Assembly (NCBI GenBank): GCA_031409335.1
Contig: JANNWY010000301.1
Span: 1 to 29,734, forward strand
Direction: 5' to 3'
From: Chthoniobacteraceae bacterium
Lineage (GTDB): Bacteria; Verrucomicrobiota; Verrucomicrobiia; Chthoniobacterales; Chthoniobacteraceae
Length of the DNA: 29,734 nt
The position numbers and the translations under genes were made by a program. The notes beneath the pieces are model-generated. The model saw nothing but the letters and a program-made list of their open reading frames with translations, had not been told where the DNA came from and ran no database searches. Below are positions 1-29,734 of the stretch, in pieces (within the stretch, counting starts at the first letter, position 1; each line of letters starts with the position of its first letter).

Positions 1-1
1 C

Positions 2-130
2 GAAGTGCGCGGCGTCCACAAACAGGACCTTGCGCTTGCCCTCCGAAGCCTCTTGCAGCCTTGGTTGGAGTTCGCCCTGGTCGAAATCGAACTGGCGTTG
101 CGAATCGAGTTTCCCGGGAATCGGCGCGGT
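2..130 (-). mobile_element. IS630-family (DDE) transposase internal fragment, runs off the left edge
   Basis: Not in the ORF track. Manual translation of 130->2 gives TAPIPGKLDSQRQFDFDQGELQPRLQEASEGKRKVLFVDAAHF. This matches the IS630 pattern 'IPGKAD..Q..F...EL.PRL.EA..G.R.V.FVDAAHF', which contains the first catalytic Asp. Similarity stops at about 130. Confidence 0.75.
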
Positions 131-797
131 CGAACACAGCGGATTCGACTCCGGCCCGCTCCTCATCGCGACGCGGGAGGACGGCGGCGCAGTCGCGCTT
201 ACGAACAACGGAAACACTCCCGCCGAAGACTACGTCGAAGTGGTCATGCCCGCCGGATGGCAGCGCGTCCGCCTCGCGCAGACCGATCCATTCGGCGGCG
301 CGCTCAGCCCCGACGGACGCTGGGCGGTGACGGGCAGCTTTTCCGAACCCGGGGCGCGTCTTTGGAGCCTGCCCGACGGCCAGCTCCGCCAGACTTTGGA
401 TCACGTCGGGATCGTGCTCGGCGCGGCCTTCACCGAAGACGGCGCGACGCTCTGGCTATGGGGCGACAAAGCTGTGCAGCGCATCCGCACCGACACATGG
501 ACGCCCATCTCACCGCCGATCGCGCGATTGTTTCCAGCCTTCGCCGTGAGCCCCGGCGGTAAGTTCGCCGCGAGCATTTCCGGCAACGACGTCATCCTGC
601 ACCGCGCCGCCGACCTCACCGAGCTCGCCCGCCTCCCCGCCTTCGTCGGGAGCGCCGGTTCCGCCCGGCTCGCCTTCAGCGGCAACAGCAACCGCCTCGC
701 CCTGCACACCGCACGCGGCACCGTCGTGGTTTGGAATCTCCCCGCGCTTGATGAGGAATTGCGCGCTCAAAACATGGAAACAATCGGAGAAAAGTGA
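129..797 (+). pseudogene. C-terminal part of a WD40/beta-propeller protein, 5'-truncated
   Basis: Repeats such as ALSPDGRWAVTGS...ARLWSL, AFTEDGATL, AVSPGGKFAA and AFSGNSNRLA...VVVWNL. The N-terminal ~33 aa of the track ORF (30..797) are the antisense of the IS630 fragment, so there is no native start in the window. Confidence 0.65.
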
Positions 798-811
798 CGC
801 ACGAAGAGCAT

Positions 812-832
812 GTTCAACGTTCAACCTCCAAC
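812..832. repeat. Degenerate heptamer tandem repeat GTTCAAC-GTTCAAC-CTCCAAC
   Basis: Seen directly in the intergenic gap between two convergent genes. Confidence 0.5.
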
Positions 833-893
833 GCCTGCCGACGCGACAGCCTGAACTGCCTTTCATCACATCTCCCCGGCTAGCCACTGCCAG

Positions 894-1871
894 CTAGTTT
901 CTCGCGGCGTGTTTGGCGGACGACGCGCTGGCACCAACTGGGAACGACGCGCCTTTTTGAATCCAGCGAATGATCGTGAGCGCTTCGTCCGCGGTCAGCG
1001 GTTCCTTGCCGTCGGGCGGCATGATGTCGTCATCGCCTGGTGGCAGGAGGACGAGCCGCACGAGTTCGCTGCCCATCGGATCACCGGGCTTGATCGCGGG
1101 TTTCCCGCTCTCACCGCCCGCGAGCGCAAGTTCCGCTTGATCCAGGCGATAATCGCCTCGCTGCTTTTCCTCCCCGTGACAGCGGATGCATTTTTTCTCA
1201 AGGATCGGCTGCACGTGCGCGACGAACATCTCCTCATGTTCATCGAGCTTCGCGGAATCCGTCGCATCGGCGTTTTCCGGCGCACTCTCGATCAATTCGC
1301 GCACAAATGTCGGCGCGTTTTCCGTCAGGTAGTTTGAGCCGTGCGTGAGATTTCCGCCCATGTGCCCGGCGAATGCCACCAGCCCGAGAGTCACCGCGAG
1401 CAATCCGCGATAACCGCCGGTCAGGACCGGCCGGGACATTTCGCGAAAAGCGCGGCGCTGCATCGCGAGCGTGAGCAGTGTGGCGACGACGACGCCGATG
1501 CCCGTCCAGCGGTGCGATTCGAGATCGTGCGTCTGATAACCGCCGTCCGCGCCACGCAGGATTCCGAGGGCCGCCGTGATCCCGCCGCTCACGAGACTGA
1601 GCCAAAGCGTGAGCGTGATGACCTTCTTCACCTCCGCACTCGGCCAGCGCATCCGGTATAGCTCCAACACACACGCCATCGCGAGAAACCCGATCGGAAA
1701 GTGGAGCACGACGGCGTGGAAAGGCGCGAGGAACGGACGCCACTGGAAAATCTTTTCTGTCGGCGGTGGCCCGTCCGCGTGTGCGTTGAGCGCGATGAAC
1801 AGCAGTTGAAACAAAACCACGATCAGGATGCGGCCGAAGCGATGACTGGAATGTTTGACCACACTTTGCAA
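894..1871 (-). CDS. Membrane protein: DUF2231-like N-terminal TM domain plus planctomycete-type cytochrome c (PSCyt1-like) domain
   Basis: FHAVVLHFPIG, H(RW)TG and GHMGGNLTHG His-containing TM segments. C-terminal 'VQPILEKKCIRCHG...GDYRLD...GGESG...IKPGDPMGSEL...MPP' carries a CxxCH heme motif. Start (TTG) is uncertain. Confidence 0.8.
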   Translation of the reverse strand: MQSVVKHSSHRFGRILIVVLFQLLFIALNAHADGPPPTEKIFQWRPFLAPFHAVVLHFPIGFLAMACVLELYRMRWPSAEVKKVITLTLWLSLVSGGITAALGILRGADGGYQTHDLESHRWTGIGVVVATLLTLAMQRRAFREMSRPVLTGGYRGLLAVTLGLVAFAGHMGGNLTHGSNYLTENAPTFVRELIESAPENADATDSAKLDEHEEMFVAHVQPILEKKCIRCHGEEKQRGDYRLDQAELALAGGESGKPAIKPGDPMGSELVRLVLLPPGDDDIMPPDGKEPLTADEALTIIRWIQKGASFPVGASASSAKHAARN

Positions 1872-2040
1872 ACCGCGCGGTCCCCATTGGGCTTAGTCGT
1901 TTTCGCGAATCGCCCGATGGGACGCCCAGTCGCAAACGACCGTCGCACACGCACTGCGCGGCTAAGGTTCGGCCTTGCGCTCGATCACCCAGACACCGCA
2001 AATTCGCGGACCTCGCAACGCTATCCCTACAAATTCGCCC

Positions 2041-3360
2041 ATGAAATTTTCCCTCACCGTCCGTTCCCTGCTCGCCTCATTTTTTTTCGCCACGAGCGCG
2101 TTCGCGCAAGTCGCGCCGCCTGCTGGATTCACCGCGCTTTTCAATGGCAAAGACCTTGCGGGCTGGCGTGGCGGCGACACATTCGATCATCGCAAACTGC
2201 TCGCGATCCCCGAGGCCGATCGCGCAGCGCAAATCGCAAAATGGACGGAGACGATGAAGGCGCACTGGCGCGCGGAAGGCGGCGAATTCATCAATGACGG
2301 CAACGGCGCGTATGCGACCACCGAAAAGAACTACGGCGATTTTGAATTGCTCGTCGAATACAAGACCGTGCCGGGCGCGGACTCGGGCATCTATCTGCGC
2401 GGCGTGCCGCAGGTGCAGATTTGGGATTCCGCTGACAAAAAGAATGCCGCGATCGGTGGAGAAAAGGGATCGGGCGGACTTTGGAATAACTCGGCGGGTG
2501 CGCCGGGCAAGGATCCGCTCGTGAAGGCGGACAAGCCGCTCGGGGAATGGAACAAATTCCGAATCGTGATGGTGGGCGCGCGCGTGAGCATCTGGCTGAA
2601 CGAGCAAAAGGTCGTGGATCACGCGACGCTGGAAAATTACTACGACCGCGCGATGCCCGTTCCGGCGCGCGGCCCGATCCAACTTCAAACCCACGGCGGC
2701 GAAATCCGCTGGCGGAATGTTTTCCTGCGCGAGATCGGCAGCGATGAGGCGGGCAAAATCCTCGCGGCAAACAGCAACGCGAAAGATGCCCCCGAAATCT
2801 GGAACGCAAAGGATTTCGCGGGATGGGGTGGTCCCGTGGACAACTACGAAATCGTGGACGGCGCGATCCGCTGCAAGGCGGGCAAAGGCGGGACGATTTA
2901 TCACAAGGACGAACTGACCGACTTCATCGCGCAGGTGGAATTCAAGCTGCCGAAAGGCGGCAACAATGGACTCGCGATCCGGTATCCGGGAACTGGCGAT
3001 CCTGCTTATGCCGGGATGACGGAACTGCAGGTGCTCGACGACAACTACGAGCAGGCGACCGGCCAGAAAATCGACCCGCGCCAGACGCACGGCTCGGCCT
3101 ACGGGATGGCGGCGGCGCAGCGCGGATACCAGCGCCCGATCGGCGAATGGAATTTCCAGGAAGTGATCGTGAAAGGCTCGCGCATTCGCGTGGAACTGAA
3201 CGGCGCGACGATCCTCGATGCCGACGTGGCGAAGATCGATCCGGCGACGTTCATGGCGAAAAGCCCGCATCCGGGAAAAGATCGCGCCGCGGGCTTCTTC
3301 GGATTCGCGGGGCACAACGATCCCGTCGCGTTCCGCGCGATCCGGATCAAGAAGCTCTAG
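2041..3360 (+). CDS. Exported protein with two DUF1080 (3-keto-disaccharide hydrolase-like) domains
   Basis: Signal peptide MKFSLTVRSLLASFFFATSAFA. Domain 1: LFNGKDLAGW, YGDFEL, DSGIYLRG, GEWNKFRI, GPIQLQTHGGEIRWRNVFL. Domain 2: NNGLAIR, GEWNFQEV, GFAGHNDPVAFRAIRIKKL. ATG 2041 is preferred over the track start at 1975. Confidence 0.9.
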   Translation: MKFSLTVRSLLASFFFATSAFAQVAPPAGFTALFNGKDLAGWRGGDTFDHRKLLAIPEADRAAQIAKWTETMKAHWRAEGGEFINDGNGAYATTEKNYGDFELLVEYKTVPGADSGIYLRGVPQVQIWDSADKKNAAIGGEKGSGGLWNNSAGAPGKDPLVKADKPLGEWNKFRIVMVGARVSIWLNEQKVVDHATLENYYDRAMPVPARGPIQLQTHGGEIRWRNVFLREIGSDEAGKILAANSNAKDAPEIWNAKDFAGWGGPVDNYEIVDGAIRCKAGKGGTIYHKDELTDFIAQVEFKLPKGGNNGLAIRYPGTGDPAYAGMTELQVLDDNYEQATGQKIDPRQTHGSAYGMAAAQRGYQRPIGEWNFQEVIVKGSRIRVELNGATILDADVAKIDPATFMAKSPHPGKDRAAGFFGFAGHNDPVAFRAIRIKKL

Positions 3361-3371
3361 CGTTTCGCCTC

Positions 3372-4607
3372 ATGCCGCGCTGGCCCCAGCCCTTTCTTGC
3401 GGTGCTCTTCAGCGTGGGCGTTTCGGGCGCGGAACCGGTGACGTTCCGCGATTTCGACGAGCCGCCGCACAACTACCGGCAGCGCACGCCGGCGGATCGT
3501 TTCACCCGCATGAAGGACGACCTGGAAGCGGGCCGCATCGCGCTCGATCACTCGTCGGAACGCGCGTTCATGATCAGCCTGCTGCGCGCGCTCGAGGTAC
3601 CCGTGTCCTCGCAAATGCTCGTCTTCTCCACGACCAGCCTGCAATTGCGGCTCATCACGCCATCGAATCCGCGCGCGATCTTTTTCAACGACGAAATCTA
3701 TCTCGGCTACATCCCCGGCGGGCGCGTGGAAGTGCTGGCACTCGATCCGGAACTGGGCGCGATTTTTTCCATCTTCGACGTGCCGCGTGACGGACGCGCG
3801 ATGCACATCGAGCGCTCGGAAAAGTGTATGAATTGCCACGGCGGTGCGGACTCGGCGCACGTGCCGGGGCTCGTCATGAAATCGGTGGTGCCGGGCGAGC
3901 GCGGCGGCAGCCTCACTGCGTTTCGCATCGAGCAGACGGGACACGCGATCCCGTTCGAGCAGCGATTCGGCGGCTGGTACGTCACGGGAAAGCCGGGCGT
4001 CGCCAGCGAGTTGGGAAACGTCGTGGGCCGCTTTGCAAACGGCGCGCTGGTGAAGCAGCGCATCGAACCCGGCGCACTTTTCGACTTTGCAAAATATCCC
4101 GCGGCAACGAGCGACGTGCTGCCGCAACTGCTGCTGGAGCATCAGGCCGGATTTGTGAATCGCGTCGTCGAGGCGTCGTATCGAGCGCGGACGAATCTGC
4201 ACACCAGCGCTGGAAACCTCACGCCCGAGCAAGAGCGGGAGCTGGATGAGCAGGCGAAAATCGTAACGCGTTACGCGCTCTTCGCCGACGAAGTGCCACT
4301 GCCGAAAAGCGGCGTCGAAGGCGACGCGGAGTTTAAGAAACAATTTCAAAGTGCTCCGCAAGGCAACGCCCTGCGCCAACTCGATCTCCGCACGCGGCTC
4401 CTCAAGCGGCGGTGCAGTTACATGATCTACAGCCCGGTATTTCAGGGACTGCCCGCCCCAATGAAACAGCGCATCCACCGCCAGCTCGGCGAGGCGCTGA
4501 ATTCCGAAAAGCCCGACGCGGAATACGCTTATCTTCCGAACGAGGAAAAACGCGCCATTCACGCCGTGCTGAAAGCGACGCTCACCGACCTGCCGGACGG
4601 CTGGTGA
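3372..4607 (+). CDS. Conserved exported hypothetical protein with a single CxxCH motif (putative c-type cytochrome)
   Basis: ATG at 3372, 11 nt after the upstream stop. Signal-like N-terminus; motifs SQMLVFSTTSLQ, PSNPRAIFFND, CMNCH, RFGGWYVTG and CSYMIYS. Confidence 0.7.
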   Translation: MPRWPQPFLAVLFSVGVSGAEPVTFRDFDEPPHNYRQRTPADRFTRMKDDLEAGRIALDHSSERAFMISLLRALEVPVSSQMLVFSTTSLQLRLITPSNPRAIFFNDEIYLGYIPGGRVEVLALDPELGAIFSIFDVPRDGRAMHIERSEKCMNCHGGADSAHVPGLVMKSVVPGERGGSLTAFRIEQTGHAIPFEQRFGGWYVTGKPGVASELGNVVGRFANGALVKQRIEPGALFDFAKYPAATSDVLPQLLLEHQAGFVNRVVEASYRARTNLHTSAGNLTPEQERELDEQAKIVTRYALFADEVPLPKSGVEGDAEFKKQFQSAPQGNALRQLDLRTRLLKRRCSYMIYSPVFQGLPAPMKQRIHRQLGEALNSEKPDAEYAYLPNEEKRAIHAVLKATLTDLPDGW

Positions 4608-4629
4608 CCCACCGCGTTCGCGGAAAAGA

Positions 4630-4667
4630 AAACGGGCGTTCCATGCCGCGGCACGAAACGCCCGTTT
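4630..4667. terminator. Intrinsic terminator hairpin between convergent genes
   Basis: AAACGGGCGTT (4630-4640) pairs with AACGCCCGTTT (4657-4667) around an inner palindrome TGCCGCGGCA. The A-run at 4624-4632 gives a U-tract on the minus strand. Confidence 0.75.
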
Positions 4668-4686
4668 GAGATTTTAGCGAGGTCGC

Positions 4687-5073
4687 TTACTTGGCGGCTT
4701 CCGTCTTCTCCCCGGCCCCGGTCCAGCCAGAAAGGCCGGCAGACATGTGCTTCACGTTGGTGTAGCCGAGTTCCTTCGCGGCTTTCGCCCCGGCGGCATA
4801 CGCCCCGCAAGTTGGGCCGCCGCAATACGCGACGATCAGCGCGCCCTTGTCAGCGGGCAGCGATTTGGCGAGATCCGCTTTCTTGGACGCGAAATCGATC
4901 GCGGACGGCACATGACCCTTCTTGAAAGAGTCGGACCCGTTGACGTCGATGATGGTCGCCTTCTTGGCTGCGATGGCGGCTTTCACTTCGGCAACGCTGA
5001 TGTCGGGGAATTCACCCGCTTGCGCGGTGACGGCACAGACTGCGATGGCGAGGAATGCGATGAGTTTTTTCAT
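4687..5073 (-). CDS. Exported single-domain rhodanese-like protein
   Basis: Signal peptide MKKLIAFLAIAVCAVTAQA; IIDVN, GHVPSAI, active-site loop YCGGPTC, LGYTNVKHMSAGLSGW. Confidence 0.88.
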   Translation of the reverse strand: MKKLIAFLAIAVCAVTAQAGEFPDISVAEVKAAIAAKKATIIDVNGSDSFKKGHVPSAIDFASKKADLAKSLPADKGALIVAYCGGPTCGAYAAGAKAAKELGYTNVKHMSAGLSGWTGAGEKTEAAK

Positions 5074-5194
5074 GGTGATCTAGTTTGTTTTTGATTTGAG
5101 GTTACGAGTGGAAACACCGCTTCGGGTTTCCGGTCTTAGAAAGTATCCACGCTGTTGAAAGCGACAATCATTTTTGCCGGACTCAGCTTCGGCC

Positions 5195-5223
5195 TTGTCG
5201 CGTCAGGGTGAGGGACGCAAACT
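5195..5223 (+). promoter_or_regulatory. Candidate sigma70 promoter, leaderless geometry
   Basis: TTGTCG-N17-CAAACT, with the ATG (5231) 7 nt after the -10 box. Motif match only. Confidence 0.3.
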
Positions 5224-5230
5224 TCGCTTC

Positions 5231-6340
5231 ATGAAATCCTTTCTACCCATCCTATTGTCCGCCGTTTTTCCCTGCACCGGATTCTGCGCCGAGGCGGTTT
5301 TTTACATCGGCACTTACACCAAGCCGGGAAAGAGCGAGGGCGTTTATGTTTCCAAACTCGACACCGAAACCGGGAAACTCGGGCCGGTGGAACTCGCGGG
5401 AAAGGCGGCAAGCCCGAGTTTTGTGGCGCTGTCGCCAGACGGGAAATTTCTCTACGCGGCGGTGGAATCCGGGAAAGGCGCGGTGGCTGCGTTTGCCGTC
5501 GGAGCCGGGGGGAAATTGACGCTGCTGAACGAGCAGCCCGCGGGCGGCGACGGGACGTGCCACGTCTGGGTCGATGCGACTGGGCGGAACGTGCTCGCGG
5601 CAAATTACGGCGGCGGCAGCATTGTCTGCTTTCGCACGAACGCCGATGGCTCGCTCGGCGAGCGCAGCGCGTTCGTGCAATTTGAAGGGACCGGGCCCGA
5701 CAAGGCGCGACAGGAAAAGCCGCACGGTCACGCGATCTACACGGACGCGTCGAATCAGTTCGTCTATGCCTGCGACCTCGGCACGGACAGTGTCTGGACG
5801 TTTCACTTCGACGCTGCAAAAGGCACTCTGAAAGCCGCCGAGCCCGCGTCCGCCAAAGTCCCGCCCGGCGGCGGACCGCGGCATCTGGCGATTCATCCGA
5901 ACGGTCGCTTCGCCTACGCAAATAATGAGATGACCCTGAGCGTGACCGCATTCACTCGCGACCCCGCGAGCGGTGCGCTGGCTCCCGTGCAAACGCTGCC
6001 GACCGTGCCCGAAGGCACTCCGCGAGCAGGCGTTTCCACCGCGGAGATATTCTGCCACCCGACCGGAAAATGGCTCTACACATCAAACCGCGGCCACAAC
6101 AGCATTGCCGTTCATGCGATCGCCGCGGATGGAAAACTGACCTGGATCGAAACCGCGCCCGCACAGGTAAAAGTGCCGCGCGGCTTCGGGATCGATCCGA
6201 CCGGCAAATGGCTGGTCACCGCCGGCCAGGAAGACGACAAACTCGCCGTTCTGAAAATCAACCCGGCCACTGGCAAGCTCACGCCTAACGATTCGACCGC
6301 GCAGGTTGGCAATCCGGTGTGCATCCTTTTCAAAAAGTAA
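5231..6340 (+). CDS. pgl: 6-phosphogluconolactonase-family (cycloisomerase 2) beta-propeller lactonase with signal peptide
   Basis: YIGTYT, SPSFVALSPDGKFLYA, ANYGGGS, RQEKPHGH, CDLGTD, GGGPRHL, LYTSNRGHNSI, PRGFGIDPTGKWL. Confidence 0.88.
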   Translation: MKSFLPILLSAVFPCTGFCAEAVFYIGTYTKPGKSEGVYVSKLDTETGKLGPVELAGKAASPSFVALSPDGKFLYAAVESGKGAVAAFAVGAGGKLTLLNEQPAGGDGTCHVWVDATGRNVLAANYGGGSIVCFRTNADGSLGERSAFVQFEGTGPDKARQEKPHGHAIYTDASNQFVYACDLGTDSVWTFHFDAAKGTLKAAEPASAKVPPGGGPRHLAIHPNGRFAYANNEMTLSVTAFTRDPASGALAPVQTLPTVPEGTPRAGVSTAEIFCHPTGKWLYTSNRGHNSIAVHAIAADGKLTWIETAPAQVKVPRGFGIDPTGKWLVTAGQEDDKLAVLKINPATGKLTPNDSTAQVGNPVCILFKK

Positions 6341-6365
6341 CCGGCAGGATTCCCCGCGCAGCCGC

Positions 6366-7631
6366 TCAACTGTAAACCAGCAACCGCTGCGTCACGTTCG
6401 TGAGCAGGTTGTGATTCATGATCTTCGTGATCGTGGGCGTGGTGAGTTCCTGGCCTTCCGGGATCAGCAGCAGCCCCGCCGGGCTGAAAATCCCGCGCGC
6501 GAGATGCATTCCCGGCCGCAGTTCGTTGAGCATCAGCTCGCGGACCTGGCGCGGCAGTTCGCTCGTTTTCGTCGCTTTGAAAAACAGCCGCACCGCATCG
6601 GGATCGAACGCCCGCCCTGATTCCGCCACGATCACCTCACCGGCCTTGTCCGCCGGCAGACCGGTCTCGACGAACGCCGCCGCGACCGAGAGGCAACGCG
6701 CAGTCCAGGGGATCAATGCGCCCGCGATCCGATCCGGATAGCCCGTTCCGTCAAACCGCTCGTGATGCGCGCGGATGGTCGCGCCCACGGTGTTCAGGCG
6801 ATCGACGAAAGCCGCCATCGTCTGGCCGTAAATCGGATGCTGCCGGATCGAGGCCAAATCCTCCGGCATGCAATCCTGCGGCCGCATAAAAAGTTTGTGC
6901 AGGACCTCGCGATCGACACCGACGAGGCCGATGTCGTGAAGCCACGCGCTGGCCATCAGCACGTGTTTTTCTTCCTTCGTAAAATCGTCCGTTTGCGTCA
7001 TCTTCCGGCACAGTTCCACGGTCGCCTTGGTGCGCGCGCCGAGCAGCGGATAGAAGGTGTTGATGATGCGGTAACAGAGCCCGAGCGAGTGATCGAAGTT
7101 CTCGTTCAACGCGTCGTTCGCATCATCGAGCCGATGTTTTTGCTCGATGAGTTCCTCCACTTTTACAAGCAACTGCGTGTTCGCATTCACGAGCTGATCA
7201 TTCAAATCGAGCGTGTCCGCGCGCAGCCGCGCATTTTCCACCAGCAGACGGTAGCGCTGCTGCGCGTTGCCGATGGTCGCGAGCAATTCCGCGCGCGACC
7301 ACGGCTTTGCCAGAAAGCGGAATATCTCCCCCTGATTGATCGCGCTCACCACGGTATCGAGCGCGAGCACGCCGGTGATCAGGACGCGCGATGCATCCGG
7401 CTGCAACTCGCGCGCGCGCCCGAAAAATTCGAGCCCCGTCATATTCGGCATGTGCTGATCGGAAACGATCGTCGCAAATTCGGTCGTGCGGACTTCGACG
7501 AGCGCGGCCTCGGGCGACGAGCATGCCGTCACGGAAAACCCCTCGCAGCGCAATTGCTCCTGGAGCGTTTCCAGCAGTTCGATGTCGTCGTCCACCAAAA
7601 GGACGCGCGCGGTGTCAGGGGAATCATTCAT
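6366..7631 (-). CDS. Response regulator: receiver domain plus HD-GYP-type domain (apparently degenerate)
   Basis: REC: LLVDDD, IVSDQHMP, ITG, FLAKPW. Coiled-coil linker. HD-GYP: WLHDIG, HPIYG, HHERFDGTGYP. C-terminal LRPGMHLA...GLLLIPEGQELT module. Confidence 0.88.
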   Translation of the reverse strand: MNDSPDTARVLLVDDDIELLETLQEQLRCEGFSVTACSSPEAALVEVRTTEFATIVSDQHMPNMTGLEFFGRARELQPDASRVLITGVLALDTVVSAINQGEIFRFLAKPWSRAELLATIGNAQQRYRLLVENARLRADTLDLNDQLVNANTQLLVKVEELIEQKHRLDDANDALNENFDHSLGLCYRIINTFYPLLGARTKATVELCRKMTQTDDFTKEEKHVLMASAWLHDIGLVGVDREVLHKLFMRPQDCMPEDLASIRQHPIYGQTMAAFVDRLNTVGATIRAHHERFDGTGYPDRIAGALIPWTARCLSVAAAFVETGLPADKAGEVIVAESGRAFDPDAVRLFFKATKTSELPRQVRELMLNELRPGMHLARGIFSPAGLLLIPEGQELTTPTITKIMNHNLLTNVTQRLLVYS

Positions 7632-7634
7632 GGT

Positions 7635-8006
7635 TCAAACGTGTGCGGAGAAGGATCGCGGTGCGAAATTTTCACGGACATAAATGCTGCCGAGTTCGCG
7701 CAATCGCAGCCGGGCGGCTTCCAGGCTTTGCCGCTGCATCACCGCGCGCTCCACCATCGCGCCGACCAGTTTTTCGTTTCGCCGCTCGCCTTCCAGCACC
7801 ACGTCGATCCTGCGCGAAAGCTCGCGATTTCGCCGGTCGAGGCCGGCCTCATTGGCAAAGTCACTCAGTTTCACGAGCAGCTCATCCTTGCACGATTGGA
7901 TGGCCTCCACTTCCGTGAAGTCTTCCGAGCCCAGCGAGACGGACTCGTTTTGCGTCAGCCGCTCATACTCGGTGAGCAGCCGCCAGAAGTCTCGCTCAGC
8001 GCGCAT
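7635..8006 (-). CDS. FlgN/FliT-like helical flagellar chaperone (putative)
   Basis: 123 aa, helical pattern 'LL.EY..LT..E...L...D...V..I...K..L', C-terminal Tyr. Starts 1 nt after the fliS stop. Confidence 0.5.
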   Translation of the reverse strand: MRAERDFWRLLTEYERLTQNESVSLGSEDFTEVEAIQSCKDELLVKLSDFANEAGLDRRNRELSRRIDVVLEGERRNEKLVGAMVERAVMQRQSLEAARLRLRELGSIYVRENFAPRSFSAHV

Positions 8007-8007
8007 T

Positions 8008-8409
8008 TCAGGCAGCCTCGCTCTGCGATTGTTCGAGCATTTGCGCCCACGCGTCGCGGATTTCCCCGAGCAGGCGCTCCACGGTCTGGATCGGGCCTGG
8101 CACCTTCATCATGTTGGCCTTCAGCAGTTCCTCGATCATGAAATCGTAAAGCGCATACATCGTCTTCGCGAACTCGCCGCCACCCTTGAGGTCGAGGCTG
8201 CATTGCAACTCGCGCAGAATCCGCTGCGTCTTGATCAGGTTGTTGTGAATGTCCTCGTTCTTCTTCGCGAGGTCTTCGCTCTGAAAACCGATCAGCGCGT
8301 TCGAGAGAAAGCGGAGTGCGCCGTCAAACAGCATCAGCACAAGGTTTCCGGGAGAGGCAGTCGTCACCGCGACCGCCTGATACGATTTGGCAAATTGCGC
8401 GAGTTTCAT
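8008..8409 (-). CDS. fliS: Flagellar export chaperone FliS
   Basis: SYQAVAVTTASPGNLVLMLFDGALRFL, IHNNLIKTQRILRELQCSLDLKGGGEFA..M.ALYDFM, LLGEIRDAWAQM. Confidence 0.95.
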   Translation of the reverse strand: MKLAQFAKSYQAVAVTTASPGNLVLMLFDGALRFLSNALIGFQSEDLAKKNEDIHNNLIKTQRILRELQCSLDLKGGGEFAKTMYALYDFMIEELLKANMMKVPGPIQTVERLLGEIRDAWAQMLEQSQSEAA

Positions 8410-8418
8410 CGTGTTGCC

Positions 8419-8691
8419 TTATTTCGCGCGTTGGGAATCGTTCACGAACACCCCGGCGAGCTTCGCGAGAAGATCGTCCGACGGATAACCCGGATCGGCG
8501 GCGAGCGCCTTGCCGCGCGCCACTTCCTCGGCGCGCACTTCGGGCTCGGCGGCAAGCGCGGCGGCGAGCTTTTCCTGCTTCGACACCTGCGGTGCCGCCT
8601 CGGTGCCGGTTTCCTTTTCGGGTTTTGCAGACCGTGTCGCGGGCTTGGCCGGGACAGGGATGCCATCGGGTTTGAAAGGTTGAATATTCAT
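8419..8691 (-). CDS. FlgM-like anti-sigma28 factor (putative)
   Basis: 90 aa with a low-complexity N-half and C-terminal 'LAAEPEVRAEEVARGKALAADPGYP...LAKLA', resembling the FlgM 'VR.EKV...K..I..G.Y' motif. Flagellar context and an upstream sigma28-like promoter. Confidence 0.6.
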   Translation of the reverse strand: MNIQPFKPDGIPVPAKPATRSAKPEKETGTEAAPQVSKQEKLAAALAAEPEVRAEEVARGKALAADPGYPSDDLLAKLAGVFVNDSQRAK

Positions 8692-8703
8692 CGGTCTATG
8701 GGC

Positions 8704-8731
8704 TTATCGGATGAATGGGCCGGGTGCTTTA
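8704..8731 (-). promoter_or_regulatory. Candidate sigma28 (FliA) promoter
   Basis: Minus strand reads TAAA-N16-TCCGATAA (consensus TAAA-N15/16-GCCGATAA), 12 nt upstream of the flgM-like ATG. Confidence 0.65.
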
Positions 8732-8745
8732 GAAAAAAGAATCAA

Positions 8746-9399
8746 CTACTCGTGACCCAGGCTGGAATAGGTTTCATTCGCGACGTATTTCGCAAAACGC
8801 GAGGGGCTGAGAAGGATGCTGCCGCCGTCAGTCGCGAGCGGTTGTTGTTCGTTGCCATGCGTGATCTGGAAACGCTTTGCCGCCTCCGCCACCACGGCAT
8901 TTCCCGCGTCGAACACGTAATCGAATGCCCAGCGAATCTGGCCGGTGCTCGCCGCGACGAGCTTCGTGCGCACTCCCATCGACACGGGGCGGTACGGTGA
9001 AAAATGAGTGAGATCCGTGAACAGCACGCCGTCCACTCCACACTCCTCGCGCAGCCGGGAAAGCACGTCGGCAGGCAGCGACTCGGTCGATGCAAACTGC
9101 CGCTCACCGAACAGCGCCTCCAATCGCGCACGGCTGACCGGCACGACTTCGAAGAGGCCGCGCTTCGACAACTCCGATTGAAACGCGGCATCCAGGGCGC
9201 GCAGGTTTTGATCGGGAAACGCACCGCTGTGCAAAGGCAGCAGGGCAACGCGGCGCAATTGCTCTCCGGGAGTTGCCGGGGAAAAAAAGTTCTCCGGCGC
9301 GGGAGCCGGCGGCGGACCCGCCTGCTTCAGCGTCGCACAACCGCCGGTGAAAAGAGCACAGACCGCAGCCAGCGCGACGTGGACGCGAGGCAGCGTCAT
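8746..9399 (-). CDS. Uncharacterised lipoprotein, probable CsgG/LpoB/FlgO-like alpha/beta fold
   Basis: Lipobox-like ALFTGG|C, Pro-rich linker, then RRVALLP...ELSKRGLFEVV...GVDGVLF...KLVAASTGQIRWAFD. ATGA overlap with the fliD stop. Confidence 0.6.
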   Translation of the reverse strand: MTLPRVHVALAAVCALFTGGCATLKQAGPPPAPAPENFFSPATPGEQLRRVALLPLHSGAFPDQNLRALDAAFQSELSKRGLFEVVPVSRARLEALFGERQFASTESLPADVLSRLREECGVDGVLFTDLTHFSPYRPVSMGVRTKLVAASTGQIRWAFDYVFDAGNAVVAEAAKRFQITHGNEQQPLATDGGSILLSPSRFAKYVANETYSSLGHE

Positions 9400-11120
9400 G
9401 CAGCGGCCGATCCGAATGCGTTATTCAGCGCGGTGAGCTGCGATTGAATCCGCGATTGCGCCGTTTCCATGCTGATGAAGCTTTGCTCCAGCAGCGCCCG
9501 CTGCTGCGCCAGCCGCCGTTCCATGTTCGAGATTTGCAAGTCGATGCTCTTCGATTGTTTTGCGATCGTCTCGGTTTGCGTTTTGAGCGTCCCGGTGGTT
9601 CCGGTCACTTGCTCGATGTATTTGTCCAGCCGGGCCACCAGCCCGTCTGGCTTGGTGCTGAACAGCGCGCGGACCTCGTCCGCCCGCGTCGAAAGCGTCG
9701 TGTCCAATTTGGAACTGTCCTTCACTTCCAGTTGGGAGGTTCCGGTCTTGAAATCGATGCCGATGCTTTCGAGTCGCTGGATCGTTCCGGTAAGACCCGG
9801 CACCGTGTCGAAAACTCCTTTCCGAATGCGCGAGGCGAGATCCGTCACCTCAATGTTTCCCGAGAGCGTCGCCCGCGAAACCCTGCCGTCCGAACTCGTC
9901 GAAGTCTTGGTCTGCTGCTCGATGTAAGTCTGCACCGCGTTGAACTTCGTGATGAAATCGTCAATTTTCGCCCGCGCTCCGGCAGTGTCAGTGCCGATGT
10001 TCACCGTCTCCGTGGTCGCGGTAGTCGCCGTCAGCGTCAGTCCCGCGATCCCGTGCGCGAACGAATCCAGCGTGTTGCTCGTGCTGATCAAGGTTCCGCC
10101 GCCATTCACGCTGAATTCCGCATTCTTCCCCCGCGCGAGCGTCGCCGTCGCGTTCAAGCCAAACGCTTCGAGTAATCCACCCGCTCCTTCGCTCACCGAA
10201 ACGCCGACATCGCCCTCGTTCTTATTGGTCAGCGTGAAGCGATCATTCGCCCGGTCAAATGCCGCGGTCACTCCCGCTTCGGACGCGTTGATCCGCGCGA
10301 CCACGTTTTGCACGCTGTCGTCGTTCACATTGAAGTCGATGCTCACGCCATTGATCGAGAACGAACCTTTTCCATCGCCGTCCACGCCAGTGATCGGTGT
10401 TTTCAGATTCGCATTTACGATCGCCGCGCCGACAGACACCACGCCCAGCGCCTTTGGCGAAATCACTTCGCCCGTGCCGTTGTTGTAAAGTTTCAGCGCG
10501 CCCAGAAAGTTGCTGGTGTCATTTGCGCTCCCGAGCACGATCTCACTCCCGCCGCTCAGGCGCACCTTGTCAGTCGTCGGGTCGTAGCTAGCGGTCACAC
10601 CGGTCTTCGTCTGGATTTGTTGAAAGACATCCGCCAGCGAATCCGTCGCCGCCACGGTGATTCGCTCGCCGTTGATCGTGAAATCCCCTGCCCTGATCGA
10701 AGTCCCGATCGGCAGCGTGCCGATCGTCAAAGCGCTCACATCCGCCGTCGCACTCAGCGCCGAACCCGTGTCGCCACTTCCCACGCGCTGCGCTTTCGTC
10801 GCGAGTTGCGTCACTTGGATTTGGTAATTTCCCGTCTCCGCATCCGGGCTCGCCGCGACCGACCACGAGCTGCCTTCGTTTACGAGAGTCGCCGCGCGAT
10901 CGGAAAATGCATTCCCCGCGACGCCCGACAGCGATCGGATGGAATCGCGCAGTGCCGTGAGTTGCGTGCTGAGGTTTTCGATGGCGCTGCTCTTTTGCGC
11001 GCCCAGCGCTTTTTCCGATCGCAGCCGGTCCTGCGGCACGCGTTCGGCGGTCATGAGTTGATCCACGAGGCTCCGCCAATCGAGACCAGAGGCCAAACCT
11101 GAGAGTTGAATTCCTGGCAT
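9396..11120 (-). CDS. fliD: Flagellar filament cap protein FliD (574 aa)
   Basis: True start MPGIQLSGLASGLDWRSLVDQLMTAER (FliD N-terminal motif); YQIQVTQLAT, NAEFSVNG...STSNT, IDDFITKFNAV, LESIGI; C-terminal coiled coil LEQSFISMETAQSRIQSQ. Confidence 0.95.
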   Translation of the reverse strand: MPGIQLSGLASGLDWRSLVDQLMTAERVPQDRLRSEKALGAQKSSAIENLSTQLTALRDSIRSLSGVAGNAFSDRAATLVNEGSSWSVAASPDAETGNYQIQVTQLATKAQRVGSGDTGSALSATADVSALTIGTLPIGTSIRAGDFTINGERITVAATDSLADVFQQIQTKTGVTASYDPTTDKVRLSGGSEIVLGSANDTSNFLGALKLYNNGTGEVISPKALGVVSVGAAIVNANLKTPITGVDGDGKGSFSINGVSIDFNVNDDSVQNVVARINASEAGVTAAFDRANDRFTLTNKNEGDVGVSVSEGAGGLLEAFGLNATATLARGKNAEFSVNGGGTLISTSNTLDSFAHGIAGLTLTATTATTETVNIGTDTAGARAKIDDFITKFNAVQTYIEQQTKTSTSSDGRVSRATLSGNIEVTDLASRIRKGVFDTVPGLTGTIQRLESIGIDFKTGTSQLEVKDSSKLDTTLSTRADEVRALFSTKPDGLVARLDKYIEQVTGTTGTLKTQTETIAKQSKSIDLQISNMERRLAQQRALLEQSFISMETAQSRIQSQLTALNNAFGSAAA

Positions 11121-11148
11121 ATGCTTGTGTTTGTTAGCTTCCAGAAAA

Positions 11149-11164
11149 AGCAGACGCCGTGCCT
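11149..11164 (-). promoter_or_regulatory. Candidate sigma54 (-24/-12) promoter for fliD
   Basis: Minus strand AGGCACGGCGTCTGCT = GG-N10-GC with the GGCACG core, about 28 nt upstream of the fliD ATG. Confidence 0.55.
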
Positions 11165-11201
11165 TGTGCTGGCGAGAGTCTTCAACATCGTGGGAAAACC
11201 A

Positions 11202-11621
11202 ATGTGCGCCGCCCTCGAACTCAATTCGCGAATGATCCGCCCCGGAAAACTCACCGCTGCCTGGCGCAATGGCATCGCCGAGCAACTCATCTGGGCCGGC
11301 TTTGCGCGCAAGGAAACGCTCGGCTGGTGGAAACGGAACGGCGCGGAACTCGTCGATGTGCCAGCGCACCGCTTTGCCGAACGTTCCGAGCGCGATCGGC
11401 AACTTCGCTGGGATGACGTGCCAGCCGGGCTCGTCGTGCGCGGCATCGTCGTCGTGGAAACCTCGACGCCGCTTTTGAAAATCGTCACCCGTGCTTCGAC
11501 TGCGGAGGAAATTCAGCGCTTCGAACATCCGAGGATGCCGCTGATCGAGCAGCCGATTTTCAGCGCGGCGCCGATCGAATCCGATCCGCCGACGAAAAGC
11601 GCCCAGCGCGAATTGTTCTGA
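11202..11621 (+). CDS. Minimal SRAP/YedK(HMCES)-like abasic-site-binding protein, 139 aa
   Basis: Start at Met-Cys (MCAALE). SRAP-like motifs in the expected order: W.G.ARKET, VPAHRFAE, KIVTR, HPRMPLI. Ends in QRELF. Confidence 0.65.
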   Translation: MCAALELNSRMIRPGKLTAAWRNGIAEQLIWAGFARKETLGWWKRNGAELVDVPAHRFAERSERDRQLRWDDVPAGLVVRGIVVVETSTPLLKIVTRASTAEEIQRFEHPRMPLIEQPIFSAAPIESDPPTKSAQRELF

Positions 11622-11622
11622 T

Positions 11623-12129
11623 CTACAATCCGGCTTTCAGCCGACTCCAAAAGCCGTCGTCCTGCGCCGTCGCTCGCTGCGGCGTCTTGGCTTTTGCAGG
11701 AATCGTCAACCGCTGCCCGACGCGCAGTTTTCGCTCATCCACGATGCCATTCGCGCTCTTCAAATCAGCCGCCGTCGTCCCATACCGCGCCGCGATACTC
11801 GTCAGCGTGTCGCCCTGGGCGACGACGTATGTCGAGGACTGCGCAGGCGCGCCCTGCAATGGCTTTTTCGGAGCGGAACGCTTTGCCACCGCCACTGGCT
11901 GCGCGCCCCGCTTTTCGACGATCGGTTTCAACGTCGGATCGATCTCCAAAATCTTCTCGTTCAACTTCGCATCCGCCCTCGCATAAGCCGCGCGCACTCC
12001 CGGATCCTTCAGCGCGATTCGCCGCACCTGCGCATAGTCCGCCTGCAAATCCGCGCTGGCGGCGGACAAAGTCGAAGGCAGAAACGCCGCGATGACGGCG
12101 AGCGGAACAAGGCTGTCAGAAAAATTCAT
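11623..12129 (-). CDS. Exported LysM peptidoglycan-binding protein
   Basis: Signal peptide; LysM domain YVVAQGDTLTSIAARYGTTAADLKSANGIVDERKLRVGQRLTIP. Confidence 0.9.
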   Translation of the reverse strand: MNFSDSLVPLAVIAAFLPSTLSAASADLQADYAQVRRIALKDPGVRAAYARADAKLNEKILEIDPTLKPIVEKRGAQPVAVAKRSAPKKPLQGAPAQSSTYVVAQGDTLTSIAARYGTTAADLKSANGIVDERKLRVGQRLTIPAKAKTPQRATAQDDGFWSRLKAGL

Positions 12130-12161
12130 GCATCAATCGTAGGGTCGTATCGGCCCGGCGA

Positions 12162-13046
12162 TCAATCCGCGAAAATCTTGTCCATCCGCTCGGAGAGAAA
12201 CTTCAGCCGCGCCGCATCACCGCCGCCGACTTCCGCGATGCCGTAGCCGTGATACGCGATGTCATCGAGCGCCTTCATCGTCGCCGGCCAGTCGTTGTCT
12301 CCTTCGCCGAGTTCGACGTTGAAGCCTTTGCCAAAACCTTCCGCGTCGCGCTTCTTCCGGCTGAATTCCTTGATGTGCAAATTCTGCACGCGCGATCCGA
12401 GAATGCGCGTCCAGTGCTCCGGCCAGCCGAAGGTGATGAGATTCCCGAAATCGAGATGCCAGCCGACCCACGGGCTGCCGATTTCATCGACAAATCGCGC
12501 CGCGCTCATCGGGTCGATGATGAAACTATTCCAGACGTTCTCGATGCAGATTTTGCACTTTGCTTTCTCCGCCTCCGGCAGCGCGCGTTTGATATTCTCG
12601 ACCGCGCGTTTCCAGCAATCGTCGTAGCTCACCTGTTTGTTCACCACGCCCGGAACCAGCAGCAGCCGCGTGCATCCCAGCTCCGCCGCATCCGCGAGCG
12701 CCAGCTTCAGCCCTTTCATGCCCGCCTCGACGACTGCCGGATCAGGTGAACTCAGCGGCTTTCCCCAATGCGTCGAACAAATAATGCCCGCGATTTCCAG
12801 CCCCGTCGCGCTCTTCGCTTTGAGCAATTCATCGAGCGGAATCGCGTCGGGCCGGTTGAGTTCGAGTCCGTCAAAACCCGCGTCCTTCGCCATCTTGAAG
12901 CGATCGGCGACGGACCCGCCACCGCCAACCATTCCGAGGTTCACGGCTTTTTTCAGCGATCGTTTTTTCGCCGTATCCTGGGCGCGAGTCAGCGCCGTCG
13001 AGGCGAGTGCGGCAGCGGTGGTTTTGAGGAAGATGCGACGGTTCAT
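12162..13046 (-). CDS. Tat-exported sugar-phosphate isomerase/epimerase (xylose isomerase-like TIM barrel)
   Basis: Twin-arginine NRRIFLK; AGFDGLEL, LLVPG, ICIENVWN, HLDFGN, HIKEF, IAE metal-binding pattern. Confidence 0.88.
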   Translation of the reverse strand: MNRRIFLKTTAAALASTALTRAQDTAKKRSLKKAVNLGMVGGGGSVADRFKMAKDAGFDGLELNRPDAIPLDELLKAKSATGLEIAGIICSTHWGKPLSSPDPAVVEAGMKGLKLALADAAELGCTRLLLVPGVVNKQVSYDDCWKRAVENIKRALPEAEKAKCKICIENVWNSFIIDPMSAARFVDEIGSPWVGWHLDFGNLITFGWPEHWTRILGSRVQNLHIKEFSRKKRDAEGFGKGFNVELGEGDNDWPATMKALDDIAYHGYGIAEVGGGDAARLKFLSERMDKIFAD

Positions 13047-13125
13047 GTGCGGTGGAGTTTGGGGAATGAAGTGACTCGCAAAAGCAAACAGGCCCGGTCC
13101 CGTCGCGACAATTCAAATCCCGGTG

Positions 13126-15471
13126 CTATTTCACCTCGCGAATCTGCACCGCATCCGCGTGGATGAAGCCATTCGCGCCCTCCGCCCGCAGCACCACGGC
13201 GTTCGCTTTTCCCGAGGTGAAATCGAACGCGCCGAGTGAGTGAAAGCCATTCGTGTCGGTCGGATTTTCCCGCTGATTCAATTGCAGCTTCAGCGCCGCT
13301 TCGCCTTCGCGCTCGATCGCGCACGCCGCGTTGCTCGCGCGATTTTCATGCCCCGCCCAGGCCACCCTCACTTCATAGCGGCCGGTCTTCGGCACTTTGA
13401 ATTCAAAACGCGCCTCCGCCTCGCTCTTCGCATTGGCATATGCATAGCCCGCTCCGATAAAAGGCTTCATCCCGCTCGCCCGCGTCCATGTGCCAGTCAG
13501 CTTTGCGAGCGCATCGTCCACCACGATCCCGGGCAGCGTTGCGACCGCAATCCCGCCCGCAATTCCGACCGCGCCGGGCGCCTCTGGCTTGCGTGCTTCA
13601 CCAGCCCACGGCGCAAATTTCGCGCGCACTTTCCCGATCTCGGGATCGAGCACGAGGGGCGCTTCCAGCGAGGCACGACGCATCGCGCCGGGCTGTTCGA
13701 TCAGTTCGATGAGTGAAAGCAGGTAGCTCTCGTAAACGCCGCGCGGCGAGCGGTTGTGCCGCACCGCGAGATACGCCGCCTTGCCCACCACCTCGCCCAT
13801 CATCCCGCAAGTCCGCATCACGCGCACCGTGCCGAGCGCCTCGTGCGTCACGCTGATCAGCCGGCCGGCCATGAAAAGGTTCGGCACGTTCTTCGAGTAA
13901 AAGCAGCGATACGGAATCGGGTAGCCGTTCTTGCGATCGACGCCCGCGCCGAATTCCGCGCGCGAGATGAATGGATTCTCCGGATACTTTTTCGCGAATT
14001 GCTCCTTCGGATAATGCAGGTCGATGTCCCACGTCGTCGGCACGAAACCATCGGGAAATTCGCGCCGCTCCACGATGTCCTCGCGCGTCAAAGTCACGTC
14101 GCCCTCCAGCAGCCGCGACTCCCGCGGGCCGCCCACAAATGACACCCACTTCAGCGCCGCATTTGCATATTCGCCCTCGCGTTTCAACGCGCTGAACGCG
14201 CCGAAAACCGCGCGCAGATTCCAGTCGCGGATCAACTCCGCGTTCTTGATTGGATTAACGTTGAAGCCCGATTCCCAAAACCATTCGCCCTTCATAAACG
14301 GATCGCCGTCGAACACCGACTTGCTCTTGATCTGCCGTGGAAAATCGCCCACATCCAGCGCCAGCGCCCACGGCGTCTGCGGCCACGGCTGGGGCGCGGA
14401 TTCGTTCTGCCAAAACCACATGTTCGACATGCCCATGCGGCCCTCCGGCTGCATGTGAAAATTCGCGCCGCTCATCGCGCCGAGATGACCGTGCCCCGTG
14501 CAATCGACAAAAAATTTCCCGCGGAGAATTCGCTCACGCCCCGTCTTCACATCCAGCGCCGTCACGCTTTTGATCGCCTTCGTCTCCGGGTCGGTCGCCG
14601 CCGCGTGCGCGTAGTGGCCGAGGAAAAGTGTGAGCGTTTTTTCGTTGCGGCAGACTTCCTCTTTCAACTTGTCCACGAAGAACTCGCCCGCCGCCGGCGA
14701 GTCCGGCGCTTGATCCGAAAACTCCTCGATGATCTCGCCGAGGCGCGGGTATTTCCCGCGCATCGTCCCGCCCATCGCCCACACGCGGATTTCGCTGCTG
14801 CCATTTCCGCCAAGTACAAAACGATCCTGCACCAGCGCGACTTTGAGCGACTGCCGCGCCGCCGAGATCGCCGCGCCGAGCCCACTGTAGCCGCCGCCCA
14901 CGACCACGAGATCAAACTCACCCGCGTCCTCCGGCCCCGCCGCATTGCCATTCCACTTCGCCCGCGCCGCGGCGAGCGCCGCACCGTCTGGCGGCGTGAA
15001 CGCATCGTCTTTGCTAAAAAGCAGCGCATCGCACCGTCCGTCGAAACCCGTAAGATCGCGCAGCGCGAGCGACACCTCGCCCGCCGGAAGCTCCACCGCG
15101 CCGCCTTCCTGCCAAGCCCACTCCGCGCCCTTCGCGCCAAATTCCGTCGCGATCACCGCGCCATTTGCGACCACCTGAAACCGCCCCGGCGCACCTCCCG
15201 CCTTCCACGGCGCGACCCAATCCTTCGTCCGCGCCCAAACGCGGTACGTCCCCGCGACCGGCACCTTCAGTGTCGTCTTCGCATCCGCGACCGCTTTGCC
15301 CAGGCCATGCGCGAGCAAATACGGCGAGCCGATGACGTTCGTAAAAGAAGTATCGAGCGACCACCCGCCGTGATCGGCGAATGCCTCCGCCTCGATGAAG
15401 AGCGGATCATCCGCGTGGGCGGCGAGTGCGAGAACTGTGAAGGCAGTGATCAATGCGAGATGTCTTTTCAT
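13126..15471 (-). CDS. Exported FAD-dependent oxidoreductase with N- and C-terminal beta-sandwich (golvesin/CBM-like) modules, 781 aa
   Basis: True start MKRHLALITAFTVLALAAHA; DLVVVGGGYSGLGAAISAAR, LGGNGSSE, FVDCTGHG, RESRLLEG, IPYRCFYSKNVPNLFMAGR..S.TH.ALGT.RVM; C-terminal IVVDD...GRYEV...HADAVQ. Confidence 0.88.
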   Translation of the reverse strand: MKRHLALITAFTVLALAAHADDPLFIEAEAFADHGGWSLDTSFTNVIGSPYLLAHGLGKAVADAKTTLKVPVAGTYRVWARTKDWVAPWKAGGAPGRFQVVANGAVIATEFGAKGAEWAWQEGGAVELPAGEVSLALRDLTGFDGRCDALLFSKDDAFTPPDGAALAAARAKWNGNAAGPEDAGEFDLVVVGGGYSGLGAAISAARQSLKVALVQDRFVLGGNGSSEIRVWAMGGTMRGKYPRLGEIIEEFSDQAPDSPAAGEFFVDKLKEEVCRNEKTLTLFLGHYAHAAATDPETKAIKSVTALDVKTGRERILRGKFFVDCTGHGHLGAMSGANFHMQPEGRMGMSNMWFWQNESAPQPWPQTPWALALDVGDFPRQIKSKSVFDGDPFMKGEWFWESGFNVNPIKNAELIRDWNLRAVFGAFSALKREGEYANAALKWVSFVGGPRESRLLEGDVTLTREDIVERREFPDGFVPTTWDIDLHYPKEQFAKKYPENPFISRAEFGAGVDRKNGYPIPYRCFYSKNVPNLFMAGRLISVTHEALGTVRVMRTCGMMGEVVGKAAYLAVRHNRSPRGVYESYLLSLIELIEQPGAMRRASLEAPLVLDPEIGKVRAKFAPWAGEARKPEAPGAVGIAGGIAVATLPGIVVDDALAKLTGTWTRASGMKPFIGAGYAYANAKSEAEARFEFKVPKTGRYEVRVAWAGHENRASNAACAIEREGEAALKLQLNQRENPTDTNGFHSLGAFDFTSGKANAVVLRAEGANGFIHADAVQIREVK

Positions 15472-15585
15472 GGGCGGGTGGCGAGTGAGTCCTAGCCGGT
15501 TGTCGCGAGCGACGCAATTCGGCACATCTTTCCGACGCGCATCAATCTGCTCGCCGAATCCCGGACGCTCTGCGCTTTTGAAAGG

Positions 15586-18084
15586 ATGCTGCGGATGCCT
15601 TCGCTCGCACTCATTTTGATCCGCCTCTGGCGCATCGCCGCGCTGATCGCGGCGGCGTGGCTGCTGCACGTCGCATGGCGCGCGCAGAACCCCGCGGATA
15701 CATCCGGCCTCGATGACATCACGCTCGAAAAGGCGCGCGCATTTTTTCCCGAGGCCACACGGATCGCTGCACGGCGCGTCTTCTCCGCGAGCGGCGCGCT
15801 GCTCGGTTCGCTGCTCACGACTTCGCCGGAAAGCGATGATCTCATCGGCTACTCCGGCCCGAGCAATGTGCTCATCGCGCTCGATGCGGCGGGAAAAATC
15901 GCGGGCGTCGAACTGCTCTCCAGCGAGGACACGCCCGCGCACGTCGCCGAGGTGCGAAAGGCGGATGCGTTCTGGCGGAGCTTCATCGGCTGGACGCCCG
16001 CGAAGAAAATCGAAGCAGTCAGCGGCTCGACGCTGACGAGTCTCGCGATGGCAGAGGCGATCGGGCGGCGCGTGACGGGGCGCGCCGATTCGCTCCGCTT
16101 TCCCGAGCCGCTCGCGCTCGATGAAGTGCGCGCGCTGTTTCCAAAAGCCGCGACGTTTTCCCAGGAGGAAAAGCGTGCGGGCTGGCACGCCGTGCGCGAT
16201 CCGGGCGGCGCGCTGCTCGGTTTTGCGGTGAGGACTTCGCCGCATTCCGACAACGTGCGCGGCTACGCGGGACCCACCGAAACGCTCGCCGCCGTGACGC
16301 CCGATCGTGCCGATGTCACCGCGATCCGCTTGCGCAAAAGCTACGACACGCCCGAATACGTCGAGCGCGTGCGCGACGACAAAGACGCCCTCACGGCGCT
16401 TGCAAATCGCAGCGTCGCCGAATGGGCCGCGCTCGATTTCAAAAAGGCAGGCATCGAAGGCATTTCGGGCGCGACCCAGACCAGCTTTGCCATCGCCGAG
16501 GGATTGCGGCGGCGTTTCGCGGCAGACGAGAAATTAGTCCCATCCGTCCCATCCGTCCCATCCCGCGACACCGCCCTGATCGCCATCGTCCTCGGCGCAT
16601 TCGTCCTCGCCTTCACGCCGCTGCGCGGCAAACGCTGGCTGCGCCTCGTCTGGCAGGCCGTGCTCATCGGCGGATTCGGACTGTGGTTCGGCCAACTCCT
16701 GTCGCTTTCGCTTTTCGCCGGATGGGCGCGGCACGGCATCGCGTGGCAGACCGCGCCGGCGCTGGCGCTGCTTGCCGCGATCGCGCTGCTCGTCCCGTGG
16801 GGCGCGCGCCGGCAGATCTATTGTCACCACCTTTGCCCGCACGGCGCGGCGCAGGAGTGGCTCGGAAAGTTTTCGCGCCTTCACGTGCGCGTGCCCGCTG
16901 CGCTGCAACGCTGGCTCACGCGCGCGCCCGCCGCGCTGCTCATCATCGCATTCGCGCTCGCCCTCACGACGGCATTCGATCTCGCAAAACTCGAACCGTT
17001 CGACGCATGGATCCTCCGCGGCGCCGCACTCGTGTCCACCGTCATCGCCCTCGCCGGCCTGGCCGCATCCGTCTTCATCCCGCAAGCCTACTGCCACTAC
17101 GGCTGCCCGACCGGCGCGCTGCTGAAATTCATCCGCAGCCCCGGCAAGAGCGATCACTTCGGCGTGCGCGACTGGACCGCAGTCGCCACGCTCGCCGCAG
17201 CCGCCGCATTCGTTTTTCTCAAACCGCACCCGTCCCCTGCCCCGCTCACCGAACTGCGCGGCACCGCCTTCGGCACGACCTGGAGCGTGAAATCCCGCAC
17301 GCCATTTCGCGAGGAAACCCGCGCCAAAATCGCCGCCGAACTCGAGCGCATCGAAAGCACGCTCTCACATTGGCGACCCGGCTCGGCCACATCGCAATTC
17401 AACGCCGCCGGCACCACGCTCGCGCTCGCGATGCCGCCCGATCTAATCGCGCTCATCGGCCAGTGTCTCGACATCAGCCGCGCCAGCGATGGCGCATTCG
17501 ACATCACCGTCGCGCCGCTCGCGCAGCTCTGGAGAGAAGCCTCATCCGCCCCGCCGGACGATGCCACGATCGAGCGTCTCCGCGCACGGACTGGCTGGCG
17601 GAAGATCACCGCCGATCCCACAAACAGCACGCTGCGAAAAAGCGACGCCGCATTGCAGATCGACCTCGGCGCAATCCTGCAAGGCCACGCCGCCGACCGG
17701 CTCGCAGCCTTGCTCGCCAGCGAGGGCATCGCCGATTGTCTCATCGAAGTCGGCGGCGAACTCCTCGCGCGCGGCACATGGGAAGTCGCCATCGAAAACC
17801 CCGCGCAACCCGGCCAGCCCCTGCGCCGCCTTTCACTCAAAGACGCCGCCCTCGCGACATCCGGCACCTACCGCGCAAAACACCTCATCAATCCCGCGAC
17901 CGGCCGACCGATCTCCCACGACACCACGCTCGTTGCCATCACGAGTCCGACCTGCGCCGCAGCCGACGCATGGGCCACCGCGCTCATCGTCATCGGTGGA
18001 GAAAACGCACGCGCCCTCGCCGAAAAGCGCGGGATCAAAATCCTGACGATCACCGCCAGCGGCGGGCAAAGCGGTTCGCTTTAA
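15586..18084 (+). CDS. Membrane fusion protein: 2x FMN-binding domains, NosR/NapH-like TM domain and ApbE flavin transferase
   Basis: IGYSGP...EDTP and RGYAGP...YDTPEYV repeats ending in flavinylation-type motifs VSGSTLTS (16021) and ISGATQTS (16465). YCHHLCPHG and YCHYGCPTG (CxxxCP). ApbE motifs FGTTW, SDGAFDITV, IDLGAI, EVGGE, ATSGTY, HLINPATGRP, ADAWATAL. Start may be 15595. Confidence 0.85.
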   Translation: MLRMPSLALILIRLWRIAALIAAAWLLHVAWRAQNPADTSGLDDITLEKARAFFPEATRIAARRVFSASGALLGSLLTTSPESDDLIGYSGPSNVLIALDAAGKIAGVELLSSEDTPAHVAEVRKADAFWRSFIGWTPAKKIEAVSGSTLTSLAMAEAIGRRVTGRADSLRFPEPLALDEVRALFPKAATFSQEEKRAGWHAVRDPGGALLGFAVRTSPHSDNVRGYAGPTETLAAVTPDRADVTAIRLRKSYDTPEYVERVRDDKDALTALANRSVAEWAALDFKKAGIEGISGATQTSFAIAEGLRRRFAADEKLVPSVPSVPSRDTALIAIVLGAFVLAFTPLRGKRWLRLVWQAVLIGGFGLWFGQLLSLSLFAGWARHGIAWQTAPALALLAAIALLVPWGARRQIYCHHLCPHGAAQEWLGKFSRLHVRVPAALQRWLTRAPAALLIIAFALALTTAFDLAKLEPFDAWILRGAALVSTVIALAGLAASVFIPQAYCHYGCPTGALLKFIRSPGKSDHFGVRDWTAVATLAAAAAFVFLKPHPSPAPLTELRGTAFGTTWSVKSRTPFREETRAKIAAELERIESTLSHWRPGSATSQFNAAGTTLALAMPPDLIALIGQCLDISRASDGAFDITVAPLAQLWREASSAPPDDATIERLRARTGWRKITADPTNSTLRKSDAALQIDLGAILQGHAADRLAALLASEGIADCLIEVGGELLARGTWEVAIENPAQPGQPLRRLSLKDAALATSGTYRAKHLINPATGRPISHDTTLVAITSPTCAAADAWATALIVIGGENARALAEKRGIKILTITASGGQSGSL
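16537..16563 (+). repeat. In-frame 9-bp tandem repeat (GTCCCATCC)x3
   Basis: Three perfect copies encoding VPSVPSVPS at the linker between the second FMN domain and the TM domain. Confidence 0.9.
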
Positions 18085-18455
18085 GAGTCCGCCTCGACTT
18101 CATGCGCTTGGAGTTCCTCCAGCGACACAAATTCCAGCGCGGAAATGTGACATGCCTCCAGCAGCACGCGCGGCGCGACGCCCGCATCGAGCGCCTCCTG
18201 CCAGCGCGTCACGCAAAGGCACCAGCGATCGCCCGGCTCCAGTCCCGGAAATTCATACTCCGGCACCGGCGTGATCAGATCGTTTCCGCACTCGCGCGAA
18301 AATTCCAAAAACTCACTCGTGACCTCCACGCAAACCGTGTGCAGCCCCACATCGCCCGGCCCCGTGCGGCAAAAGCCATCGCGATAAAATCCCGTGAGTG
18401 GCCGCAGGCAGCAGCATTCGAGAGGGGTTCCGAGCACGTTTGTAGCGGGATTCAT
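18081..18455 (-). CDS. DUF2237 family protein
   Basis: NVLGTPLECC..PLTGFYRDGFC.TG..D.G.HTVC, FLEFSR..GNDL.TP.PE..FPGL.PGDRWCLC..RW.EA...GVAP.V.L.A.H. Confidence 0.92.
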   Translation of the reverse strand: MNPATNVLGTPLECCCLRPLTGFYRDGFCRTGPGDVGLHTVCVEVTSEFLEFSRECGNDLITPVPEYEFPGLEPGDRWCLCVTRWQEALDAGVAPRVLLEACHISALEFVSLEELQAHEVEADS

Positions 18456-18539
18456 GGTCGCATCCTATCCGTCCGCCATCCTTCCCACAATCCCTTGGAC
18501 GCCGCACCGCGCCGCAGTTAATTTCGCGGCCCTTTTCCG

Positions 18540-19907
18540 ATGCCTAAAGTCTATCTCAAAACCTACGGCTGCCAGATGAACGAACGCGATTCCGAGCAGG
18601 TTTCGCGGATGCTCATCGCGCGCGGGTACGAGATGACGCCGGAGGCGGCGGGCGCGGATGTGGTGCTGCTGAATACGTGCTCGGTGCGCGATCTCGCCGA
18701 GCAAAAGGCGCTGGGGAAAATGGGGCTGCTCGGTCGCCTGCGCGCGAACAAACCGGAGATGGTTTTCGGTTTCCTCGGCTGCATGGCGCAGTCGCGCGGC
18801 GATGAACTCGTCCGCGACATCGGCCATGTCGATCTCGTCGTCGGCACCCAGAAATTTCACAAGGTCGCCGACTACGTGGATGAACTGGTGCAGCGCAAAA
18901 TCGCGATGCGCGAGCGGCTGATGGACGACGCGCGTTTTTCCATCGTCGATGTGGACGAGGAAGCGGGATCGCAGGAGACGATCCGCGAGCATGTGCTGAA
19001 GGAGAAGCAGGCCACCGCGTTCGTCTCGATCATGCAGGGCTGCAATATGCACTGCACGTTTTGCATTGTGCCGAGCACGCGCGGCGCGGAGCGTTCGCGG
19101 CGGATCGAGGAGATCGTGGCCGAAGTGCGGACGCTCGTGGAACGCGGGGTGAAAGAAGTGACCTTGCTCGGCCAGATCGTGAATCTTTTCGGCCGCCACG
19201 AGTTCGCGGCGCGCGATGGAAAATCGCCGTTCGTGCAATTGCTCGAAGCCGTGCATTCAGTCGAAGGTTTGCGCCGCCTGCGCTTCACCTCGCCGCATCC
19301 GATCGGTTTCAAACAAGACCTCATCGACGCCTTCGCCCGCCTGCCAAAGCTGATGCCGCACGTCCATCTCCCGATGCAATCCGGCAGCGACCGGATGCTC
19401 AAAGCGATGCATCGCACCTACACCGCGGAAAAATATTTCGCCCTCACCGAAAAGCTGCGCGCCGCCCGCCCCGACATCGCGCTGACCACGGATGTGATCG
19501 TCGGCTTTCCCGGAGAAACGGAGGAAGACCACGCCGCGACTTGCGCGATGCTGGAGCGCGTCGGCTTCGACAACGCCTTCGTCTTCCGCTACTCGAAACG
19601 CCGCGACACCCCCGCCGCCGAACTCGGCGAACAACTCCCCGAGAGCGTGAAGGAATCGCGCAACCAAGACGTGCTCCGCATCATCGACCGTTGGGCGATT
19701 GCAAAAGGCGAAGCCCTCGTCGGCCAGCGCGTCGAGATCCTCTGCGAAGGCCTCAGCAAGACCAACGAAGAGCGCCTCATGGGCCGCTCGCCCGGAAACA
19801 AGATCGTGATTTTCGAAGGCGGCGAACGCCACCTCGGCGAAGTCTTCGACGTGCAAATCGAGCGGTCGAGCGGCTTCAGCCTCTACGGCGATCCGGCGGT
19901 GCTGTAG
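18540..19907 (+). CDS. miaB: tRNA-2-methylthio-N6-dimethylallyladenosine synthase MiaB
   Basis: TYGCQMNERDSE, NTCSVR..AEQK, radical-SAM GCNMHCTFCIVP, RFTSPHP, HLPMQSGSD, TDVIVGFPGET, YSKR..TPAA, C-terminal TRAM domain. Confidence 0.97.
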   Translation: MPKVYLKTYGCQMNERDSEQVSRMLIARGYEMTPEAAGADVVLLNTCSVRDLAEQKALGKMGLLGRLRANKPEMVFGFLGCMAQSRGDELVRDIGHVDLVVGTQKFHKVADYVDELVQRKIAMRERLMDDARFSIVDVDEEAGSQETIREHVLKEKQATAFVSIMQGCNMHCTFCIVPSTRGAERSRRIEEIVAEVRTLVERGVKEVTLLGQIVNLFGRHEFAARDGKSPFVQLLEAVHSVEGLRRLRFTSPHPIGFKQDLIDAFARLPKLMPHVHLPMQSGSDRMLKAMHRTYTAEKYFALTEKLRAARPDIALTTDVIVGFPGETEEDHAATCAMLERVGFDNAFVFRYSKRRDTPAAELGEQLPESVKESRNQDVLRIIDRWAIAKGEALVGQRVEILCEGLSKTNEERLMGRSPGNKIVIFEGGERHLGEVFDVQIERSSGFSLYGDPAVL

Positions 19908-20003
19908 CACTGGCGATCGAATCAAACCGCGACGCTCTGCCGCGGCGACGCTCGTCGAATGCAGGTGCTTTACTCCGAAAGACCTCCCGGCTTTGTTTCG
20001 TCA

Positions 20004-22610
20004 ATGGAGGTTCCGTTCCCGCAAGAATTTTGGGCGAAGACAATCGACGGCGACAAGCCCGGCATCTCCGTGCGCGACCATTGTTTGAACGTCGGTTGTG
20101 TAGCGGAGGCTCTCCTCGCCGTTTTGCCGGAACGAGTGCGCGCGCTCCTGCCAGCAGGCGCAGTGACTTTGGCGGCATTGCATGATTTGGGGAAGATCAC
20201 CGTAGGGTTTCAGGCAAAGTGCTTGTTGTGGCTTCAGCGCGATCGCTTGCCGGAATTCTCTTCCGGTGAGGTTGCGCTCTCGGTTTCTGATCACGCTTTG
20301 GTCAGTCAGATCTTTTTGCAAAAGCTGCCCGACTCTTCTCCGTTCCGGCTTTGGGCAGTGGCCGTAGGAGCGCATCACGGCAGGCCGAAAGGAAAGATCG
20401 CCCGGCTCAATACTCCCGAACCCCTCGCGGAATGGGCGCAGGAGAATCGGCTGCACGTCTTCGATGAACTCAAGCTGGTGTTCGGTCCGCTGCCGACCAC
20501 GCCGCCGCTGCCGACCCTCGCTCTTGCCGACCTGTGGCTGCTTGCCGGGCTCATCTCGGTCGCGGATTGGATCGGGTCGAATGAAGTGTGGTTTTCTCCC
20601 GAGCATGGGCTGCTCCCGGAAGCCGCGCGACAACAGGCCCGCGACGCTCTCCGCCAAATCGGCTGGCCGGGTGGCCGGTTGCGTCAAACGAGCTTCGCGG
20701 CAGCCTTTTCGAGTATGCCCGATTCGGCGTTTCATGCGAATCCCCTGCAACAGGCCGTGGCGGACGTGGCCCATGTTCCGGGCGTTATCATCGTGGAGGG
20801 GCCGATGGGTTGCGGCAAAACCGAAGCGGCCCTCTTCGCCGCCCAGCAACTCATCGCCTTGGGATACCAGCAGGGCATCTATTTCGCGCTGCCCACACAG
20901 GTCACGAGCAATCGGATTCACAAGCGAATCGAGCATTTTCTCCGCAGTACCCTCGAGGACGAGGCGGCGCTCCGGCTGGCCCACGGCAGTGCGTGGTTGG
21001 AAGATGATTTCGATCTCCGCCTGCGTCCGGCCTATCCGCCGGACCTGCCGGACGAGCGGGAGGAAATCCTTGGCAGCCTGCGTGAAGCCCGTTCGTGGTT
21101 CGGCTCTGCGAAGCACGCGCTCCTCGCCCCGTATGGCGTCGGCACCGTCGATCAGGCACTCCAGTCCGTGGTCGCCGTGAAGCATTTCTTTGTGCGCCGC
21201 CTCGCCCTCGCCGGCAAGGTCATCATCCTCGATGAGATTCATTCGTACGACATTTATACCGGTACACTCATCACCGCGTTGATCCGCGAGCTGGTCGCGC
21301 TCCGCTGCACCGTCATCGTGCTCAGTGCCACGCTCACCGCGGAGCGCCGCCGTGAATTGCTGGCCGCCGCGGGAAGCACCGAGACCGCTGCTCCGACGGC
21401 TTACCCTTTGGTCACAACCGGCGGTGGAGAAGGAGGGGAATGCCGGCACGTCAGCCCGGAGTGGTCGGCTCATCGTCGCATCGCTCTTCGGCCAGGGATG
21501 ATTTCCGAGGGGGAAACCATGCGCGAACTCATCGAGCGCGCGGAGAACGGTCAGCATGTCCTCTGGATCCGCAACACCGTCGTGGAAGCACAGGACGCCT
21601 TCCGCGCCGTATCGGGTGCCGTCTGCGAAGGCCAAGTGCGTGTCGGACTTCTGCACAGTCGCTTTCCTTTTCAACGTCGCGCCGAATTGGAGGAAGACTG
21701 GCTCGAAGGCCTCGGACCGAACCGTTCCGCCGACGGTCCCGGCAGCATCCTCATTGCCACTCAAGTCGTGGAGCAAAGCGTGGACATTGATCTCGATTTC
21801 ATCGTCTCCGATCTCGCACCGACGGACATGCTGCTCCAGCGTGTCGGACGTCTCTGGCGACACGAGCGGCCGCAGCGGCGGGCAGCTGCGCCCGAGTTTT
21901 GGATTCGCCTGCCGGAATTGGCCGCAAACTCGGATGCAACCGCACTGAAAAAGGCCCTGGGCCGCAGCGCCCGGGTTTATGCGCCCTACGTCCTGCTCCG
22001 CACGGCGGCTGTTTGGAGTGGGAAGAAAGAACTGCATTTGCCAGCCGATATTCGCTCATTGCTCGAAGCGACTTACGCCGAGCCTAGCGAGGATGAACCC
22101 GAAGCATGGCGCCAACTCCACGCGGATTTGGAGCGCGAAAAGGCGATGCTGGCCGCCAACGCGGAGGCTGCCACCTTGGTGCTCGGACGCCCCATGCTTG
22201 CGGACGAAGAAGAAATCCTCACTCGCCGCAAAGGCGCCCCCACCACACCGCTCATGCTCTTGCGATCTCTTGCCATAGGATCGTCCGGCTCCATGATCCT
22301 CGTGGCCCCCGATGGTTCGCGGGCCGAAATCAGCGAACACGAATGGCGCAAAGCCTCCGCGCGCTTTATCCACCACTGGCTCGTGCGGGCACCGCGCTGG
22401 ATGCTCCCCGCCGCTGCTCCCCAGCCTCGCTGGCTCACGCTCCATGGGCCGTCCCGCGCCATCGTGGCCATCGTCCGCGACGATGGCCGCTGCGTTTTCG
22501 GCGAGGAAGTTTCCCACGTGACCTACGACCCGCGACTCGGCATTTTCGCCGGGTGCCCCGCAACGCCCGCTCCGCAATGGAAAGACGACGACGATGAATT
22601 TGACGATTGA
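20004..22610 (+). CDS. cas3: CRISPR-associated HD nuclease/helicase Cas3
   Basis: FWAK...DHCLNV, LAALHDLGK, AHHG, SVADWIGS (HD domain); GPMGCGKTEAAL (Walker A), DEIH, LSATL, LHSRF, TQVVEQSVDID, QRVGRLWRH. Start is 20004 or 19959. Confidence 0.96.
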   Translation: MEVPFPQEFWAKTIDGDKPGISVRDHCLNVGCVAEALLAVLPERVRALLPAGAVTLAALHDLGKITVGFQAKCLLWLQRDRLPEFSSGEVALSVSDHALVSQIFLQKLPDSSPFRLWAVAVGAHHGRPKGKIARLNTPEPLAEWAQENRLHVFDELKLVFGPLPTTPPLPTLALADLWLLAGLISVADWIGSNEVWFSPEHGLLPEAARQQARDALRQIGWPGGRLRQTSFAAAFSSMPDSAFHANPLQQAVADVAHVPGVIIVEGPMGCGKTEAALFAAQQLIALGYQQGIYFALPTQVTSNRIHKRIEHFLRSTLEDEAALRLAHGSAWLEDDFDLRLRPAYPPDLPDEREEILGSLREARSWFGSAKHALLAPYGVGTVDQALQSVVAVKHFFVRRLALAGKVIILDEIHSYDIYTGTLITALIRELVALRCTVIVLSATLTAERRRELLAAAGSTETAAPTAYPLVTTGGGEGGECRHVSPEWSAHRRIALRPGMISEGETMRELIERAENGQHVLWIRNTVVEAQDAFRAVSGAVCEGQVRVGLLHSRFPFQRRAELEEDWLEGLGPNRSADGPGSILIATQVVEQSVDIDLDFIVSDLAPTDMLLQRVGRLWRHERPQRRAAAPEFWIRLPELAANSDATALKKALGRSARVYAPYVLLRTAAVWSGKKELHLPADIRSLLEATYAEPSEDEPEAWRQLHADLEREKAMLAANAEAATLVLGRPMLADEEEILTRRKGAPTTPLMLLRSLAIGSSGSMILVAPDGSRAEISEHEWRKASARFIHHWLVRAPRWMLPAAAPQPRWLTLHGPSRAIVAIVRDDGRCVFGEEVSHVTYDPRLGIFAGCPATPAPQWKDDDDEFDD

Positions 22611-24072
22611 TCCCTGGATACCCGCGCTCCGTGCCGATGGCCGCCGCGAACTCTTTAGCCTCCGCGATCTCTTCGCGCAGGCGCACGAACTGCGCGACCT
22701 CGCCGTGAAACCCCACGAGCGCATCGCCCTCATGCGCCTGCTGCTCTGTATCACGCAGGCCGCGCTCGACGGCCCGGCGGATGAGGACGAGTGGCAGGAT
22801 TGCCAATCGCTCATCCAGCCTCGCGTCGCGGAGTATCTCGAGAAGTGGAACGCGGCTTTTGAGTTGTTCGGTGAAGGGCGAAGGTTTCTTCAGTTTTCAC
22901 AGCTTCAATCCGGCAAGGAGGCCGATGAAGGCAACGCCGCCACGAAGCTCGATCTGGCCCTGGCGACCGGCAACAACTCGACCCTCTTCGACAATCTCGC
23001 GGGTGAAGATCGAACCCTTCAGTCTGCGCGCTCGGCGATCAATCTCCTGACCTTTCAATGTTTCGCCCCCGGTGGACGCATCGGTGTCGCGAAGTGGAAT
23101 GGCAAAGAAACGGCGGGCAAGGGTTCGAGCAATCACGCGCCCTGCACGCCTTCGAGCATGGTTCACGGCTTCTTGCTGCGCAGAACGCTTCTTGCAACGC
23201 TCCGCCAGAATCTAATTACGCGGGAGGCCGTGGCCGATGCCTACGGCGCGAACCGCTGGGGCGAGCCGGTCTGGGAAATGCCAGTCGAAAACGCCAGCGA
23301 CAAGAACGCGACCATGAATGCCGCGCTGACCTTTCTCGGGCGGCAGGTGCCGTTGAGCCGGGCGATTCGGTTGAACGACGATGGCCTTTCCGTCATCCTC
23401 GCCAACGGACTTGATTACCCGATTTTTCCGGCGTTCCGCGAAGCCACCGCGACCGTCATCAAGCGGAAGGAGGAACTGGCCCTCCTTCCCGCTTCGACCA
23501 GCCGTAGCCTTTGGCGGCAATTAGCGGCGGTGTCCGTTCAGCGTCGCGCCAGTGCCGATGGCGCGAGTGGCCCGCTGGCATTGACCCATGAGACCGCCGC
23601 CGCAGAGATCACTCTCTGGGTTGGCGCTTTGGTCACGGATAAAGCCAAAATCGAGGACGTGGTGGAATCGACCTATTCGCTCCCCACGGGGATGTTTTCC
23701 GAGTTTGGCCGCGCCGCTTACGAAAAGGGCGTGGCCTACGCGGAGGAGCGCGAGGGTGTGCTCATTCAGTCTGTGAAGGTGTATGCCTCAGCGCTCAAGG
23801 TCGCGTCTCCCGCTTACGACCGCGCCCGACAGCACTTCTGGACGCGCGTCGAGCAGCACCTGTCCGCGCTCTTCGATCTGGCGCGCAATATCGAACTCGC
23901 CACGGACCTTCCCAACTGCCCGTGGGGCCGCGCCGTGCAGGCGGCGGCCTTCGACGCCTACGAGCAATCCTGTCCGCGCCAGACGCCGCGTCAGATCGAG
24001 GCTTACGCGCATGGCCTGCGCAAGCTCACTTTCCGTCCCAAGAACCCGCAACCAACCGCCATTGCCCCATGA
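22594..24072 (+). CDS. cas8e: Type I-E Cascade large subunit Cas8e (Cse1/CasA)
   Basis: MNLTIDPWIP, ALMRLLLCI.QAAL.GP, FELFG...FLQ, GNNSTLFD, WEMP, SLWRQL; overlaps the cas3 end. Confidence 0.92.
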   Translation: MNLTIDPWIPALRADGRRELFSLRDLFAQAHELRDLAVKPHERIALMRLLLCITQAALDGPADEDEWQDCQSLIQPRVAEYLEKWNAAFELFGEGRRFLQFSQLQSGKEADEGNAATKLDLALATGNNSTLFDNLAGEDRTLQSARSAINLLTFQCFAPGGRIGVAKWNGKETAGKGSSNHAPCTPSSMVHGFLLRRTLLATLRQNLITREAVADAYGANRWGEPVWEMPVENASDKNATMNAALTFLGRQVPLSRAIRLNDDGLSVILANGLDYPIFPAFREATATVIKRKEELALLPASTSRSLWRQLAAVSVQRRASADGASGPLALTHETAAAEITLWVGALVTDKAKIEDVVESTYSLPTGMFSEFGRAAYEKGVAYAEEREGVLIQSVKVYASALKVASPAYDRARQHFWTRVEQHLSALFDLARNIELATDLPNCPWGRAVQAAAFDAYEQSCPRQTPRQIEAYAHGLRKLTFRPKNPQPTAIAP

Positions 24073-24611
24073 GTGAATCAAAACGCACCCCAAAAGAACG
24101 CGCCGCCGATTTCGTCGCCGCGCTGCGCCGTGTCCGCGACGACCGCGGCAAACTCGCCGCGCTCCGCCGCGGACTTTCCGACAACCCGCGAATGCACGTC
24201 GATGCGTGGCCCGTAGTCGCCAGCCTCGGCGGCGACATCGGCCAGCCGGTGTTCGTCTCCATCGCCGCGCTTTTTGCCACCCATCCCGAAGAGTCCAACG
24301 CGCGCAACCTCGGTGAAACCTGCCGGCGAATCGCGCAAGGCGACGGCAAGGACATTGCCGAAAGCTTCGAGCGGCGTTTCCGCCGGCTGCTGGCCTGCGG
24401 GGAAGTGACCGACGTGATTGCTCAACTCCGCGCATGGGTCCGCCTCGCCGCAAGCAAGGGAGTCGGTATGAACTACGAGGGCCTCTTTGCCGATCTGTGG
24501 AATTGGCCGTGGTATGCCGAAAACATCCGCGTCCAATGGGCACGCGCCTTTTGGCAATCCGGCAGCGCACCGACCGAAACCAGCGAACCCGCAACCGTCG
24601 CGCAGCCATGA
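24069..24611 (+). CDS. cse2: Type I-E small subunit Cas11 (Cse2/CasB)
   Basis: DRGKLAALRRGL, IAALFATH, NLGETCRRI, FERRFRRLL, L..DL..W...RVQWARAFW; ATGA-coupled to cas8e. Confidence 0.93.
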   Translation: MSESKRTPKERAADFVAALRRVRDDRGKLAALRRGLSDNPRMHVDAWPVVASLGGDIGQPVFVSIAALFATHPEESNARNLGETCRRIAQGDGKDIAESFERRFRRLLACGEVTDVIAQLRAWVRLAASKGVGMNYEGLFADLWNWPWYAENIRVQWARAFWQSGSAPTETSEPATVAQP

Positions 24612-25273
24612 GCCCACTCGCTCCCTTCAGCCTCGCCACAGTCGCACTGCATCTCACGCAGATCCTCGTCCCCTACGAAGACGCCGTGCGCCTCCTGAAA
24701 ATCCGGGACAGCTACGACTGGCATCAGCGGGTCTGGCAGGCCTTTGGCGGACGCGACGGCGAGGTCCGCGATTTCCTCATCCGCGTGGACCGCAAGGAGG
24801 AAGCCTACCGCGTGCTCATCCTCTCGCGCTCCGTCCCGAAGAAGCCCGACTGGTGCCCGACCGCCTGCTTCGGCACGAAGACCATTCCCGACGATTACTT
24901 TCAGCACGCGCGCTACCGCTTCAGCCTGCTGGCCAATCCCACGAGGAAACTGCGCGCGGAAAATCCCGATGGTACGCGGAAGAAAAATGGCCGGCGTGCG
25001 CCGATCGTGCAACGCGCGGAACTCATCGCGTGGCTGCAACGCAAAGCGGAGGCCGGCGGCTTTTCCGTGGAGGTCGACTCGTTGCGCACCATCCCGCGCG
25101 GACGCGAATTTTTCCACAAACCCGGCGCGAACGGCACGCACACCGCCGTCGAATTTCAGGGCGAACTTACGGTGCGCGACGCGGCGCAATTCCGCGCCAC
25201 CATCGCCGCCGGCATTGGCTCCGCCAAAGCCTTTGGCTTCGGGCTGCTCGCCCTTTCACCGCTTTCGGAATGA
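24608..25273 (+). CDS. cas6e: crRNA-processing endoribonuclease Cas6e (Cse3/CasE)
   Basis: YDWHQRVW, YRFSLLANPT, WLQRKAE..GF, VEFQGELTV.D, Gly-rich loop GIGSAKAFGFGLL. Confidence 0.94.
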   Translation: MSPLAPFSLATVALHLTQILVPYEDAVRLLKIRDSYDWHQRVWQAFGGRDGEVRDFLIRVDRKEEAYRVLILSRSVPKKPDWCPTACFGTKTIPDDYFQHARYRFSLLANPTRKLRAENPDGTRKKNGRRAPIVQRAELIAWLQRKAEAGGFSVEVDSLRTIPRGREFFHKPGANGTHTAVEFQGELTVRDAAQFRATIAAGIGSAKAFGFGLLALSPLSE

Positions 25274-25332
25274 GTCTCGCAACCGTGGCGGACTCCCTGA
25301 TCTACCAGCGCGCGCTCGACTTCAATGGCTGA
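25270..25332 (+). other. 20-codon ORF MSLATVADSLIYQRALDFNG, possible gene remnant
   Basis: ATGA overlap with the cas6e stop; lies in the only sizeable gap among the Cascade genes. Confidence 0.3.
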
Positions 25333-25388
25333 ACCGCTTTCGCGAGATCCAATCAACCCAACCCAAAACCCATCCACACCCAAACACC

Positions 25389-26468
25389 ATGCGTCTGATC
25401 GAACTCCACATCCTCCAATCCTTCCCCGTCTCTTGCCTCAATCGCGACGACGTGGGTTCTCCCAAAACCGCCGTCTTTGGCGGTGTCAACCGCGCCCGCC
25501 TCTCCAGCCAATCCCTCAAGCGGGCGATTCGCGAATACGCGCAGGATAACCTGCCCGACGCGCGCTTCGGCGGCGAGCGGACCAAGCTGATCGTTGGCCC
25601 GCTCACCGAGGCTTTGAAAAAGCATGGCGTGACGGATGAAAAGTCTGCCGCCGACCACGCGGCCCACATCGCGGACAAGTTGGCGAAACTCGATGCCAAA
25701 TCCGTGAAGGAAGGCGAGACTCCGCAGGTCGGCACCCTGACCTTTCTCGCGCCGTCGGAGATTGACTCGATCGCGCGCCAGGTCGCGGAATTGGTAAAAG
25801 AGAATCCCAAGTCGAAGGACTACGACAAGAAGCTCGATAAGTTCTGCAAAGCCGCAGGATTGCTCGATGGGGCGGACATCGCGCTCTTTGGCCGCATGGT
25901 CGCGAGCCTGCCTTCGCTCACGCTCGAAGGCGCGGCCATGTTCAGCCACGCCCTTTCCACCCACAAAGCCGACAACGACCTCGATTTCTACTCCGCCGTG
26001 GATGATCGGAAATCGAAGGATGAAGACGCGGGCGCGGGCATGATCGGCACCCTGGAATTCTCTTCCGCCGTTTATTACCGCTACGCCGCGATCAATCTCG
26101 ATCTGCTCGCCGATGAATCCCATCTCGCAAAGCTCTCCGTGGACGATCGCCGGAAAGTCGTGGACGCCTTCATCCGTGCCACGCTTCAGGCAGTGCCGGG
26201 TGCGCGGAAAAATTCCATGAACGCGCACACCCTTCCCGGCGGCGTGCTCGGCACTTTCAAATCCGCGGGCCAGCCCGTGCAACTCAGCAATGCCTTCGAA
26301 GAGCCCGTCCGGCCCAAGTCGGGACTGCTCGCGGAATCCATCGCGCGGATGAAGACCCATCATGAGTCCTTGAAAAGCACTTGGGGCATCACCTGCGACA
26401 CCGAGGTTTTTCTCCCCGACGTGAATCTCAAAGCCTTCTGCGAAGCCCTGACGAAACATGTCCTCTGA
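25389..26468 (+). CDS. cas7: Cascade backbone Cas7 (Cse4/CasC)
   Basis: IELHILQSFPVSCLNRDDVGSPKTAVFGGVNRARLSSQSLKRAIR, DIALFGRMVA, HALSTH, DFYSAVDD, GAGMIG..EFSSAVYYRY, LSNAFEEPV. Confidence 0.97.
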   Translation: MRLIELHILQSFPVSCLNRDDVGSPKTAVFGGVNRARLSSQSLKRAIREYAQDNLPDARFGGERTKLIVGPLTEALKKHGVTDEKSAADHAAHIADKLAKLDAKSVKEGETPQVGTLTFLAPSEIDSIARQVAELVKENPKSKDYDKKLDKFCKAAGLLDGADIALFGRMVASLPSLTLEGAAMFSHALSTHKADNDLDFYSAVDDRKSKDEDAGAGMIGTLEFSSAVYYRYAAINLDLLADESHLAKLSVDDRRKVVDAFIRATLQAVPGARKNSMNAHTLPGGVLGTFKSAGQPVQLSNAFEEPVRPKSGLLAESIARMKTHHESLKSTWGITCDTEVFLPDVNLKAFCEALTKHVL

Positions 26469-27153
26469 GTCGTGCCTGCCTCTGTTCCTCGATGGCCCGC
26501 TGCAATCGTGGGGCCATTCCTCGCGCTTCGAGCGCCGCACCACGGCGCTGCATCCTACCCGCAGCGGCGTCTTCGGCATCATCGCTGCCGCCCTCGGGAT
26601 CGACAAATATGGCGCCGATGAAGCGGCGCAGTTGCAGCGCTTCGCCGAGTTGCGCGTCACCGTCGCCACCTTGCCGCGGCGGGATCGCTGGAGCGAACCG
26701 GTGCCCATTCGACGGCTGGCGGATTACCACACCGTCACTGGCATTCGCCGCGCGAGTGGAAAAGTGGACGCTGACGCCACCGTCCAGACCTACCGGCATT
26801 ACCTCCTCGATGCCCGCTTTGGCATCCTGCTGGAAGGCGACGCCGCTCTTTTGAAAGAAATCGCCAACGCGCTGCATAACCCTCGCTGGGGAATGTGGCT
26901 CGGGCGCAAGTGCTGCCTGCCCGCCAGCCCCATCCTTGCGGCTTCGGTTTCGGATCGAGCGACGGCGTGGGCCGCGTTGCTCCAGCGCGCCGGTTATTCC
27001 GATCAGGAGACTCTCTCGCACTTTGACCACATCATCGAAGTCGCCGCCTCCGAGCCCGGCGCAGACCTGATCGAAGACACCCCGATCGGTTATGGCCACC
27101 CCATCGGCGAACGCCACGCCCCGCGCTGGATTTGCCGCGTGCCTAAATCCTAA
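26458..27153 (+). CDS. cas5: Cascade subunit Cas5e (CasD)
   Basis: LDGPLQSWG..SRFERRTT..HPTRSGVFGIIAAALG, DYHTV, RHYLLDARF, LGRKCCLPASPI. Confidence 0.96.
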   Translation: MSSESCLPLFLDGPLQSWGHSSRFERRTTALHPTRSGVFGIIAAALGIDKYGADEAAQLQRFAELRVTVATLPRRDRWSEPVPIRRLADYHTVTGIRRASGKVDADATVQTYRHYLLDARFGILLEGDAALLKEIANALHNPRWGMWLGRKCCLPASPILAASVSDRATAWAALLQRAGYSDQETLSHFDHIIEVAASEPGADLIEDTPIGYGHPIGERHAPRWICRVPKS

Positions 27154-27162
27154 ATCCTAAAT
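27142..27162 (+). repeat. (CCTAAAT)x3 heptamer repeat spanning the cas5 stop
   Basis: Three perfect copies. Supplies the cas5 TAA (27151-27153) and ends 4 nt before the cas1-fragment GTG. Confidence 0.9.
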
Positions 27163-27166
27163 CGCC

Positions 27167-27430
27167 GTGCCCCTCTTTGAACGTCCCCCGCTCGAAACCC
27201 TCGCCTCCGCCAAGGACCGCTGGACGCCGCTTTACCTCGAACATGGGCGGCTCGAAGTCGATGACTCCAGCGTGAAATGGATCGGGGCCGATGGGCTGCT
27301 CTGCCGCATCCCGGTTGCCACCTTCGCCGAAGGCAACGCCACCCTGCGCGACCAGCCGCTCTCCTTTGCCACGCCGCGCGACTTTTCCCCGCACCGCGTG
27401 AAACGGATCGAAGCCGGACAGCCAGAGTGA
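27167..27430 (+). pseudogene. Chimeric ORF: first 52 codons of cas1 fused in frame to a Cas5e-like C-terminal tail
   Basis: 27167-27322 matches 28214-28369 at 147/156 nt (manual count). The tail FAEGNATLRDQPLSFATPRDFSPHRVKRI aligns by eye with the C-terminus of the local Cas5. Confidence 0.8.
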
Positions 27431-27512
27431 GTGGGCAGGGCATGATACTGCTCCCAGAAGGCTGCGGTCGTCGAACGGTGTTCCGAGGCCAACCGCCGGT
27501 GCAAAACGTCCG

Positions 27513-27541
27513 TTGCCTGATTCGCCGCCGTTCCCTATTCT
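27513..27541 (+). promoter_or_regulatory. Candidate sigma70 promoter of the TA operon (leaderless geometry)
   Basis: TTGCCT-N17-TATTCT, with the antitoxin ATG (27549) 7 nt after the -10 box. Confidence 0.6.
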
Positions 27542-27548
27542 CCGCGTC

Positions 27549-27776
27549 ATGATCACCATCGAAGAAACGCTCGTTGTGGATGAGGAAGGACACGCCGTCA
27601 TCACGCTGCCGCCCTCGGTGAAGCCGGGACGGCATCGGGCGGTGGTGCAGATTGAGGAGGTGGCGGATGCAGCGTCCGCAAAGCCCGCGGCTCCGAAGGC
27701 GGGATGCTTGAAGGGCTTTTGGATGGCGCCGGACTTTGATGCGCCGCTCGAGGAGTTCCGGGAATACATGGAATGA
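27549..27776 (+). CDS. Putative antitoxin (VapB/DUF2281-like C-terminus), 75 aa
   Basis: Beta-hairpin-like N-terminus (TIEETLVVDEEGHAVITLP...PGRHRAVVQIEE) and acidic tail AGCLKGFWMAPDFDAPLEEFREYM typical of PIN-toxin antitoxins. ATGA-coupled to the toxin. Confidence 0.8.
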   Translation: MITIEETLVVDEEGHAVITLPPSVKPGRHRAVVQIEEVADAASAKPAAPKAGCLKGFWMAPDFDAPLEEFREYME

Positions 27777-28159
27777 AGCTGCTGCTCGATACGCACGCGC
27801 TGATTTGGTTTCTGGAGGATGACCCGAAGCTCACCGTGGCGGCGCGGGATGCAATCGAGGATGCGGCGAATGAGCGTTGGGTGAGCACAGCGAGCGGATG
27901 GGAGATGGCGATCAAGTCGCAGATTGGGAAGCTGGTGTTGCCAAGGCCGTTCGAGGTGCTCTTTCCCGGCGCGTTGGAAGCACACGGCTTTTTCATCCTG
28001 CCGATTCAGCCACGGCATTTGCACCGCTATCACTCGCTGCCATTGCATCACCGCGATCCTTTTGACCGGCTCCTCGTCGCGCAGGCACTCGCGGACGGGT
28101 TTGGCGTCGTCGGCAACGATGCGGCATTCGATGCCTACGGCGTGACGCGAATATGGTAG
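27773..28159 (+). CDS. vapC: PIN-domain toxin (VapC family)
   Basis: MKLLLDTHALIWF, VSTASGWEMAIK...GKL, LPLHHRDPFDRLLVAQA, D.AF.AYGV..IW; acidic PIN residues intact. Confidence 0.93.
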   Translation: MKLLLDTHALIWFLEDDPKLTVAARDAIEDAANERWVSTASGWEMAIKSQIGKLVLPRPFEVLFPGALEAHGFFILPIQPRHLHRYHSLPLHHRDPFDRLLVAQALADGFGVVGNDAAFDAYGVTRIW

Positions 28160-28195
28160 CGGCGCAGTTCAGCGCGTGATGGCAGAGCGGGACAT

Positions 28196-28209
28196 TTCAA
28201 ATCCTAAAT
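28196..28209 (+). repeat. Degenerate heptamer pair TTCAAAT-CCTAAAT before cas1
   Basis: Same unit as at 27142 and 29123; ends 4 nt before the cas1 ATG. Confidence 0.7.
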
Positions 28210-28213
28210 TCCG

Positions 28214-29101
28214 ATGCCCCTCTTCGAACGTCCCCCGCTCGAAACCCTCGCCTCCGCCAAGGATCGCTGGACGCCCCTCTACCTCGAACACGGGCGGCTC
28301 GAAGTCGATGACTCCAGCGTGAAATGGATCGGGGCCGATGGGCTGCTCTGCCCCATCCCCGTCGCCACCGTCTCCGCGCTCATCCTCGGCCCCGGCACCA
28401 CCGTCACCCACGCCGCGATGAAGGCCTGCGCGGAATCTAACACGCCGGTCTGCTGGACGGGCGCGGATTGCCTGCGCTTCTACGCCTTCGGCCTCGCGCC
28501 GAATCACACCAACGAAATGCCCCGGCTCCACGCCACCGCCTGGGCCGACAAAAAGCGGCGCACCCAGATCGCCCGCCGCATGTTTCGGATGCGCTTCCCC
28601 GATGTCGATGTGGAAAGCCGCAGCGTGAACGAACTGCGCGGCATGGAAGGGCTGCGCGTCCGGACGCTCTACGGCCAGCTCGGGCTGGAGCATGGCGTGA
28701 CGTGGAAGGGACGGGATTACGACCGGACCAATTTGGACGTGTCCGACCCGATCAACCGCGCCCTCTCCGCGGCCAACGCCAGCCTTTACGCCCTCGTCGC
28801 CGCCGTCGTCTGCTCGCTCGGTTACGTGCCCAGCCTCGGTTTTGTCCACGATGGGGGAACGCTCCCGTTCATCTATGATGTGGCCGACCTCTACAAACAC
28901 CTCACGAGCATCCCCGCCGCGTTCCTCGCCGCCCGGCAGGATCCCGGCAACGATGGCGAACTCGTGCGCACCTTGCTCAAAGAGCGCGTCGAAGAGCAGC
29001 GCATCCTCCAGCGCATCCCGAAGGATTTGGCGGCGCTCTTCGACACCACCGAAGCCGCTCCCGCCTCCGCCACCGATCGCCCGCCCTCCGCCACCGCGTG
29101 A
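28214..29101 (+). CDS. cas1: Type I-E Cas1 integrase
   Basis: PLYLEHGRLEVDD, ALILGPGTTVTHAA, ARRMFRMRF, LRGMEGLRVR, WKGRDYD, INRALSAAN, LGFVHDG, FIYDVADLYK (catalytic E/H/D present). Confidence 0.97.
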   Translation: MPLFERPPLETLASAKDRWTPLYLEHGRLEVDDSSVKWIGADGLLCPIPVATVSALILGPGTTVTHAAMKACAESNTPVCWTGADCLRFYAFGLAPNHTNEMPRLHATAWADKKRRTQIARRMFRMRFPDVDVESRSVNELRGMEGLRVRTLYGQLGLEHGVTWKGRDYDRTNLDVSDPINRALSAANASLYALVAAVVCSLGYVPSLGFVHDGGTLPFIYDVADLYKHLTSIPAAFLAARQDPGNDGELVRTLLKERVEEQRILQRIPKDLAALFDTTEAAPASATDRPPSATA

Positions 29102-29122
29102 TGCGGGCGAGTTCTTTGAAAT

Positions 29123-29143
29123 CCTAAATCCTAAATCCTAAAT
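29123..29143 (+). repeat. (CCTAAAT)x3 heptamer repeat before cas2
   Basis: Three perfect copies preceded by TGAAAT; ends 3 nt before the cas2 ATG. Confidence 0.9.
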
Positions 29144-29146
29144 TCG

Positions 29147-29446
29147 ATGACCGTCATCATCGCCCACGACACCCCGCCCGCCATCCGCGGGATGCTGAAA
29201 CGCTGGTTCATCGAACCGCAGCCGAACGTCTTCGTTGGCACGCTGAACCGGCGGACGCGGGATAAAACGCTGGAATACATCAAGCGGAACGCCACCGGCA
29301 TCGCCCTGCTCATCGTCTCCACGGAAAGCAACTGCCAGGGTTTCAAGATCGAGACGCACGGCGAAGTGCGCCGCCGCGATGCCCGCCTGTCCGGACTCTG
29401 GCTCGTGGCGGAAAAGTGGGTGGATGCGGAGGCGATTCCGTTCTGA
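29147..29446 (+). CDS. cas2: Type I-E Cas2
   Basis: MTVIIAHDTPPAIRGMLKRWFIEPQPNVFVG, QGF.I.THGE.RR....LSGLWL; no DEDDh fusion. Confidence 0.93.
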   Translation: MTVIIAHDTPPAIRGMLKRWFIEPQPNVFVGTLNRRTRDKTLEYIKRNATGIALLIVSTESNCQGFKIETHGEVRRRDARLSGLWLVAEKWVDAEAIPF

Positions 29447-29497
29447 AAATGGGTGGAAGTTTGTGCTTTCTGATCCGTAACTCTTTGGTAGTTCAGA
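29447..29497 (+). promoter_or_regulatory. CRISPR leader with IHF-like site
   Basis: 51-bp AT-richer gap. The reverse complement of 29478-29490 (TACCAA-AGAG-TTA) has one mismatch to the IHF consensus WATCAAN4TTR. An upstream GGTGGAA element lies about 45 bp from repeat 1. Confidence 0.65.
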
Positions 29498-29734
29498 GTT
29501 TTCCCCACCCGCGTGGGGATGGTCCGACGCGGCGCATGGGAAGCGGCTGATTGAAGCAGTTTTCCCCACCCGCGTGGGGATGGTCCGAGTCGGAGCCATC
29601 GATGCACGGCAGCGGCTTCGTTTTCCCCACCCGCGTGGGGATGGTCCGGGCTCGATCGGAGCCTTTGTGTGAACGGCGAAGTTTTCCCCACCCGCGTGGG
29701 GATGGTCCGAATGTTTCCACGCCAGACCAAATCG
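29498..29734 (+). CRISPR. Type I-E CRISPR array, truncated by the window edge: 4 identical 29-bp repeats, three 32-bp spacers and one partial spacer
   Basis: GTTTTCCCCACCCGCGTGGGGATGGTCCG at 29498, 29559, 29620 and 29681 (61-bp period); hairpin CCCCAC/GTGGGG. Confidence 0.99.

Follow-up and report, generated by a model that had tools for sequence, protein, structure and literature searches.

The exchange of modules between CRISPR loci is usually inferred from discordant trees. According to the accessible sections of a review by Koonin and Makarova, effectors are usually shuffled while the adaptation module usually stays fixed (PMC6452270), and an excerpt of an earlier report places module exchange within type I-E in E. 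coli (Almendros et al., 2014; PMC3903273). The locus described here is like the in situ exchanges in these excerpts in that the histories of Cascade and cas1-cas2 differ and that the exchange is among variants of one subtype, but whereas those exchanges were inferred from trees, it preserves a junction in cas1 at base resolution, remnants of both parents and near-identical alleles. Since the junction and both remnants are kept at the locus, the route of recombination becomes testable. No paper on a cas1-cas5 fusion scar was found in the open-access literature, as judged by titles and the starts of abstracts; the locus is a well-supported fossil junction of a known process, module swapping, and not a new protein.

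Three further systems offer points of comparison. Homology-facilitated illegitimate recombination (HFIR) is characterized, in the available part of one study, by 3–10 bp of microhomology and gains of about 1 kb, and most of the recombinants in it carried duplications of 109–950 bp of the homologous target through the single crossover of a circle (PMC3240628). As far as that part goes, these events resemble the present locus in having a single homologous anchor, a short microhomology at the opposite end and about 1 kb of gained foreign DNA. In classical HFIR, resident DNA by the anchor is deleted, whereas here the anchor appears duplicated, as in the single-crossover class. In the Sulfolobales, vapBC pairs are interspersed in cas cassettes (PMC4390879, in excerpt), and there as here a PIN-type toxin-antitoxin (TA) pair lies within a cas operon and may help to maintain it, but the present case concerns a bacterial I-E locus with the pair in the cas5-cas1 gap between direct repeats and with a visible entry route. 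The type I-E system of E. coli (Cas1 structures PDB 3nkd and 5dlj) has the same gene set and order, 29-nt repeats, 32-nt spacers and Cas1 acidic and histidine residues in register; unlike it, the present locus has leucine at the equivalent of W170, a proline in a predicted strand, an extra stub, tail and TA pair, and an array apparently interrupted by an IS.

The window, i.e., the whole 29,734-nt stretch of DNA that was analysed, is the complete contig C301 of genome G000. Its CRISPR locus runs in the order miaB, cas3, cse1, cse2, cas6e, cas7, cas5e, an 87-codon ORF, vapB-vapC, cas1, cas2 and the start of an array, with the following features.

18540..19907, plus strand: miaB (TIGR01574, 458 bits), the left flank of the CRISPR locus
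19959..22610, plus strand: cas3 (HD and helicase), A-type interference half (TIGR01587 and TIGR01596 above cut-off)
22594..26468, plus strand: A-type Cascade genes together (NCBIfam I-E models all above cut-off)
22594-24072, plus strand: cse1 (NCBIfam I-E model above cut-off)
24069-24611, plus strand: cse2 (NCBIfam I-E model above cut-off)
24608-25273, plus strand: cas6e (NCBIfam I-E model above cut-off)
25389-26468, plus strand: cas7 (NCBIfam I-E model above cut-off)
26458..27153, plus strand: cas5e, intact, of the local A clade (TIGR01868; in the tree with A-type Cas5, away from the P0001 clade)
27167..27322, plus strand: cas1 stub, codons 1-52, GTG start (TIGR03638 positions 2-45; consensus amino-acid sequence)
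27314..27322, plus strand: junction microhomology (VAT codons) common to cas1 and B-type cas5, from DNA comparison with L016 cas5
27323..27430, plus strand: B-clade cas5e tail, last 35 codons and stop (database match and clade profile; D58A and R76H in chimera numbering)
27549..27776, plus strand: vapB-like antitoxin, DUF2281 (PF10047 above cut-off; NF050009 37 bits, below its cut-off of 60)
27773..28159, plus strand: vapC-like PIN toxin (PF01850, E 9e-13)
28214..29101, plus strand: full-length cas1e (TIGR03638, 309 bits), with R47P (28353) and W174L (codon 28733-28735)
29147..29446, plus strand: cas2e (TIGR01873), without private or conserved-site changes
29498..29734, plus strand: start of the CRISPR array, four repeats of 29 nt with 32-nt spacers

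The type I-E gene set is present as a whole, with cas3, cse1, cse2, cas6e, cas7, cas5e, cas1e and cas2e all above curated cut-offs, while cas3 falls below the cut-off of the full-length PRK09694 model. The A-type Cascade genes are 64–78% identical to those of the intact G086 operon, and related cas1 loci with titles are mostly from Verrucomicrobiota. Every cas gene is present as a single copy in the assembly except for the start of cas1, and tblastn of the genome returned no second cas operon. The stub begins 13 nt past cas5, which is the usual position of cas1, and the vapB stop overlaps the vapC start (ATGA), the VapBC type II layout of a PIN toxin with a small overlapping antitoxin upstream. 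A promoter scan gave a single weak site, before cas2. Behind cas2, 19 complete 32-nt spacers between 29-nt repeats can be counted over C301 and a second contig, C251, on which the array appears to continue after an IS end, the link between the two contigs being drawn from the repeats only. On C251 the IS end precedes the array, and the final partial repeat passes into a decayed duplicate of the last 60 miaB codons (C251:1194-1373; 83% identical over 198 nt, with 11 synonymous and 10 non-synonymous codon differences), so that a second scar bounds the CRISPR locus at the array/miaB remnant.

The first-pass annotation of this DNA had noticed that cas1 codons 1–52 occur twice with nine differences, seven of them synonymous, and direct comparison of the 156 nt (27167-27322 against 28214-28369) bears this out: the differences are the GTG/ATG start, seven synonymous third positions and codon 47, CGC or CCC (R/P). 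The R/P change had been noted correctly but is placed the other way round, as R47, the family consensus (84/109), is in the stub and P47 in the full gene. A repeat search pairs 27152-27329 with 28199-28376 at 92% identity, and the two cas1 alleles are 94% identical at the DNA level. Compared to the consensus, the stub has no amino-acid change where about ten would be expected under neutrality (P about 4e-5 to 4e-4, estimated for 39 synonymous and 114 non-synonymous sites at dS ~0.2), in agreement with the proposal that the two starts were separate functional alleles and not a decaying duplicate. They differ at 8 positions in nt 10–156 and by at least 16 from any of 18 relatives compared, from which it follows that both parents had nearly the same cas1, that the deep split between Cascades A and B predates the scar, and that the adaptation "swap" was like-for-like; the net gain from the splice is likely the TA pair. 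The closest cas1 among the 18, that of L019 (85.8% at the nucleotide level), lies behind a B-type cas5 and has frame breaks; next comes that of L106, with a third Cascade type (85.5%), and A-type cas1 reaches up to 81.7%. This cas1 clade pairs with several Cascade types.

From the stub, the 87-aa ORF (27167-27430) continues in frame into a tail that had been read as the C-terminus of a distinct Cas5e through its alignment with the local Cas5. This alignment is at chance level (score 29, equalled by 92 of 1000 shuffles) and carries no weight by itself; the assignment stands on other evidence. In a database search with residues 48–87, 3 of 23 candidates matched, all of them full-length 221-aa PF09704 proteins at 84–92% identity (E 4e-13 to 3e-11), and their identity to the local Cas5 is, as in the case of P0001, only about 42%. 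A profile of eight B-clade Cas5 sequences, from which the four closest relatives of the tail were excluded, matches the tail at E 2e-14, as against E 0.003 for a profile of 16 A-clade sequences, and a quick tree of 45 Cas5 rows separates clade B (support 100) from the local clade A (97). The proposed check of the tail for Cas5e similarity and of the phylogeny to the left and right of the junction was thus run and returned Cas5e and two Cas5 lineages, which, on sequence grounds, meet at the splice. The tail contains the C-terminal motif of PF09704 and is not a whole Cas5 domain, with only the last 38 of 221 residues present; the 35-aa tail by itself had no match in PDB, Pfam or NCBIfam. A second Cas5 C-terminus occurs in the analysed locus only (1/139 records).

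DNA similarity to the B-type cas5 of L016 and L019 starts at 27314, and the preceding 60 nt match cas5B at only 15–19 of 60 positions, which confirms the join at the VAT codons that had been suggested. The 9-mer at the junction in L016 cas5 is identical to nt 148–156 of the full cas1 (9/9; 14/17 including flanks); the exact microhomology is 6 nt within the analysed DNA and 9 nt with the L016 allele. A match of 9 nt is unexceptional, given that one 10-mer and four 9-mers are common to L016 cas5 and cas1. The junction pattern was found in none of the viral contigs. Taken together, a microhomology splice of two type I-E loci that left an inert fusion is very probably the core of the event, whatever its direction.

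The closeness of the two cas1 starts would also follow from a local duplication of the cas1 start and its later neutral decay, but this leaves the foreign Cas5 tail unexplained, and with seven synonymous and no non-synonymous changes attributable to the stub, against the ten or so amino-acid changes expected, it is scarcely credible. Almost as improbable is an assembly artefact in which two strains, or a small circle, were collapsed through the cas1 repeat. The run contigs do break at identical stretches of 38 and 61 nt, leaving the 5' and 3' alleles of the stub phased by the original assembly alone, other strains with an R47 cas1 are present in the same runs, and junction depth in run X2 is 6.0 compared to 10–11 in its neighbours. 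Against this, a single 348-nt contig (27276-27623) with the stub-specific alleles and the tail was recovered with 0 differences in both X1 and X2, which are two samples from one study and may be the source samples, and depths in X1 are even (5.3–9.4 over eight listed pieces). The substitutions of the full cas1 also appear with 0 differences in run contigs, W174L in X1 and X2 and P47 in X2. Furthermore, a separate ENA record, P0092, is a second member of the fusion cluster with the same junction and other substitutions, so the possibility raised in the first-pass annotation, that the two cas1 starts are a collapsed assembly of two strains, is answered in the negative. Among the members of the vapC cluster is one from ENA, on a 1,754-nt contig equal in size to the fusion-bearing ENA contig. 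The existence of two copies bears equally on whether the fusion could have been kept as a small protein which, by binding Cas1, Cas2 or Cascade, would dampen spacer acquisition. It is in frame at the usual cas1 operon position, neither known copy has a stop or frameshift, and its stub is at the consensus; the frame, however, needs no selection, because VAT is in frame in both genes at the microhomology, and its start codon is GTG. The copy in the analysed locus has D58A and R76H, at sites with D in 12/12 B-clade and R in 128/128 aligned Cas5, while P0092 retains D and R but has L24V and G27R, with G in 109/109 Cas1; the copies thus differ at 4 of 87 residues, two of them invariant sites. The stub covers TIGR03638 positions 2–45 of 269 and is not a complete Cas1. 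In the structure prediction (pLDDT 79.8) the stub holds four strands and ends before predicted strands 55–58 and 79–81 and helix 66–74, so that it has neither the remainder of the beta domain nor any of the catalytic helices (predicted helices 101–275). Among 79 short Cas1-like matches, a Cas5 tail occurs only in the analysed locus's own protein; many others are truncations or fusions to unrelated tails, two run into arrays and four have Cas2-like tails (one from a Pfam match below cut-off, three by eye). Within this clade, stubs of the cas1 5' end are a frequent kind of debris. A maintained protein is therefore very improbable, and the earlier suggestion that the chimera might, if expressed, interfere with Cas1-Cas2 assembly finds no support, in view of the different invariant-residue changes in its two copies and the end of the stub half-way through the predicted beta domain. 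Because each known copy broke a different invariant residue, the fusion is likely an inert, dead scar.

As for how the splice arose, the explanation that is favoured, at somewhat better than even probability, is that the resident operon took up a piece of at least 1,047 bp (cas5 tail, vapBC and the start of cas1) of a second locus by way of its near-identical cas1, leaving an in-frame scar and a likely inert fusion. One end would have been joined by homologous recombination within cas1 and the other at the microhomology. Both features of HFIR, a homologous anchor at one end (the 94%-identical cas1 alleles) and a microhomology of 3–10 nt at the other, are found here, the latter being a kind of match that is not rare by chance. 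Alternatively, the piece may have entered as a 1,047-bp circle formed in the donor locus by the joining of its two microhomologies, which in a B locus with vapBC would be direct repeats 1,047 bp apart, and integrated by a single crossover; as the anchor is duplicated and not deleted, circle integration fits at least as well as linear HFIR. The result would be an intact Cascade A, a cas1 replaced like-for-like, partly or wholly, and a newly gained TA pair, which could oppose loss of the repeat-flanked unit; the full cas1 would later have acquired R47P and W174L. In P0095, VapC has R99W and a lost stop, a sign that addiction to the TA pair is not maintained strictly. The A-type Cascade directly adjoins cas1 in intact loci, for example in G086. 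Import of the tail-vapBC-cas1 piece needs only the homology that is seen. Entry of the right piece would mean a duplicated anchor, and entry of the left half would imply the loss of about 7 kb. The search for parents yielded no locus with near-identical alleles, and none of 401 order-level genomes had an intact cas5B-vapBC-cas1 parent; the same vapBC was found at 70–82% amino-acid identity in six genomes, all of a single genus, whose fetched flanks contained no comparable cas operon. Two synonymous differences within 10 nt of the junction tell, by inference, against a tandem duplication inside the B locus with a clean replacement of the Cascade afterwards.

The same scar could also have formed in the reverse direction, a possibility regarded as unlikely though not negligible, in which an A-type Cascade and cas1 start replaced the B Cascade of a resident cas5B-vapBC-cas1-cas2-array locus, either as a fragment anchored at miaB or by a large deletion between tandem I-E loci. 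Two candidate tests of direction were set aside. For codon usage and GC3, the halves differ, and which half is native is not indicated: host codon adaptation is at the 96th–99th percentile for cas1 and cas2 and at the 20th–82nd for the Cascade genes, and the GC3 step between the halves, +0.116, exceeds that of all 14 intact A-type loci (0.034 ± 0.031). For miaB synteny, the downstream genes differ in congeners, and the remnant is about equidistant from G000, G001 and G002 at synonymous sites (11, 13 and 13). The host-like codon use of cas1, cas2 and the tail and the large GC3 step do speak for a resident B-type locus, as do the housing of the closest cas1 in a B-type locus, the presence of only one conserved-site change in Cascade (cse1 L251Q), unlike in cas1, and the shuffling of effectors around a fixed adaptation module that is the reported norm in the available sections of the review (PMC6452270). 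The codon and tree signals, however, equally fit an earlier clean Cascade swap, and the reverse direction requires that Cascades A and B both lay beside miaB, or else that two whole loci stood in tandem; no cas3 was found within 1.5 kb after miaB in 29 other family genomes, and miaB is beside none of 80 cas1 loci. In addition, clean recombination would have been open to an incoming fragment that ended in 156 nt of 94%-identical cas1. The first-pass annotation had proposed that a foreign segment of cas5 end, TA pair, cas1, cas2 and possibly array was inserted; the splicing of two type I-E loci holds, but a wholly foreign module or array does not follow, as the crossover may be within cas1 or the Cascade half may have been the incoming one.

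The full-length Cas1 differs from its relatives in ways that had not been remarked on earlier, R47P and W174L among them. It has six residues that are absent from all six full-length relatives in its cluster, among which private residues number 0–3 in five and 24 in the most distant. Residues E145, H212 and D225, which we take to be the catalytic residues of Cas1, are invariant, kept in the full cas1 and in register with E. coli Cas1. R47P falls in a predicted strand (45–48), and W174L in a column with W in 109 of 109 relatives, aligned with E. coli W170, which presumably has a functional role; no passage on the role of Cas1 W170 was found in the papers searched. By count, W170 is five residues from Y165, which contacts the PAM complement in E. 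coli Cas1 according to an excerpt of one report (PMC8390960). At least one conserved-site change is present in 35 of 110 Cas1 rows, so a single one is no proof of impairment; Cascade has no conserved-site change apart from that in cse1, and cas2 is clean. With R47P and W174L combined, impaired spacer acquisition is predicted, and the full-length cas1 may, judging by these substitutions, be impaired. No full-length match to any of the 19 spacers was found in other parts of the genome, and self-targeting therefore offers no explanation for the cas1 changes. For annotation, the locus serves as a warning: a fusion can be debris, and a full-length cas1 may be impaired even when it scores above cut-off.

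The wider occurrence of such structures was surveyed in 148 records (147 loci, some redundant, and the analysed one), with a Cas1 N-terminal match in 131. Separate cas1 stubs are rare, a point against the import reading: they are present in 2 of the 131, the analysed locus and L056, and a third double match, L173, is one split gene. In L056, cas5 is followed by a decayed cas1 stub of 27 codons, then by the gene of a Phd-type antitoxin together with the beginning of its partner, and then by a full cas1. L107/L110 and L111/L136 share a block of insert, cas1 and cas2 at 82% identity across some 2 kb, with only short patches of match between their Cascades, a pattern that fits movement of the block as a unit and also fits shared descent with Cascade replacement. 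The L056 stub and the TA-cas1-cas2 blocks between unrelated Cascades suggest, as a tentative and rather speculative reading, that cas1 acts as a landing pad in this Verrucomicrobiota I-E lineage, in which recombination anchored in cas1 would carry TA and cas1-start units, or TA-cas1-cas2 blocks, from a locus with one Cascade to a locus with an unrelated one, without an integrase and perhaps in the form of kilobase circles that had closed at microhomologies. The old cas1 start would have survived in the analysed locus and L056, and TA traffic would drive apparent swaps of the adaptation module. The analysed locus itself points to a possible entry route for TA pairs into the cas5-cas1 gap. This gap is wider than 200 nt in 22 of 97 loci and, among 76 non-redundant near-clade loci, in 11, the analysed one being counted; nine of the other ten wide-gap near-clade loci contain genes of TA-associated Pfam families, some with matches below cut-off or with one partner only.

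A second scar with a cas1 stub ahead of a full-length gene lies at one related locus, L056, where 27 decayed cas1 codons are followed by a Phd-type antitoxin gene, a truncated partner and a full cas1 (positions 474-1100). In six short Cas1-like proteins (P0019, P0048, P0067, P0080, P0012, and P0045), the Cas1 N-terminus is joined in frame to a Cas2-like C-terminus or continues into a CRISPR array, and these are deletion scars that removed the adaptation module. Stubs of cas3, 58-79% like the cas3 of the window, are present in L106 (274-1168), L107 (734-1075), and L180 (4792-5028), each immediately upstream of a more distant cas3, an order that suggests that they mark Cascade replacement.

Six genomes of a single related genus (L191-L196) carry the vapBC pair of the window at 70-82% amino-acid identity, and the flanks fetched there contain no comparable cas genes. 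Downstream of its B-type cas5, L016 carries the beginning of a nucleotidyltransferase antitoxin gene (2632-2747), which recurs in the cas5-cas1 gap of L106 (89% nucleotide identity) and of L168.

A motif, AAATCCTAAAT, often in tandem, lies upstream of both cas1 starts and of cas2 (window 27146-27162, 28200, and 29120-29143), and the genome holds 20 copies of its 10-nt core, frequently just ahead of start codons. The full-length cas1 carries R47P (28353) and W174L (28733-28735), neither of which is present in its six closest full-length relatives, and spacer acquisition may possibly have been lost through these changes.

On C251, the contig inferred from its repeats to continue the array, an IS end shared by four contig ends precedes the array (1-140); its translation reads as IS3-like, and it apparently sits within spacer 4. 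One spacer of this array is present as a tandem duplicate. Because the final partial repeat directly abuts a degraded second copy of the 3' end of miaB (1182-1373, compared with window 19728-19907), two miaB ends appear to flank the entire cas locus, in the examined parts of which no integrase was seen. Another family member, L082, has a short miaB 3'-end duplicate (851-925) ∼600 nt downstream of miaB.
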